From NCBI GenBank assembly GCA_965203355.1, contig OZ241889.1, positions 1,376,001 through 1,440,000 of the forward strand: DNA of 64,000 bases, written 5' to 3'. Below, in pieces: positions 1 through 64,000 of the stretch. Made by a program: the position numbers and the translations under genes. Position 1 is the first letter of the stretch. Each line of letters starts with the position of its first letter. The DNA is from Candidatus Latescibacterota bacterium (lineage in GTDB: Bacteria; Latescibacterota; UBA2968; UBA8231). The notes beneath the pieces were generated by a model. That model saw nothing but the letters and a program-made list of their open reading frames with translations, was not told where the DNA came from and made no database searches.

Positions 1-175
1 AAAAGGGAAAAGTGACAGAAGAAAATGAACTTAGCCTTATCACTAAGCCGTTACGTTCTTGCGTTTTTGCTACCGTTGAGTAAGACGAATCCCGCGCGGC
101 GAGAGCGAGGCTACGACGTCGCCGGCCGATAACCGTGCGGCTATCGAGAAGGGGTTTCGTTTGTGATGTGGATGG

Positions 176-207
176 GTGGTCAGTGGCCGGTGGCCAGTGG
201 TCGGTGG
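176..207. repeat. Heptamer tandem repeat (GTGGYCR)x4
   Basis: gtggtca gtggccg gtggcca gtggtcg gtgg; same unit recurs at 46053-46186. Confidence 0.7.
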
Positions 208-639
208 AGCTTACCGACGCGGCCGGGCAGAGCAATGCCTCTTCCCGCTTCCGTAGAGGAAGGGGAGCGAGGCGAATAGGTTGGTGAGTGAAGCTAGGGC
301 TTAATGCCCAAGAAAATTCGGGGGGGGGGGTAAGTCATTGTTTTTTAACGACTTATGACGATTAAGTCTCGGCGTTATCGCAAGCGTAGAACAAGGCACC
401 GCTCCCGTCGATAGTGTTCTTTGTGCTATTGACGTTGTGCCCATGTCCTGTTAATCCGACTAAGAATGCCGCAAGCAGCGGGGGTTCTATACCCAAACGC
501 GCCGCGCCGCTGTGAATTGCAAGTCCTAATTTTATGAATTTCAGCAAAGGCTTGTCAAGTTCCTGAACCCCGGCACCCCAAGCTCGACTTCAACCGTACC
601 GCGACAATTGGAGATTGCAAAATGTACCACGACCCAGTT

Positions 640-1080
640 TTAGCCCGCTCCCGTCGAGCCAAAGCCGCCGCTGCCGCGCTCGGTTTTCGCGAGCGTCTCG
701 ACCTCGCTCCACTCGCCGCGCGTCACCGGCGCGAAAATGAGCTGGGCAATGCGGTCACCCGGTCCAATGCGCTGCTCTTCGGACGAAAAATTGACCATGA
801 TGACGCCGACTTCGCCCCGGTAGTCGGCGTCTATTGTGCCTGGGGCGTTGAGCAGCGTTAGGCCGCGCTTGAGGGCCAAGCCACTGCGCGGCCTAACCTG
901 TGCCTCGTAGCCCGGCGGGATTTCGAGGAATAGGCCAGTGGGAATGAGGCCGCGCTCGCCGGGAGCTAACACCACTTCTTCTGCTAGCGCGGCGCGCAAG
1001 TCGAGGCCCGCACTGTGCGCCGTCTCATAGGTGGGCAGTGGTTGGCCGCCCTTGTTGATCACTTTCACTTGAATAGTCAT
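640..1080 (-). CDS. dut: dUTP diphosphatase
   Basis: dUTPase motifs AGLDL, RSGLA, GTIDADYRGE, RIAQL, RGSGGFGSTG. Confidence 0.97.
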   Translation of the reverse strand: MTIQVKVINKGGQPLPTYETAHSAGLDLRAALAEEVVLAPGERGLIPTGLFLEIPPGYEAQVRPRSGLALKRGLTLLNAPGTIDADYRGEVGVIMVNFSSEEQRIGPGDRIAQLIFAPVTRGEWSEVETLAKTERGSGGFGSTGAG

Positions 1081-2279
1081 AAAACCTCTAGCGTCGTCTG
1101 GTGCCGGTCGCGCCAGCGCTGTCGAAGGTCTCGCATGTACACCGCCCCCAACACATAGGCCGTTGAGGCGATGAGGCTGAGGAGGCCGGCGATAAATACG
1201 ATCAGTACGCGCTGGGGCTTGGCCTTGATTTCGGGGGGCGTGGCTGGGTCGAGTATCTGTACGGTCGAAGTGGCGTCCTTGGCTTCGATCAAGGCTTGCG
1301 CTTCCTGTTGCAGCAGGACCAGCAAAAGGGAGGTCTGCACGAGGACATCCTTTTCGAGGGTCGCGTACTTTTGGGCCACGCCTGGGATCTGCTTTAGCGG
1401 CAGGAAGAGGTTTTCATCTAGCCCTAGTTGCAGCGGTTTGTTTTGCAATAGGGTGTTGTCAGCGGGCTTGAGGCCGTCGCGCAAGAAAGCCATGGTCGCC
1501 TGGCGCAGCAGGATTTCGCGCTCGAGCTTTTTGACCTTGTCGTGGTTGGGATCTAGCCCCGATTGAATGAGCCGTTGGCGCTCAATTTCGAGTTCCATCG
1601 CCGCGGTCAGCATCGAGGTGGCCGTTAGAATCACAGCGCGGGCTTGGTCGGCGATCGAGATGGCATTGTGATCGGACTGGAACTGCTCCAGCCGCTTCAT
1701 TTTGTCCTCTAGCTTTTTATCCTCTTCTTGCAAGATCCCGCGAATAAAATTCAAGCGCTCGGAGGCGGTCTTGTGCGAGAACCGCTTGTTGGTGCTATCG
1801 AGTAGGACGATGTAGTAATTGGCCATGTCGGCGGCCATTTGCGGATCTTTGTCTAACACGGATACCGAAAGCATACCCTCTTCGGTCATGTCGGCCGTGG
1901 TATTGTCGGCGAGGGTCTCAAGCGCGTTGGTCAGCATGCGCGCCTCGTAGTGCTGCATCAAGCCAAACTTCTCAACCATCCGCCGCCGGGCCGTAAGGCT
2001 CCTGATGGTGGCGAGAGAAATGTCAGATGGCGTGCCTCTTTCCCCGAGGCGCAAGGTGGGTATGGGCAAGGAAGAGAGCAGGCTGGAAAAACCGAAACTC
2101 TGCTTCTCTTCGCGCGGAGGCAGGATTTGCACAGTGGCCTCGTATTCCTTGGGCAAGAGAAAACTGAGGCCACCGGCTAAAACGCAGATGGCCAAGGTGC
2201 CGCCGATGATCAGCCAGCGGCCCGAGTGCAGTGCCGTTAGCAGATCGATGATGTCGATTTCTTTTTTTGCGGAATTCAT
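1077..2279 (-). CDS. Polysaccharide chain-length determinant (Wzz/GumC/GNVR-type)
   Basis: N-terminal EIDIIDLL plus TM helix, coiled-coil periplasmic region, ILDPATPPEIKAKP plus C-terminal TM; no kinase domain. Confidence 0.88.
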   Translation of the reverse strand: MNSAKKEIDIIDLLTALHSGRWLIIGGTLAICVLAGGLSFLLPKEYEATVQILPPREEKQSFGFSSLLSSLPIPTLRLGERGTPSDISLATIRSLTARRRMVEKFGLMQHYEARMLTNALETLADNTTADMTEEGMLSVSVLDKDPQMAADMANYYIVLLDSTNKRFSHKTASERLNFIRGILQEEDKKLEDKMKRLEQFQSDHNAISIADQARAVILTATSMLTAAMELEIERQRLIQSGLDPNHDKVKKLEREILLRQATMAFLRDGLKPADNTLLQNKPLQLGLDENLFLPLKQIPGVAQKYATLEKDVLVQTSLLLVLLQQEAQALIEAKDATSTVQILDPATPPEIKAKPQRVLIVFIAGLLSLIASTAYVLGAVYMRDLRQRWRDRHQTTLEVL

Positions 2280-2340
2280 TAAGTAGTGCTCCTTGAGATC
2301 CTTTGTCTAAATAGACCGCACCGATAGGACGGGTCGATTA

Positions 2341-4083
2341 TCACCTCGCCGCCGCCTGCACCGCCAGGACGAGGGCGAGGACGCTGGCGGCGGTGCGAAT
2401 AGTCTCCTGAGTGAGTGCCCAGTAGCTGATGCGTTCTTTCTGGGGCACCCATATTTCGTCGCCGACCTCGACTAACAGGTTGTGCTTGAGTTTCTCGCGG
2501 ACGCCCGTGCGCGCCCGGATTAGGCGGGCATTGCGTTTGTCGGCGTCGTACAAATATCCGCCGGCCTTGGCTATGTAGTAGCGCACGTTGCGGCCTATCT
2601 CGTAGTCGATCAACCCCGCCCGTTGCACTTGGCCACTGACGCTGATGGTGTGCCGCTGCATGGGGAAAAAGATCATATCGCCGCTGGCCAGCAGGATGTT
2701 TTGCCCCTCGTCACCATCCACAAACAGCCGCTCGAAATCGACCGCGAGCCGCCCCTTTTCCTCGCGAGTTTTGGTTTTGAGATAAGCCCGATCCTCAATG
2801 TTCATATAGGTGAGGCCCGCCACCTCGCTCTGTCTTTTTAGCTGCTCTAGCTGCGGATCTCTCTCGGCCCGTACCTTGGTGCGGATCACGCGGGCACCGA
2901 TGAGCGACGCTTCGTCGGTGAGGCCACCGGCCGCGGCCACCACGTCCTTGATGCGGGTAACTCCGGGCTCGATGCGGTAGCGGCCTTGGAACGCGACCTC
3001 GCCGGAGATCACCACCGAATGCGTGGACTGCCACAGCGATCGCGCGCGGATGAAGACGGCGTCGTTAGGGCGCAACTCAACATGGCGGATGGTCTCGAAA
3101 TCCAACGCCTCCATGGCTTCTTTATCGCCGCTCAGCTCCATGATTTCGGCCTGCTCGGTGCCCTCCTGAAAGCGCCAGAGTTCGGCGCTGATCAGCGGCT
3201 TGGAGCGATTCAAGCCCTTGGCCAGTGTCACTAGGTCGCCGAGGGTGTCCCCGGGTAGGAACTCGTATTCGCCCGCTTCGTTGACCGCGCCGAAGATGGA
3301 CACCGAATGCTTGCGAAACGAGACATGGACGACGTCGCCCATGCGCACGTAGGGATTGTGCGCGAGGTCGCCGGTGGCGAGGAACATATCGAGATCCACG
3401 CGCTCGCTGGTGCCGTCGCGGTGGAGCAGTTGGATGGAGCGCCGCCCGGTGTTGCGGTTGGCCTGCTGATCTTGCAACGCAATCCTTTGCAAGCGGTCCC
3501 TAAAGCCGCCGGCCTGATTGATTATGTCGGCAACCCGCGTGGTCGGATGGATGGTGAAGCTGCCCTCGTCGATCACCGCGCCAGTGACGTACGCGGTGAA
3601 GAAGCGCATACTCACGAGAGAGATGCTGATGTCCACGCCAGGGTACTTTTTTTGCGTTGCGGCAGCGAGCAGCGCTTTGGCTGCGGTCAGCGACAGGCCC
3701 GAAATGTGAAACGAGCCGACGGTGGGGATGAGGACATTGCCCTCTGGATCGACCTGCAAGGTGTAGAGCTGATCGAATTCGCCCCAGATGTAGAGTTGCA
3801 ATACGTCGTTGGGACCGACGATGTACGCGTCTGGGTCTATATCCCGGTCCTGACCAATGCGCGTCTTGTCCTCGCCTAAACTGCCGGGTAGGCGCGCCTT
3901 ACCGGAGACCTGCTCCAGATCTAGATCCGGGAGGTCGGCCGCGGAAAAAGCCTGTAGTCCGGTTCCACCACCCCCCAGATTGATCAGATTTTCCAAGTTT
4001 CCTAAGCCTTGTTGGGCGCTGGCTGGCCCTGCTAGCCCGCAAAAGACCAAGGCGCAAGCAAGGGCAAAAATGCTCGTTGGCAT
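2341..4083 (-). CDS. Polysaccharide export protein with SLBB repeats (Wza/KpsD-like)
   Basis: Signal peptide, YIVGPNDVLQLYIWG Poly_export motif, repeated VxGxV..G.Y SLBB units. Confidence 0.9.
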   Translation of the reverse strand: MPTSIFALACALVFCGLAGPASAQQGLGNLENLINLGGGGTGLQAFSAADLPDLDLEQVSGKARLPGSLGEDKTRIGQDRDIDPDAYIVGPNDVLQLYIWGEFDQLYTLQVDPEGNVLIPTVGSFHISGLSLTAAKALLAAATQKKYPGVDISISLVSMRFFTAYVTGAVIDEGSFTIHPTTRVADIINQAGGFRDRLQRIALQDQQANRNTGRRSIQLLHRDGTSERVDLDMFLATGDLAHNPYVRMGDVVHVSFRKHSVSIFGAVNEAGEYEFLPGDTLGDLVTLAKGLNRSKPLISAELWRFQEGTEQAEIMELSGDKEAMEALDFETIRHVELRPNDAVFIRARSLWQSTHSVVISGEVAFQGRYRIEPGVTRIKDVVAAAGGLTDEASLIGARVIRTKVRAERDPQLEQLKRQSEVAGLTYMNIEDRAYLKTKTREEKGRLAVDFERLFVDGDEGQNILLASGDMIFFPMQRHTISVSGQVQRAGLIDYEIGRNVRYYIAKAGGYLYDADKRNARLIRARTGVREKLKHNLLVEVGDEIWVPQKERISYWALTQETIRTAASVLALVLAVQAAAR

Positions 4084-4121
4084 GGTTCCTCCTGTTTACC
4101 TAATTGCGCTGATAGTATTTC

Positions 4122-4877
4122 TCATACGGCAGTTTCCAAGTAGCGTGCCCAATTGGCCGCGGCCTCCTCGGCCGTGAACCCGATGAGTTCAGCTAGTTTG
4201 GCGGCGACGGCTACCACCCTCGCCGGATGGCCGGCGACCCCGCCGATGGGCACGGGGGCGTCCGTCTCCAACAGCAGCAACTCGCGTTCAATCTCGGCGA
4301 CCACGGCTTGGGTCTGCGGATCGCACAGGACGGATGGACCGACGGAGACGTAGATCCGCTCCGCACGGCAGATCCGCACGAGTTTTTTGGATTGGGTGAA
4401 CCAGTGAAGCTGGGCGTTGAGTTGGGTGCGGCGGCGAAATGCTACGGCCTGCTCCAAGGTCTGCCGCTGAGCGCGGCGCGAGTGCAGGTTGATCGGCTTG
4501 CCGCACTGTGCCGCCAGATCGAGTTGCTGGGCGAGGACATCCTGCTGCCGGGCCTGCTGCTCCGGGCTGACCGCCCATTTGTAGTCGAGGCCGACTTCGC
4601 CGAGGACATCGGCCTCGGGCAGATGCGCCGCCAGATAGGCGAGCCCTTCGGCGAGTTCGGTGTCCGCAGCTTGGGTGACCCATGCTGGATGTAAGCCCAG
4701 CCCGGCCAGCACTTGGCCCGGGTGCCGCTGCTTGAGCGCGAGTACCGCACGCATGGAACTGGCACTTTCGCTGACGGCGACGACCTGCTCCACCCCGGCT
4801 TGAGCGGCGGCCGCGAGTACGGCATCGGCATCGGCATCGGCAAACTGGTCGAGATGACAGTGGCTGTCGACGAGCAT
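4122..4877 (-). CDS. tatD: TatD family deoxyribonuclease
   Basis: DSHCHLD, GLHP, GEVGLDY, LHSR, LLLETDAP motifs. Confidence 0.92.
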   Translation of the reverse strand: MLVDSHCHLDQFADADADAVLAAAAQAGVEQVVAVSESASSMRAVLALKQRHPGQVLAGLGLHPAWVTQAADTELAEGLAYLAAHLPEADVLGEVGLDYKWAVSPEQQARQQDVLAQQLDLAAQCGKPINLHSRRAQRQTLEQAVAFRRRTQLNAQLHWFTQSKKLVRICRAERIYVSVGPSVLCDPQTQAVVAEIERELLLLETDAPVPIGGVAGHPARVVAVAAKLAELIGFTAEEAAANWARYLETAV

Positions 4878-5825
4878 CTAGACCAGGCCTGCGGTCTCGT
4901 CGCAGCCGAGCATCAAGTTGAGGCACTGCACGGCATTGCCCGACGCTCCTTTGCCGAGATTGTCGAGCCGCCCGACCAGCACCAATCCCTGCTTTGGATC
5001 GCCCCAGACCGATAGCTCGACGAAATTGGTATGGCTCAATCCGGTTAGGTCGAGGAATTTGTCGTCGCGCAGCACCGCGTCTTGAGGCGCGACCACCTGT
5101 ACAAAGGGACAGTCCGCGTAGTATGCACGCCAGACTTCGCACACGGCTGCGCGATCGACGTGGGGACGGGCGAAAAATTCCGCGGGCAGTGGCGTGCTGA
5201 CGACCATGCCGCAGAACGAATGATCGACGGACGGCACAAAGAGCGGCTGCTTTTCGCACCCGCTGAATTGCCAGATCTCGGGCAAGTGCTTGTGTGCGCT
5301 GTCGAGGCCGTACAGGCAGAAAGGCTTGTGATCGCCCTCGCCTTCGTATTCGGCGATCATGGACCGCCCGCCGCCGGAATAGCCGGACACCGCGTTGATG
5401 GTCAGCGGCGCGGTGGGCCGGAGCAGCCCCTGCGCGATGAGGGGCCGCACGGCGAGGATGAAACCAACGGGATAACAACCGCAGTTGGCGACTTGCTGGG
5501 CGCGGCGAATTTGCTCTTTGTGCGCAGGTGAAATCTCGGGCAGTCCATAGACCCATTTGGCGTGGACCCGACGCGCCGTGCTTGTGTCGATGACCTTGGT
5601 CCGCGGATTTTCGAGCAAGGCGAGGGCATCGGCGGCTGCGTCGTCGGGCAGGCAGAGGACGCACAAGTCCGCGCGATTGAGGAACTCGGCGCGTACGCCC
5701 GGGTCTCGGCGATGCTCCGGTGGAATGAGCAACACCTCCACATCCTCGCGCCCGGCTAGCATCTGGCGAATGCGCAGCCCGGTCGTCCCTTCTTGGCCGT
5801 CTATGTAAATCGCCGGCTTTTTCAT
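4878..5825 (-). CDS. argC: N-acetyl-gamma-glutamyl-phosphate reductase (type 2)
   Basis: IYIDGQEGTTGL start, ANCGCYP catalytic Cys, AVSGYSGGG, LDNLGKGASG. Confidence 0.95.
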   Translation of the reverse strand: MKKPAIYIDGQEGTTGLRIRQMLAGREDVEVLLIPPEHRRDPGVRAEFLNRADLCVLCLPDDAAADALALLENPRTKVIDTSTARRVHAKWVYGLPEISPAHKEQIRRAQQVANCGCYPVGFILAVRPLIAQGLLRPTAPLTINAVSGYSGGGRSMIAEYEGEGDHKPFCLYGLDSAHKHLPEIWQFSGCEKQPLFVPSVDHSFCGMVVSTPLPAEFFARPHVDRAAVCEVWRAYYADCPFVQVVAPQDAVLRDDKFLDLTGLSHTNFVELSVWGDPKQGLVLVGRLDNLGKGASGNAVQCLNLMLGCDETAGLV

Positions 5826-5831
5826 GGGAAC

Positions 5832-6083
5832 TTATTTTGGCCCCTTGGCGATGGTGCCGGTGAGCAACCGCGGAAACCCGGCCAACAGCGGAATCGCCGC
5901 TGCAATAAGCGACTGCACGGGTAGCATTGCTTGGTCGATAAAAAAGAAGAAGTAGAGAAAGGTCAAAACGCCGCATAGGGCGAATAGCTTGACGATGCCG
6001 GGCCCTTGGCGCGGGATGTCGCGGATTACAGCGGGCAGGGTCTGCTCTTCGTCAAAGCAGGGAATCTGCACGATTAGCTTCAT
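5832..6083 (-). pseudogene. Internally deleted family-2 glycosyltransferase remnant
   Basis: MKLIVQIPCFDEEQTLPAVIRDIPR is a GT2 N-terminus joined directly to a C-terminal TM-like segment (FLYFFF...VQSLIAAAI); catalytic core absent, 83 aa. Confidence 0.7.
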
Positions 6084-6971
6084 TCACCCCCAGCTTTCCT
6101 GCCGGATTTGCTTTTTGTCCAGCCCGTGCTCCTGCAAGAGCGCGACCATGTTTTCGACGAAGCGCGGCTCGGGGGTCTCGCCTTTGGCCCTAGCGGCCTT
6201 GCGCTCGTGCGGCGTGATGCCCGGACCGCAGCTATAGGCCAGTACGCTGGAGGGATCCGGGGCGATCTCGCGCAAAAGTTCCCCAGCGATGCGTCCTTGG
6301 CGGGCACCGCGAATGCCAGCGGGGTCTTCGCGGGTGATGCAGTGAATCACGTCGAGTCGATCGGGATACTGCGCCCGCAGCACCTCGAGTTCCTCAAAGT
6401 AAATGATGTCGCCGCGCGTCTTGTTGCTAAACAGCAAGGTGTGCCTAAGCGAATCGCCGCGGTGCAGACTTTCCTTGATCAGGCTTCGGTTGGGCACGAT
6501 GCCGCTGCCAGCGCACACGTGGAGGATGTGGTCGGTGCGCTCGCAGACATCGGCGGGAAAGGTGTACGCCCCGGTAAAACCGCTGATGACTAGCCGTCGG
6601 CCCTCGTGGATGTAGTACGTCAACAGCGGCGACAAAAGCGGTGGGTACGGGGTCTGGCCGCTCTCGTAGCGTTCTTCTTTGATCGTAATGGCGAGGTGCT
6701 CTTCGTGCGGCGCAGAGGCCATGGAATAGGCCCGCGGCTTTTCCCGCTGCCCCTTTTGATCTTCTAGATAGGCGGTGAAATGCGCTAGCTCGCCGAACTG
6801 ATGGGGATCAATGGTGCAGAAGTGCCCGGCCTCGTATTCGATTGGATCGTCGCCAGCGGACATAAAGAGCGTGGTGGTGTCTGGGGTGTCGCGGCGCACG
6901 TGGACGACCTCCACCTCCAGCGCCCGGACCCGACGCCTTGGCGTGCGCGTTGTTTGCTCTGAGGTGTTCAT
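6084..6971 (-). CDS. FAD/NAD(P)-binding oxidoreductase (ferredoxin-NADP reductase-like)
   Basis: RAYSMAS FAD motif, CAGSGIVP, YSCGP, C-terminal ESWG. Confidence 0.88.
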   Translation of the reverse strand: MNTSEQTTRTPRRRVRALEVEVVHVRRDTPDTTTLFMSAGDDPIEYEAGHFCTIDPHQFGELAHFTAYLEDQKGQREKPRAYSMASAPHEEHLAITIKEERYESGQTPYPPLLSPLLTYYIHEGRRLVISGFTGAYTFPADVCERTDHILHVCAGSGIVPNRSLIKESLHRGDSLRHTLLFSNKTRGDIIYFEELEVLRAQYPDRLDVIHCITREDPAGIRGARQGRIAGELLREIAPDPSSVLAYSCGPGITPHERKAARAKGETPEPRFVENMVALLQEHGLDKKQIRQESWG

Positions 6972-6972
6972 A

Positions 6973-7239
6973 CTAGCGCTTCCTAGCCAAATGCGCTTTC
7001 ATCTTTTCGATCAGGGCCTCGTCGTCTGCCGACGAGGCCACCATCTCCGCGAATGCTGCGGCTGTCAACTCCACTTCCTCCAGGAAGTGCTGGTCGGCCG
7101 GTCAGGGAAATACGTAGTCGCCGATGCGTTGCTGTTGGTAGGCCCGCGCTTTGTCGGCGATTCGCGCCAGCCAGGGAATGTCGCCGATGATCATTCCTCG
7201 GGCCCGGGGCTTGAAGTCGAGCGTGTTCCACTCGCTCAT
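6973..7239 (-). CDS. DUF5069-like probable selenoprotein, 88 aa, UGA (7102-7104) read as Sec46
   Basis: GGAGG RBS; ATG overlaps upstream TGA; WLARIADKARA...IGDYVFP-TGA-PADQHFLEEVELTAAAF...DDEALIEKMKAHLARKR stays open to a TAG 1 nt before the next ATG; hairpin 3' of the UGA. Confidence 0.8.
7059..7101 (-). promoter_or_regulatory. Candidate bacterial SECIS element
   Basis: 12 nt after UGA: CACUUCC-UGGA-GGAAGUG 7-bp stem, extendable by CGAC/GUUG and CGGC/GCCG. Confidence 0.65.
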
Positions 7240-8291
7240 AAGGTACCTCCGCGTGGTGATAGACAAAATTGCAACCGGCTTCTGAACTCGGCTGCACTTG
7301 GGTCTGTGCTCAAGCCCTGAGCCAACATGGCCGCGCATTGCCGCAGCCGCGCATAGGGCCTTTTCCAGCGTTGGCGCAAGGCCAGCGCGTGCGGCCCGCC
7401 ATTGAGCGCTGCACACAACAGGGCCGCGCTGTTTAAGAGAAAAAAGATGCGGTGATAATCGAGCGCCCGCGCACCGTCGCCGCGCCCGGATACTTCGGCG
7501 TATAAACGCGCTGCGGGCGCGTCCAGCAGCGAGCCCATGCGCCCATCCTGCCGCCCGCTGCCCATGCTAGTAGTATACTGCGTCAAACGCCTTTCCGTCC
7601 AGTCCCAACCCATTTTGGCAAATTCGAGAAAGTAAACGCGCGTGCCCTCCGGCCCGACGATTGCATTGCGCGCATTGTAATCTAGGCTGCCCAGCGAAAC
7701 GGGGCGCGTCGCCAGCCAATCGTGCATGGATTCGAGCAGCGGTGGCAGCCCAACGTCTAGCGGGCGGCACAACTGTTCGATGCCAGCGTGCGCCCGGACT
7801 CCCGCTTCGTCCCAGGCGGCGTCCAGCGCGGCGCGGTTGGCACTGGGCACTATCCTCGGTTCTAGCTGGGCGGCGCGTTGGGCGCACGCGCGCTCAATGG
7901 CGCACAAACCGCGTATGGCTTGTAGCGTCGCCGTGCGGTCTCCATCCTGAATAGCGTCGTCAAGGGTGCGATCACCGACCCATTGCAAGAAGATGCAGTG
8001 GGCATCTGAGTCTATGCCGAGGACCGTGGGCACTAGACATCCGTCTGCGCGCAAGAAGCCGAGCACGTCCCGCTCGACTTCCAACAGGTCGTAAGCCGTG
8101 CCCTGCGTCAGCCTGCCGAAGAGCTGATGCTTAACCACGACCTTGCGGCCGTCCGCGTCTTCGACGCGCCAGACCCCTCGGGCGAGCGGAGTGATAGCGC
8201 GGACGGGCGGATACCCCGTACGCACATAGGCCGCGGCGGCCTGATCCCCGTTCACCGGCCACGGATCCTCCGCGTGGTCGGCGCGGCTCAT
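7236..8291 (-). CDS. Aminoglycoside/choline kinase-like phosphotransferase family protein
   Basis: VVVKH, E..VLGFL, LQWVGDRTL, DYNARN (Brenner-like), FLEFAKMG. Confidence 0.6.
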   Translation of the reverse strand: MSRADHAEDPWPVNGDQAAAAYVRTGYPPVRAITPLARGVWRVEDADGRKVVVKHQLFGRLTQGTAYDLLEVERDVLGFLRADGCLVPTVLGIDSDAHCIFLQWVGDRTLDDAIQDGDRTATLQAIRGLCAIERACAQRAAQLEPRIVPSANRAALDAAWDEAGVRAHAGIEQLCRPLDVGLPPLLESMHDWLATRPVSLGSLDYNARNAIVGPEGTRVYFLEFAKMGWDWTERRLTQYTTSMGSGRQDGRMGSLLDAPAARLYAEVSGRGDGARALDYHRIFFLLNSAALLCAALNGGPHALALRQRWKRPYARLRQCAAMLAQGLSTDPSAAEFRSRLQFCLSPRGGTL

Positions 8292-8665
8292 GGTTGGCTG
8301 AAGACGATGATTTGCGCGACGACTTTGCCGGCTTGGTTGTTGAAGGCTGGATTTTCGTTCATGGCCAAGAAGAGCACCCCGGCGCGGTCGGCAATAAAGT
8401 CGTAGCGGCTGCCCACGGCAAAGGTCGGCCCGTCGTCGCCGATGCGGGCGATGAGCGCACCAACGTTAGCCGCTGGCAGGAGGTACCCCTCGTCAGCCGG
8501 TAAGTTGTACAAGCCATCGGCTCCACACCAAGCGATTTGGTTGCGCAGGTCCGGCGACCAAGTTTCCTCGGCGTCGATGACGACCCGCTGGCCGCTCTCC
8601 AGCCGGATCAAGCTGTCTTGCCATTGCGGACTAGGCCGCACCGTACGCATAATTGTTACAGCCAC
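8288..8665 (-). CDS. Small PA-IL/LecA-like beta-sandwich protein
   Basis: WQDSLIRLESGQRVVIDAEETW...GALIARIG...GVLFLAMNE...NNQAG pattern. Confidence 0.55.
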   Translation of the reverse strand: MAVTIMRTVRPSPQWQDSLIRLESGQRVVIDAEETWSPDLRNQIAWCGADGLYNLPADEGYLLPAANVGALIARIGDDGPTFAVGSRYDFIADRAGVLFLAMNENPAFNNQAGKVVAQIIVFSQP

Positions 8666-8712
8666 AGCACCTTCTCGCTATCTATTTAGTTAAAGCGCGT
8701 ATTGCGATTTCA

Positions 8713-10095
8713 ATGGCGCTAAAAAAATCCTCTGGCCCCAAAGAGTCAAGCGCGGCTCTGCACCAGCGGCGCATTGCCCTCCTCGGCCTCGGCGTGGAAA
8801 ACCGCGCATTGGCTCGTTTTTTTTGGGCGCACCAGATTCCCTTTGCCGTGTGCGACGTGCGCGATCCGGCCACTCCGGTGGAGGGCGTGCAACAGTGGCG
8901 TATTGGCGAACGCTATCTCGACGATCTGACCGACTTCGACCTGCTGTTCCGCACGCCGGGCCTGCCGACGCTGGACCCGCGTCTGGGTGCGGCGCGGCGT
9001 TGCGGCGTTGAAGTATCGAGCCAGACGCGCCTCTTTCTGCAACGGTGTCCGGCCCCCGTGCTCGGCATTACCGGCACCAAGGGCAAGGGGACCACGACCG
9101 CGCTGCTACACGCCTTGCTGGCAACCGATCCGTCGGCGCGGGTGTTTAGCGGCGGCAACCTGGGCCGACCGCCGCTCGAATTCATCGACGAGCTGGAGCC
9201 GACTGACCGAGTGGTCCTAGAGCTGTCCAGCTTTCAATTGCAGGACCTCGACCAAAGTCCCCACATCGCCGTGGTGCTCTCCATCACCGAGGATCACCTC
9301 GACTATCACGCCGACCGCGCCGAGTACGTCGATGCTAAAAAAGCCATCTGCCGATACCAAACGCCCGGCGATATGCTCATTGTCAATCGGGACTGTCCTA
9401 CGGCTCGGACCTTTGTCGAGGAGAGTACCGCCACCCTTTGGTCCTTTAGCACAACGGCTCCGAGCATTCCGGGCGCGTGGATCGCCGATGGCCAGTTGTG
9501 GGCTTGCTGCCCGGAGGAACAGCCCCTCGCCGTTTGTCCGGTGGACGACATTCCTTTGCGGGGACAACACAATTGGAGCAACGTCGCTGCCGCGGTGGCT
9601 GGTGCCTTGGCATTTGGTGCGCCAGCGTCCGGTTTCGCCGCGGCCATTCGCTCCTTTGCCGGCCTTCCCCACCGCCTCGAATACGTTGCTGAGTGCGAGG
9701 GCGTTACCTATTACAATGACTCACTGGCCACGACGGTCGATGCTGCTTGTGCCGCCATCCGCGCCTTCGACGCACCTCTACTGTTGATTGCGGGCGGTGC
9801 TTCAAAGGGGGCCGACTTTAGCGCCTTAGGTACTGCTGTTGCCGCGGCCAAGGTCCGCGCCGTGCTGCTCATTGGCCAAGAGGCCCCGCGCATTGCCGCG
9901 GCCGCCCGGCAAGCGGGCGCGATCGTCCAGTGCTGCCGCGACCTGGCGCAAGCCTTGGACCGGGCCCGCGCCCTAGCGCAAGCGGGCGACGTGGTGCTGC
10001 TTTCGCCGGCCTGCGCCAGCTTCGATCAGTTTGCCAGTTACGCCGAGCGCGGCGACCTATTTAAGCGGCTGGTCCGCCCCCCGAGCGTTGTATGA
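8713..10095 (+). CDS. murD: UDP-N-acetylmuramoyl-L-alanine--D-glutamate ligase
   Basis: GITGTKGKGTT, LELSSFQL, DHLDYH, GLPHRLE, YYNDS, LLSPACASFDQF. Confidence 0.96.
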   Translation: MALKKSSGPKESSAALHQRRIALLGLGVENRALARFFWAHQIPFAVCDVRDPATPVEGVQQWRIGERYLDDLTDFDLLFRTPGLPTLDPRLGAARRCGVEVSSQTRLFLQRCPAPVLGITGTKGKGTTTALLHALLATDPSARVFSGGNLGRPPLEFIDELEPTDRVVLELSSFQLQDLDQSPHIAVVLSITEDHLDYHADRAEYVDAKKAICRYQTPGDMLIVNRDCPTARTFVEESTATLWSFSTTAPSIPGAWIADGQLWACCPEEQPLAVCPVDDIPLRGQHNWSNVAAAVAGALAFGAPASGFAAAIRSFAGLPHRLEYVAECEGVTYYNDSLATTVDAACAAIRAFDAPLLLIAGGASKGADFSALGTAVAAAKVRAVLLIGQEAPRIAAAARQAGAIVQCCRDLAQALDRARALAQAGDVVLLSPACASFDQFASYAERGDLFKRLVRPPSVV

Positions 10096-10289
10096 GCCGC
10101 TCGGTCTTTTTTACTTTGTCCCTGGCTGCGCCCGACCGACTACATCTACGCCTTACTGGCGCGCTGTGCGCTGATTCGCGGGGGCTTGCCCAGCGGCGGC
10201 CCCCAGTATTGGCTGACCAAAGACGCCGATGACGTGCCGAGCTGAAGCGCGGGCGAGTGCGAAAACGTCCTAACAAATGGAGTAGCATC

Positions 10290-11765
10290 ATGCCCGACCG
10301 ACCCAACCTACTGTTCATCATGCCCGACCAGATGCGCCACGACTTTCTTAGTTGTTACGGTGCTCCCCACATTTCCACGCCCAACATCGACCGCATTGCC
10401 GCTGAAGGCGTCCGCTACGACCAAGCCTATAGCTTGCATCCGGTCTGCGTACCGGCGCGATGTTCGCTGCTGACTGGCCTCAATGCTTGGCGCAATCACG
10501 TGCTGACCAATGGCAACCACCTACGCCCAGACCACGCGGCGTGTGGCATCCGCACTTGGGCGGAGATGTTGACCGAGCGCGGCTACCTCACCTCGGCCAT
10601 CGGCAAGATGCACTTCTACCCGTGGGACGCCTCTTTTGGCTTCCAACATCGCATTGCCTGCGAGGACAAGGTGTGGGTCAACATTCGCGACGATTACTGG
10701 CACTATTTGCAACAGCGCGGCCACCGCAAGTACATGGGCAAGGAGCACGAAGGATACGACGAAAATCGCGGGGCCTGCGTGTCGCTGTTGCCTTGGGATT
10801 GCTACTGGGATTACTTCGTCGGCGAAGCGGCGGCGCGCTTCATCCGCGAGTACGACGACGAGCGGCCCTTCGCCTGCATGGTGGGCTTCCCCGGCCCGCA
10901 CGACCCCTACGATCCCACGCCGGAGTTTCTGGCTAAGGTAGATGTTGATAAAATTCCCGATCCCGCGCCCGGCGACCCGATCCACCGCGACGTCCGCGAG
11001 GGCGTCCACCCCCGGCCTCGGCCGGGTGTGCCGATCTGGACTCCAGAAACCGAAGGCCCCTATACCGAGGAGCAGAAGCGCAAGGTGCGCGCCCACTATT
11101 CGGCGCTCATCTTGCAGATAGACCACGAGGTCGGCCAAATCCTCGCGGCCTTAGAAGCAAGCGGTCGTCTCGACAACACGCTCGTCATTTTTGCTTCCGA
11201 TCACGGCGATTTGGTCGGGGATCACGGCGTAAACGCCAAGGGCAACTTCTACGAGGGGAGCTGCCACGTGCCCATGCTGGTGCGCCAGCCGGGCGGTGCT
11301 ACCGGTGTGGTGCGCGACGATCTGGTTTGCCTCACGGACGTCACCGCGACCCTGTTAGCCGCGTCTGGTCACGGTGTGCCAGATTACATGGATGCTAGGC
11401 CGCTGCCCGGCTTGGGCTTGGCTGGCGATGCGCCGCGCGACCTGCTCATCGGTGGCTTGCAGTCCGGCTGGATGGCCTACGACGGGCGGCACAAGTTGGT
11501 GAAGTACGGCAACGGCGCGGCCGGACTGTTCGATTTGCAGGCGGATCCCCAAGAACAGCACAACCTCGCCGAATCCGCCGCACACGCGGCTCAATACCGC
11601 CACTTGGACGCCGCGCTCTGGCGCGAAGTCATGCGCTCGGTGCAGGCTTCACACTCCTACAACGCGGTTTACTCGTCCGAAAGCGTTTCCCTGTGGGCCG
11701 ACAAGGCGTTTGGTGCGGCCGGGTGGGAGCGGGTCTATCCGCACAGTTCGATTCAAGGGGAATAG
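10290..11765 (+). CDS. Sulfatase (Cys-type, formylglycine-dependent)
   Basis: PNLLFIMPDQ, CVPARCSLLTG, GKMH, GPHDPY, SDHGD. Confidence 0.93.
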   Translation: MPDRPNLLFIMPDQMRHDFLSCYGAPHISTPNIDRIAAEGVRYDQAYSLHPVCVPARCSLLTGLNAWRNHVLTNGNHLRPDHAACGIRTWAEMLTERGYLTSAIGKMHFYPWDASFGFQHRIACEDKVWVNIRDDYWHYLQQRGHRKYMGKEHEGYDENRGACVSLLPWDCYWDYFVGEAAARFIREYDDERPFACMVGFPGPHDPYDPTPEFLAKVDVDKIPDPAPGDPIHRDVREGVHPRPRPGVPIWTPETEGPYTEEQKRKVRAHYSALILQIDHEVGQILAALEASGRLDNTLVIFASDHGDLVGDHGVNAKGNFYEGSCHVPMLVRQPGGATGVVRDDLVCLTDVTATLLAASGHGVPDYMDARPLPGLGLAGDAPRDLLIGGLQSGWMAYDGRHKLVKYGNGAAGLFDLQADPQEQHNLAESAAHAAQYRHLDAALWREVMRSVQASHSYNAVYSSESVSLWADKAFGAAGWERVYPHSSIQGE

Positions 11766-11808
11766 GCACAGGCGTAGAAGGCTGTCGCTGATAGGCTCGG
11801 CGACGCAT

Positions 11809-12159
11809 CTACCCCAACGCCGTCGGCAGCAACGCCTGGTTGTAGCCGACGATCAGGCAGGTTCCGCTGCGGAATGCGGGTGCCCGGAGCTTGCCAGAAC
11901 GCCCCAACAGAAGCGGCAGCAATTCCTCGTCCGCTGGCCGTTGCGCCACCAAGTCGAAGCGGAGGACGCGCTGCCCTTGGGCGACGAACAACTCGGTCGC
12001 ATCCGCTAGCAGAGCGAGGGCGGCCGTGCCCGCGACCGGTTCTTTGGTCGCGCTCTGCACGATGCCATCGGCGATGTTGTTTTGCACAAGAAACTCTTGT
12101 GCGCGCTTGCAGCTCGTTCAGCCGGGGCGGTGGTAGCGCCATTCCAAGGCTCGGACCAT
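11809..12159 (-). CDS. ArsC/Spx-like (thioredoxin-fold) probable selenoprotein, UxxC, Sec14 at 12118-12120
   Basis: AAGGA RBS; MVRALEWRYHRPG-TGA-TSCKRAQEFL continues in frame into the 11809..12087 ORF ending LGRSGKLRAPAFRSGTCLIVGYN. Confidence 0.85.
12084..12102 (-). promoter_or_regulatory. Candidate SECIS hairpin
   Basis: GCACAAGA-GUU-UCUUGUGC perfect 8-bp stem starting 15 nt after the UGA. Confidence 0.65.
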
Positions 12160-12172
12160 GGCTCAGATTCCT

Positions 12173-12970
12173 TCAGATGTTGTAGTGTAGTCCGCACTCT
12201 TTGTGGTCATCTGCGCTGTCGGCTTGTTCGTTAAACCAACGCCAGCGACCGTTGCGCTTGGGTTCGTCGGGCCGGACCGGGGTGGAGCAGATGATGCAGC
12301 CAAAGCTAGGGTAGCCTTGGCCGTAGAGCGGATGTACCGGCAAGTCGTTTGCCCGCGTAAATTCCATTAGCTCCGCTTCGCTCCAATCGACCAATGGATT
12401 GAGCTTAAGTATTTTGCGCCGGGTGCCGTACTCGTCGATTAAGGCCGCCTTCTTGGCCGTCTGTCGGCGATGCGCGGACTGGTCCCAGCGCTGCCCCGAA
12501 ATCCAGCAATCGGCGGTCTGCAACAGTGCGTTGTTGGGCCATTCTTTCCGCACTTGGCAGCAGTGCTGCTGTTTTTCTGGAGAATCGAAAAACAAGTACT
12601 CGCCGTGGCGTGCGACCATCCGCTCGACATCGCCGCGCTTGGGTTGGACGACCTCGAAGTGGCAGCGGTAGCGTGCGCTGACTTCCTCCATGAAGGCGTA
12701 GGTTTCGGGGTGGAGCCGGAAGGTGTCGATGGTGGCAAAGCGCAGGTTCAGCCCCATGGACATCGCCATGTGGATCATCGCAACGCCGGTGTACTGGAAG
12801 CTGGTGTTGAGCACGGCCCGGCCGGGAAAGGTCTCGCTGGCCCAGCGCAAGAGATCTTCGGCGGGCATCTGCTCCACGGCTAGGTCGCGGAGGTAGCGCG
12901 CTAACGGCTGGTCGCGCTCGGCTGAGGACGAGGGCCCCAGCGTCTTTTGGTCTGCGGTCGTAGCGGTCAT
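12173..12970 (-). CDS. cysH: Adenylylsulfate/phosphoadenylylsulfate reductase (APS-type, 4Fe-4S)
   Basis: TSFQ, IDTFRLHPETY, CCQVRK and CIICS Fe-S ligands, GRWRW, ECGLH. Confidence 0.93.
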   Translation of the reverse strand: MTATTADQKTLGPSSSAERDQPLARYLRDLAVEQMPAEDLLRWASETFPGRAVLNTSFQYTGVAMIHMAMSMGLNLRFATIDTFRLHPETYAFMEEVSARYRCHFEVVQPKRGDVERMVARHGEYLFFDSPEKQQHCCQVRKEWPNNALLQTADCWISGQRWDQSAHRRQTAKKAALIDEYGTRRKILKLNPLVDWSEAELMEFTRANDLPVHPLYGQGYPSFGCIICSTPVRPDEPKRNGRWRWFNEQADSADDHKECGLHYNI

Positions 12971-13098
12971 AAATCTTATAATGTAAGGATAAGAGCGGAT
13001 TGGCAAAGCTCAGGAGTTTTCCCTTGCCATTGTCCAAACGCTAAGAGTAGCTTTTTCAAGGTCGAGTCAACCTGTCTTACGGGGCTTTTTCTCAAGGC

Positions 13099-15333
13099 AT
13101 GAGCGTGCAAAAACTCCTAGAATCAGCCGACGCAACCGCGACTGCGCGGATTGCCACTGTCCTGCCCGCTGAGGAGGAAGTGCTCATCCGCGCCTCGACG
13201 GATTTGGCCGCCGACGGGTGTTTTGGTCGTCAGTGGCTGATCGCAACCGAGCAGCGCGTCCTCGTCGTACCCGCTCAGGGCGAGATCGTCGATATACCAC
13301 TCGCCGCGCTGGCCGAGGTGCGGACCGACGCGCTCGTTGGCGGCGGTCAGTTGGCGATCGAGCGCGTAGATGCGCCGACCTTGTCGCTGAGCTACACCAG
13401 CTCGGAGGCCGAAAAAATGTCCGAGGTGGCGCGGGGTTTGGAGCAGTTGCGCCAGGGGCAGCCGTTTGTCGTCAATGGGCACTTGGACCGGACCCGCTGC
13501 GAGCACTGCCAGCGGCTCTTGCCGGAGAAAAACGGCATCTGTCCGGCGTGCATCAAAAAACTGGCGACCCTCAAGCGCATTGCCAGCTATATCAGCCCGT
13601 ACAAGCTCAAGGCCGGCGTCTTGGCCTTTGCTTCCATTGCCACTACGGTCGCGGAGCTGGCTCCACCGCTGATTACCAAGCGCATAGTCGATGAGGTGTT
13701 GATCCCGGTGGAGGGGAGTCCTACGGGATTTGACGAGCGCGTCCAGCTCTTGGGCTTGTTCGTCGCGGCTTTAATCGGCGTCCGTTTTGCGTCGTGGGTC
13801 GCCGAATGGGCCCACGGCTGGATTGCGACTTGGCTCGGCGCACAGCTCACGGCGGATATTCGCTCGCTCCTCTACCGCCGCTTGGAAATGCTGTCCTTGC
13901 AGTTTTACGACAAGCGCAAGGTCGGCTCCCTCATCTCGCGGGCCACTCGCGATGCTGGCATGTTGCAGGACTTTCTCGTCGATGGCTTGCCCTACATCGT
14001 CATCAACGGTCTGATGATCTTTGGCATCCTCGGATTTTTGTTTTGGATGAGTTGGTCGTTGAGCCTGTACGTGCTGGTGCCCGTGCCGCTTATCATGCTG
14101 TGGGGCGTGGTTTTTTGGCGGCGGCTGCGCGGTTTTTTCGTCAAGTGGGGCGAGGTCTGGTCTGGCCTGACCGAGCGCACGGTAGAGACGCTTTCTGGCA
14201 TCCGCGTAGTCAAGGCGTTTGCCCAAGAAGACCGAGAAGTAGCGGCCTTTGCCAAGCCCAACGGCAGGCTGCGCGAAGTGGCCGAAAAGACCGCGATAAA
14301 TCGCGGCGTGTTCTTCGCTACCATCACGTTTTTGACGGGGTTGGGCGTCTTGGTCGTCTGGTTGTTCGGCGGGCTGCAAGTCCTCGCTGGCAAGATGACC
14401 TTGGGTACACTGTTGGCTTTTTACGCGTACATGTGGCTGTTTTACGGCCCCTTGGAGTGGTTCGGCCAAGTCAATGCGTGGATGTCGCGGGCCTTTGCTG
14501 GGGCCGAGCGCATCTTCGAGGTCATCGACACCCCGCCCGAGGCATACGAGGACCCAGCCGCAAAGCGGGTGCCGCGGATGAAAGGGAGTATTCGCTTTGA
14601 GGGCGTCACCTTTGGCTACGACAAGAGCAAGCCCGTGCTGAAGGACTTTGACTTAGACATCCAGCCGGGCGAGATGATCGGCTTAGTGGGCAAGTCCGGG
14701 GTCGGCAAGACCACGACCGTCAATCTCATCGCCCGCTTCTACGACGTCGACTACGGGTCCATTGAGATCGATGGAATCGACATCCGCAAAATCCACCTGC
14801 GCGACTTGCGCTCGCAGATCGGCATCGTGCTACAGGAGCCGGTGCTTTTTTCCGGGACCATTGCCGACAACATCGGCTACGGTCGGCCCGGGTCCTCTTT
14901 TGCGGACATCATGGCGGCCGCTCGCGCCGCCAACGCCCACAACTTCATTGTGGCCAAGCCCGACGGCTATGAGACCCAAGTCGGGGAGAAGGGGGCTGGG
15001 CTTTCGGGGGGGGAGCGCCAGCGCGTCTCCATTGCCCGCGCCATTCTCCACAACCCGCGCATCCTGATCCTCGACGAAGCCACGGCCTCGGTTGATGTGG
15101 AGACCGAGTTGCACATCCAAGAGGCGATTCAGCGGCTCGTCAAAGGGCGCACTACCGTGGCCATTGCCCACCGGCTTTCGACGTTGCGCAACGCCGACCG
15201 GCTGATGGTTATCGACGACGGTCGCATCGTCGAGTCGGGGACGCATGCGGAGCTCATGGCAAAGCAGGGGGCCTTTTACGAGTTGGTCAATTTGCAAAGA
15301 GCAGTGGCCGAGATCATCGCCATTCACGACTAG
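13099..15333 (+). CDS. ABC exporter (TMD+NBD) with N-terminal accessory domain and CxxC-x10-CxxC
   Basis: CEHC..CPAC, multiple TM helices, GKSGVGKTT, LSGGERQR, ILILDE. Confidence 0.92.
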   Translation: MSVQKLLESADATATARIATVLPAEEEVLIRASTDLAADGCFGRQWLIATEQRVLVVPAQGEIVDIPLAALAEVRTDALVGGGQLAIERVDAPTLSLSYTSSEAEKMSEVARGLEQLRQGQPFVVNGHLDRTRCEHCQRLLPEKNGICPACIKKLATLKRIASYISPYKLKAGVLAFASIATTVAELAPPLITKRIVDEVLIPVEGSPTGFDERVQLLGLFVAALIGVRFASWVAEWAHGWIATWLGAQLTADIRSLLYRRLEMLSLQFYDKRKVGSLISRATRDAGMLQDFLVDGLPYIVINGLMIFGILGFLFWMSWSLSLYVLVPVPLIMLWGVVFWRRLRGFFVKWGEVWSGLTERTVETLSGIRVVKAFAQEDREVAAFAKPNGRLREVAEKTAINRGVFFATITFLTGLGVLVVWLFGGLQVLAGKMTLGTLLAFYAYMWLFYGPLEWFGQVNAWMSRAFAGAERIFEVIDTPPEAYEDPAAKRVPRMKGSIRFEGVTFGYDKSKPVLKDFDLDIQPGEMIGLVGKSGVGKTTTVNLIARFYDVDYGSIEIDGIDIRKIHLRDLRSQIGIVLQEPVLFSGTIADNIGYGRPGSSFADIMAAARAANAHNFIVAKPDGYETQVGEKGAGLSGGERQRVSIARAILHNPRILILDEATASVDVETELHIQEAIQRLVKGRTTVAIAHRLSTLRNADRLMVIDDGRIVESGTHAELMAKQGAFYELVNLQRAVAEIIAIHD

Positions 15334-15335
15334 CC

Positions 15336-17546
15336 ATGTCCACCTTTTTTGAAAATCTGCCGCGCACCATCGAGGCCAAAGTCGAATCGCGCAAGGGCCG
15401 AGAGGAAGAAGTTCTGATCCAGGTCGCCACGGATATGGCCGGCCAGGACCGCTTTGAGCGGCGCTGGCTGGTCGTAACGTCGAAGCGTCTGATGGTCCTC
15501 GATCCCAACGGCGCACACGGCGACGTGGAGCTTTTGCTGCAAGTGGTCAAGTCCGCCCGCGTTGAGGCGCTGGTCGGCGGCGGACGCTTGGAACTGGAGC
15601 GCGAAGAGGGGCCCCCAACGCATCTGTATTACTCCAATTCACTAGCGCCCAAATTCGCCGAGGTGGCCGAGGGCATTGCCCATCTCAAAGAGGGCCAGGA
15701 TCTCAACCTACCTCACGAATTGGACCACACGCACTGCGAGCAATGCCAGCGCCGCTTGCCCGAAGTCGGCGGGATGTGCCCGGTCTGCATCGACAAATTC
15801 GATACTTTTAAGCGTCTAATCAGCTACATGCTGCCCTATCGGTTTCAGCTCGTCTTATTGCTGGGCCTGACGGTGGTATCCTCGCTGCTGGAGCTGGTGC
15901 CGCCCTATATCGTCAAGCATCTCATTGACGATGTGCTCGTTCCCGGCGAGGCTGGCACCAGGCTCTACTGGCTGGTCGGTGGTCTCTTGGCGGTCGGCGT
16001 CGTCAAGTGGGGCATGGACGTGGTGCGCCGCTGGCTCAACACCCGAGTCGGCTTCCGCGCCATTGAGCACTTGCGCACGGATTTGTTTAGAGCACTCCAG
16101 TATTTGCCGCTGCGCTTTTACGACAAGCGCAAGGTCGGCGCGTTGATCTCGCGCATGAACAACGACTCGGAGATGGTCGAAGACTTCCTGCTCTTTGACA
16201 TGCCTTATATCGTCTCCAATGCCGCGATGATCGTCGGCATCCTAGGGCTGCTGTTCTACATGAACTGGGCGCTGACTCTGTACGTGCTGGCCCCGGTGCC
16301 GCCGATTATCATTGGCTCAAGCCTCATCTGGAATCGCCTCCAGCGCTTTTGGGGCCGTTGGTCGGCGCGCTGGTCGCGGCTGACGACGCATCTCAACGAG
16401 TCGATCGCCGGCATCCGCGTGGTCAAGGCTTTCGCGCAAGAACACCGCGAGTCCGAGCGTTTTGATCAGCGCAATCACGCCTTGCGCCAAATCAGCGTCA
16501 GTGCCGAACGCTCGTGGTTGGTTTTCTTTTTGGTAACCAACTTCTTCATGAGCTTTGGCGGGTTTTTCGTGTGGTATTTCGGCGGTAAGCAGATCGTTGG
16601 CGGCGACCTGTCGCTGGGGGAGTTGATGGCCTTTATCGCCTATCTGTGGATGCTCTACCACCCGCTCAAGTGGTTCGGCGATTTCTACAGCTTCATGGTG
16701 CGGGCCTTCGCCGGTGCCGAGCGCATCTTTGAAATTGTCGATGCGCCCTCCGAGCCTTTCGACCATCCCGGTGCCGAGCGCATTCCCGCGCTTAAGGGCC
16801 AAGTCGCCTTTGAAGGCGCGGCCTTTGGCTACGACCCGGGCAAGATCGTCCTGCGCGACCTCGACTTGGTGGTGCAGCCGGGCGAGATGATCGGCTTGGT
16901 GGGCAAGTCCGGGGCGGGCAAGAGTACGCTGATCAACCTAATCACGCGCTTTTACGATGTCTCGCATGGTCGCCTCGCCATCGACGGGGTCGATATCCGC
17001 CGCATCGCCCTGCGCGACCTGCGCTCGCAAATAGGCATGGTGGCCCAGCAGTCGTTTTTGTTCAACGGCACGATTGCCGAAAACATCGCCTACGGCAAGC
17101 CCGGCGCCACATTCGACGAGATTTTGCGCGCGGCCCGCGCCGCCAATGCCCACGAGTTTATCGTCAAAAAGCCAGACGGCTATGACATGGTCGTCGGGGA
17201 GCAGGGCGACAAGCTCGCCGGCGGCGAAAAGCAGCGCATTTCCATTGCGCGGGCCATTCTCCACGACCCGCGGATCTTGATCTTGGACGAGGCCACTTCG
17301 TCGCTCGACACGCCGACCGAGAAAAAGATCCAAGAGGCGATTCAGCGGCTGGTCAAAGGCCGCACGACTTTCGCCATTGCCCATCGGCTTTCGACCTTGC
17401 GCAGCGCGGATCGCCTCGTGGTGATCGACGCGGGCAAAATAGCCGAAGTTGGCACACACGAAGAATTGATCGCGCGCGAGGGCATTTTCTACAATCTGGT
17501 AAAGACCCAACGCGAGACATCCGCGGTCATGGCCACCAGCGGCTAG
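15336..17546 (+). CDS. ABC exporter (TMD+NBD), paralogue of the upstream gene
   Basis: CEQC..CPVC, GKSGAGKST, LAGGEKQR, ILILDE. Confidence 0.92.
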   Translation: MSTFFENLPRTIEAKVESRKGREEEVLIQVATDMAGQDRFERRWLVVTSKRLMVLDPNGAHGDVELLLQVVKSARVEALVGGGRLELEREEGPPTHLYYSNSLAPKFAEVAEGIAHLKEGQDLNLPHELDHTHCEQCQRRLPEVGGMCPVCIDKFDTFKRLISYMLPYRFQLVLLLGLTVVSSLLELVPPYIVKHLIDDVLVPGEAGTRLYWLVGGLLAVGVVKWGMDVVRRWLNTRVGFRAIEHLRTDLFRALQYLPLRFYDKRKVGALISRMNNDSEMVEDFLLFDMPYIVSNAAMIVGILGLLFYMNWALTLYVLAPVPPIIIGSSLIWNRLQRFWGRWSARWSRLTTHLNESIAGIRVVKAFAQEHRESERFDQRNHALRQISVSAERSWLVFFLVTNFFMSFGGFFVWYFGGKQIVGGDLSLGELMAFIAYLWMLYHPLKWFGDFYSFMVRAFAGAERIFEIVDAPSEPFDHPGAERIPALKGQVAFEGAAFGYDPGKIVLRDLDLVVQPGEMIGLVGKSGAGKSTLINLITRFYDVSHGRLAIDGVDIRRIALRDLRSQIGMVAQQSFLFNGTIAENIAYGKPGATFDEILRAARAANAHEFIVKKPDGYDMVVGEQGDKLAGGEKQRISIARAILHDPRILILDEATSSLDTPTEKKIQEAIQRLVKGRTTFAIAHRLSTLRSADRLVVIDAGKIAEVGTHEELIAREGIFYNLVKTQRETSAVMATSG

Positions 17547-17560
17547 CGAGGAACGATGCA

Positions 17561-18091
17561 ATGACAGATAGCGGCAAACCAGCGATCACCCCGATTTCCG
17601 TGACGCACCCCGAGCACGTCGAAATTGACAAGCTGCGCCTCTTCCGCGCGCCGGCTTGGCTCTTGCGCTTGACCATCGACGGCGACCGCTCGTACCTGAA
17701 GGTGAAGGTCGTCCGCGCCGCGCCGCTGTCCCACCCGACGCGCTACATCAGCCTCCTCGACGCCAAGGACGAGGAGATATGTATGATCGACGATCTCGCC
17801 CAGCTCGACTTAGCGGCGCGCGGCTTGATTGAGGAGGAGTTGGACCACCGCTATTTGACGGCGACGATTCAGCAGGTCCATGCGGTGCGCAACGAATACG
17901 GCACCTCTTATTGGGACGTGCAAACCGATCGCGGGCCGCGCGAGTTTGTCGTCCAGAACGTCTCGGAAAATGCCCAGTGGCTCGGCGACCACCGACTGCT
18001 GATTATCGACGTTGATGGCAACCGCTTTGAAATTCCGCGCCTCGACAAACTGGATAAGAAAAGTTTGGCTGCGGTTGAACAAGTCGTCTGA
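17561..18091 (+). CDS. DUF1854 family protein
   Basis: VVRAAPLSHPTRYISLLD, EELDHRYL, WDVQTDRGPREF, IDVDGNRFEI. Confidence 0.85.
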   Translation: MTDSGKPAITPISVTHPEHVEIDKLRLFRAPAWLLRLTIDGDRSYLKVKVVRAAPLSHPTRYISLLDAKDEEICMIDDLAQLDLAARGLIEEELDHRYLTATIQQVHAVRNEYGTSYWDVQTDRGPREFVVQNVSENAQWLGDHRLLIIDVDGNRFEIPRLDKLDKKSLAAVEQVV

Positions 18092-18195
18092 TTAGTCTGC
18101 GCTGTTGCAGCCATGCCGGCCAGCCTCGCCAGCGGTTGTTTTCACGATCAGTGCCAATAACGCCGCCTTGTGCAACGAGCCGCGGCGAAAAAAGA

Positions 18196-18231
18196 AAATG
18201 GGACCTCAAACCGAAAGTTGAGGTCCCATTT
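18196..18231 (-). terminator. Intrinsic terminator of the S8 protease gene (possibly bidirectional)
   Basis: 14-bp perfect stem AAATGGGACCTCAA/TTGAGGTCCCATTT followed on the - strand by TCTTTTTT. Confidence 0.85.
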
Positions 18232-18255
18232 CCGTGCCTTGCGGTGTCGCGTGTG

Positions 18256-21200
18256 CTACTTGATCAGCAGCATCTTCTGGACGGCGAGGAACGCTTCACC
18301 CGCTTGCAAGCGGTAGAAGTACATCCCCGACGATACGCTGTGGCCGCGGTCGTTGGTCGCGTCCCACTCCACCGCGTAATGACCGGCACTCTGATGCTCG
18401 GCGACCAGCGTCCGAATCGGCTGACCCAACACGTTATACACCGTCAGCCCCACGTCCGCCGCCTGCGGCAACGCATACTGAATCGTCGTCTGCGGATTGA
18501 ACGGGTTGGGATAGTTAGCTGCCAGCGAGAACACGGCTGGCCGCGTCTGCACTGCTACTGGCGCGGGCAATGCCAGCCGGTTGAAGCCCAACGCCCGGTC
18601 CCAGGTCCGGTTGTCGGTGATTTCGAGTGTTGTGTGTGCAATCTCGGTCGTCGGCCGGAACACCAAGCGCAGCATTAGCTCGCCGTCGGAAACGACATCG
18701 CCGTGAGCGGCCAGTGTCAACACGCCCGCTTCGGCCAGCACCTGCGGCGTAGCGAATGCGCTATCGCCCAGCGGCTGATCGGTCCGCGCCTCGACGAAAG
18801 TTAGCTGGTCGGCGTCATAGGCTACCTGCAAGCCGTAGCCCTTGACCGCTACGAAGTCGGTCAACCGCACATTAACGACGAACTCCTCACCTACGCTCGG
18901 CAGGGCTGTCGGCGCATCCAGATACAGCCGCGCCTCCGCATTCAGCCCGGCCTGCACCGGCACTGGCTTGCCGGCTCCGCTGTTGAACACATCGAACAAC
19001 GTGCTCAAGTCCAGCATCGGGTTGACCGTGATTGTGAACCTCAGCGAGACGCTTTCGGCGCCAGCCGTCGCCGTGTAGGTGACCTCAACGGCCCCATCGG
19101 TCGCTGCGTCCGGCGTCCCGGAAATCGTCCGGGTGGTCGCGTCAAACGACAGCCCGGCTGGCAAACCCGACACGCTATACGTGATGGTCCCCTCGCCGCC
19201 CCGCGCCGCCGGCAGGACCAACGGCGTAATCGCCGTGCCCGCGGTGTAGGTGTGTGCAGCGACCGAAGCCCCCTCGACGAAAGCCAAGGAGAGCGTCTTC
19301 TCCTCATCGCCGTCCATCATGCCGCTGTCCACGTCGGTCAGCACCAGCGTCGCCGAACCCGCCGTCAAGCCCGGCCCTCTCGCGTGGAGGACGATCGTCT
19401 CGTCCCCTTCGGCCAAGCCATCGGCGACCGGATCAATCAAAAAGCGCGTCGAACCCATAAGCGAACCGGCCGCAATGGTAACGGCTGGATCGAACCGGGC
19501 CGAGTAGTCCGTACCGCGTGTGGCACTCGAAGCCGCGTCAATCGAGATGGCGACCGTCGCATCCGTGGCCAACGGCTGGCCGTCCAACGCAGCCATGACC
19601 ATTACCTCGGTCCATTCTGCGGACTCGCTAATCGCGCTCGGCAGCACCGACACGACCAGCGCCGTGCTGGCGGTCTCGTCGTCGGAAATCCGCAGGTCCA
19701 CTTGTCCCCAGCCGCCCGAAGCCGCCGCCCGAATACCCAAGTGCTTATGACCGTCCGCCAAAGCGTTGTCAATCGGCGACAGGAAAAGCGTCGTCGAACC
19801 CATCGTCTCGCCGGCCGCGATGGTGATCGTCCCCGCCCATGTCGCGGTGTAATCCACGTTGCGGGTGGCCATCGTCCCGCTGGCTGGCGGCACAAGCGTG
19901 AAGCGAATCGTCTCCGCCGTCGGGGCCGCCCCCACCAACGTCGCCGTAACGCGGATTTCGGTCGGCGCGCCGTTTTCGCGCACGACCGAGGGCGAAGCCT
20001 GCACACTCGCGACCCCCACGACCGGCTGGGCTTCCCGAACCGTGAGGGTGACGGTTCGGGCGGCGCGGTCGCCGTCGCTATCGAGCACCGTATAGACGAG
20101 CGTGGCCAGGCCCACGGCGGTCGGCGTCCCGGCAATCGTCCGCGTGGCCGGGTCAAACGCCAGCCCGGCCGGCAGCCCGGTCGAGATGCTATAAGTCAGC
20201 GTCCCTTCGCCCATGGCGGCGGGCAACACCGCGCTAAACGCCCGCCCCCTCGTCGCTTCAAAGGCTAAGGCTAATGGGCCCGCGGCGAAGCGAGGCTGGC
20301 CGAGGTCGGCGGGCGCATCCGCATCCGCATCCGTCATAGTCGCGCCATCGATCAGCGTGATCGTCGCGGTATGGACCGCGAAGGTCGCGCCGGCTTGGTT
20401 TTTGAGGTCGTCGGTCAACAGCGTTAGGGTGATCGTCTCGTGGGTGTCGGCTTGCCCGTCGGGGAGCGGGGTGATCGCGATCGTCGCGGTCCCGGACACC
20501 GAACCGCGCGGAATCGTCAGCGTCGTCAGCCGCGCCAAGTAGTCCACATCGCGCGTCGCCGCCAGGTCCGAGGCGTGATCCAAGACCAACGTGAGGGTCG
20601 CATCCGCGTCGAGCCCTTGGCCGTCTAACGTCCCTGTCACCGTAACCGTTGTCTCGCCCGCGTCCTCTTTGATCTCACTCGGACGCACCGACAGGGTGAT
20701 GTTCTCGCTCAGCGTTTCATCGTAAGAGATTGGCTCATCGTAGGTGATCGGCTCATCGTAAGAGATCGGCGCATCGTAAGAGATCGGCGCATCGTTGGTG
20801 GGCGGCGCATCATTGGTAGGCGGCGCATTGTTGGTCGGCGCGGACCCCGTATCGTCGCTTCTGGTAGCTTGCATAATCGGCAGCACGAGTTTGCCGTATC
20901 CGCTGTCGTTGTCCTGCCCCGAGGTTCCTATGTCAACCGTTACCGCGATCAGGGCATCCCACAATTGAGTACGCGAGTACGATGGATTCGCCGACTTGAT
21001 CAGCGCGGCCGCGCCAGCCACGTGGGGAGCCGCCGCGGAAGTCCCCCAAAAGCCGGGAGGATTAGAAACTGACGATACTCCATCCGGTGCGACGAGTTCG
21101 GGCTTGATGCGACCATCGGTCGTAGGCCCTCGGGAACTGTAATCTGCAATCAGACCTAGGTCGTAATCGTCATAATTGATCGCGCCGACGGTCATAGCCC

Positions 21201-22452
21201 CTCTGGCGTTTCCAGGATTCCGGATACTGCTCTTGGCAACCGCATACTCTGCGAAATCGGGACCGGGAAAAAATGAAAATATCTTAAAGCTCATAGGCTG
21301 GGTACTTGTACTTACATTATCGTACAAGTAAACCCCTATGCCATAGTCCCCCGATTTTGGTGCCGTTATGCCGAATGATTCATGGGGCGTGCCACCGGAA
21401 GCGTGTTGAGTAGTGGTACTTGAGGTGACTCGTTCTAAAGTGCCATCGGCTTTTTCAAAATAGAGATACAGGTCGTAGTCTTGGTAGGAGATGGGCCAAT
21501 CATTCCAAGTCAAGTAAATATGTATATAATCCCCGGCCTCGGCTTTAAACGACAGTGTCTCGTCTTCTTGGCTACTAAAGTTGTGAAAACGATCCCCATC
21601 GGGATCAGACCATACCCCTTCGTAATGTTTCTCGGCGTAATTGCCCGCTGCATTGACCCAGAGAATGCCGTTGTCGGCCGCGTCATTTACAATGTCGCAG
21701 GCCAGCCCACGGCCATCGCCAAAGCCATCAGGCCAAGTTATGGAATGATTGATTATGTCAATTCCCTCTCGTATGCAAAAGTCTTTGGCATTCTCAAGGT
21801 CAACTAAATCGGTTGCCTTCAGGAACGTGAGTTCGGCTTCAGGAGCCATATCGTAGATGATCTCGGCACAATGGGTGCCGTGATCGTCGCCTGTGTATAT
21901 ACCGTCCCCGGTAAAGTCGAAAGACTTCACATCCGTCGGCAGTTCTGAGCCTAAATTGTCCGCCCCTGCAAATCCGTAATCAATAATCGCCACCTTGACC
22001 CCTTGGCCACTCACACCATTGCGGTGATTATCATGCGCTTTGGTGACTTGCACCCCTTCGCTGACAGTCTGGTTCGGATGCGGCCGACGCGGCCGACGAA
22101 CAAAGCGAACCCCCGGTAGCTCGGAAACCGCCCGCAGCGACGCCGCCGGAACCGAAACCCGCATCAGACTCTTGGACCGGGCGCGCACCGTCCCGCCCCG
22201 TGCCGCCAGCGATGACGTATCAATCGAAGCCGACCCTTGGCCAAGATGTGGAACCAAGATGACGACGACCGTATCCTGCAAATCGCTAACCGGCTTGCCG
22301 GCTCGGGGTGCGGCCAAGGCCCACAACGCACTTTCTAGCTTGGCCGGGCCGACGGGTTTGTCAGGTGGGGAAAAGTCTATGTTCTGTCCCCAAAGGGATG
22401 TATAGCTCAGGACGCCCAAGAAAAGGGCGATTGTCATACTTTTTGATTGCAT
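18256..22452 (-). CDS. Secreted S8 (subtilisin-like) peptidase with Ig/Calx-beta-like repeats and FlgD/T9SS-like C-terminal domain
   Basis: Signal peptide; triad IIDYGF/DHGTHC/GTSAAAPH; LPAGLxFD..TRTIxGTP putative-Ig repeats; NYPNPFNP...SGMYFYRL tail. Confidence 0.9.
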   Translation of the reverse strand: MQSKSMTIALFLGVLSYTSLWGQNIDFSPPDKPVGPAKLESALWALAAPRAGKPVSDLQDTVVVILVPHLGQGSASIDTSSLAARGGTVRARSKSLMRVSVPAASLRAVSELPGVRFVRRPRRPHPNQTVSEGVQVTKAHDNHRNGVSGQGVKVAIIDYGFAGADNLGSELPTDVKSFDFTGDGIYTGDDHGTHCAEIIYDMAPEAELTFLKATDLVDLENAKDFCIREGIDIINHSITWPDGFGDGRGLACDIVNDAADNGILWVNAAGNYAEKHYEGVWSDPDGDRFHNFSSQEDETLSFKAEAGDYIHIYLTWNDWPISYQDYDLYLYFEKADGTLERVTSSTTTQHASGGTPHESFGITAPKSGDYGIGVYLYDNVSTSTQPMSFKIFSFFPGPDFAEYAVAKSSIRNPGNARGAMTVGAINYDDYDLGLIADYSSRGPTTDGRIKPELVAPDGVSSVSNPPGFWGTSAAAPHVAGAAALIKSANPSYSRTQLWDALIAVTVDIGTSGQDNDSGYGKLVLPIMQATRSDDTGSAPTNNAPPTNDAPPTNDAPISYDAPISYDEPITYDEPISYDETLSENITLSVRPSEIKEDAGETTVTVTGTLDGQGLDADATLTLVLDHASDLAATRDVDYLARLTTLTIPRGSVSGTATIAITPLPDGQADTHETITLTLLTDDLKNQAGATFAVHTATITLIDGATMTDADADAPADLGQPRFAAGPLALAFEATRGRAFSAVLPAAMGEGTLTYSISTGLPAGLAFDPATRTIAGTPTAVGLATLVYTVLDSDGDRAARTVTLTVREAQPVVGVASVQASPSVVRENGAPTEIRVTATLVGAAPTAETIRFTLVPPASGTMATRNVDYTATWAGTITIAAGETMGSTTLFLSPIDNALADGHKHLGIRAAASGGWGQVDLRISDDETASTALVVSVLPSAISESAEWTEVMVMAALDGQPLATDATVAISIDAASSATRGTDYSARFDPAVTIAAGSLMGSTRFLIDPVADGLAEGDETIVLHARGPGLTAGSATLVLTDVDSGMMDGDEEKTLSLAFVEGASVAAHTYTAGTAITPLVLPAARGGEGTITYSVSGLPAGLSFDATTRTISGTPDAATDGAVEVTYTATAGAESVSLRFTITVNPMLDLSTLFDVFNSGAGKPVPVQAGLNAEARLYLDAPTALPSVGEEFVVNVRLTDFVAVKGYGLQVAYDADQLTFVEARTDQPLGDSAFATPQVLAEAGVLTLAAHGDVVSDGELMLRLVFRPTTEIAHTTLEITDNRTWDRALGFNRLALPAPVAVQTRPAVFSLAANYPNPFNPQTTIQYALPQAADVGLTVYNVLGQPIRTLVAEHQSAGHYAVEWDATNDRGHSVSSGMYFYRLQAGEAFLAVQKMLLIK
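20717..20841. repeat. 18-bp coding tandem repeat x7 (APPTND/APISYD/EPISYD linker)
   Basis: Seven diverging tcatcgtaagagatcggc-like units. Confidence 0.85.
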
Positions 22453-22497
22453 CGGAGTCCTCCCATGCTTTTTCAAAAACTTCAAAACGCTGATTAG

Positions 22498-22995
22498 TTA
22501 AAGAAGCTCGAGAAATTTCCACAATGGTTGAAGCGCCCGCATCCCCGCGTGTTGGTTGAGCTTGTAGGTAATTTCGTCTTGGTTCATCACTTCGGTCTTG
22601 GGCATGTTGCCGAGGCTGCGGACCACAGCATTGGACAGCCGCGCCATGACCTTTTCGATGTCCAACTCGCGAAAGGGTTCGATGTTGGTCGCGCAAACGA
22701 CGCCGATGTGATCGACTTCCGCGAGGTAGGGGCGCAAGACCGGATCGGGTTGCGACGGGGCGCGAAACTCGACGTGGGTAAAAGCACTGCGGTCGCCGCA
22801 GCCCACCAGACCAATGAGCAATATGAGAGCAGCAATCAAAAGCTCTGGCCAAAGCTGAAGTGAAACTTGAAGTCCGAGAAGCTGCTTTATTTTAAGTGAT
22901 GCCGAATTCGCCGACCCCGCACAAGCCCGCGTCGGTTTCGACTTTGACGAAGAAATAATTACGCGAGCCATAGAAGACGGGGAAGGGTTTGACAT
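22498..22995 (-). CDS. Hypothetical lipoprotein-like protein, possibly truncated; start uncertain
   Basis: Hydrophobic stretch ending LIGLVGC (lipobox-like) followed by a short soluble domain. Confidence 0.45.
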   Translation of the reverse strand: MSNPSPSSMARVIISSSKSKPTRACAGSANSASLKIKQLLGLQVSLQLWPELLIAALILLIGLVGCGDRSAFTHVEFRAPSQPDPVLRPYLAEVDHIGVVCATNIEPFRELDIEKVMARLSNAVVRSLGNMPKTEVMNQDEITYKLNQHAGMRALQPLWKFLELL

Positions 22996-23154
22996 CGGTA
23001 ATATTTTTTCATCGAGCAAAAAGTAAGTTGGCCTTGTCGCCAGCGGCTCTCTCCCCCTATCTTCAGAGTGTTCAGCATTCCTTGCAGATCCCGTCTTAGT
23101 CGGGTCATCTGCTGAATACAATAGCCGATACCCGGCGAAGGGTCGCTCCCTTCT

Positions 23155-23294
23155 GCCTTGGCGAATAGGTAGAGACATCGCTGCACTCTGCAGGGAATGT
23201 TGAACATGGCCCGGCCCCCGAGGGGGCCGCCTGTTCCCCTTCTCCGAAGGAGCGGGGCGATATTAACGCCTGAAGGCGCGGTGAAAGCCAAGGC
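23155..23294. ncRNA. Candidate structured RNA or leader (multi-hairpin)
   Basis: GCCTTGGC/GCCAAGGC closing helix encloses four hairpins; no family recognised. Confidence 0.35.
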
Positions 23295-23409
23295 GACTTG
23301 CTCATTATCATCCCATCCGTTGTATAGAGCAGAAGTTCTTTTTAGACCACGCTGTATGTGGGCCTTGCCCTGACTTTGGTTACACACCTTATAACTGGTT
23401 GAGGATACC

Positions 23410-24402
23410 GTGAAAAAGGTCCGCCGCCCTGTCGATCTGTATCGAGTCGGGGGGCATCCCATGTTGTTCGCCTCTGCGGAGACTATTATGGCCGCGCTCC
23501 AATACTACAGCCCCCAACTCGCCGACGAGCGAGCGTACTACGGGGCTTTGATGGGCTGGTCGTTCTTTTTCGACGCCGAGGAGAGAATGCCGGTCGGCCT
23601 GCCCGCCGACGAATTGATTCACCGCAACTTGTACTATCTCTACGGAATTGAACGCCGCGAGATGCGCTGCGACAATTTTGCCGACCTATGGCAGGCGATT
23701 GAAGAGTCGATTGCCGCCGATCGGGTGCTGCTCGCTTGGGTGGATGCCTGTGAGGTGAACGATGCGGCCTTTCGCCACAATCGCGTACCCGGCGCGAGCG
23801 AAGCCATGCTCATCTATGGGTACGACGATCAAGGAGCGGATGGGCTGATGGTTTTGGTCAATCCGCAGGGCTTCGTGGGGCCGGTGCCGCTGGCGCGTTT
23901 GCCCGAGATGTTGCCCGAATGGGTCGTGTACGACTACGCAGTGCCCGAAGGGCTCGATCCCTATCCAATCAAAAAAATGAAACAGGTGCTCTTGGGTGAT
24001 GTGCGGGAGATGCTCGCGGGCAACAGGGTCGGCCGGGTCGAGACGGGCCTGCCGGCCGCGCAGCGCTTTGTCGAGGAGATGGAGCGTCAGATTGAACTGG
24101 ACGAAGACAGTATGCGCGCTTGGATGCGGGAGGCGTTCTGTCGCATAGCGCTACTCGGCCCGCAGCGTCAGCGATTGGACGACAATTTGCGGCGGCTAGC
24201 GGCGGCAACCGGCTCGGATGCCCTGTCGGCAGCGGCGGATGCCTTTGGGGATATAGGCCGGCGTTGGGAGACGACGCGCAAACTATTCGCCAAAGGGGGG
24301 TGCCACGACCCGGCGTTGATGCTGAAGCGCGTCCGCGAGTACGTCGAGATCCTGTTGAATCTAGAGGAGGCGCAGGCTCGTTTTCTGTTGCAGCGGCTAT
24401 AG
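23410..24402 (+). CDS. BtrH_N/DUF4872-like protein
   Basis: W.AIEESIAADRVLLAWVD...MLIYGYDD N-domain; GLPAAQRF...LSAAADAFGDIGRRW helical C-domain. Confidence 0.55.
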   Translation: MKKVRRPVDLYRVGGHPMLFASAETIMAALQYYSPQLADERAYYGALMGWSFFFDAEERMPVGLPADELIHRNLYYLYGIERREMRCDNFADLWQAIEESIAADRVLLAWVDACEVNDAAFRHNRVPGASEAMLIYGYDDQGADGLMVLVNPQGFVGPVPLARLPEMLPEWVVYDYAVPEGLDPYPIKKMKQVLLGDVREMLAGNRVGRVETGLPAAQRFVEEMERQIELDEDSMRAWMREAFCRIALLGPQRQRLDDNLRRLAAATGSDALSAAADAFGDIGRRWETTRKLFAKGGCHDPALMLKRVREYVEILLNLEEAQARFLLQRL

Positions 24403-24507
24403 CGGTTTATAGCATTTGGAACTGCGATAGGCAATCGTTAGTTTGCTTCTATGAACGGAGTGTTCGCCGCTAGCGGCGAAAAACCTTCACCCCACCAAGG
24501 AACCGCC

Positions 24508-25188
24508 ATGGAAGCACCCCAAGCAGAAATCAGCGTCGTCGATCGCCTATTGCGCGTCTTCTACGCTCCATCCGAGACTTTTGAAGCCGTAGCCGAGCAG
24601 CGCAGTGCCGCCGATTGGCTGGTGCCGACCCTGCTCGTGGCCGCGGTGATTTTCGTCTCCACGTATCTAACTTCGCCGATCTACGTGGCTGAGGCGCTGA
24701 AGCAGATACCGGCAGAACAGCGCGGTGAAATGGGCGGTGCTGGAGAAGCCATGCGGATCAGCGGGCTGATTGCCGCGCCGGTTATGACGTTTGTCATGCT
24801 CTTTATTGGTGCCGCGATTTACCTTTTGGTCGGCAAATTGCTCGGTGGCCTACTCGGCTATGGCCACTGCTTGGCTATCGTGGCGTACACGTCGCTAATT
24901 ACCATTCTCCAGCACCTTGTCAAGACGCCGCTGGTCTTGGCCACGGAGACGATGGACGTGCAGATAGGGCTGGGCATGTTCCTCGCCGAGGAGGCCCGCA
25001 AGGGTTTCGCGGGTGCTTTATTGAGTTCGGTCGAGCCTTTTGTCGTCTGGATGGTCGTCATCGCCGGCCTTGGGTTATCTATCGTCGGGCAGATAGAGCG
25101 CAGCCGCGCCTATGCGGGCGTTGCGGCCATCACGTTGCTCTTCCTCGCCATTGGCGCGTTTTTCAGCACCCTCAGACCGGGTGGTTGA
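24508..25188 (+). CDS. Yip1 family membrane protein
   Basis: RVFYAPSETFEAV...WLVP, about 5 TM helices; precedes MacAB-type genes. Confidence 0.8.
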   Translation: MEAPQAEISVVDRLLRVFYAPSETFEAVAEQRSAADWLVPTLLVAAVIFVSTYLTSPIYVAEALKQIPAEQRGEMGGAGEAMRISGLIAAPVMTFVMLFIGAAIYLLVGKLLGGLLGYGHCLAIVAYTSLITILQHLVKTPLVLATETMDVQIGLGMFLAEEARKGFAGALLSSVEPFVVWMVVIAGLGLSIVGQIERSRAYAGVAAITLLFLAIGAFFSTLRPGG

Positions 25189-25189
25189 C

Positions 25190-26431
25190 GTGGCGACCAA
25201 GAAACGCCGCCTGTTGAAGCTGCTCGTTTTCTTGCTGTTGGCTGGCGCGGTTGGCGCGGCGATCTACTTCAACTTGCGGCAAGAAAAGGCCGCAGAGACC
25301 TTTGCCACCGCGCTCGTCGAGCGGGGCGAGATCGTCGATAAGCTCGCTGAAACAGGCCGCATTGAACTGGTGCGGACTGTGGAGGTCAAATCGACGATTG
25401 CCGGCGAAATCCGCGCATTGCCCATCGAGGCGGGGGCGTGGGTGCAGACCGGCGCGTTGATGGCCGTCATCGAGCCAGACCCCAATCAGTCGCTGCAATT
25501 GTATCAGAAGCGGTCGAGCGTGGAGCAGGGCAAAATTGACTTGGCCGAAGAGGAGCGCAACTTCGACCGCCAAAAGACCCTGTTCGACCGCCAGATGATA
25601 CCGGCCAAGCAGTTTGAAGAAGCCGAGCTGCGCCTGACGCGGGCGCGCACCGGCCTGCGCTTGGCCCAGCTCGAACTCGACATGCTCGAAGCCAAGGCCA
25701 ATCTGCAGCGCGTTCAGCTTGCCGAAGATCAAGTCGCGCTCGACGAGGTGCGCGTTCTCGCTCCGATTGACGGCATTGTCATCCGCCGCAACGTGGAGGA
25801 AGGCGAGGTGGTGGCGTCCGGGCTATCGTCGTATTCGGGCGGCACGGTGCTGTTTGAAATCGGCGATCCCAGCCAGCTGATCGTGCGCGGCAACATCGCC
25901 GAAATCGACATTGGCCGGGTGGCGGTCGGCCAAGCGGTGGACATTGTCGTGGATGCCTATCCCGACACCACCTATGGCGGCCGGGTGCGCTGGATTGCGC
26001 CGGTGGGTCAGCAGCCGCAGGGCAGCACCATCGTCACCTTTGACACCGAGATTGAGCTGACCGGTCACGCGCCGCGCTTGCGCCAAGGCATGTCCTGCGA
26101 CATTGACATTCTGTTTGCGCGGCGCGACAGCGCAGTGTATTTGCCGGTTGAGCGGGTGCTGGAGGTGTTGGACGACGAGGACGACGACGAGCGCCGCCGC
26201 TTTGTCGCGTATAGGGCCGCGCCGCCGGATTCGCTAGCGGCTGCGCCAGACAGCGCGTTGCACTTGCCGCTGGATGCTTTCGCCGAAGTGGAATTAGCCA
26301 TCGGCCTTGAGACCTCGACCCGCGTTGAAATCCTCGACGGCCTCGGTAGCGGCGACCGCGTCGCCGAAGAGCCGAGTGTCATTCGCAGCCAACTGGAGCG
26401 GGAGGACGAAGAGAAGGATGAGGAACGCTGA
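25190..26431 (+). CDS. Efflux periplasmic adaptor (MacA/HlyD family)
   Basis: N-terminal TM, VEVKSTIAGEI, APIDGIV..RNVEEGEVV, LRQGMSCDID, VEILDGL. Confidence 0.9.
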   Translation: MATKKRRLLKLLVFLLLAGAVGAAIYFNLRQEKAAETFATALVERGEIVDKLAETGRIELVRTVEVKSTIAGEIRALPIEAGAWVQTGALMAVIEPDPNQSLQLYQKRSSVEQGKIDLAEEERNFDRQKTLFDRQMIPAKQFEEAELRLTRARTGLRLAQLELDMLEAKANLQRVQLAEDQVALDEVRVLAPIDGIVIRRNVEEGEVVASGLSSYSGGTVLFEIGDPSQLIVRGNIAEIDIGRVAVGQAVDIVVDAYPDTTYGGRVRWIAPVGQQPQGSTIVTFDTEIELTGHAPRLRQGMSCDIDILFARRDSAVYLPVERVLEVLDDEDDDERRRFVAYRAAPPDSLAAAPDSALHLPLDAFAEVELAIGLETSTRVEILDGLGSGDRVAEEPSVIRSQLEREDEEKDEER

Positions 26432-26442
26432 TGAGCGCTCTA

Positions 26443-27828
26443 TTAAACCCGCTCCTCTAGCGCTAGACGCAACAGAGCTTGGGGCAGGAACTCGACGGGA
26501 ATGTCGCCTATGTCCGCCGCCGCACTCTGGCGCGCGAGAATGCGGCTGTTGGCGTACTTGCCTATCTGTTTGAGCGTTTTGGGCCGCAACTGGCCCGTCC
26601 ACTTGATCTCTACGGGCCAAAAACGACCGTCTTTTACATAGGCGATATCCACTTCGCCCTCGCCTTTGATGTAGTACGTGGGATAGCGACGGCTATAATG
26701 GGCAACGGCGCAGGCTTCTACTAGGGGGGCGGTGCGCTCGGGGTCGGCGAGGAGGGGGCGCACTTGGGCGGCGAAAGGGTCTTGCGCCGCGTGTAGCCAG
26801 CTTTGCACGGCGTGGAAAATGAAGGGATCGCAAAAACTGATTTTGCGCGCCTTTTTCGGCGCAGCGGTCAGCTTGTCCTCGCGCAAGGCCGGCTGGACGC
26901 AGAGTACATCCATAGAGGTGAGCAGGGCGATATAATCGCTCACGGTAGCGGGATGGTCGATGCTGAGGGTGCGGGCCAAGGCGTTATACGTGATCTGGGT
27001 GCCGCTGCAGCGGACAATGGCGGCTAACACTTCGCCCAAATAGTGTTCCTGCTTACCGCGTTTGAGCATATCGCCGCGTATCCAGTCGCTGTACGTGGCG
27101 AATGTGGCCGGGAGGATGCGGTCGTGGCGGGCCATATCGTTAATGGCGGTGAGAAAGCCGCCGTGGACCAGATAGGCGAGCAATTCCTCGCGCAGGACTT
27201 GCTCGGTTGCGGCAGGTAGCGGCGATCTAGGCTGTGCTAATTGCAGCAACGCTGGGTTACTCAGCGCGCGCTTTAGACCCACAGCCGCGGCAAAACTGAG
27301 AGGATGGAGGTGAAAGTCAACCACCGAGGCTCGTCCTCGGCGGCCGGGAAAACGCATGCGGGCCTCTTGGATGACCGCCATATCCGAGCCGGTCGCCATC
27401 AGGACGACGCCTTCGAGCAAGCCGGCGTCGGCGAGATACTTGATTCCCTTGTCCCAACCGGCGATATAGGTCACTTCGTCGAGCAGGATATAGCGCGGGC
27501 CCTCGGCGGGCATTTCCCGCAGCAGAGCCGATACCAAGCGCACTAGCGCGTGGTGATCGTCGATGAGTTCGCCGGTGAAGAAGCGCAGACGGGTTGGGTC
27601 AAGGCCCGTTGCAAGCAGGTCGGCCATCCACTGTTTGAGTAGCGTCGTTTTGCCGATTTGACGGCCGCCGCCCACCGTGTAAATGCCCGGCTGGTTGCGC
27701 GGCAGACGGTCGAGGAGGGGAAAGCGGTAGATTAGGGGCTGAGTTCGCAGGCGTCTGAGGTGCGGGTCGAGGTCGGAAAAGGAACCATCGAGATGACTAT
27801 TGTGGATCTGAAATTCTGCTAAGTTCAT
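26443..27828 (-). CDS. AAA_14/DUF4143 ATP-binding protein
   Basis: GGRQIGKTT, ILLDEV, ATGS, HGGF, KKARKISFCDP, EVDIA..PVEIKW nuclease-like tail. Confidence 0.88.
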   Translation of the reverse strand: MNLAEFQIHNSHLDGSFSDLDPHLRRLRTQPLIYRFPLLDRLPRNQPGIYTVGGGRQIGKTTLLKQWMADLLATGLDPTRLRFFTGELIDDHHALVRLVSALLREMPAEGPRYILLDEVTYIAGWDKGIKYLADAGLLEGVVLMATGSDMAVIQEARMRFPGRRGRASVVDFHLHPLSFAAAVGLKRALSNPALLQLAQPRSPLPAATEQVLREELLAYLVHGGFLTAINDMARHDRILPATFATYSDWIRGDMLKRGKQEHYLGEVLAAIVRCSGTQITYNALARTLSIDHPATVSDYIALLTSMDVLCVQPALREDKLTAAPKKARKISFCDPFIFHAVQSWLHAAQDPFAAQVRPLLADPERTAPLVEACAVAHYSRRYPTYYIKGEGEVDIAYVKDGRFWPVEIKWTGQLRPKTLKQIGKYANSRILARQSAAADIGDIPVEFLPQALLRLALEERV

Positions 27829-27856
27829 AGAATAGCAATAGTTGCGTTTATTTCAG

Positions 27857-27894
27857 AAATTTAGTCAATGAACTCTGAATAAATTTAGTCAATG
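27857..27894. repeat. 14-bp direct repeat AAATTTAGTCAATG x2 upstream of the AAA_14 gene (candidate operator)
   Basis: Copies at 27857-27870 and 27881-27894. Confidence 0.65.
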
Positions 27895-28056
27895 CGAGTC
27901 GGCGGCGCAATTTTGTCTCTTTCAAGTAGGGACTGGCCGTCTTCAGCCCAATTGGCCAAAGAATTCTCAGTGCCGTTTTGGGGTTGTGCTGTACCGGGCT
28001 TATTTTTAACGCTTGCTCAATCGCTGCATCTTCGCTCCGAAGGACAAAAAACGCCA

Positions 28057-29286
28057 ATGACCGTTCTCGAACCCCTCCTTGCCGGCTTGGGTCAGCTTCG
28101 GGCGCACAAGCTGCGCTCGCTGTTGACGCTGTTGGGCATTGTCATTGGCGTGGCGGCCATTATTGCGGTGGTGTCGCTGGGCGAGGGATTGCGCCGCGAG
28201 GTGATCGCGCAATTCGTCTTCAGCGGCGGCGCGGGCATGATCGAGGTGGAGCCGCCGCGCCAATGGGTGCGCAAGGATGGCCGCTGGGTGCGCCGCCCGT
28301 GGCAAGAATACCTGACCGAGGCCGACATGGCGGCCATGCAGCGGGAAATCGACGAACTCTACGCCCTCGTGCCCCAGCTTCAAGGCAACGCCGAGCTCCA
28401 GCGCGGCAAAACCACCGTACAGACGAGCTATACGGGCACGTCGGCTGCGTTCAACGAGGGCTTCAACTGGCCGGTGACCAGCGGCCGGCCGCTGAGCGCG
28501 GACGATCTGCGCCTCGCCCGCCAAGTTTGCCTGATCGGCGATGATGTACATAAAGACCTTTTTCAGGAGGCCGAGCCGCTCGGCGCGGAGATTCTGCTCA
28601 ACGGCGACCGCTACGTGGTCGTTGGCGTGCTCGACGAGCGCGTTCGCTTTGGCCAGAGCGAGGGTCATGTCGCGTTGGTCCCGTACACTACGGCCCAAAA
28701 GCGGCTGCAAGGCGTGGATCACTTCTCGGAATTCACGCTTTTCGTCGAGGATTTGGATGCCGTCGAGCAGGTCGTCGCTGCGGTGCGCCGCGTTCTCCGG
28801 CGACACCACGAGCACGGCGACGAGTTTGAGGTCGGAACCAGCCAAGGGCAGATAGACAATGCCAATGAGTTCTTCCGCGTCCTCCAGCAAGTGGGCGGGG
28901 GGATCGCCGGGATTTCGCTGTTGGTCGGCGGGATTGGCATTATGAACATTCTGTTGGTGTCGGTGGCCGAGCGCACCCGCGAAATCGGCATCCGCAAGGC
29001 CCTCGGGGCCAAGCCGCGCCACATCCTCGGCCAGTTCCTCGCCGAGTCCGTCGTCTTGAGCATGGTCGGCGGCCTGTTGGGCATCCTCAGTGGCTTGGGC
29101 TTGGGCTTGGGGGCGGCCTTCGTCATTCAGCAACTCGCGCCCGGTTCGCCTTTTACCAGCATTGTCTCGGGCGAATCCGTGCTGTGGGCGGTCGGCTTTT
29201 CATCGGCGGTCGGCATCTTCTTTGGCGTCTATCCGGCCTGGCGTGCGGCGCGGCTCAACCCGGTAGACGCGCTGCGCCGCACGTGA
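28057..29286 (+). CDS. ABC transporter permease (MacB/FtsX family)
   Basis: [59 protein letters not shown]. Confidence 0.93.
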   Translation: MTVLEPLLAGLGQLRAHKLRSLLTLLGIVIGVAAIIAVVSLGEGLRREVIAQFVFSGGAGMIEVEPPRQWVRKDGRWVRRPWQEYLTEADMAAMQREIDELYALVPQLQGNAELQRGKTTVQTSYTGTSAAFNEGFNWPVTSGRPLSADDLRLARQVCLIGDDVHKDLFQEAEPLGAEILLNGDRYVVVGVLDERVRFGQSEGHVALVPYTTAQKRLQGVDHFSEFTLFVEDLDAVEQVVAAVRRVLRRHHEHGDEFEVGTSQGQIDNANEFFRVLQQVGGGIAGISLLVGGIGIMNILLVSVAERTREIGIRKALGAKPRHILGQFLAESVVLSMVGGLLGILSGLGLGLGAAFVIQQLAPGSPFTSIVSGESVLWAVGFSSAVGIFFGVYPAWRAARLNPVDALRRT

Positions 29287-30506
29287 TCTTCCTCGAATCC
29301 ATCCGCATTGCCCTCGGGCAAATTTGGGTCAACAGGCTGCGCACGGCCCTGACTCTGCTGGGCATGACGATCGGGGTCGGCGCGGTAGTAGGCATTGTGT
29401 CCATTGGCGAGGGGATGCGGCAGTTTGTCGTCGACGAGTTCGGCAAGTTGGGCGGGGCGGAGTTTGTGATGGTCGCGCCGCAATACATGCAGCTCAAGGA
29501 CGGCCGCTGGGTGCCCAATCCGCACGCCAAGCCTTTGACCTTGGACGACCTGGCGATTATTGAGCAAGCCTCCGACCGCATAGCCGCGGTCTTGCCTTCG
29601 ATGAACAATGGAGCCAATCTGCGCTATCGCAAGGCCAGCTACCAGAGCCGAGCGGCCGGGACCTTGCCCGAATTTGCCGCGGTGTACAACTGGCCGGTCG
29701 CCGAGGGCCGCTTCCTCATCCACGCCGACTTGGACAAGCTGCGCCGGGTCTGCGTGATTGGGCAAAAGGTGCGCGAGGAGGTGTTTGGCTTGGCCGCCTT
29801 TTTGGGCCGCGAGCTCAAGATCAACGGCCAGCGCTTTACGGTTGTAGGTCTCATGGAGGATCGCCAGATCTTTGGCGAAAACTGGGGCGATCAAGTGCTG
29901 GTGCCAGTGACGACAGCCCAGCGCCGCCTCGCCGGCAACAAGTATATCCAAGGCTTAGTAGCCCACGCCGAGGAGGCCGACGATGTGCCCGGCATTGCCA
30001 CGGCCATTGAAGCGGCACTCAAAAAGCACCACGGCCCGGACGCGAGCTATCAGATTATCAGCGGCCGCAGCATCTTAGAGCAGGTTGAGCAAATCATTTT
30101 GCTGTTGAAATTGGTCGTGGGTGGGATTGCGGGGATTTCGCTGTTGGTCGGCGGGATTGGCATTATGAACATTTTGTTGGTGTCGGTGGCTGAGCGCACC
30201 CGCGAGCTTGGCCTCCGCAAGGCCCTCGGTGCCAAGCCGGTGACGCTGCTGTGGCAATTTGTGATCGAGGCGATGGCCCTGAGCTTGACCGGGGGTGCGC
30301 TCGGGGTGGCTGCGGGCTATGGGCTGGGCGAGGGCATTGCGCGCGTCATTACCCATTACAGCGAATTGAGCTTTCCCAGCATTGTCTCGCTGGAGGCTAC
30401 GCTGCTGGTGCTGGCCTTGTCCATTGCGGTTGGTTTGTTCTTTGGCATCTATCCAGCGGCCCGCGCTTCGCGGCTCGACCCGGTGGATGCGTTGCGCTCG
30501 GAGTGA
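29283..30506 (+). CDS. ABC transporter permease (MacB/FtsX family)
   Basis: [16 protein letters not shown], same MacB motifs; GTG overlaps upstream TGA. Confidence 0.93.
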
Positions 30507-30510
30507 TCTC

Positions 30511-31191
30511 ATGCTGATCGAACTGAATGGCATTAGCAAGGTATATGTGCGCGGCACGGAAGAAGTACACGCCTTGCGGTCGGTAGATTTGGCGATTGAG
30601 GACAACGAATACGTCGCGCTGATGGGGCCTTCTGGCTCGGGCAAATCCACGCTGATGAACATTCTCGGCTGCTTGGATTCGCCGACCGAGGGGGCGTACC
30701 GCTTGGCGGGTACAGATGTGTCGCGCATGAATGCCAATGAACTGGCCGAAGTGCGCAATAGCCGCATTGGCTTCATCTTCCAGACCTTCAACTTGCTGCC
30801 GCGCGCGTCGGCTTTGCAAAACGTCGAGCTGCCGCTGATTTACAATGGCCAGCGTCGCAAGGTGCGCCGCGCCCGGGCGATTGAGGTGCTGGAGCGGGTT
30901 GGCTTGGCCGACCGCATGACGCACCGTCCGACCGAGCTGTCTGGCGGCCAATGTCAGCGGGTGGCCATTGCCCGCGCCTTGGCCAACGGGCCTTCGCTGC
31001 TGTTGGCCGACGAGCCGACCGGCAACCTCGACTCCCGCACCGGCGAGGAGATCATGGTCCTCTTCGCCGCCCTGCAAGAAGAGGGCAACACCGTGCTTTT
31101 GGTGACCCACGATCCGGTTGTTGCCCAACAGGCCAAGCGGCTGATTCGCATCCACGACGGCCGCATTGCTTCTGACGAGCAACGGGCGTAG
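30511..31191 (+). CDS. ABC transporter ATP-binding protein (LolD/MacB-type)
   Basis: [28 protein letters not shown]. Confidence 0.95.
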
Positions 31192-31307
31192 GGAAGCTCT
31201 GACCCTTGTCGGCGATCGCCGCTTTATTGACGCGATTGTTCCACTATTCTTGTGTTACAGAGACCGTCTTTGGTTCACCAATACTCTACAGATTTTAGAG
31301 GTATAGC

Positions 31308-31403
31308 ATGAAGAATATCACCATCACCCTACCAGAGGATGTTGCTCGGTGGCTGCGGATCAAGGCCGCCGAAAACGAGCTCAGCGTCTCCAAATGGCTG
31401 GCC
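31308..31403 (+). pseudogene. Ribbon-helix-helix (CopG/antitoxin-like) gene remnant
   Basis: GAGG RBS plus MKNITITLPEDVARWLRIKAAENELSVSKWLA, then runs antisense into the glcF 3' end. Confidence 0.6.
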
Positions 31404-32667
31404 GCGGCCCGCCCGTTGCCCAATCCAACAGTTCGACGGTGTGGACGACCGGGACCGCGGCGCAGGCGGCGATTTGCTCTATGCAGCCGATGTTGCCCGC
31501 CGCCACGACCTGCGGCGCAACGCTGGCGATGTGCGCTACTTTGCGCGCTTGTAGCTTTTGCGCCAAGTCGGGGCGCAGCATGTTGTACGTGCCGGCGCTG
31601 CCGCAGCAGATATGGCCCTCGGGTATCTCGACGACCTCAAAGCCCGCCGCCTTCAGCAGGTGCCGCGGTGGGGCGGTGACGTGCAGACCGTGTTGGAGCG
31701 AACAGGCGTCGTGATACGCTACCTTCAGGGCCGGTGCGCGACCCGCTTGGCCCAATCCGAGTTGCGCCACCACCTCAGACACATCCCGCACTCGCTCCAC
31801 TACCGCCTTGGCCTTGTCGGCCCACTGGGGATCGCGGCGAAAGATGTGATGGTATTCTTTGATGGCTGTGCCGCATCCCGACGTGTTGAGCACAATCGCG
31901 TCCAAACCCTCGTTTAGCGCGCGATGCCAAACCTCAATGGCGCGCTGCATTAGCTTGAGGCTGCGCTTGCGCTCGCCGAGGTGGAAAGTCAGCGCGCCGC
32001 AACAGCCCAGGTCCGGCGGAATGACCACCTCGGCCCCGAGTCGGGTCAACAGCCGCACGGTCGCATCGTTGATGTGCGGCCCCAGCACTTGTTGGACGCA
32101 TCCGGTGAGCAGGGCCACGCGCAACTGACGGCTGTTTTCGGCAGGCACGACCCCGGGCCGGGCTACCGCGGATCGTCGCGGCAAGCGCTTGGGTGCCATG
32201 GCTAACAGGGGTCGCACGACGCCGGGCATCAGGAAGGAGAGTGCGCGGCCCACCCCAGCCATTCTGAGCGCCAAGCGCGTGCGGCCAGGGTAGGGCAGCA
32301 TCCGCGTCAGCATGGCGCGTAGCAGGCGATCCATCAAGGGCCGCTTGACCAGCTGATCCAGCCGCGGCCGGACCGTTTCCAAGAGGAGCGAATAATCCAC
32401 GCCGCTCGGGCAGGTGGTCTCGCACGCCAGGCAGCCGAGGCAGTTGTCGATGTGCTCGACTGTTTGGCGGCTCGGGGCGATGCCTTCTTCGAGGATGTTT
32501 TTGATGAGGTAAATGCGGCCGCGCGGGCCTTCGAGTTCGTTGCCGGTGAGTAGGTAAGTGGGGCAGGTGGCATTGCAAAAGCCGCAGTGGACGCAGGCGC
32601 GCAAGGCTTTTTCGGCGTCCTTAACCGCTGGGTCTTGAAGCTGATTGGGGGGAATGGTCGTGCGCAC
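31381..32667 (-). CDS. glcF: Glycolate oxidase iron-sulfur subunit
   Basis: CVHCGFCNATCPTY, CLGCLACETTCPSGV, two CCG domains, YHDACSLQHG, NIGC. Confidence 0.92.
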   Translation of the reverse strand: MRTTIPPNQLQDPAVKDAEKALRACVHCGFCNATCPTYLLTGNELEGPRGRIYLIKNILEEGIAPSRQTVEHIDNCLGCLACETTCPSGVDYSLLLETVRPRLDQLVKRPLMDRLLRAMLTRMLPYPGRTRLALRMAGVGRALSFLMPGVVRPLLAMAPKRLPRRSAVARPGVVPAENSRQLRVALLTGCVQQVLGPHINDATVRLLTRLGAEVVIPPDLGCCGALTFHLGERKRSLKLMQRAIEVWHRALNEGLDAIVLNTSGCGTAIKEYHHIFRRDPQWADKAKAVVERVRDVSEVVAQLGLGQAGRAPALKVAYHDACSLQHGLHVTAPPRHLLKAAGFEVVEIPEGHICCGSAGTYNMLRPDLAQKLQARKVAHIASVAPQVVAAGNIGCIEQIAACAAVPVVHTVELLDWATGGPRPAIWRR

Positions 32668-32670
32668 GGA

Positions 32671-33141
32671 TCAGCTCGGTTCGTCCCGCAGCCAGTGCGC
32701 GAGGGCCTTGTCGGGCGCGCTAATCTCGGCGAGCGATGTGTAGTAGTAGGCTTCCCAGCCGTCTTCTGGCAGCCCGGTGAACAGCATCAGGTTTAGGGGG
32801 TAGTTTTCTGAATCCGTGCAGCGGCGGAAGTCGTCGCGGAAGAGAAAGGTCGGCTTGCCGAGGGCAATGGCCGCCCCCAACTCGACCATGACTCCTTCGT
32901 CTGGCGGCGTGCCGTTGACAATGGCGAAGATTGCGTCGGCTTCGACCACGTCGCGCAGGTCCGCTCGACCGACTTGATAGGCCCAGCCCGACGCGGAAAG
33001 ATCGACTTGGTTGTTGCGGGCAAAAGGCTCCCAGACCTCAGCGCCCAAGGCCTCTAAGGCCGAGATGAACTGGGGCAGGAGCCGCTCCTTCCAATGGGGC
33101 GAGAAGCCATACGGGCTGGCAAGGTAGAGGGTCTTTTTCAT
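32671..33141 (-). CDS. Nucleoside 2-deoxyribosyltransferase family protein
   Basis: YLASPYGF, PDEGVMVELGAAIALGKP, LNLM. Confidence 0.88.
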   Translation of the reverse strand: MKKTLYLASPYGFSPHWKERLLPQFISALEALGAEVWEPFARNNQVDLSASGWAYQVGRADLRDVVEADAIFAIVNGTPPDEGVMVELGAAIALGKPTFLFRDDFRRCTDSENYPLNLMLFTGLPEDGWEAYYYTSLAEISAPDKALAHWLRDEPS

Positions 33142-33233
33142 CGCGTGCTCCGGTGTTGTGCGTGATACGCCTATATTCTGCCTATATTCAGTACAACGCA
33201 AATGCTCATACATGCAAAACGAGGCGTCGCTCC

Positions 33234-34268
33234 ATGGAAAAGCCGTCCTGCATCCTCCGCGAGAACATCCCGCTCGCTCCCTTCACCACTATGGGCCTCG
33301 GCGGCCCGGCGCGCTATTTGGCCGAGTGTTCCTCTTTAGACGAGATGCGCGCCTGCTTGACGTGGGCGGCGGCCGCGGGCCTGCCCGTGCAAGTGCTCGG
33401 CGGCGGCAGCAACGTGCTGTTTGCCGACGCGGGGTACCGCGGCTTGGTGCTCAAAGTGGGACTCAGCGGCGTAGTGTTTAATGGCGCGACCGCCGAGGTA
33501 GCGGCTGGCGAGGATTGGGATGGTTTTGTCCAGTGTTGCGTGGAGCGCGGCTTGGCTGGCGTGGAATGTCTGTCGGGTATCCCCGGGTCGGTGGGGGCAA
33601 CGCCCATCCAAAACGTGGGCGCATACGGCCAAGAAGTAAAAGACACCATCGCGGCAGTACGGGCGCTCGACCGGCAGACCTTGGCGGAAATCGCCTTGGC
33701 CCCGGCCGAATGCGGTTTTGCCTATCGTCAGAGCCGCTTTAAGGGGGCCGACCGCGACCGCTTTATCGTGACCTCGGTGACGTATCGCTTGGACGCCAGC
33801 GGCCAGCCGCACATCCGCTACCCCGAGCTGCGTCGGCACGTGGATAGCGATCAGCCGACCTTAGCCACGGTGCGCCACGCCGTGCTGGCACTCCGCCGCC
33901 GTAAGTCCATGGTCATTGACCCGCAAGATCCCAACGCCCGTTCGGTCGGTTCTTTCTTCTTGAATCCAGTCGTGGACGCGGAAGCGTTTGCTGCGTTGAA
34001 GGGCCGCTATCCCAAGGTCCCGAGCTTTCCCGATGCGGCTGGCGTCAAGGTGCCGGCCGCTTGGCTCGTCGAGCAAGCGGGATTTCACAAGGGGCTACAA
34101 AGGGGCGGTGCTGGCATCTCGGAGCGACACGCCTTGGCCTTAGTCAATCGCGGCGGCACGACCCGCGAAGTGCTCGCCTTGGCCGGTGAGATTCGGGCGG
34201 GGGTGGAGCAGACCTTTGGGATTCGCTTGGAGCGGGAGCCGGTGTTGGTGGAGGAGGGTGGGGGATGA
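33234..34268 (+). CDS. murB: UDP-N-acetylmuramate dehydrogenase
   Basis: GGGSNVLF, GIPGSVGATPIQNVGAYG, GSFFLNP, HALALVN, LEREP. Confidence 0.96.
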   Translation: MEKPSCILRENIPLAPFTTMGLGGPARYLAECSSLDEMRACLTWAAAAGLPVQVLGGGSNVLFADAGYRGLVLKVGLSGVVFNGATAEVAAGEDWDGFVQCCVERGLAGVECLSGIPGSVGATPIQNVGAYGQEVKDTIAAVRALDRQTLAEIALAPAECGFAYRQSRFKGADRDRFIVTSVTYRLDASGQPHIRYPELRRHVDSDQPTLATVRHAVLALRRRKSMVIDPQDPNARSVGSFFLNPVVDAEAFAALKGRYPKVPSFPDAAGVKVPAAWLVEQAGFHKGLQRGGAGISERHALALVNRGGTTREVLALAGEIRAGVEQTFGIRLEREPVLVEEGGG

Positions 34269-36790
34269 GCGAGGCGGCGGCTCGGCGCAAAATCGACCAG
34301 TTGCTCGCAAACGCTGGTTGGCGATTCTTCGCCGACGATACTGGATCGGCCAATATCCGCTTGGAGGCGCACGTCGCGCTCAAACGCGACGATCTCGATA
34401 GCTTAGGCGATAATTTTGAGCGTTCCAGTCGCGGATTTGTCGATTTCCTGATCCTCGACGACCGGGGATTCCCGCTGGTCGTGTTGGAGGCCAAGTCCGA
34501 AGATAAGAATCCACTGGTCGGCAAGGAGCAGGCCCGGCGCTACGCCCGCTCGCTGAACTGCCGCTTCGTCATCCTATCCAACGGCAATCTACACTACTTC
34601 TGGGACTTAGAGCGCGGCAATCCGCATATCATCACGGCCTTCCCGGCGCCGGATTCGGTGGAGAGGTACAAACAGGTCGCGCCCAATCCGCAGCGCCTGA
34701 TAGATGAACGGGTTGGCGACGACTACATCGTCCTCACGCAGCGGCCCAACTACGCGGCCGAGGCCGGGTGGCGCGACGCGGCCGAGCGTTCCAGATACAT
34801 TCAGACGCATGGCTTGCGCTTTTTGCGCGACTACCAGCTAGGAGCGATTCGCAGCTTGCAGCGGGCCGTCCGAGCCGGACGCGACCGATTCTTGTTTGAG
34901 ATGGCTACGGGCACCGGCAAGACGCTGGTGGCGGCCGCTGTCATCAAGCTGTTTCTCCGCACGGGCAACGCCCGCCGCGTTCTCTTCTTGGTCGATCGGC
35001 TGGAGTTGGAAGACCAAGCGGCGAACAAGTCGTTTGTCCCGTACTTGGCGCACGACTTTGACGCGGTCATCTACAAGGAGAAACGCGACGACTGGCGTCG
35101 GGCGCACATTGTGGTCGCGACGGTTCAGTCGCTGCTGTTCAACAACAAGTATCAGTCGCTGTTTTCGCCCACGGACTTTGACTTGGTGATTTCGGATGAG
35201 GCGCATCGGTCTATCAGCGGCAACGCCCGCGCCGTATTCGATTACTTCGTTGGGTACAAGCTGGGGCTGACTGCGACGCCGCGAGACTACCTCAAAGGCA
35301 TTCATGCGAGCGGCGATCCGCGCGCGGTGGAACGCCGATTGCTGCTCGACACGTACCGCACCTTCGGCTGCGCGCGTGGCGAGCCGACGTTTCGCTATTC
35401 GTTGCTCGACGGGGTGCGCGATGGGCATTTGATCAACCCTCGGGTCGTGGACGTACGCACCGAGGTGACCACCGAGCTGCTCGCTGACGGGGGCTTTGTG
35501 GTGTCTTTTGCCGATGATGAAGGCGAGCCGCAGGAGGAAGCGTTCAAAAAGCGCGACTTTGAGCGGGAGTTTTTCTCGGAAGCTACCAACGCGGTCTTCT
35601 GCCGGACCTTTTTGGAGCATGCGCTGCGCGATCCGATCAGCGGGGAGATCGGCAAGTCCATCGTCTTTGCGGTGAGCCAGCCGCACGCGGCCAAGCTAAC
35701 GCAGTTCTTCAATGAGATCGCCGACCGCATGTTTCCGGGTCAGTACCAGTCGGACTTTGCGGTGCAAGTTACGTCGCAGGTGATGGATGCCCAGCGATTC
35801 GCGGTCAACTTTGCCAACAACAACCTCGGCGGATCCGGCAATTTTAGGCGCGAGTACCGCACGAGTAAGGCGCGGATATGCGTAACCGTCGGCATGATGA
35901 CTACTGGCTACGACTGCACCGACATTCTCAATTTGGGCCTGTTCAGGCCGATATTTTCGCCGACGGATTTCGTCCAGATCAAGGGGCGCGGCACTCGGAA
36001 GCACAACTTCCTCGACCAACTGATAGGGCCTCGCGCCACAGACGTTGGCGCGGCTCCGGCGAAGACCACTTTCAAGCTGTTCGACTTTTTCGGCAACTGC
36101 CAATACTTCGAGCATGAGTTCAACTACGACGAGGTGTTGGAACTGCCGCGACCGCGCGGTCCAAGTGCTGGGGAAAAGGACGATTCAAGGCCGGTTGTAT
36201 ATGCCGGCGCGTACGAGCACTTGGGAAGCGACTTTCTTGCGACGATTGAGCAAGAGCAGATCGGCTCTGAGGGGATGAGAATTGACCGGATGTTTTTCGA
36301 CCGCTTTGCCGATGAGGTGCGCGAAAATGACTTTATTGCCCAAGCTATTGAGGCTGGCCAATGGGACCGCGCTATTGACTATGTGAATCGGGAGGTTTTC
36401 GACCAGCCCGAGGAATACTACACCTTGGCTAAGTTGCGCCAAGCCGCGGCCGTGGATCGGCGCGTAACCTTGCGCGAGATACTGGAGAAGGTTTTTGATC
36501 TCATTCCGCGTTTTAAGTCGAGGGACGAGTTGCTCGAAGAGGAATTCGCCAAATTCGTCGCCGATTACAAGCCCGACGAGGCCGAGTCCATTGCGGCGAT
36601 TAGGGCGTACTTCAAGGCGTACCTGACCAGTGGGCAGACCCGAGACCTTGTTGAGAATCGGCGTTTCGCGGCCTTGGCGACCAATTCGGCTTTTTCGTAC
36701 CGCGATTTTCGCGCGGTGCCGGAGCCGTACCGCCGGCTTGTGCCCGAGTATGTCAAGGATTACGTGTCGTTGAATCAGTTCGTCTCGTAG
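34265..36790 (+). CDS. hsdR: Type I restriction endonuclease R subunit (EcoAI/EcoEI-like)
   Basis: VDF..VVLEAK nuclease, QARRYA, MATGTGKT, DEAHRS, GLTATP, MMTTGYD, QIKGRGTR. Confidence 0.92.
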   Translation: MSEAAARRKIDQLLANAGWRFFADDTGSANIRLEAHVALKRDDLDSLGDNFERSSRGFVDFLILDDRGFPLVVLEAKSEDKNPLVGKEQARRYARSLNCRFVILSNGNLHYFWDLERGNPHIITAFPAPDSVERYKQVAPNPQRLIDERVGDDYIVLTQRPNYAAEAGWRDAAERSRYIQTHGLRFLRDYQLGAIRSLQRAVRAGRDRFLFEMATGTGKTLVAAAVIKLFLRTGNARRVLFLVDRLELEDQAANKSFVPYLAHDFDAVIYKEKRDDWRRAHIVVATVQSLLFNNKYQSLFSPTDFDLVISDEAHRSISGNARAVFDYFVGYKLGLTATPRDYLKGIHASGDPRAVERRLLLDTYRTFGCARGEPTFRYSLLDGVRDGHLINPRVVDVRTEVTTELLADGGFVVSFADDEGEPQEEAFKKRDFEREFFSEATNAVFCRTFLEHALRDPISGEIGKSIVFAVSQPHAAKLTQFFNEIADRMFPGQYQSDFAVQVTSQVMDAQRFAVNFANNNLGGSGNFRREYRTSKARICVTVGMMTTGYDCTDILNLGLFRPIFSPTDFVQIKGRGTRKHNFLDQLIGPRATDVGAAPAKTTFKLFDFFGNCQYFEHEFNYDEVLELPRPRGPSAGEKDDSRPVVYAGAYEHLGSDFLATIEQEQIGSEGMRIDRMFFDRFADEVRENDFIAQAIEAGQWDRAIDYVNREVFDQPEEYYTLAKLRQAAAVDRRVTLREILEKVFDLIPRFKSRDELLEEEFAKFVADYKPDEAESIAAIRAYFKAYLTSGQTRDLVENRRFAALATNSAFSYRDFRAVPEPYRRLVPEYVKDYVSLNQFVS

Positions 36791-36801
36791 GAAGCCTTGC
36801 G

Positions 36802-36884
36802 ATTCACGTGTTTATCCGAAAAAACCGTGAATGACGCTCATTTTTGCCGGTTCATTCACGGATATTTGCCGATATAGCGTGAAT
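36802..36884. promoter_or_regulatory. Tandem palindromic operators ATTCACG-N17-CGTGAAT x2
   Basis: 36802-36832 and 36854-36884, identical geometry; CATAAT -10-like hexamer at 36892-36897. Confidence 0.7.
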
Positions 36885-36900
36885 GCGATACCATAATGAC

Positions 36901-37791
36901 ATGGCGATTACCCAGCCGATAAAAAGCCGCATCCAAGAATTGAAACGAGCGTACGATAGCTTGCGCCGAGGCAAGGAATCGCTGCTGTCGATGATCGATG
37001 AAGTGGAGATAGCCGAGAGCGTGTACAACTCGAACGCGATTGAGAATTCAACCCTCACGCTCGAGGAGACCGAGCGAATTCTGCTGGAGCAGATGTTGTC
37101 GCGCCAGGTGTCTGTGCGGGAAGTCTTTGAGGCCAAAAACCTAGCTCGCGTCACGGAATACAAACGCAGCAAAGCTAGGGACAGCGAGCTGAGCAAAGAC
37201 CTAATACTACTCTTGCATCAGATGCTCATCGGCGGCATTAATGATGCCATTGCTGGCCGCTTTCGCGCGCCGGGGGAATACGTGCGGGTGGGCACTCATA
37301 TTGCGCCGGCACCTGAGCATGTCGAGCGCATGATGGATGCGGTCCTCGTCGAGTATTCCAGCGATCTCGGCTCCTACTTCCTCGATAAAATCGCCCGATT
37401 TCACTTAGATTTTGAAACCATCCATCCTTTTTGCGACGGCAATGGCCGCTTGGGGCGGGTGCTCATCAACTTTCAGCTTATCCAGCTTGGCTTGCCGCGT
37501 CTTATTATTCGCAACTCGGAAAAGGAGCGATACTATCAGGCGTTTAGGGATTATGAGGACCGCCGCACGACTAGGACGATGGAAGATATGCTGGCGTTGG
37601 CACTCGTAGAGTCGCTGCACAAGAGGCTGAGTTATTTGCAGGGGGAGGCTATTATGCGGCTGTCGGATTATATCAAGCAGCATGGCCTCTCGGCGCCGGC
37701 AATCACCAACGCCGCTCGTCGCCAGACCATTCCCGCTTTTCGCGAGAAGGGGGTTTGGAAGATCGGGGCGGAATTCGCTTATCGGACTTAA
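36901..37791 (+). CDS. Fic family protein with C-terminal HTH-like domain
   Basis: SNAIEN inhibitory-helix-like motif, HPFCDGNGRLGR Fic motif, RLSDYIKQHGLSAPAITNAARRQTIPAFREKGVWKI tail. Confidence 0.9.
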   Translation: MAITQPIKSRIQELKRAYDSLRRGKESLLSMIDEVEIAESVYNSNAIENSTLTLEETERILLEQMLSRQVSVREVFEAKNLARVTEYKRSKARDSELSKDLILLLHQMLIGGINDAIAGRFRAPGEYVRVGTHIAPAPEHVERMMDAVLVEYSSDLGSYFLDKIARFHLDFETIHPFCDGNGRLGRVLINFQLIQLGLPRLIIRNSEKERYYQAFRDYEDRRTTRTMEDMLALALVESLHKRLSYLQGEAIMRLSDYIKQHGLSAPAITNAARRQTIPAFREKGVWKIGAEFAYRT

Positions 37792-39978
37792 CATGCTCGA
37801 TACCGCTACCAAACGCCGCATTGACACGGCCCGCGATATTCTCGTCGGCAAGGTGCCCGATCCGAAGAGCCAAGTGGAGCAGATTACGATCGCGCTGATC
37901 TACAAGTTTATGGACGATATTGACGCCGAGAGTGAGGAATTGGGAGGGGAGCGTGCGTTTTTTGCTGGCGATTTTGCGCGTTATGGTTGGCCGCAACTGG
38001 TGCGCGCTGGTTTGGGCGGTCACGAGACGTTGAATTTGTACGCCGAGGCGATCGCTCGGATGCCGGAAAATCCGGGCATTCCGCCGCTGTTCCGCGACAT
38101 TTTCAACAACGCTTATTTGCCCTACCGCGATCCGGAAACTTTGCGCGCTTTTCTCAAGGTTATTGACGAGTTTGCGTACGATCACAGCGAGCGGCTGGGC
38201 GATGCTTTTGAGTATTTGCTGTCGGTTCTTGGTTCGCAGGGCGATGCCGGGCAGTTCCGGACGCCGCGTCATATTATTGATTTTATCGTCGCCATTATCG
38301 ATCCGAAAAAAGACGAAACGGTGCTCGATCCGGCTTGTGGTACGGCCGGGTTTCTGATTTCGTCGTACAAGCACATTCTCAAGGCCAATACGGACGGCGA
38401 GGGTAACAGTACGCTGACGCCGGACGAGAAGGGGGCACTCGCGGCGAACTTCAAGGGTTATGACATTTCGCCTGATATGGTGCGGTTGTCGCTGGTGAAT
38501 TTGTATTTGCATGGTTTTGTCGATCCGCATATTGCCGAATACGACACTTTGACGAGCGAGGAGCGCTGGAGCGAATATGCCGATGTGATTTTGGCTAATC
38601 CGCCGTTTATGTCGCCGAAGGGTGGCATTCGTCCGCATCGCCGCTTTTCGGTGGAGTCCAAACGCAGCGAGGTGCTGTTCGTCGATTACATTGCCGAGCA
38701 TCTGACGCCGGTGGGGCGGGCTGGGGTTATCGTGCCAGAGGGGATCATTTTTCAGAGCCAGAATGCACACAAGCAGCTTCGCAAGATGCTGGTGGAGAAT
38801 TATTTGGTGGCGGTCATTTCGCTGCCGGCGGGCGTGTTTCAGCCGTATTCGGGGGTTAAGACTTCTATTCTGCTGCTGGACAAGGCACTGGCGCAAAAGA
38901 CGGATCGCGTGGCTTTTTTCAAGGTGGAGAATGATGGGTTTGATTTGGGGGCGCAGCGGCGAGCAATTGACGCGAATGATTTGCCGAAGGTGAGGGCGGA
39001 GTTGGGGGAGTATTTGGAGCGGCTGCGGGTGGGGACTCATGGTGTGGCGGAACCAACTGGGCTTGGGTTGATTGCTGAGAAGGAGAAGATTGCGGAGGGG
39101 GGGGAGTGGAATTTGAGTGGGGAGAGGTATCGGGAAGGTAGTGCTCGTATGTCGCATTTTCCTATCGTGGCATTAGGTAAAGTAGCGGAAGTCGTCGCTG
39201 GCCAATCACCACCGGGAAAATCCTACAACGAAAATGGTGTTGGAGTGCCGTTCTATCAGGGGAAAACCGAATTCGGTCGAATGTTCATTGGCGAGCCTAC
39301 AAAATGGACTACTGACCCGCAAAGGTTCGCCGAGGACGGTGATATTCTAATGTCGGTTCGTGCTCCTGTTGGACCTGTCAACCTTACCACTCAGAAGATT
39401 TGTATAGGCCGGGGGCTAGCTGCAATTAGGCCGATGGAAGGTCATGTAATCACAACCTATATCTTTTACGTTCTGCATAGCATAGAATCAGAAATAACTG
39501 GTAGTACCGGAGCTGCGTTTGCATCAATAAACAAAGGCGACATTGAGAGCATCCAAATTCCCTTGCCACCGCTAGAAATACAGCGGGAGATTGTGGCGGA
39601 GATTGAGGGGTATCAGCGGGTGATGGATGGGGCGCGGGCGGTGATTGATAACTATCGGCCGCAGATTGTGGTTGATCCTGAGTGGCCGATGGTTTCTTTA
39701 GGTGACTTAGAGCTTTTTTGCATTGAAAGCGGTGGTACGCCGAAGTCCAGTGTAAAAGAATATTGGGATGGAGGTATACCGTGGGCAACATTAGTCGATT
39801 TATCACCAACTGAACTTGTCGCTGAGATTAGAACTACACAACGCACAATTAGCGAAATCGGCCTTTCTAAGTCGTCGGCGAAACTGATTCCCGAAAACTC
39901 CGTCGTTGTTTCAACTCGTGCTACAATAGGTCGAATTGGCATTAATCGAATACCGTTGGCGACCAATCAGGGATTTAA

Positions 39979-40906
39979 GAAGCCTTTTTAAAATTCACTT
40001 TTAGTTGATTTTCCCTTGAAAGGACGTACCCATGAACCGACCTTTAGGTTTCATCACAAAGCCTGAAAGGGGGGTTATATATGGGTACGCCCGGTGTAGA
40101 ATATGCGACGGATTTGACCGATGCACAATGGCTGTTACTTGCTCGTCTGCTGCCTCGGGGCCGTTGGCGTCAAGGGGGTCCGGGTCGGCCACCTCGGGCG
40201 GTGCGTTTGGTGATGAATGGTCTACTGTATCGGGCTAAAACCGGGTGTCCTTGGCCGATGCTGCCGCGGTGTTTTGGGCCTTGGCAAACGGTGTATGGCT
40301 ACTTCAATCGCTGGCGTCAACAAGGGGTTTGGCCACAGATACTCGACGCCCTAACCAGGCAGGATCGCATCCAGCACGGCCGGGCACCGACCCCGTCGGC
40401 GGGGATCGTGGACGCGCAGAGCGTTACCACGGCCACCCAAGGTAAAAGTGTTGGATACGATGCCGGCAAGAAGGTTAAAGGACGCAAACGCCATCTGTTG
40501 GTCGACACCGAGGGTCGTCTGATTGAGTGTGTGGTGACCGCTGCTTCGACCTCGGATGCCGACGGCTTGAAGACCTTGTTGAAAACCTACTTTTCACCCA
40601 CGGTACAAAGGTTACGCAAGCTGTGGGTGGATGGAGCCTATAAAGGCGCGCCGCTTAGGCAATGGGTGGCTCAAAAAAAAAACGCACAAAATAGACCTTG
40701 AAGTCGTATCCAGACAAGGCTCCGGCTTTGAGGTGCTCCCTCGTCGTTGGGTCGTCGAACGAACGTTTGCTTGGCTACTCAACTATCGAGTCCATGCCAA
40801 AGACTACGAGCACCTAACTTGCAATAGTGAAGCCTTTATCCAAATCGCGATGATCCATTTGATACTCAAGCGAATCGCTAAAAAAAATGAATTTTAAAAA
40901 CGCTTC
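39979..40906 (+). mobile_element. IS5-family insertion sequence, 928 bp
   Basis: 19-bp TIRs with 18/19 match (GAAGCCTTTTTAAAATTCA / TGAATTTTAAAAACGCTTC), flanked by TAA and TTA; encodes a DDE transposase. Confidence 0.93.
40081..40897 (+). CDS. IS5 family transposase, split at an A10 run (40673-40682)
   Basis: [43 protein letters not shown] in frame 1; [12 protein letters not shown] in frame 2. Confidence 0.88.
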
Positions 40907-41098
40907 TTAGAACATTATTGTCAAAAACCCATTGCGGGCGATACCCGAATATATCGCTTTTGCTATAACGAAACTTGTGCCTACTATGAACGCTTGGGCT
41001 AGCGGCGGTACGTTCAAAGAAATTTCCAAATCAAAGTTTTGTGATCTGCAAATCCCCCTCCCCTCACTCGAAACCCAACGCGCCATTGTCGCCGAAAT

Positions 41099-41195
41099 CG
41101 AAGCCGAGCAGTCGCTTGTCGCCGCTAATCGAGAGTTAGTGGAGCGGATGGCGGGGAAGATTCGGGCGGCGATTGGGCGGGTGTGGGGAGACGAG
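41099..41195. repeat. 97-bp direct repeat, copy 1 (3' end of hsdS)
   Basis: 96/97 identical to 43475-43571. Confidence 0.92.
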
Positions 41196-41230
41196 CAGGG
41201 TGAAGCGAGGAACTCAGAAGAAGGAAGCCC

Positions 41231-41455
41231 GTGATGACCAGACAGTGGACAGCAATTATCGAGCGCGAAGGCGATGGCTACGTCGCCCTCTGTCCTGAGT
41301 TGGATATCGCTAGTCAGGGCGCAACCGTGGCCGCGGCGCGGGAAAACTTGAAAGAAGCGTTGGAGTTGTTTTTCGAGACGGCTTCAGCCGCTGAAATTGA
41401 GCATCGGCTGCACGAGGAAGTGTATGTAACGCAGGTGGAGGTCGCGTTTGGCTAG
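41231..41455 (+). CDS. hicB: HicB family antitoxin
   Basis: AIIEREGDGYVALCPELDIASQGATVAAARENLKEALELF. Confidence 0.88.
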   Translation: MMTRQWTAIIEREGDGYVALCPELDIASQGATVAAARENLKEALELFFETASAAEIEHRLHEEVYVTQVEVAFG

Positions 41456-41588
41456 ACTGCGCGTGTTATCGGGCCGGAAAGTATGCGAAATACTCGCGCA
41501 TCATGGATTTACTGAGGTCCGGCGCAAAGGTAGCCATGACCTTTCTCCTGCGAAAGAGGAAGATTTGTCGCCGCTTGAGGCCGTATGA
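41448..41588 (+). pseudogene. hicA: Truncated HicA toxin
   Basis: TTG start overlapping hicB; ARLRVLSGRKVCEILAHHGFTEVRRKGSH then unrelated sequence, stop after 46 aa. Confidence 0.7.
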
Positions 41589-41682
41589 TACCTTATGATC
41601 CGCAGAACGATAAAAATGAGACGATCCGAACCTCAAACTGTTCAGTCATTCAGAATTGCTACATAAGCGAGGAGTGAAAGCC

Positions 41683-42720
41683 ATGTTGAAACGCTTGCAG
41701 ATACAAAATTTTCGCGGCTTCAACGCGCTCAAAATTAACCAATTGAGCCAGATTAATCTCATTGCCGGTAAGAATAATTCCGGCAAGACCAGCTTACTTG
41801 AGGCAATGTTTCTGCTATCCAGTGCCGGAAACGCACAAATGGCCGTAAATCCCAATGTTATTCGGGGCATAGAACTAGGTGCTCCGCTGCGAGATCCCTT
41901 CTGGAAACAGTTCTTCTACAACTTGGACATGGGACTTCATATTGGGATTAAAGGATATTATAAATCGCGTGAATTGACTTTGAAGATCACCGCGGAGCGA
42001 CAGCCCACCACCAAAATACCCCTTGAGCGGACGGATGGAATTTCGACGACGAACCTTTTCGACGAACGTTCGCTCACATTCCAATATAGCGATTCTAAAA
42101 ATAAAAAAATCAAAAGCCATATATGGATTGAGGGACAGGAGTTTAAAGTCGAGCAACCCAATATAAATATCCTTTTGCCTGTGGCGATTCTCTTGTCTCG
42201 GAGTAGGAATATCTATGAAGATGCCATGAGGCTGGGACAATTAAGAAAGAAGAAACAGGGCGATTTGCTCTTAAAAGCACTACAGGTCATCGAACCGAAT
42301 CTACAGAGCATTGAGGAAAATTCCTCCAGCGGCACACCCATGATCTGGGGGGATATTGGATTGTCCGAACTGGTGCCGCTGTCGGCAATGGGTGACGGCA
42401 TGACTCAGATCGCCCGGATTGTTTTGGCGATAGCTTTCATGCCGAACGGCGTCGTTTTGATAGATGAGGTTGAAAACGGTATTCACCACTCGGTGCTGCC
42501 CGATGTCTGGCGAGCTATTGACGAAGCGGCCAAGCAGTTCCGTACGCAGATATTTGCGACCACGCATAGTTTTGAATGTATAGAAGCAGCGCATCAAGCT
42601 CTTGGCTCTGATGGCTTTCTCCTACACCGGCTTGAAGCTGGAGACGCGGAAAATCGTTGTGTTACCTACGAACCGGATTCAATCGCTGCCGCGATTCAAC
42701 ACGGCCTTGAGGTGCGCTGA
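41683..42720 (+). CDS. AAA_15/AAA_21 ABC-type ATPase
   Basis: IQNFRGF, GKNNSGKTS, MGDG signature, LIDEVENGIH, ATTHS. Confidence 0.9.
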   Translation: MLKRLQIQNFRGFNALKINQLSQINLIAGKNNSGKTSLLEAMFLLSSAGNAQMAVNPNVIRGIELGAPLRDPFWKQFFYNLDMGLHIGIKGYYKSRELTLKITAERQPTTKIPLERTDGISTTNLFDERSLTFQYSDSKNKKIKSHIWIEGQEFKVEQPNINILLPVAILLSRSRNIYEDAMRLGQLRKKKQGDLLLKALQVIEPNLQSIEENSSSGTPMIWGDIGLSELVPLSAMGDGMTQIARIVLAIAFMPNGVVLIDEVENGIHHSVLPDVWRAIDEAAKQFRTQIFATTHSFECIEAAHQALGSDGFLLHRLEAGDAENRCVTYEPDSIAAAIQHGLEVR

Positions 42721-42722
42721 GC

Positions 42723-43355
42723 ATGGCAAAAGCAATACAGATTGAATCGGCGATCCAGCTTCTCGTCGAAGGCAATGATCCGCGTAACTTCTTTGAAGCG
42801 TTTATCAAGCATCAATCGACTGCAAATATCCAGCTTCAGAATTTCGGCGGTGTGAGTGAGCTGAGTGGTTTTCTTCGTGCATTTGTGAACTCGCCGGATT
42901 TTCAGACTGTTCAGAGTCTCGGCATTGTGCGGGATGCGGAAACATCCGCTGACGGAGCATTCCGCAGCGTTCAGTCGGCCCTGCGGAATGTTACAAATGT
43001 TACACTACCTGTGCCGGACAGCCCTGCAGAGCGCACTGGCATCAGTCCGGCAGTGACGGTGCTGATACTACCCGGGGATAATCGCCAAGGGATGCTTGAG
43101 ACGCTACTTTGCGAGACCTTTGCGGACGATCCGGTGAATCGCTGCATTGATGATTTTTTTAAGTGCGTCGAACCTTTGCCAGACACGTCCCAAAAGAACC
43201 CAGACAAAGCTCGCGCCCATGCCTATCTGACGACAAAGTGCCAGCCCCATGTTTCCGTAGGTGTGGCCGCACAGAAGGGCTATTGGAATTTGAACCACAG
43301 CGTCTTCAGCACTGTCGGCGACTTTCTGCAAACGATAGCTACAACCGATCCATGA
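42723..43355 (+). CDS. DUF3226-like (TOPRIM-related) protein
   Basis: LLVEGND, GIVRDAE, LPG..GMLETL, KARAHAYL; 2 nt after the ATPase stop. Confidence 0.75.
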   Translation: MAKAIQIESAIQLLVEGNDPRNFFEAFIKHQSTANIQLQNFGGVSELSGFLRAFVNSPDFQTVQSLGIVRDAETSADGAFRSVQSALRNVTNVTLPVPDSPAERTGISPAVTVLILPGDNRQGMLETLLCETFADDPVNRCIDDFFKCVEPLPDTSQKNPDKARAHAYLTTKCQPHVSVGVAAQKGYWNLNHSVFSTVGDFLQTIATTDP

Positions 43356-43474
43356 GCGACTACAGGAAAGATAGAATCAGCCGGAAGTTCCGCTAAACGA
43401 TCAAGGGACCAGCCGCTCATTGGTTCGTGTTTATTCCAACAGCCACGCAGATATTATAGTGCATTAGCGCAAGC

Positions 43475-43571
43475 CGAAGCCGAGCAGTCGCTTGTCGCCG
43501 CTAATCGAGAGTTAGTGGAGCGGATGGCGGGGAAGATTCGGGCGGCGATTGGGCGGGTGTGTGGAGACGAG
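43475..43571. repeat. 97-bp direct repeat, copy 2 (orphan hsdS 3' end ending GDE-TAA)
   Basis: 96/97 identical to 41099-41195. Confidence 0.92.
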
Positions 43572-43601
43572 TAACCTGATGCGGTGCGTTACGCCGTGCC
43601 C

Positions 43602-44489
43602 CTATTGAGCTTTGTCTAGCAGGGACCTAAAGGCTTCGAGGCTGGTCACCTGTAGGGCCGCTCGGTGCAACTGTTTGAGTCGCGGCACCTCGTCGATGGC
43701 CCCTAAGCGGGCGACCACGCCGCGCACGGCCTCGGGCTGAAAGCGCAGTTCCAACACTGCTTGGATGCTTTCGCGAATGCCTTGTTCGATGCCTTGTTCG
43801 ATGCCTTGTTCAAGTGCCTTTTCCGTGAAATACTGCACTACCGACGATTCGTACATGGTCGCCTCCGAAATGATGGTCATAATCGTTTCTAAGTTATACA
43901 CCAACCCGCTCAAAATCGCAAGATCAGCCAAGTAATTGGCTTTGACCGGCTCGTCGAGAGGGGCCTGTTGCGCCCGGTGGATACACTGACGCAACCACGC
44001 CTCGGCCTCCACCCCCGTCGGCGGTTGCATCAACGGCGCAAACGGCAGCAAGCCCATCAGACCGCGGTCGAGTATGCGTTGGCCGTCCAGTTGGCTCAGC
44101 CGAATCACCTTGTATTGCACCAGTACGCGGTAGCCATGCTGCGCTTGGAGATAGTGTCCCGGGTCGCGCTGGCCGGCGTTGGGGCGCAGGTAGATGACGT
44201 TGGAATAGAGGGGTAGGCCGTGCTGCTCGATGCCGCGGCCGATGTAACCGGCCATGCGCTGCGGCATGGGGGGGTTGCTGTCGGTGGTTTGAAATTCGTG
44301 ATGGATGAGGGCCTCCTCGTCGTGGATGCGCACGCGGATGAGGCTGTCGGTGCGGTGGGTCTCGACGGTGGGTTGTTCGGTGTCGAGAATGTCGAGGACT
44401 TCGAGGTCGTCTTGTTGGAGGGCGAAGCGGGCGAAGTCGCGGGGATAGGTGTGGATGAGGTGTTTGGCGATGGTATCGAATTCGGCCAT
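43602..44489 (-). CDS. Rpn/YhgA-like PD-(D/E)xK nuclease (putative transposase)
   Basis: FDTIAKHL, RTDSLI, IHHEFQT, MPQRMAGY, GLLPFAPL, (EQGI)x3 tail. Confidence 0.8.
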   Translation of the reverse strand: MAEFDTIAKHLIHTYPRDFARFALQQDDLEVLDILDTEQPTVETHRTDSLIRVRIHDEEALIHHEFQTTDSNPPMPQRMAGYIGRGIEQHGLPLYSNVIYLRPNAGQRDPGHYLQAQHGYRVLVQYKVIRLSQLDGQRILDRGLMGLLPFAPLMQPPTGVEAEAWLRQCIHRAQQAPLDEPVKANYLADLAILSGLVYNLETIMTIISEATMYESSVVQYFTEKALEQGIEQGIEQGIRESIQAVLELRFQPEAVRGVVARLGAIDEVPRLKQLHRAALQVTSLEAFRSLLDKAQ

Positions 44490-44763
44490 GGTGCTCCAGT
44501 AGGCATTAGCGGGTTCAGCGCGGTGAGGGCAATGCCTACGCTGCAATAATCATGCCAAGGCTGCGGCTCAGGGGGCAGGAGGGGCTATGAGGGGCTGGAG
44601 TGTAGCGAAAAGGATACAGCGATGGGTGGTTAGGGACCAAAACGACGTCCGGTCTGATGGCTGCAACCGAATCGCGGCGGCGGGTCGCTCCTTTCACGAC
44701 GTCGACAAAACCACTGTCAACGAATTTGTGGAATAAATGGCAGGACCTGCTTAAAACAGTTCC

Positions 44764-46038
44764 CTACCAATAGCTCAGCGCGTCTGCAAACATCCCCGCG
44801 AGTTGCTCGGCGTCCGCCGCTCGCGGCGAGAGCTTGGTCACGCGATGCTGCGGCAGCGTGCCCTCGACGAGCGCTGGGATGTGCTGGCTAGCGTAGCCGA
44901 GGGCGCTGAGGCCGTTGGGTGCGCCGAGTTGGCGCATCAGCAAGATGATGCGGTCGGCCAAGATCGCGCCCGCGTCCTCGGCTCTTGCTCCGCTACAATC
45001 GGCTCCCAAGACGCTGGCCGCACGCAGATGTCGCTCGGGGCAAGCCGGCGCGGTAAAGCGAAAGACCGCCGGCGAGTTGACGATCACGGCAAATCCGTGT
45101 GGCACCAGCGGATGATCGATAGCGTATCCCTCGGGCGCATAGCTTTCCACCATGCCAGCCACCGGATAGGACATGCCGTGCGGCAAGTGGACGCCGGCGT
45201 TGCCAAAGCCAATGCCAGCGAGGGCCGCGGCCAAGCACATGGCGCTGCGGGCGTCGTCGTCGCTGGGGTCGGCCACGGCGCGGGGCAAAAATCGCTCCAC
45301 CAACCGCAAAGCCTCCAACGCCCACAAGTCGCTGATTGGATTCGAGCCTTGGTAGGCGGGCCGCAGTTGGGGACGGTCGGGTTGGGGCCGCTGATTAAAC
45401 GGCAGGGCCGTGTACGACTCCAAGGCGTGCGAGAGCACGTCGAGGCCGGTTGCGGCGGCCACCGGCGGCGGCATGGAGCGCGTGTTGTCGGGATCGACGA
45501 TGCCCAAGGTCGGGCGCATGTAGCGGTGGGCTATGCCGGTCTTGGCTTTCATCTCGACGAAATCGAAGATCGCCACGCCCGTGGTCTCGCTGCCGGTGCC
45601 AGCGGTGGTGGGAACGGCGATCAGCGGCTTGAGCGGACCGGGCACGGGCGCACCCCGGCCAATGGGCGCGTTGACGTAGGTGAGGAAATCGGCCGGGTAC
45701 GTGGTGTACACGTTGGCCGCTTTAGCCGTGTCCATCACCGACCCGCCGCCGATGGCGACGAACCCGTCAAACCCTTGTTCGGCAAATGTAATGGCCGCCT
45801 TGAACGAGGCGTCGGTCGGCTCGACGCGCACTTGGTCGAACAGCGCGTACTCGACGCCCGCTTCGGCCATGGCCGCCAAGGCCGTCTGCACGGGCGCTTG
45901 CTCGCGCAAGTTTGGGTCCGTCAAAACCATGACCCGCTTCAGCCCTTGGTCCTTGAGATCCATGCCGATCTCCTTGGTGATGCCCGGACCGAAGCGAATG
46001 TTGGATGTGGCGATTTCGTAGGCCGTGTCGAGTAGCAT
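44764..46038 (-). CDS. Hydroxyacid-oxoacid transhydrogenase (Fe-ADH family)
   Basis: GGGSVMDTAK, YVNAPIG, PTTAGTGSE, RPAYQGSNP, GVHLPHGMSYPV. Confidence 0.9.
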   Translation of the reverse strand: MLLDTAYEIATSNIRFGPGITKEIGMDLKDQGLKRVMVLTDPNLREQAPVQTALAAMAEAGVEYALFDQVRVEPTDASFKAAITFAEQGFDGFVAIGGGSVMDTAKAANVYTTYPADFLTYVNAPIGRGAPVPGPLKPLIAVPTTAGTGSETTGVAIFDFVEMKAKTGIAHRYMRPTLGIVDPDNTRSMPPPVAAATGLDVLSHALESYTALPFNQRPQPDRPQLRPAYQGSNPISDLWALEALRLVERFLPRAVADPSDDDARSAMCLAAALAGIGFGNAGVHLPHGMSYPVAGMVESYAPEGYAIDHPLVPHGFAVIVNSPAVFRFTAPACPERHLRAASVLGADCSGARAEDAGAILADRIILLMRQLGAPNGLSALGYASQHIPALVEGTLPQHRVTKLSPRAADAEQLAGMFADALSYW

Positions 46039-46052
46039 AGGGTTGCCTTTCG

Positions 46053-46186
46053 GTGGTCAGTGGCCGGTGGCCGGTGGCCGGTGGCCAGCGACCAAGAGGA
46101 CCACGCATCAGAACCGATCACTGACCACTGATTACTGATCACTGACCACTGACCACTGATCACTGACCACTGACCACTGACCACTG
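46053..46186. repeat. Inverted pair of heptamer arrays: (GTGGYCR)x5 ... (CTGAYYA)x10
   Basis: Arms 46053-46087 and 46114-46186 have reverse-complementary units. Confidence 0.85.
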
Positions 46187-46256
46187 CCGAATATAGGCTT
46201 GACTTGGAACGGGCGGCAAGGTCTAGTTAAAGAGGCTTTGAAAATGGGAGAGCGCC

Positions 46257-46682
46257 GTGGTTGAACAAGCGAATAGGAGGCCCGAGGAAGTGGAGGAAGG
46301 GCCGCAGTTGACCTTGGATTTTGGCAAGGTACAGCGGGCTGCGGCCTGTGGCGAGGGCTTGGTGCCGGTGGCGGTACAGGACGCGGACAGCGGTGAAGTG
46401 CTGATCGTGGCGTACGTCAATGAAGAGGCGTTGAACTATGCGCGGCGCGAGGGCGTGGCCGCATTTTGGAGCACGTCGCGCAACGAGTTGTGGGTCAAGG
46501 GCGCGACCTCGGGCAATGGGCTCGAACTGGTCGAAATCCGCGTCAACTGCGAGCAAAATTCGCTGCTGTATCGCGTCCGACTCAAAGGAGAGGGAGCGTG
46601 TCACACGTTGGGCGCAGATGGGCGGGCGCGGTTGGGGTGTTACTATCGGCGGCTCGTGGGGGAGCAGCTCGAACCGATTTGA
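46257..46682 (+). CDS. hisI: Phosphoribosyl-AMP cyclohydrolase
   Basis: GLVPVAVQD, WSTSRNELWVKGATSGN, VNCEQNSL, ACHT, CYYR. Confidence 0.92.
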   Translation: MVEQANRRPEEVEEGPQLTLDFGKVQRAAACGEGLVPVAVQDADSGEVLIVAYVNEEALNYARREGVAAFWSTSRNELWVKGATSGNGLELVEIRVNCEQNSLLYRVRLKGEGACHTLGADGRARLGCYYRRLVGEQLEPI

Positions 46683-46727
46683 ATTGCGCTGGGCGGATTG
46701 CATTTTTGCAGATAGGAGGACTAGGCG

Positions 46728-47255
46728 ATGGCTAATGCCGTGATTGTCGTGGACATGCAGAACGGCTTTATGCGTCCAGACGGGACGCTCTACTGCGGTG
46801 ACCACGCCCGGGCGATCATCCCGCGCATCGCCGCGCGGGTCGAGCGCGAAAAGGCCGCTGGGGCCGCGCTGTTTTTTACCCAAGACAGCCACACCGCCAA
46901 CGACCGCGAGTTTGAGATGTTTTCTCCGCACTGTATTGCAGGCAGCGAGGAGGAGCGCATCATTGATGAGCTGGCGTCGCTGGCCCAAGACGCGCAAATC
47001 GTCAAAAAGCGACGCTACAGTGCCTTTTTTGGGACCGAGCTGGCTGCGATGTTGAACGAGTTAGCGCCGGACAAGGTCGTGGTGATGGGCGATTGCACGG
47101 ACATTTGCGTCCTGCACACTGTGGCCGGGCTGCGCAACCGCGACTATCGAGTCGAGGTCCCGGCCGATTGCGTGGCCAGCTTTGATCCCCAACAACACGA
47201 GTGGGCCTTGGGGCATATAGAAAAAATCCTCGGCGCACAGGTTACTAACCGCTAA
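46728..47255 (+). CDS. pncA: Nicotinamidase (isochorismatase-like cysteine hydrolase)
   Basis: VVDMQNGF, DSH, HC, KRRYSAF, GDCTDICV; operon context with pncB and nadE. Confidence 0.8.
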   Translation: MANAVIVVDMQNGFMRPDGTLYCGDHARAIIPRIAARVEREKAAGAALFFTQDSHTANDREFEMFSPHCIAGSEEERIIDELASLAQDAQIVKKRRYSAFFGTELAAMLNELAPDKVVVMGDCTDICVLHTVAGLRNRDYRVEVPADCVASFDPQQHEWALGHIEKILGAQVTNR

Positions 47256-47341
47256 CATAAGGAGTCCAACTCCAACCTCATGGACGTGATGGCCTTCTGA
47301 CGTTCCCTAACCCAACCTATTCCTAACGAAGGAGACAAACC

Positions 47342-47803
47342 ATGAAGATCGTCTTTTCGTTGGCCATCTTGGCCTTCACCCTCACCGCCTGCGAAGGCCC
47401 GTCCAAGACAATGGGACCCCAGCAGGAAGTGGTGCCACTTGAAAAACAGACTGTTTCACTGGAAGATGGAACCATCATTGCACTGGAGTTATCCTATGCC
47501 CTCTATGATGATACCAACACCATCTTCATAGAAGATGATCGGATAACGCCCACAACCTTCCAAGCCCTTTACTTCAAGATGACGAGTCCTGGGACGGCGG
47601 AGGCAGCCTACGTGCCCGTAGACTACATGATGCTGTTCATGTTGTCGACCCTGTACGAGTGGAACGAGATGCAAGTGCCCTTCCTGCTCATTGGCGAAGG
47701 GTATCTTGCAATTTCCGACACAGAAAGGACGCTCTTGGGGTATGGCACCACCATGGAGTTGGGATCATACGATGTTGACTTAGCGATCCTAGTGTCGCAG
47801 TAA
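47342..47803 (+). CDS. Hypothetical lipoprotein
   Basis: AAGGAG RBS, MKIVFSLAILAFTLTAC lipobox. Confidence 0.8.
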   Translation: MKIVFSLAILAFTLTACEGPSKTMGPQQEVVPLEKQTVSLEDGTIIALELSYALYDDTNTIFIEDDRITPTTFQALYFKMTSPGTAEAAYVPVDYMMLFMLSTLYEWNEMQVPFLLIGEGYLAISDTERTLLGYGTTMELGSYDVDLAILVSQ

Positions 47804-47844
47804 CCCTTAACCTCAGAAAACCACCTAACCAAGGAGCAAAAACC

Positions 47845-49086
47845 ATGAAGCGCATCCTACCCTTGTTGTTTGTGATAGGCACCATCGCCTGCTCAGAGAG
47901 CAACAGTACCCCCCCCCCCACGGCGCCATCTAGCAAGAGGCAGTCGGACGATTGCTCTCTATGTGACATGATGGATAAGTTCCGGGAGATGAAGCCCGAT
48001 CCCGAACCGGCAGCACCCGACACAACAGCCGAAGCCGATACGACACAAGCAGTAGCACCCGTAGAGGAGCCTACCCCCGTAGAACCTGCTTTTCCTGAAG
48101 GAGGTGACCTCAATGGGGATGGGGTGATGGACGATGAGGAAAGCCGAGAGATCGAGGCGTTCCAGCAAGCCTGCCGAGAGATCGCCACGGGCATAGTCTA
48201 TGCTATGCCGTCCCTAGTAGCCGGGGAGGGCCTCAATGTTGAGGGCCTGTCTATTCCATGGGACAGATGGTCTAGTCGCCAATCCAGAGCAGTAATAGAG
48301 TTTAATGGTTATGGGACCGCTGGCCTCGTAGGCCGCATCAATGTCTCAAGCAACCCGGCCCAAGCATGGTTTTACACCTCGCCCAGCGATCGAAGCACCC
48401 CCCGCTTTCTAATCGGAACATCCTTGCTAATCAGTGTGCAGGGACGTAGCGTGTCTATCGCCGGATCGTTTGCTGATGTGGGCAAGCCGGCCATGACGAA
48501 GATAGCTAGGCCGATCTTGCTGGTATTCAGCTACGCCCTGGAGACCGCTTTTGGTTCATGGAACGAGACGATACAGGGTGAGCACCGGGGGAGCATCAGT
48601 ATCAGTGGAACTAAGAGTAGCACTTGGTTCTTTGATGATTATGCTATGTCACCTCAAGGCGTAACAATACGTGGAAACATATCCACTGGGGATGTTAGCA
48701 CCAGAAGGTATCCTGTCGATGTGTGGGGTTCCCTTGAGGTTTTCCTGCCTGAGCATGTAGCACGAGGGAAGGTGGCTGTTGTCAGGACACCCCCCCCACC
48801 GGCTGAGCCCGTAATAGACTGGGCCAGTCTGCTGAGCACAGAGACCGTGCCGTCAACGATACAACCTATCACGTATGCTTCGGTCTATATCAATGCTAAC
48901 CTCTACAAGGGAGGACGCGCCGAGGGGACCATGCAGCTTAATAACGAAATAGAAATGAATGATGGTAGGTGGTATCAAGATCGGATCGAGTATGACATAG
49001 CCGACCTGGTAGCAATTCCAGAGCATCGGGCCGCCTTCTACTCGCTACCGATCACCACCCGAGAGCAACTCCTTAGCTCCCAATAG
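47845..49086 (+). CDS. Hypothetical lipoprotein with an EF-hand-like DLNGDGVMDDEE motif
   Basis: AAGGAG RBS, MKRILPLLFVIGTIAC lipobox, Pro-rich linkers, CSLC. Confidence 0.8.
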   Translation: MKRILPLLFVIGTIACSESNSTPPPTAPSSKRQSDDCSLCDMMDKFREMKPDPEPAAPDTTAEADTTQAVAPVEEPTPVEPAFPEGGDLNGDGVMDDEESREIEAFQQACREIATGIVYAMPSLVAGEGLNVEGLSIPWDRWSSRQSRAVIEFNGYGTAGLVGRINVSSNPAQAWFYTSPSDRSTPRFLIGTSLLISVQGRSVSIAGSFADVGKPAMTKIARPILLVFSYALETAFGSWNETIQGEHRGSISISGTKSSTWFFDDYAMSPQGVTIRGNISTGDVSTRRYPVDVWGSLEVFLPEHVARGKVAVVRTPPPPAEPVIDWASLLSTETVPSTIQPITYASVYINANLYKGGRAEGTMQLNNEIEMNDGRWYQDRIEYDIADLVAIPEHRAAFYSLPITTREQLLSSQ

Positions 49087-49107
49087 GATGCAACCCAAGC
49101 AATCACG

Positions 49108-49140
49108 GCGGCTCCGACAGTGTAGTCGGGGCCGCATTTT
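49108..49140 (+). terminator. Intrinsic terminator
   Basis: GCGGCTCCGAC-6nt-GTCGGGGCCGC followed by ATTTT. Confidence 0.7.
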
Positions 49141-49166
49141 CATCACTCCCTAACGAAGGAGACCTT

Positions 49167-49271
49167 ATGAACTGGCAAGACAAGTCGCTGTTCATCGGCG
49201 ACAACCTGCACGTGCTGCGCGGCATCAACAGCGAGAGCGTAGCCCTGGTGTACTTAGATCCCAACCGCTGA
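49167..49271 (+). pseudogene. N-terminal fragment of an N4/N6 DNA methyltransferase
   Basis: MNWQDKSLFIGDNLHVLRGINSESVALVYLDP, cut in the DPP(Y/F) motif at the insertion boundary. Confidence 0.75.
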
Positions 49272-50272
49272 TGGCAAAGCGCGACCTATACGCACCCTCG
49301 ACGGCGACGCTGTTGGGCGACAACGCGGATATTTACTTCCTCCGCAGTTGCGACATTCTAGCGGCCGAGCAGCTTAATCCGGTCGTGGCGATGGAGGTGT
49401 TTACTCGGCGGCGTGCGCTGCTTTGTGGCGTGCGCGAGGTGCAGGCCCTCTTGCGCGAGGTGCTCGGCGAGGAGGCGGAGGTGTGGAGTTTGGACGAAGG
49501 GGATTGGATCGAGCCGCGCGAAGTCGTATTGCGGATCCGCGCGCCCTACCGGCAGTTCGGCTTGTACGAGACAGCGCTGTTGGGGATGCTCAGCAGCGAG
49601 ACCGGGTGGGCCACGGCCGCGGCCGAGTGCGTGGCCGCAGCCGATGGGGTACCGATTGTCAGCTTCGGCGCTCGGCACATCCACCCGGAGGTCAGTGCCC
49701 GAATGGAATACGCAGCCATCGTCGGCGGATGCGTTGGATGCGCCACTCCGCATGGAGCCGCGCTCGCCGGGATTGAGGCAACTGGAACCATGCCCCACGC
49801 CCTGATCCTGTGCCTCGGCGACACGCTCAAGGCGGCAGAGGCATTCGACCGCCACGTCGCCCCCAGGGTCGAGCGGATCGCCTTGGTTGACACCTTTAGA
49901 GACGAAGCCGAAGAAAGCCTGCGGCTGGCAGAAGCGCTAGGAGAGAAGCTGTGGGGTGTGCGGCTGGACACGCCCGGCGAGCGCGGCCGCGTCACCGCCG
50001 AACTGGTCGCGGAGGTGCGGGCGCGGCTCGACCAAGCCGGGCATCGTCATGTAAAGATCGCGGTCTCCGGCGGCTTAGACGCCGAGCGCATCCGCTATTT
50101 CCGGGCGGCAAGAGCACCGGTAGATGCCTTTGGCGTCGGCAGCGCGATCAGCTCGGCCGCGGCGATAGATTTTACCGCGGACATCAAGGAGGTAGATGGC
50201 CGCCCCCTCGCCAAGCGGGGACGAATCCCGGGGCTTACTGAAAACCCCCGCCTCAAACGATTGGAACGCTAA
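49271..50272 (+). CDS. pncB: Nicotinate phosphoribosyltransferase (short type)
   Basis: ADIYF, SFGARH, GTMPHAL, LVDTF, GVRLDTP, VSGGL, FGVGS. Confidence 0.9.
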   Translation: MAKRDLYAPSTATLLGDNADIYFLRSCDILAAEQLNPVVAMEVFTRRRALLCGVREVQALLREVLGEEAEVWSLDEGDWIEPREVVLRIRAPYRQFGLYETALLGMLSSETGWATAAAECVAAADGVPIVSFGARHIHPEVSARMEYAAIVGGCVGCATPHGAALAGIEATGTMPHALILCLGDTLKAAEAFDRHVAPRVERIALVDTFRDEAEESLRLAEALGEKLWGVRLDTPGERGRVTAELVAEVRARLDQAGHRHVKIAVSGGLDAERIRYFRAARAPVDAFGVGSAISSAAAIDFTADIKEVDGRPLAKRGRIPGLTENPRLKRLER

Positions 50273-50284
50273 AAGGAGCATCTT

Positions 50285-51412
50285 ATGAGCAAATACGATT
50301 TTGGCAGTGGACGCACCGATCCCGGCTCGTTTCCCACGGAGGCGTTGGCGGCGGCGGCGAGTATGGCCGTGCGCGAGTTGGGCGCGGAGCTGGTGCGCTA
50401 TCCCGGCGATCTGGGCCATCAGGGCTTGCGCGAGGTCATGGCCATGCGCGAATCCAAGCGGGAGGGCCTAGACGTGTCCGCGGACCACATTGCGCTGATG
50501 AACGGCTCCATGCAGGCGGTTACGCTGGTAGCCGAGGCGCTGATGGAAGGGCCAGGGGATGTGATCGTCACCGAGGAACTGACGTATGCTGGGACGATTG
50601 GCGCGTACAAGCGGTTGGGGGCTGAGTTGGTCGGGGTGCCGCTCGACGAGCAGGGTATGCGCGTTGATGTGCTGGCCGACGTTTTGGCCGATTTGCGCCG
50701 CAAGGGGGTCCGGCCGCGTTTTATTTATACCTTGGCGACCTACCAGAATCCCACCGGTTCGGTCATGCCGAGACAGCGCCGCCTCGAACTGCTCGAAGTA
50801 GCGCGCTACTATGATACCATTGTGGTGGAAGACAACTGCTACGGCGACGTGCATTTTGAAGGGCTGGAAGAGCCGGCCCTCTACGCGCTCGACGACAGCC
50901 CCAATGTCCTGTATATCGGCTCGCTGTCCAAAATTTTGGGTCCCGGCGTGCGGTTGGGCTATCTGTTGGCCCGGCCGCCCATGCTGGGGCGAGTCCTCGA
51001 CCGCCGCTACGACGGGGGCAATAGCTTGCTGGTGGCCGCTAGCTGCGCGGCCCTGTTCCGCGACCGGCTGTGGCAGCACGTGGCCGCAACCAACGCCATC
51101 CTCAAGGAAAAGCGCGATGCCGTTTTCGCCGGCCTTGAAGAGCATGCGGGCGATCTGTGTACGTGGTCGCGGCCCGTGGGCGGCATGTTTACCTGGATCG
51201 AGTTCCCCGAAGAGGTGGATCGCAGTCGCCTGATGGCCTTGTGTGCCGAGCGCGGCATTGTGGTGGCGCGGGGGCAGGGCTTCCACATCCGGCGCGAGGA
51301 CGTGCCAGCCATCCGCCTCGCCTTTGGCTTTGCCTCGCTGGAAGCCATCCGCGAAGGCGTGCCCCTGTTGGCCGAGTGCATCCATCAGGCGCGGACCCCC
51401 GTGATGGTCTGA
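50285..51412 (+). CDS. PLP-dependent aminotransferase class I/II
   Basis: YQNPTG, VEDNCY, GSLSKILGPGVRLG, GGMFTW, IRLAF. Confidence 0.9.
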   Translation: MSKYDFGSGRTDPGSFPTEALAAAASMAVRELGAELVRYPGDLGHQGLREVMAMRESKREGLDVSADHIALMNGSMQAVTLVAEALMEGPGDVIVTEELTYAGTIGAYKRLGAELVGVPLDEQGMRVDVLADVLADLRRKGVRPRFIYTLATYQNPTGSVMPRQRRLELLEVARYYDTIVVEDNCYGDVHFEGLEEPALYALDDSPNVLYIGSLSKILGPGVRLGYLLARPPMLGRVLDRRYDGGNSLLVAASCAALFRDRLWQHVAATNAILKEKRDAVFAGLEEHAGDLCTWSRPVGGMFTWIEFPEEVDRSRLMALCAERGIVVARGQGFHIRREDVPAIRLAFGFASLEAIREGVPLLAECIHQARTPVMV

Positions 51413-53328
51413 TGGGCCTGCCCGCAATCGCCTTGGTGCAGATGGAGGTCAAGCCCGGGCGACCCGACCTGAATGCGGAGCGGATGCTGGCTTTTATCGC
51501 GCAGGCGCGAGAGGCCGGTGCTGAGATCGTGGTGTTTTCCGAGTTGTGCATCAGCGGCTATATCCTCGGCGACTTGTGGGAACTGGACGCTTACGTCGAG
51601 GATTTTGCCGCGTACAGCGACGATATTTGCCGGGCCAGTGCCGGGTTGACCGTAGTTTTTGGCAATGTGGCCGTGGATCCCGTTCACAAGGGAGAGGATG
51701 GGCGGCGGCGCAAGTACAATGCCGTCTATGTGTGTGCCAACGGCGAATACATGGTGCGTGCCGCCGCACCGGCCGGGCTGCCCTGCGGCGTCCACCCCAA
51801 GACCCTGCATCCCAATTACCGATTTTTTGACGACGACCGGCACTTCTTCTCGCTGCGCCATCTGGCCGCGGCCGAGGGCCGGCCGCTGGAGGACTGGCTA
51901 CATCCGTATCAGGTGCGGCTCAAGGACGGTCGGCCCTTTAGCTTTGGCGTGCAACTGTGCGAGGACATGTGGTGCGAAGACTATTGCCACCGCGGCCAGC
52001 CACTCGACACGCTCGCGCTATATCGCGGCCGTGGTGCTGAGGCCGTGTTCAACCTCTCGTCCTCGCCCTTTACTTGGCAGAAAAGCGACAAGCGCAACCG
52101 CGTGGTGCGCCAGATATTGGCGCGCTCGCCCCTGCCGTTCTTCTATGTCAACCAAGTCGGGGCGCAAAACAACGGCAAAAACATCATTGTGTTCGATGGC
52201 GACAGCACCGCGTACGTGGCCAGTGGGACCATTGCGTGCCGTGCGCGTCCGTGGCGGGAACAGCTCGTGCTCACGGGCCGCGGCGAGGTTGCACCGCTCC
52301 AAAGCGAGGTTGAAGCTCAGTACGCGGGTATCCTCACCGGGCTGCGGCACTTGGACGATGTGCGCGGCGCGGCGAGCAAGTTCCTGATTGCAACGAGCGG
52401 CGGCGTGGACTCCAGCGTGGTTTGCTGTCTGCTGGAACGCGCCTTTGGCCCGGAGCGCGTGTTTGCGGTCAACATGCCGACGCGCTTCAACGCCGCCGTT
52501 ACCCAAGACAATGCTCGCTCGCTGTGCGCCGCGCTAGGGGTCGATTACCTCTGCTGCCCAATTGAATCGCTGTACGAGGCTGTCGCCGCGCTCGTACAGG
52601 GGGCGGAATTTTCCGTGGGCCCGGGCGAGTACACTCGGTTGGTGGATGAGAACGTACAGGCGCGCATCCGCTTTGCCGATGTGCTCTCTGGCTTAGCGGC
52701 CAAGTATGGACTCGTGTTTACGTGCAATGGCAACAAGACCGAGGTCGCCTTGGGCTATGCCACGCTCTACGGGGATGTCAGCGGCGCGGTGGCCCCGATT
52801 GCCGACCTGTACAAGGTGCAAGTCTTTGCGTTGGCGCGCTTTCTCAACGAGGAAGTCTATGGTCGCGCCGTGGTGCCAGAGAACTTGCTCGATGGCTCGG
52901 TGGTGCCCAGCGCCGAGCTGTCTGAGGCCCAAGACGTGACGCAGGGCTTGGGCGACCCGATCAAATACGGATACCACGACGCCGTACTGCGGCAGTTTAT
53001 CGAATACCGGCGGCACAGCAGCGATTTGTTGCAGTGGTTTATCGAGGGCGTGTTGCTCAGGCGGTTGGCATGGGACGACGCGGAGTGCTTTCGCGCGTAC
53101 TTCCCAGATGCGCGCAGTTGGGTCGAAGATCTCGAATGGGTGGAGCGTCAGGTGCGGATCAATTACTTCAAGCGGATTCAAGCGCCGCCGATTATCGTTT
53201 TGAGCAAGCGCGCCTTTGGCTTTGATTTGCGCGAGACCCAGCAGCCCCGGTACGCGCCGCGCCGCTATGCCGAGTTAAAGGCCGCGGCCCTGAAGGTGCA
53301 AATAAATAAAATAGTGGCGCGCGGCTAG
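51412..53328 (+). CDS. nadE: Glutamine-dependent NAD+ synthetase
   Basis: Nitrilase domain (FSEL, K, LCEDMW) plus SGGVDS, ENVQARIR, GNKTE, GYATLYGD, PSAEL. Confidence 0.94.
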   Translation: MGLPAIALVQMEVKPGRPDLNAERMLAFIAQAREAGAEIVVFSELCISGYILGDLWELDAYVEDFAAYSDDICRASAGLTVVFGNVAVDPVHKGEDGRRRKYNAVYVCANGEYMVRAAAPAGLPCGVHPKTLHPNYRFFDDDRHFFSLRHLAAAEGRPLEDWLHPYQVRLKDGRPFSFGVQLCEDMWCEDYCHRGQPLDTLALYRGRGAEAVFNLSSSPFTWQKSDKRNRVVRQILARSPLPFFYVNQVGAQNNGKNIIVFDGDSTAYVASGTIACRARPWREQLVLTGRGEVAPLQSEVEAQYAGILTGLRHLDDVRGAASKFLIATSGGVDSSVVCCLLERAFGPERVFAVNMPTRFNAAVTQDNARSLCAALGVDYLCCPIESLYEAVAALVQGAEFSVGPGEYTRLVDENVQARIRFADVLSGLAAKYGLVFTCNGNKTEVALGYATLYGDVSGAVAPIADLYKVQVFALARFLNEEVYGRAVVPENLLDGSVVPSAELSEAQDVTQGLGDPIKYGYHDAVLRQFIEYRRHSSDLLQWFIEGVLLRRLAWDDAECFRAYFPDARSWVEDLEWVERQVRINYFKRIQAPPIIVLSKRAFGFDLRETQQPRYAPRRYAELKAAALKVQINKIVARG

Positions 53329-53439
53329 TTCCCGGCCTTGGGGCTGGCCACCAACCACTATCCACCCTTTTTCTCGTAGCCTTCATCGCCGCGTCTTTAG
53401 GCGAAAGCGCAACGGCAGTTTTCAAAGGAGACTTTTTCT

Positions 53440-55047
53440 ATGGCCGATCCGGTCCTGCTCACCGACGAGCAAATGCGCGAGTTTATCGTCAATGGTTATC
53501 TGGCCTTTGAGCCGACCGTGCCCGCGGGGACGCACGAAGCGTGCTATGAGCGGCTCAACCAAATCATCGACTCCGAGCCAAACCCGGGCAACAACATCCT
53601 GCCGCGCGTACCGGCCATGCGCCACGTGCTCAACTCGCCCGAGGTGCGCGGCGCACTCATCAGCGTCTTAGGCCCGAACTATTTGGAGCATCCGCACCGC
53701 TACTGCCACCCCCTCAAGCCGGTGGAGGAATCCGTGCCGGCGGCCGAGGCCGAAGCAAGGCTGCGTCGCAACTGCCATCAGGATGGGTACACGCCGATGG
53801 GCCATCCGCGCCAGCACTATCTGCGCTATGCGCGGATCATGTACTATCCGCAGGATTCGCCGGTTGAGTTGGGGCCGACGCACGTGATTCCGGGCACGCA
53901 GTTCAATCGCGGATTGACCGACGAAGACCGGGTGCGCGCCATGCCATTGGCCGGTCGGGCCGGTACGGTGTCGCTGACGCATTTCGACGTGGGCCACGCC
54001 GCCGGCGTCAGCTTGCTGCCGCGGCATCGGCACATGATCAAGTTCATCTACATGCGGGCCTCCGAGCCGACGGCACCGACTTGGGGCTGCAAAAGCAGAC
54101 ACTGGCAGAAGCCCCAACGCATTGAGGTGCCCTACGATCTGGAACTGGCTTGGGCGCACACGTGGGACTGGCTGTGCGGCGAGCGGAATCGCTACGCTAG
54201 CTGGCCACAGGCCACAGGGGATGTGCCAGCGCTTATCGCTCAGCTCGATCCAGCGGAGGGCTTGGCGCAGCGGTTGGCGGCAGCCCAGCAGTTGGCTGGA
54301 TTTGGCGTTGATGCGGCGGCCGCTGTGCCAATACTCGTCAAGTGCTTGGGTGCGGATCACCAAGCCATGCGGACGGCCGCGACCTATGCGCTGGGTGCAA
54401 TCGGCGAGCCAGCGGTCGCGCCACTGGCCCAAGCGTTGTGCGCCGCTGGTCGCGAGGCCGACCAACACGAGGTCCCGCCCGCTTGGAACGAGGGAGCGAC
54501 TCATATGGAGGACGCGGCGCAGGCACTGGCGGCGGTTGGCGAACCTGCGGTCGAGGCGCTTTGTGCGCTGTTGGCGGACGAAAGCGAGTGGACTCGAGTC
54601 AACGCCGCCTTTGCGCTCGGCGAAATGGATTCGCACGCGGCGGCCGCCGTCCCAGCGCTGACGCGGAGCCTCGAAGATGGTTCGCATCGCTTGGTGCGCA
54701 CGGCTCTCGTCGCGCTGGGCTATATCGCGCAAGGCGTACCAGTGCAAGCCTTGGGGCGCATGCTCTCGGCCGATCACCCAGACTGGCAGGCGGAAGCCGT
54801 CCGCCGCTGGGTGCCGCGCGATCAGGTGCGGACCAACGCCGCGATAGCGTGCGCCCAGCTCGGCCAAGCCGCCGCTCCGTTAGAACCCCAACTCTTAAGG
54901 GCCCTCGATGATTCCTGCGGGCACGTAGGCGCGTTCGCGCTTCGTGCCCTGCAACAGATTGGCTCGCCTACCGCTAGGCAGGCTGTGCTGGATTACCTGT
55001 ACTCACAGCGTTGGGATGCCGCTATTGACGGGGAGCGGCAGTTTTGA
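53440..55047 (+). CDS. PhyH-like Fe(II)/2OG dioxygenase domain fused to HEAT repeats
   Basis: LTDEQMREFIVNGYL, HQD, YYPQD, GPTHVIPGT, H; R..AAxALG repeats. Confidence 0.85.
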   Translation: MADPVLLTDEQMREFIVNGYLAFEPTVPAGTHEACYERLNQIIDSEPNPGNNILPRVPAMRHVLNSPEVRGALISVLGPNYLEHPHRYCHPLKPVEESVPAAEAEARLRRNCHQDGYTPMGHPRQHYLRYARIMYYPQDSPVELGPTHVIPGTQFNRGLTDEDRVRAMPLAGRAGTVSLTHFDVGHAAGVSLLPRHRHMIKFIYMRASEPTAPTWGCKSRHWQKPQRIEVPYDLELAWAHTWDWLCGERNRYASWPQATGDVPALIAQLDPAEGLAQRLAAAQQLAGFGVDAAAAVPILVKCLGADHQAMRTAATYALGAIGEPAVAPLAQALCAAGREADQHEVPPAWNEGATHMEDAAQALAAVGEPAVEALCALLADESEWTRVNAAFALGEMDSHAAAAVPALTRSLEDGSHRLVRTALVALGYIAQGVPVQALGRMLSADHPDWQAEAVRRWVPRDQVRTNAAIACAQLGQAAAPLEPQLLRALDDSCGHVGAFALRALQQIGSPTARQAVLDYLYSQRWDAAIDGERQF

Positions 55048-55172
55048 GGGGATTGTGGAACGACGCGGAGGCTATTGGGCTCGCCACCGCAATGAGGTCG
55101 AAAAGCCTTGACGTGGCTAGCGGGACTTCTACCTTGAAATAATAGGCCAATACCTAAACGACCTCGGACTCA

Positions 55173-55844
55173 ATGCAGATGAAAAGTGAAGGTTCCAGCC
55201 CAGCTCGTCCCTATCTGCTCCATTTTGTTACAGTCGAAATTTTTGCGAACTATCACAACCCTTTGGCCTTTACCCCGGACTTTCTCGCCGCCAAGCAAAT
55301 TGTCCCTGCTGACTGGATTATCAAGAGTGCAAGGACTTCTTTGGCAGAGTCGGTTTTGCAATATGGGAATGGCGTTCAATGGAGAATGGAGCCTGAAAGG
55401 CTCCAGATAGGTCAATACATCGGCGGTCCCTTTCAAGAGGACTATCCGATCTATAAGCCGGCTGAAGCCTATTTGTCGAACGTCTCTGTCCCATATCGAA
55501 CGCTAAGACTTTGCTACAGTGCTTCCATTAAGCAGAAAAATCCGACTTTGTGGATTGCCCAACGATTCTTGCCTTCTTGGCTGGGAGATGAATCCGAACC
55601 TAAAGTATTCGCTGCGATTCCAACGTTGTTCTTCGAGGCCGTTGATGCGCTGTGCCAAACAGAGATTCGAGTTGGAGAATACAGAGACCCAACTGGAGAA
55701 TCTAAACCTGAAGAGTTGGTTGTCGTCAACGGCACCTTTGAATATGGTGAGCCGATGGATGCCTCGACTCTTCGAGAAGCCGTCAACCATTGGCCAGAAA
55801 AGCAGATGTTCTTCATTTCCTTACTAGAGAGGCTTTTGAAATGA
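55173..55844 (+). CDS. Hypothetical protein (TIGR04255-like), gene 1 of a lower-GC trio
   Basis: HNPLAFTPDFL...IVP.DW, YL..V..PYR.L pattern; ATGA-coupled to the next gene. Confidence 0.6.
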   Translation: MQMKSEGSSPARPYLLHFVTVEIFANYHNPLAFTPDFLAAKQIVPADWIIKSARTSLAESVLQYGNGVQWRMEPERLQIGQYIGGPFQEDYPIYKPAEAYLSNVSVPYRTLRLCYSASIKQKNPTLWIAQRFLPSWLGDESEPKVFAAIPTLFFEAVDALCQTEIRVGEYRDPTGESKPEELVVVNGTFEYGEPMDASTLREAVNHWPEKQMFFISLLERLLK

Positions 55845-56383
55845 CTGAGAACGTCAAAAAAATTCCAACTTCGATCTTTCCTCCCCAGCAGGAGGGGCCG
55901 TCCAACTTTGATACAGATTGCTCTATACGGGAACCGTTCGGCCTGCCCTTAGAGAGTGCCAATCGCCCGTCGGGCCTAAGTGTTCCTGTCTTTGTCGTAA
56001 AATTTATAAGACTCACTAACAGGCAAGCCATTGACAAAATTGTAGATGAAGCTGAAGAAAGGATATTAGCTCTTGAAGAGGATTGGGATGGGCAGGGGTC
56101 GCCGGCTTTTGAACAACAAATACTCGATGCTATTCGCAATTTCCTCTTCGAGCTGATCGACGAGTCTGAATTGAGCGTGGTAAAGCAGGTATGGATAGTT
56201 CCATTTAGCGGCGGCAGCATAGATTTACAGTGGCAGACAGAGCGTTTCGACCTTTTAATCAACTTCTGTGATGATGGTAATGTAACTTACTACGGAAAGG
56301 ACCTGTACGGGCATTCCATCCGTGGAGATAGTCGTCCTAAACCGGGGTATATCTCTTGCTGGATGAGCCATGCAAACCGGTAA
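55841..56383 (+). CDS. Hypothetical protein with an LEEDWDGQGS motif, gene 2 of the trio
   Basis: ILALEEDWDGQGSPAF...IVPFSGGSIDLQW; disordered-looking N-terminus. Confidence 0.65.
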   Translation: MTENVKKIPTSIFPPQQEGPSNFDTDCSIREPFGLPLESANRPSGLSVPVFVVKFIRLTNRQAIDKIVDEAEERILALEEDWDGQGSPAFEQQILDAIRNFLFELIDESELSVVKQVWIVPFSGGSIDLQWQTERFDLLINFCDDGNVTYYGKDLYGHSIRGDSRPKPGYISCWMSHANR

Positions 56384-56774
56384 CTACGGTATAGAAGAAA
56401 TCCCCGATACAGCTCGGTTATACTATCGCGTCCATAAAAATATATACCTAGCCACAGTGAAGGCCGCAGGGATTCCCCAAGGCAAGTTGCCCGGCGGCGT
56501 GTTCAGGTTCCAAGGTGGTGACCTGTCTGTTGATTGGTCAAAGTATGCCAAACCAGAGGAAACTAAGAATCGAGCTAAGGTGCCCGGGGATAATGGTATA
56601 GTTGATTTTACGGCGTCTCCCATACGAGCTGATGGCCACAAAATAGAACATACTCCTGAGCCTGATAATCGCGCCCATAGTTCTGTATCCGGTGACGAAA
56701 CCGCAATTCGGCTCATCTTAAGTAAGGAAGCTAAATGGGTCCCCGAACTGGGGCCAGAGACCTTTGAGGGCTAG
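56370..56774 (+). CDS. Hypothetical protein, possible ADP-ribosyltransferase/RES-like toxin, gene 3 of the trio
   Basis: LYYRVH, F...DLSVDW, HTP..DNRAHSSV motif spacing. Confidence 0.55.
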   Translation: MQTGNYGIEEIPDTARLYYRVHKNIYLATVKAAGIPQGKLPGGVFRFQGGDLSVDWSKYAKPEETKNRAKVPGDNGIVDFTASPIRADGHKIEHTPEPDNRAHSSVSGDETAIRLILSKEAKWVPELGPETFEG

Positions 56775-56884
56775 TATTTTGGAATGGGCATTGGTGCCCC
56801 ATGTTGGTTGCTATGCCCTATCGTAAGAAGCCCGTCTTGCCCGAGGCCAAACTATCCTTGGCGCATAGACAACGCGTACGTCGC

Positions 56885-57460
56885 TCAGGGCGTCTTGCGC
56901 ACGCCTTGGAGGAAGATGTGCATGATGGTATCGACCATCGCATCGACGCTCAGGCCCTTCGCGTGGATCATCACGGAGCGCACCATGTCGCGGAGGATAG
57001 CGGTTGCGACCTTTGGATGCTCAATGGAGAAGACGCCCTGTTCAGTGCCGTTTTGCAGGACCGTTTCGATTGCTGCGAGCTGGATTCGTCGTTCCTCGCG
57101 CCAGCGCGTGCGGTTTTTGCCCCTGCCGCGCTCACTGCCGTCTTCGTGCGACATCAAGCGAAAGAAGAAGCGGTTCTGGTTGAAGAAGGAGACGATGGCG
57201 TGGACCATCCGACGGAGTTCTTCTTCGGGGTCCTGCTGGCGATTCGCCTTGCGCTGGAGTTGCTCGTTGAGCCGGCGGATCCCTTCAAAGACTACCGCAA
57301 AGTACAGCTCTTCCTTGTCGGCAAAGTACGTGTAAATCGTCCCTTTGCCGACGCTGGCCTGCTGGGCAATGTCGTCCATGAGCACTTCGTCAAAGCGCTT
57401 GGCCGAGAAGAGGCGGGCGGCCTCCTCGAGAATGAGCTTTCTGCGATCTATTTTGGCCAT
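56885..57460 (-). CDS. TetR/AcrR family transcriptional regulator
   Basis: ILEEAARLF..MDDIAQQASVGKGTIYTYFADKEEL. Confidence 0.95.
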   Translation of the reverse strand: MAKIDRRKLILEEAARLFSAKRFDEVLMDDIAQQASVGKGTIYTYFADKEELYFAVVFEGIRRLNEQLQRKANRQQDPEEELRRMVHAIVSFFNQNRFFFRLMSHEDGSERGRGKNRTRWREERRIQLAAIETVLQNGTEQGVFSIEHPKVATAILRDMVRSVMIHAKGLSVDAMVDTIMHIFLQGVRKTP

Positions 57461-57589
57461 GGTTGTGAAATTTTACGCTGCATCCACGGCGGCGTACCCC
57501 TTGCCTCTTTTGGTCGGCCAAGCCACATCCCGCAGGAGTTAAATCGTTGCGGATCCACAGCGCGGCTCACTGGAATCCAGCCCTAGCGC

Positions 57590-58222
57590 TTATTCTGCAA
57601 GAAATACATAGCGTTCTAGCTGGGCTAATTCTTTTTTGTCGACGTATTTTGCGATTTGTTTTCTCCATTGTTCGATGCTTTTGTAGGGTCTGTATTCTGC
57701 AAACTCGTGGGCCATGCGCTGGCCGACGCCGGGGATCGTAAGAAAATCTGCTTCGCTAGCCGTGTTCAGTTCGAGCGGCACGAAAACGTACTGTTCTAGC
57801 TGGGCCAGTTCTTTTTTGTCGACGTATTTTGCGATTTGTTTTCTCCATTGTTCGATGCTTTTGTAGGGTCTGTATTCTGCAAACTCGCGGGCCATGCGCT
57901 GGCCGACGCCCGGCACCAGTTTCATCTCGGCGTCGCTGGCGGTATTGAGGTTGATCGGCAGGAAGAGATCGACATACAATTCGGCTTGGACGGAGTCCAC
58001 TAGGGTCGAGTCCAAATAGACGTCGAACGCTTCCATACCGATAAAAGGGCGCCGCTCCATGATCCCCGCGACCAACGCCGAATCGAGTTGTGTTAGGGCC
58101 AATAACTGTTCGGCGTCCGCTCGGTTGGGATTGAGGACCGCTTCGTTTTTGCCGACCTGCCCGTGGGCGTTGCTGCCGTAGAGACAGATGGTCAAAACCG
58201 CTACTGCAATGACGCGCTGCAT
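57590..58222 (-). CDS. Secreted helix-hairpin-helix repeat protein (ComEA-like)
   Basis: Signal peptide; NLNTAS...VPGVGQRMA..F.EYRPY units. Confidence 0.8.
   Translation of the reverse strand: MQRVIAVAVLTICLYGSNAHGQVGKNEAVLNPNRADAEQLLALTQLDSALVAGIMERRPFIGMEAFDVYLDSTLVDSVQAELYVDLFLPINLNTASDAEMKLVPGVGQRMAREFAEYRPYKSIEQWRKQIAKYVDKKELAQLEQYVFVPLELNTASEADFLTIPGVGQRMAHEFAEYRPYKSIEQWRKQIAKYVDKKELAQLERYVFLAE
57613..57910. repeat. Intragenic 118-bp near-identical duplication, 180-bp period
   Basis: 57613-57730 vs 57793-57910, 3 mismatches. Confidence 0.9.
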
Positions 58223-58224
58223 AC

Positions 58225-58665
58225 TTAATTCTCCTTTGTTCGCTTTGGGGTCAGGGACGGGTGTTGGTAAGTATAAAGAAGTCCGATCAGGCCTAGCTGG
58301 ACTAGCGCTCCAGGTGCCAATACTGGCATGGCTCCACCCAGCGATTTGAAAAGAAGTTCCAACCCGCTTAGCGTCGGATACATTTCCAATTCAAATTCCA
58401 TGTTGGCACTAAGATGAAACCAGAGGCCGACCATGCCGCCTAAGACGAAAGCCAGCATGGTCAAGCGGAATAGGCGCAGCACGATCGCGCCCCGGTAGCG
58501 CATCCGCATTGCCAACAAAACCAACCCGAGTGCCAACAAGGCTAGGGGCACCTGTTGACGCCACTCTGCAAAATGACCGAGCAGCCATAGTTCGGTGCCG
58601 AGTCCTACAGTGCCTAAGACAAAAATCAGCAGGATGCCTCGCCGCAGCGATTGGCTAGCGGACAT
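58225..58665 (-). CDS. Hypothetical 4-TM membrane protein
   Basis: ELWLLGHF, GLWFHL..N.EFELE, PVLAPG; 2 nt from the HhH gene. Confidence 0.75.
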   Translation of the reverse strand: MSASQSLRRGILLIFVLGTVGLGTELWLLGHFAEWRQQVPLALLALGLVLLAMRMRYRGAIVLRLFRLTMLAFVLGGMVGLWFHLSANMEFELEMYPTLSGLELLFKSLGGAMPVLAPGALVQLGLIGLLYTYQHPSLTPKRTKEN

Positions 58666-58902
58666 CAATTTTTCCGCTTGCAACGTTTCGTTGCACAAAC
58701 TGGGACCTTGGGCATATCTCGCGCATGGTTGTTCGGTGATGCGGATTTTAAGTAGTGGTACATTTTGAATGAACGCTAGCACCCCAAGATCGACCGAAAA
58801 CGGACCGCGACAACTTGAGATTTCAAAACGCATCGCTACCGGATTTTACCACTGCGACTGGCTCTAAATTAGCGAATCTATTTCGATGTCGTCGATAGCC
58901 TT

Positions 58903-59421
58903 TTACACCATTTCCTCGACCAAGGCTCGGCCCGCTGGATCCAGACGCCGGTAGTCGGGAATCTCGTAGCGGTTGCCGTCGGCGTCTTGCACTAGGACCC
59001 GCCCGCCACCCAACAGGCGCACATCGCTATGCCGGTGGCTGGAATAGATTTCAAAGGCGCGGGGTCCGCGGTCGGTCTCTACCTCCCAGCGCGGCACTCG
59101 GTTGGTCACTGTAACCTTGGCGATGTGCTGGATGCGCGGAGTGAAATAGGCCCGCTCTAATTCGTTTTCCACGGCTTGGCGACTGGCCCGGTCGAGCGCG
59201 CCGAGCCGCGCTAGCGAGCCAATCTCCTGGCCTTGGCGGTCTTGGACGATGATAAAGCAATCGTCGCAACTCAGGGGAAAAGCGCGTTTGACCCGGACCC
59301 TCGAATAGGTCTGATCCCCGGCCAATTCCAAGTTCAAATCCTCGAAAGCATCGACGAAAAACCGCACTTTGTCTGGGTCGAGATAGGCGACTTCAGCGGC
59401 TAACGTATGGCACGGCTGCAT
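58903..59421 (-). CDS. DUF1854 family protein
   Basis: VKRAFPLS, ELERAYFTPRI, WEVETDRGPRAF, DADGNRYEI. Confidence 0.85.
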   Translation of the reverse strand: MQPCHTLAAEVAYLDPDKVRFFVDAFEDLNLELAGDQTYSRVRVKRAFPLSCDDCFIIVQDRQGQEIGSLARLGALDRASRQAVENELERAYFTPRIQHIAKVTVTNRVPRWEVETDRGPRAFEIYSSHRHSDVRLLGGGRVLVQDADGNRYEIPDYRRLDPAGRALVEEMV

Positions 59422-59425
59422 GGTG

Positions 59426-61750
59426 CTACCAAGCCTTCAGTTTGGACATTTCGGTTTGCATGCGGCACAAGTTTGCGTAGATGCCGTCCTGCGCGATCAG
59501 TTCGTCGTGGGTGCCAATCTCGGCGAGTTTGCCCTTGTCGAGGATGAGCAGGCGATGGGCGTTTTTAAGGGTCGATAAGCGATGGGCAATGGCAATGGTG
59601 GTGCGCCCTCGAACGAGCCGCCCCAAGGCCTCCTGAATCTGCGCTTCGGTCTGAGTATCGACGTTGGAGGTGGCTTCGTCGAGGATGAGAATGCGCGGGT
59701 CGCGCAAAATGGCCCGGGCAATGGACAGCCGCTGCCGCTCGCCCCCGGATACGCGGACGCCGCGCTCGCCGACCACGGTGTCGTACCCGTCGGGCATGTT
59801 CATGATGAAGTCGTGTGCATTGGCGGCTTTGGCTGCGGCCAAGATCGATTCGAGGGAAGATTCAGGATGGCCGTAGGCGATGTTCTCGGCCACCGTACCG
59901 TTGAAGAGGAATGGATCCTGCAAGACCACGCCGATCTGTTCGCGCAGCGATTGAAGGTTCACTTGGCGGGCGTCGTGGCCGTCGATGAGGATGGCTCCCG
60001 CCTGCGGCTCGTAGAACCGGCAAATGAGGTTGATTAGGGTGCTCTTGCCCGCGCCGCTGTGCCCGGCTAGGCCGATCATTTCGCCCGGCTCGACGGCGAA
60101 GTTCAAATCCTCGATGACGGGCTTGTCTTGTTCATAGCCGAAGTGGACGCCGCGAAATTCGACCCGGCCCTCGATGGGCGGCATCGTCATAGCGCCGGGC
60201 TGGTCGATCACCTCTGGGTGCGTATCGAGCACGTCAAAGACGCGCTCGGCCGAGGTGGCGGCGCGCTGGAAACGGTGGTTGAGGCGACACAAGCTTTCCA
60301 CCGGCCCGTAGAAGCGATACATGTAACTGGTAAAGGCGACAAAGGCTCCCAGCGTCAGCTCGCCGGCCAGAATATCGCGACCACCGACCCACCAGATGAC
60401 GATGGTGCCGACCGAGGTTATAAAGGCCATGACCGGGCCGAACAGGCTGCGCATCCACGCCACCCGCAGTTCGCCTTGCAGCAGGTCTAGGCTGCGGCCC
60501 TTGAATTTGCCCACTTCTCGTTTTTCTTGGGCAAATGCCTTGACCACGCGCACCCCCGGGATCGTGTCGGCGAGCAGGGCGCTCAGGCTGGCCCAGCGCC
60601 GCCACAATGGCCGGTAGATGGTGTGCAGCTTGCGGCCAAAGCGCATCGTCGCCCACACCAAAAGCGGCGTTGGCAACAACACGAGGGCCGCCAGCCCGGG
60701 ATTGAGCACAAAGAGGATGACGCAGATGATGACCAAGGTCAGTACATCGCGGATGGCTTCTTGCAGACCATCGCTGATAAAATCCTGCAAGCGGCCCACG
60801 TCTTGGGTGACGCTGGCCATGATGCGCCCGGTCTCGTTTTTGTTGTAATAACTAAGCGACAGCGCGTGGAGGTGCGCGTACACCTCGTTGCGCAGGCCGT
60901 AGGTGACGCGCTGGCCAATGCGAGCCATGATATAGCTGCGCAGGCCCGACAAGCCGCTGACGGTTATGTTCATCGCGATCAGCAAGCCCACCAGCCAAGC
61001 CAACGCCGCGACGGGATCGTCCGCGGACACCGGCAAAAGCGCGAGCAGATCAAAGCTCGTCCCAACGCTCATAGACGCCGCGGCACCGGCATTCAAGACG
61101 TCGTCGATGAGAATGCCCATCAGCAGCGGCTGGCCCAAGCCAATGGTCGTGGCCGCCACCATGAGCAGCAGGCTAAAGGCAATGAGCTGCCAATGCGGCT
61201 TGGCATAGCCCAACAGCCGGCACAGCAACTTGCTCTTTTCTAGGCAGGTCGGGCAGGTGCCGTAGTAGCGCGGAATGACTTGGCCGCAGCGGTCGCAGCG
61301 CTTGCGCCCGCTGTGTGCTCCGGCCAACCGCCCGTGGAGCATTTGGCCGTCGGGTTCGGTCGGTTGGGCTTGCTTGACCAAGCGCTCGATCTGATGGGGC
61401 AGCTCGGACAGCGCGGGCACCAAGCTCTTGGAGAATACGGCCATGGTCGCGCCCCGCTCGTCGGTGCGGACCTTGAGTGCCGCCGTGCTCCAATCCTCGC
61501 GCACTTCCACGCCCTTTATTTCGCGTAGAAGTAGGCAGACCACATCGGGCGGGCCGCCGCTGTCGGGGCTGAAGGCGACTAGATGCTTGGCCGTGGCCAT
61601 GAGCCATGCCTCGCCGTACTGGCCGTCGAGCTTAATGTCCGTGGTTACCGCCAAGTGCAGCGCTGCGTCGGGGCCTACTATTTCGGCCAGTTCGCGCCGC
61701 ACCTGCGGCGGCACGGCGTTTTCTGCTATACTGCGTTCAGTTTCGGTCAT
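59426..61750 (-). CDS. ABC exporter (TMD+NBD) with N-terminal accessory domain and CxxC-x10-CxxC
   Basis: CDRC..CPTC, GHSGAGKST, VSGGERQR, ILILDE. Confidence 0.92.
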   Translation of the reverse strand: MTETERSIAENAVPPQVRRELAEIVGPDAALHLAVTTDIKLDGQYGEAWLMATAKHLVAFSPDSGGPPDVVCLLLREIKGVEVREDWSTAALKVRTDERGATMAVFSKSLVPALSELPHQIERLVKQAQPTEPDGQMLHGRLAGAHSGRKRCDRCGQVIPRYYGTCPTCLEKSKLLCRLLGYAKPHWQLIAFSLLLMVAATTIGLGQPLLMGILIDDVLNAGAAASMSVGTSFDLLALLPVSADDPVAALAWLVGLLIAMNITVSGLSGLRSYIMARIGQRVTYGLRNEVYAHLHALSLSYYNKNETGRIMASVTQDVGRLQDFISDGLQEAIRDVLTLVIICVILFVLNPGLAALVLLPTPLLVWATMRFGRKLHTIYRPLWRRWASLSALLADTIPGVRVVKAFAQEKREVGKFKGRSLDLLQGELRVAWMRSLFGPVMAFITSVGTIVIWWVGGRDILAGELTLGAFVAFTSYMYRFYGPVESLCRLNHRFQRAATSAERVFDVLDTHPEVIDQPGAMTMPPIEGRVEFRGVHFGYEQDKPVIEDLNFAVEPGEMIGLAGHSGAGKSTLINLICRFYEPQAGAILIDGHDARQVNLQSLREQIGVVLQDPFLFNGTVAENIAYGHPESSLESILAAAKAANAHDFIMNMPDGYDTVVGERGVRVSGGERQRLSIARAILRDPRILILDEATSNVDTQTEAQIQEALGRLVRGRTTIAIAHRLSTLKNAHRLLILDKGKLAEIGTHDELIAQDGIYANLCRMQTEMSKLKAW

Positions 61751-61751
61751 T

Positions 61752-64000
61752 TCAGGCGTCGACCGTGCGGTGCGATGCGCGCACTACGCGCTTGCACCAC
61801 AGCGCGAGATCGTCCAACAGCGAATAGAGCGTCGGGGCCAGCATCAGGGTCAGCACCGTCGAGGTGGCCAAGCCGCTGGCGACGACCAAGCCCACCGGCC
61901 CCCAGCGGCGGGCAAAGCCCTCAGACGTGCCATAGACCATCGGCAGCACGATCGGCATCAGGTTGAGGATGGTGGTAAAGGCGGTCATCAGGATGGGCCG
62001 GAGTCGGTGCTGGCCGCCGAGGCAGATGGCCTCGCGCCGCGACAGCCCGCTCGCCCGCAGGTGGTTGATATGGGAAATCAACACGATGCCGTTGTTGACG
62101 ACGATGCCGAAGAGGATCAAAAGCCCCAAGGCTCCGTTGTTGTCGAAGGGCACGTCGAGAACATATAGCCCCAAGGCCACGCCGATTAGCGAGAAAGGAA
62201 TGGCGAAGATGATGGTGAAGGGATGGATCAGGGACTCAAAAAGCGAGGCCATGATGAGGTAGATCAGCAGGATGGCAAAAATCGTGGCGAAGTGATTGTC
62301 GCGGGTCTCCTCCCGCTGCCAGCGTGCCGCCCGGCCCAGATCCCAGCTGTAGCCGGGGGGTAGTTGCATCCCTTCCATCATCTCGGTGATCGGCCCCATG
62401 AGCATGCTGGCCGCGTTGCGGTTTTCGGTGTTGGCGAAAATGGTGACGTTGAGCATCCGATTCTCGCGCCTGAGATCGCGGGGGCCGCGGCCCAGCTCGA
62501 AGTCGGCCAACGACGCGAGCTGAACCGAGCTGCCGTCGCGGGTTTCGTAGCGGCTGTTCTTGAGTTGTTCGAGGGTGGCGCGGTCGCCCTCGTTGAGCTG
62601 CATGACGATGTCGATTTCGCGGTCGTCGCTTTTGAAGCCGCTGGTGCGGCGGGTGCCCAAGGCCGCGGAGATGCCTTGGGCGACCTCGCGCGGCGACAGC
62701 CCATAGCCGAGTGCCTGAGCGCGGTTGATCTCGACGCGGACTTCATCTTCGCCGTCTTCGAGGCTGCTATCGACGTCTTGGACCCCAGGTAGTTGTTCGA
62801 GACCGGCTCTGACGTCTTCCATTAGCACCGCTAGGACTTCTGGGTCGCGGCCGTGAAGCTGGACTTCGACGCCGAGTTGGTTGCCGGCCCAACTGCGCGA
62901 GCGGCCCATTTTGTACGTGTATCCCACCTTTTCTGGCAGTAACTGCTTGATCGCGCTGCCCGCTTCCATCGTCGAGAGTCGGCCCGCGTCGGCATCGACG
63001 AGATAGGCGCGAATGCTGCCTCGACGCTGGCCGAAGCTCGTGGAGAGCGATTGAAGGTCGAGCGCGTCTTTTTGTGCCAAAATGAGGTCTTCGAGCTGGT
63101 CGAAGTGTGCGCGGATCGCATCGAGACTGTAGCTGCGATCGATGGTCACCGACACATCCACCCGGCGCTCCGGGGTCCAAGGGGTGCCGCGTTGCTCGAT
63201 CTTGCTGTAGAGGTGATAGCCGGTGCCGGTCAGCGCCACGGTGGCGAACAGGGCGACCCAGCGGTGGTCGAGCGTCCAGTTGAGCAAGCGACCGTACGAG
63301 TAGCGCAGGCCGCGACGGGAGCAATACCAGCCGAGCGCGGCTCCGGCCAGCGCAGCGAGCGCACAGCCGAGGATGGTTTGCCATTGCATCCCACCGATTG
63401 AGGCAGCGATCAGCCCAGACCAGCGGTCCCACCAAGCCTGCAAGCCGCTCCAGCCCAAGTCGCTGATTTGCCAGTAGGCGATGCCTACCGCGACTGCGAC
63501 GACCAGCAACTTGAGCCAGCGGTCGAAGCGCTCAACCCCAGCGCGAAGCAGCCGCGAGGACACCAGCGGGATCAGCGATAATGAGACGATCATCGACACC
63601 ATCACGGCGAGGCATATCGCGATCCCGGCGTCCTTCATCCACATGGCCGAGCGGCCATCGGAGAGAAAGAAGAAAGGCACGAAGACGCAGATCGTCGTCA
63701 GCGCCGAGGCTAGCACGGCCATGCCGACTTCGCGGCTGCCGACGCGGGCCGCTTCAGCGGCGTCGAGGCCGTCCTCTTGGCGGCGGCGAAAGATGCTCTC
63801 CAGCACCACCACCGCTGGATCGACCAACATCCCCACCGCCAGCATCAGCCCCATCATCGAGACCATGTTGAGGGTGATGGTCGATTCAAAGACCTCGCGT
63901 GCGACGTACATGCCGATAAAGACGCACAGGGCCGAGGTGGGGATGGCGAGGGCGATGACGATGGTCGAGCGGATGTTGCGCAGAAAGGCGAAGATGATGA
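61752..64000 (-). CDS. RND efflux transporter permease (AcrB family), 5' end outside the window
   Basis: AVGMLVDPAVVVLESI, SLFESL.HP, GIVVNNGIVL, RLRPILMT; frame open at the window edge. Confidence 0.92.
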   Translation of the reverse strand, partial: IIFAFLRNIRSTIVIALAIPTSALCVFIGMYVAREVFESTITLNMVSMMGLMLAVGMLVDPAVVVLESIFRRRQEDGLDAAEAARVGSREVGMAVLASALTTICVFVPFFFLSDGRSAMWMKDAGIAICLAVMVSMIVSLSLIPLVSSRLLRAGVERFDRWLKLLVVAVAVGIAYWQISDLGWSGLQAWWDRWSGLIAASIGGMQWQTILGCALAALAGAALGWYCSRRGLRYSYGRLLNWTLDHRWVALFATVALTGTGYHLYSKIEQRGTPWTPERRVDVSVTIDRSYSLDAIRAHFDQLEDLILAQKDALDLQSLSTSFGQRRGSIRAYLVDADAGRLSTMEAGSAIKQLLPEKVGYTYKMGRSRSWAGNQLGVEVQLHGRDPEVLAVLMEDVRAGLEQLPGVQDVDSSLEDGEDEVRVEINRAQALGYGLSPREVAQGISAALGTRRTSGFKSDDREIDIVMQLNEGDRATLEQLKNSRYETRDGSSVQLASLADFELGRGPRDLRRENRMLNVTIFANTENRNAASMLMGPITEMMEGMQLPPGYSWDLGRAARWQREETRDNHFATIFAILLIYLIMASLFESLIHPFTIIFAIPFSLIGVALGLYVLDVPFDNNGALGLLILFGIVVNNGIVLISHINHLRASGLSRREAICLGGQHRLRPILMTAFTTILNLMPIVLPMVYGTSEGFARRWGPVGLVVASGLATSTVLTLMLAPTLYSLLDDLALWCKRVVRASHRTVDA

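Follow-up and report, generated by a model that had tools for sequence, protein, structure and literature searches.

Where selenocysteine (Sec) stands in for a cysteine, the site is usually taken to be redox-active or catalytic, and small redox proteins can be encoded alongside a dedicated NAD(P)H flavoprotein, as in the pairs thioredoxin/thioredoxin reductase and AhpC/AhpF. The catalogue of bacterial selenoproteins in Table 1 of a 2026 review holds 119 families and subfamilies, with DUF5069 (PF16798) absent from it, and the bSECIS model in the legend of its Figure 2 is defined by a loop of 3-9 nt with a G within the first two loop positions, a stem of 4-16 bp, a distance of 16-37 nt from UGA to loop and an MFE of -7.5 kcal/mol or lower (PMC13188914). 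DUF5069 is a family without known function, so membership in it explains nothing about chemistry, and the one structure recovered for it below, 3omd, is an uncharacterised protein of Leptospirillum rubarum. As a first-pass annotation of the present locus had supposed, the literature searched contained no Sec-containing DUF5069 system, and literature searches returned no study of selenoproteins in uncultured Latescibacterota, Poribacteria or Gemmatimonadota. The text of the BSepDB supplement has no “DUF5069,” “PF16798” or “DUF,” which says little because this supplement is probably not the family table.

Here we describe a short DUF5069 gene with an in-frame TGA from the genome of a Latescibacterota bacterium. 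The window, by which we mean the whole 64-kb stretch of DNA that was analysed, carries this gene within the following arrangement, all of it on the minus strand:

8288..8665, minus strand: protein of 125 aa, weakly PA-IL (LecA-type lectin)-like, first gene of a conserved trio
7236..8291, minus strand: kinase-like protein of 351 aa, ATGA overlap with the DUF5069 gene, no Pfam match
7246..7250, minus strand: GGAGG, Shine-Dalgarno-like motif 6 nt before the ATG, within the 3′ end of the upstream gene
6973..7239, minus strand: putative short DUF5069 selenoprotein gene, 88 codons, ATG at 7239..7237, stop TAG at 6975..6973, PF16798 match
7102..7104, minus strand: in-frame UGA, predicted Sec at residue 46, aligned with the conserved Cys of Y-x-[YF]-P-C-P-x-D
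7072..7089, minus strand: SECIS-like hairpin, arms 7089..7083 and 7078..7072, apical loop UGGA at 7082..7079
6084..6971, minus strand: FNR-family FAD/NAD(P)H oxidoreductase of 295 aa without a ferredoxin domain, PF00175
5832..6083, minus strand: family-2 glycosyltransferase gene remnant, following in the operon, recognised by comparison with relatives

The frame is present in the sequence just as it had first been described, with a single TGA at codon 46 in the context GDYVFP-TGA-PADQHFL, and it fills the gap between its neighbours, the upstream 351-aa frame ending at 7236 and the next frame starting 1 nt after the TAG. The ATGA overlap may couple translation of the DUF5069 gene to that of the kinase-like gene before it, and the GGAGG motif probably serves as the ribosome-binding site of the DUF5069 gene. 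The read-through translation holds no further Cys, so that Sec46 would be a lone selenol. Downstream of the oxidoreductase, the glycosyltransferase remnant covers 150 bp in the window (5993..5843) compared with about 850 bp in the related loci L002, L001 and L004; the homologue in L002 matches PF00535 at 76.2 bits, and the protein has a full length of 317 aa in relatives.

The read-through product matches the Pfam DUF5069 profile at 48.3 bits (cut-off 27, E=1.4e-12), the match covering profile positions 4-79 of 133 only and thus falling short of a full-length domain. About 60 close homologues are all 81-121 aa long, for which reason we speak of a short DUF5069 subfamily; a search for fused forms of 155-2000 aa gave 67 candidates, none of them significant, which is weak evidence. 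No NCBIfam family matches the protein at E<=0.01. The Cys that the first-pass annotation named for DUF5069 proteins turned out to be real: in the alignment of 62 homologues the TGA pairs not with Trp but with a Cys that at least 90% of them share, and in 3omd it pairs with the Cys of YTYNCPLDQ. The AF2 model of the protein (pLDDT 83.5) places Sec46 just before the helix of residues 47-55, and 3omd_A is recovered both by sequence (E=1.3e-11) and, in a Foldseek search of the PDB with the model, by fold (TMq 0.78, rmsd 1.0 Å); beyond 3omd this search gave nothing credible and no characterised relative of the fold. According to the model and 3omd, the region after the UGA corresponds to helices 2-4 of this fold, and K10, R12, R14, R26 and K30 are invariant in the alignment. 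A three-repeat DUF5069 protein encoded in the same genomes is without this Cys, which is accordingly not universal in DUF5069.

Among the best 80 related loci, taken at species level, the codon at the Sec site is TGA in 67, TGC in eight and TGT in five, a set that is biased towards the query and for which alone the Sec to Cys ratio of 67:13 holds. The site is kept as TGA or TGC/TGT throughout, and the hairpin covaries between clades, the two features for which the first-pass annotation had proposed a check in related genomes. Loci with TGA are labelled Latescibacterota, Gemmatimonadota, Planctomycetota and Poribacteria, and in the tree the Sec forms are split over three clades.

The hairpin CACUUCC-UGGA-GGAAGUG occupies 7089..7072, starting 12 nt after the UGA as originally reported; the lower-stem extensions claimed with it add four pairs in the window's own MFE fold but are not kept in relatives. 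With its UGGA loop, 7-bp stem, 19 nt from UGA to loop and -8.4 kcal/mol (18-nt hairpin), the element fits the published bSECIS model and upholds the idea of a SECIS-like structure directly 3′ of the UGA. The 71-nt region as a single sequence folds no better than its own shuffles (z = -0.26), so that the support comes from the relatives and not from the window alone. Across these, 93.8% of cells are paired vs. 36-72% with the partners slid, and three of the seven pairs covary between clades, pair 18-31 never being broken (CG in 34 rows, GC in 21). None of 500 shuffles reached the hairpin score, a figure that, like the Mann-Whitney statistics, is inflated by the relatedness of the sequences. The mean hairpin MFE is -7.6 in the 67 Sec loci vs. 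-2.0 in the 13 Cys loci, the hairpin being weak in 12 of the latter. Counts of allowed pairs (G-U included) separated Sec from Cys loci poorly, as 7 of 13 Cys loci reach six of seven pairs, whereas folding energies did separate them. The codons under the hairpin are near-frozen in Sec loci (CTG in 67/67, TTC in 65/67) and mixed in Cys loci, and third positions vary in 2 of 11 codons under the hairpin vs. 28 of 44 upstream; part of the hairpin encodes the conserved F-L-E-E, so protein constraint adds to its conservation. An Rfam scan of 6950..7250 at E<=10 gave two chance-level matches and no SECIS family.

The machinery for Sec insertion, that is tRNA-Sec (anticodon tca), SelA, SelB and SelD, was found in all four of the relatives' genomes tested, each of which has a TGA locus, and SelD of those relatives itself has one TGA. 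The organism of the window probably has the same genes, as judged from these relatives at about 89-92% DNA identity; within the 64 kb themselves there is no tRNA gene. All five tested genomes bearing the Cys form also have tRNA-Sec, so the use of Sec is not forced by the host, and the machinery is ruled out as a discriminator of Sec and Cys forms.

Given these observations, the other readings of the TGA can be weighed together. That sequencing or assembly turned a TGC or TGT, either of them one base away, into TGA is refuted as far as contigs show and has a negligible chance of being right: contigs of runs X1 and X4, from two studies, match the window over the TGA stretch without difference, no base differs at 7102..7104 in X5 (a related sponge metagenome) or X17 (an RNA-library contig), and 24 close relatives with 89-95% protein identity likewise have TGA. 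The X17 library contributes one 451-nt contig at depth 3 that spans 6998..7448 and not 6700..6997, with DNA carry-over possible. Under the standard code the frame ends at codon 46, and a true stop would make the gene a pseudogene with a decaying downstream frame, or the source of a 45-residue peptide; in its favour, gene callers list N-terminal products of 45-90 residues and the call P0061 of a close relative is frameshifted. This is nevertheless very unlikely, for the TGA recurs in 67 of 80 loci with labels of at least four phyla, codons 47-85 are stop-free in 62 of 62 sequences, variation there is mainly third-position (variable columns at codon positions 1/2/3 number 7/7/19 in the close Latescibacterota group and 10/9/25 in Poribacteria), and the downstream part aligns with helices of the DUF5069 fold. 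Public gene calls bear the mis-annotation to be expected of a Sec gene: of the best 150 cluster representatives, 12 break off precisely at ...Y-x-Y-P and two have W at the site. Hardly more probable is that UGA46 is recoded or read through without selenium, be it by near-cognate Trp or Cys or by local reassignment of TGA. The presence of selenium is itself deduced from sequence, and the two public gene calls with W (P0060 and P0141) show that some pipelines applied a TGA=W code; on the other side stand the alignment with Cys and not Trp, the role of TGA as an ordinary stop that ends 17 of the window's 38 long frames, both neighbouring genes included, and a hairpin fitting a SelB-type bSECIS model in a group whose tested genomes have the full Sec machinery. 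Since dozens of uncultured marine bacteria share the TGA and the hairpin that follows it, the frame is most likely a real selenoprotein gene, and we regard its encoding a genuine Sec protein as highly probable; that the short DUF5069 proteins make up an uncatalogued selenoprotein family is credible.

In 53 of the 80 loci the gene immediately upstream of the DUF5069 gene is the kinase-like one, and in 39 (29 of 67 TGA loci, 10 of 13 Cys loci) the FNR-type gene is adjacent to the DUF5069 gene; the kinase-like and lectin-like genes are the more constant partners. None of the 22 copies in the Poribacteria clade (21 labelled Poribacteria plus L069) has the FNR-type gene beside it, and Poribacteria keep the Sec gene without any of these neighbours, their kinase-like homologue, with 30-35% identity, being encoded elsewhere in the genome. 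The coupling to an FNR-type reductase that had been proposed for this locus is partly supported: the protein is a genuine FNR-family flavoprotein with PF00175 at 52.3 bits, and its gene is adjacent in only the 39 loci. Matches of this protein to the NCBIfam models PaaE, NqrF and FNR are all below cut-offs, the 56 matches among PDB sequences (best E=3.4e-9) include nitrate reductase and FNR chains, and it has RAYS and GSGIVP, which we take to be FNR motifs. The lectin-like protein belongs to the conserved trio, but its similarity to PA-IL is weak (PF07828, E=0.0029, 18.1 bits against a cut-off of 22.5), and it has no match among PDB sequences. The kinase-like protein is likewise a frequent neighbour whose label rests on leads: it has no Pfam match even at E<=10, its family profile has no match among PDB sequences, its neighbours in a language-model atlas carry PF01636 (APH-like), which is a lead only, and PF01636 is found in one of 78 homologues. 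Its family keeps K54, E73, D204, N209 and D230 invariant, presumably as kinase motifs.

With a probability of roughly 0.8, we consider that the locus as a whole is best explained by an intact Sec-DUF5069 gene with a reactive Sec, partners in a module and an FNR-type electron supply. UGA46 would be read as Sec by tRNA-Sec and SelB under the direction of the downstream 7-bp hairpin with its UGGA loop, and Sec would take the place of the conserved Cys of Y-x-[YF]-P-C-P-x-D, to act as the reactive residue, redox or nucleophilic, of an all-alpha fold that is otherwise uncharacterised. The kinase-like, lectin-like and DUF5069 proteins may work together as a module, and the adjacent FNR-type flavoprotein may supply electrons from NAD(P)H in the window's clade. 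The redox role with the FNR-type protein as electron donor is, taken by itself, a tentative assignment somewhat short of an even chance, and the “redox or metal-binding” function with re-reduction by the reductase, put forward in the first-pass annotation, is likewise a suggestion. It is also possible, if rather doubtful, that Sec is present but serves as a nucleophile in catalysis or binds a metal or ligand, in a protein that is a subunit or partner of the kinase-like protein, the FNR-type gene being a clade-specific neighbour with its own role. The greater constancy of the kinase-like gene upstream, its ATGA overlap with the DUF5069 gene in the window, the Sec gene kept in Poribacteria without these neighbours and the want of a second Cys all speak for such a function, and the invariant Lys and Arg residues would suit an anionic ligand. 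Against it, the review text (PMC13188914) describes the majority of known selenoproteins as redox proteins, the 1-nt spacing to the FNR-type gene suggests co-translation in the window's clade, and Poribacteria do have a kinase-like homologue, elsewhere in the genome.

Beyond the reading of an intact Sec-DUF5069 gene with a reactive Sec, one may ask whether a new selenoenzyme class is at hand, with a non-thioredoxin all-alpha fold. Catalysis in a conserved lectin-like/kinase-like/DUF5069 module, joined by an FNR-type reductase in some clades, would then take place at a lone Sec at the N-terminal end of a helix, and Sec would prevail over Cys in those Latescibacterota, Gemmatimonadota and Poribacteria that are marine or live with sponges. 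We hold this to be rather unlikely; if true, the DUF5069 family as a whole would gain its first link to a function, and phyla with barely described selenoproteomes would gain a widespread selenoprotein. The short DUF5069 proteins would add a family to the bacterial selenoprotein catalogue and point to one chemically important residue in a domain of unknown function, and a systematic annotation error would be corrected, as public calls end the protein at residue 45 or give Trp.

Compared with known systems, the locus resembles the thioredoxin and AhpC systems by analogy, having a presumably reactive Cys/Sec at a helix N-terminus and the gene of an NAD(P)H flavoprotein 1 nt away. It differs from them in that the reductase has the plant-type FNR fold and not that of the pyridine-nucleotide disulfide reductases, that neither partner has a dithiol motif in the known active-site position, and that the DUF5069 and FNR-type genes are adjacent in only 39 of 80 loci. 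With 3omd the protein shares 33% identity over 73 aligned columns at an rmsd of 1.0 Å and the motif G-x-Y-x-Y-x-C-P-x-D, the Cys of 3omd being the Sec position, whereas it departs from DUF5069 (PF16798) as a whole by its 88 residues vs. 145, the C-terminal third being absent, and by Sec where the family has Cys. To families predicted computationally as bacterial selenoproteins, for example those of DUF type (DUF3179, DUF166, DUF1573 and DUF523; PMC13188914), it is alike in its Cys/Sec pair, in TGA homologues from other Sec-using organisms and in a bSECIS-fitting hairpin; the protein is without a thioredoxin-like fold and without a UxxC or CxxU motif, its domain stands outside Table 1 and matches no NCBIfam model, and its Sec form outnumbers the Cys form among the best 80 loci.

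The in-frame UGA of the short DUF5069 gene (UGA46) is in our reading decoded as selenocysteine (Sec), making the product a genuine Sec protein (probability about 0.85), a reading of which four parts are shown: the frame is intact, the site forms a Cys/Sec pair, the SECIS-like element is conserved, and relatives possess Sec machinery. The features concerned, all on the minus strand, are:

8288..8665, lectin-like gene
7236..8291, kinase-like gene (351-aa ORF)
7239..6973, short DUF5069 gene, ATG at 7239 to TAG at 6975..6973, 88 codons
7089..7072, SECIS-like hairpin CACUUCC-UGGA-GGAAGUG, starting 12 nt past the UGA
6084..6971, FNR-type gene
5832..6083, ORF, family-2 glycosyltransferase remnant following the FNR gene
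within 1077..4083, Wzz/GNVR-type and Wza-type (Poly_export, SLBB) export genes, downstream of the operon

Codon 46 (7104..7102) is the sole in-frame TGA of the frame, in the context GDYVFP-TGA-PADQHFL. Because the upstream ORF ends at 7236, its stop overlaps the DUF5069 start as ATGA; the downstream ORF starts at 6971, 1 nt past the TAG, and a GGAGG motif lies 6 nt upstream of the ATG. The frame, TGA, overlap, 1-nt gap and hairpin had all been described correctly in the first-pass annotation. TGA is an ordinary stop in the window, terminating 17 of its 38 frames of at least 300 codons. No stop occurs in codons 47-85 of the 62 sequences with TGA that were compared (25 from the close Latescibacterota group, the window among them, 22 from Poribacteria and 15 others). 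Past the UGA, variation is concentrated at third codon positions: the close Latescibacterota group has 7, 7 and 19 variable columns at first, second and third positions, and Poribacteria have 10, 9 and 25. This post-UGA segment forms helices 2-4 of the fold in the AlphaFold model and by comparison with 3omd. As for a sequencing error, contigs of runs from two studies matched the window with no difference over the stretch, and 7102..7104 was unchanged both in a related sponge metagenome and in a metatranscriptome-library contig (451 nt, depth 3, 6998..7448), a single contig that gives a weak hint of transcription.

Pfam places the read-through product in DUF5069 (PF16798) with E=1.4e-12 and 48.3 bits against a cut-off of 27, the match covering only positions 4-79 of 133, and the 61 relatives among 5.8 billion proteins searched are nearly all 81-121 aa long; no NCBIfam model matches the product. 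The first-pass annotation gave DUF5069 proteins a Cys at this site, and the TGA column is indeed Cys in at least 90% of rows of a 62-sequence alignment, within the motif Y-x-Y-P-C-P-A-D. AlphaFold predicts a four-helix fold (pLDDT 83.5) in which residue 46 stands immediately ahead of helix 47-55; for this model Foldseek returned 3omd_A (TMq 0.78, rmsd 1.0 A) and no other credible match. 3omd, the only solved relative, is an uncharacterised protein of 145 aa with Cys at the Sec position. The window protein has no Cys elsewhere, so an intramolecular selenenylsulfide is impossible. Latescibacterota and Poribacteria genomes with the Sec gene also encode a three-repeat DUF5069 protein of about 420-457 aa, whose tandem full-length repeats lack the conserved Cys and carry GDD, GAD or GGD at the site; examples are:

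L109 (a locus in a related genome) 577..1938, plus strand
G003:C1:1522077-1523315 and G004:C1:2990327-2991577 (Poribacteria genomes)

One genome from each prokaryotic species was scanned, which gave 173 confirmed relatives, and the conservation of TGA or TGY that the first-pass annotation proposed to check was found by tblastn in the best 80 loci: 67 hold TGA, 8 TGC and 5 TGT, a 67:13 Sec:Cys ratio that is biased because these are the loci closest to the query. Record titles place the TGA loci in Latescibacterota (24 of these being close relatives with 89-95% protein identity), in Gemmatimonadota, in one Planctomycetota MAG and in a Poribacteria clade of 22 loci with 55-61% identity, where 21 bear the label Poribacteria and L069 is titled 'uncultured bacterium'. 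In a maximum-likelihood tree the window's sister is a Latescibacterota MAG (L002), and about three changes account for the Sec/Cys labels. One locus labelled Alphaproteobacteria (L013) has a DUF5069 protein identical to that of a Latescibacterota locus (L018) and shares its neighbouring genes; the label is probably a binning error. In public gene calls, 421 relatives emerged from a profile search against 1.84 billion cluster representatives, and 12 of the best 150, which were examined, end exactly at ...Y-x-Y-P, the residue preceding Sec. Two records (P0141, P0060) place W at the Sec site and another (P0062) is truncated there. P0061, the gene call of a close relative, agrees with the window protein over some 31 residues before switching to another frame, owing to either a frameshift in its contig or an assembly indel.

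The hairpin was compared over 48 nt from the UGA in the window and 66 TGA loci (55 distinct rows), L057 being excluded because its locus ends too early. The covariation looked for is present, since 3 of 7 pairs change at both positions: for pair 18-31, 34 rows have C-G, 21 have G-C and none is unpaired, and four pair types occur at 17-32. Of the cells of the 7-bp helix 93.8% are paired, compared with 36-72% for 3' partners slid by 1-3 columns, and none of 500 shuffles reached the observed score, statistics to be read with the relatedness of the sequences in mind. The CAC/GUG arms of close Latescibacterota correspond to AUG/CAU in Poribacteria, and therefore the amino acids flanking the core differ (H..V and M..H) with pairing preserved; other non-Poribacteria Sec loci have CGC with GUG or GCG. 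In all 67 TGA loci the folding energy of the 18-nt hairpin lies between -5.6 and -9.9 kcal/mol (mean -7.6), against a mean of -2.0 kcal/mol in the 13 Cys loci, only one of which retains it. In this TGT locus (L033, 6136..6183) all 7 bp of the hairpin are preserved (-8.0 kcal/mol) and the loop differs, being UACA; the locus looks like a recent Sec-to-Cys change. Codons under the hairpin are mixed in Cys loci and near-frozen in Sec loci (TTC 65/67, CTG 67/67, GAG 66/67, GAA 62/67), a conservation to be read knowing that the core UUCCUGGAGGAA also encodes F-L-E-E; third positions vary at 2 of 11 sites under the hairpin versus 28 of 44 upstream in the close group. A bacterial SECIS model has a loop of 3-9 nt with a G among its first two positions, a stem of 4-16 bp, 16-37 nt from UGA to loop and MFE <= -7.5 (PMC13188914, Fig. 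2 legend); the corresponding values in the window are a UGGA loop, a 7-bp stem, a 19-nt distance and an MFE of -8.4. The lower-stem extensions described earlier form in the window's own fold but are not conserved in relatives. Taken alone, the window's 71-nt region shows no folding advantage over its shuffles (z = -0.26), and no Rfam family matches the hairpin region.

The 64-kb window contains no tRNA gene, and Sec machinery was sought in the genomes of four relatives, two Latescibacterota (with loci L001 and L004) and two Poribacteria (with L059 and L060). Each of the four encodes tRNA-Sec (70-78 bits, anticodon tca), SelA (561-584 bits), SelB (326-346 bits) and SelD (358-376 bits); each SelD has one in-frame TGA (L097-L100, G001-G004) and is probably itself a selenoprotein. 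In both Poribacteria genomes the tRNA-Sec gene directly adjoins selB on the same strand (G004:C1:810042-812090; G003:C1:179173-181207). tRNA-Sec is also present in five genomes with the Cys form.

Sec46 would be the reactive residue, and in the window's clade the FNR protein may deliver NAD(P)H electrons, the coupling put forward in the first-pass annotation. The neighbour, 1 nt away, is judging by its sequence a genuine FNR-family protein, but it directly follows in just 39 of 80 loci (29/67 TGA, 10/13 Cys), and we regard the putative FNR-coupled redox role as tentative, somewhat short of even odds. A putative role linked to the kinase-like protein has about the same likelihood: its gene stands upstream at 53 of 80 loci, Sec and Cys forms alike, accompanied in 51 by the lectin-like gene (the L010 and L013 contigs end before its position). 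The kinase assignment is no more than a lead, and the lectin-like protein's Pfam match is below the cut-off. None of the three genes stands beside the 22 Poribacteria-clade copies or L053-L056 and L058; the Poribacteria neighbours are UPF0182, PheA and QueG, with a kinase-like homologue elsewhere in the genome. Downstream in the window, on the same strand, follow the glycosyltransferase (GT2) remnant, an ArgC-like gene, TatD and the Wza- and Wzz-like genes, the export genes hinting at a link to envelope polysaccharide. Only the first ~30 residues of the glycosyltransferase ORF match relatives, and 150 bp of unrelated sequence (5843..5993) stands against about 850 bp in L002, L001 and L004, reflecting either deletion/replacement or an assembly artefact.

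In the literature searched we found no mention of DUF5069 and, in the parts covered, no relevant study on selenoproteins of Poribacteria or Latescibacter*. PF16798 is absent from the domain ids of the 119 selenoprotein families and subfamilies in Table 1 of PMC13188914; DUF5069 is likewise not among the new families in the passages covered of the deep-Sep paper, nor is it mentioned in the BSepDB main text or one BSepDB supplement. By these sources it is credible that short DUF5069 constitutes a new selenoprotein family, an earlier listing elsewhere being possible. A selenoprotein family is a known kind of thing, and what is unusual here is the fold, the host phyla and the apparent majority of the Sec form.
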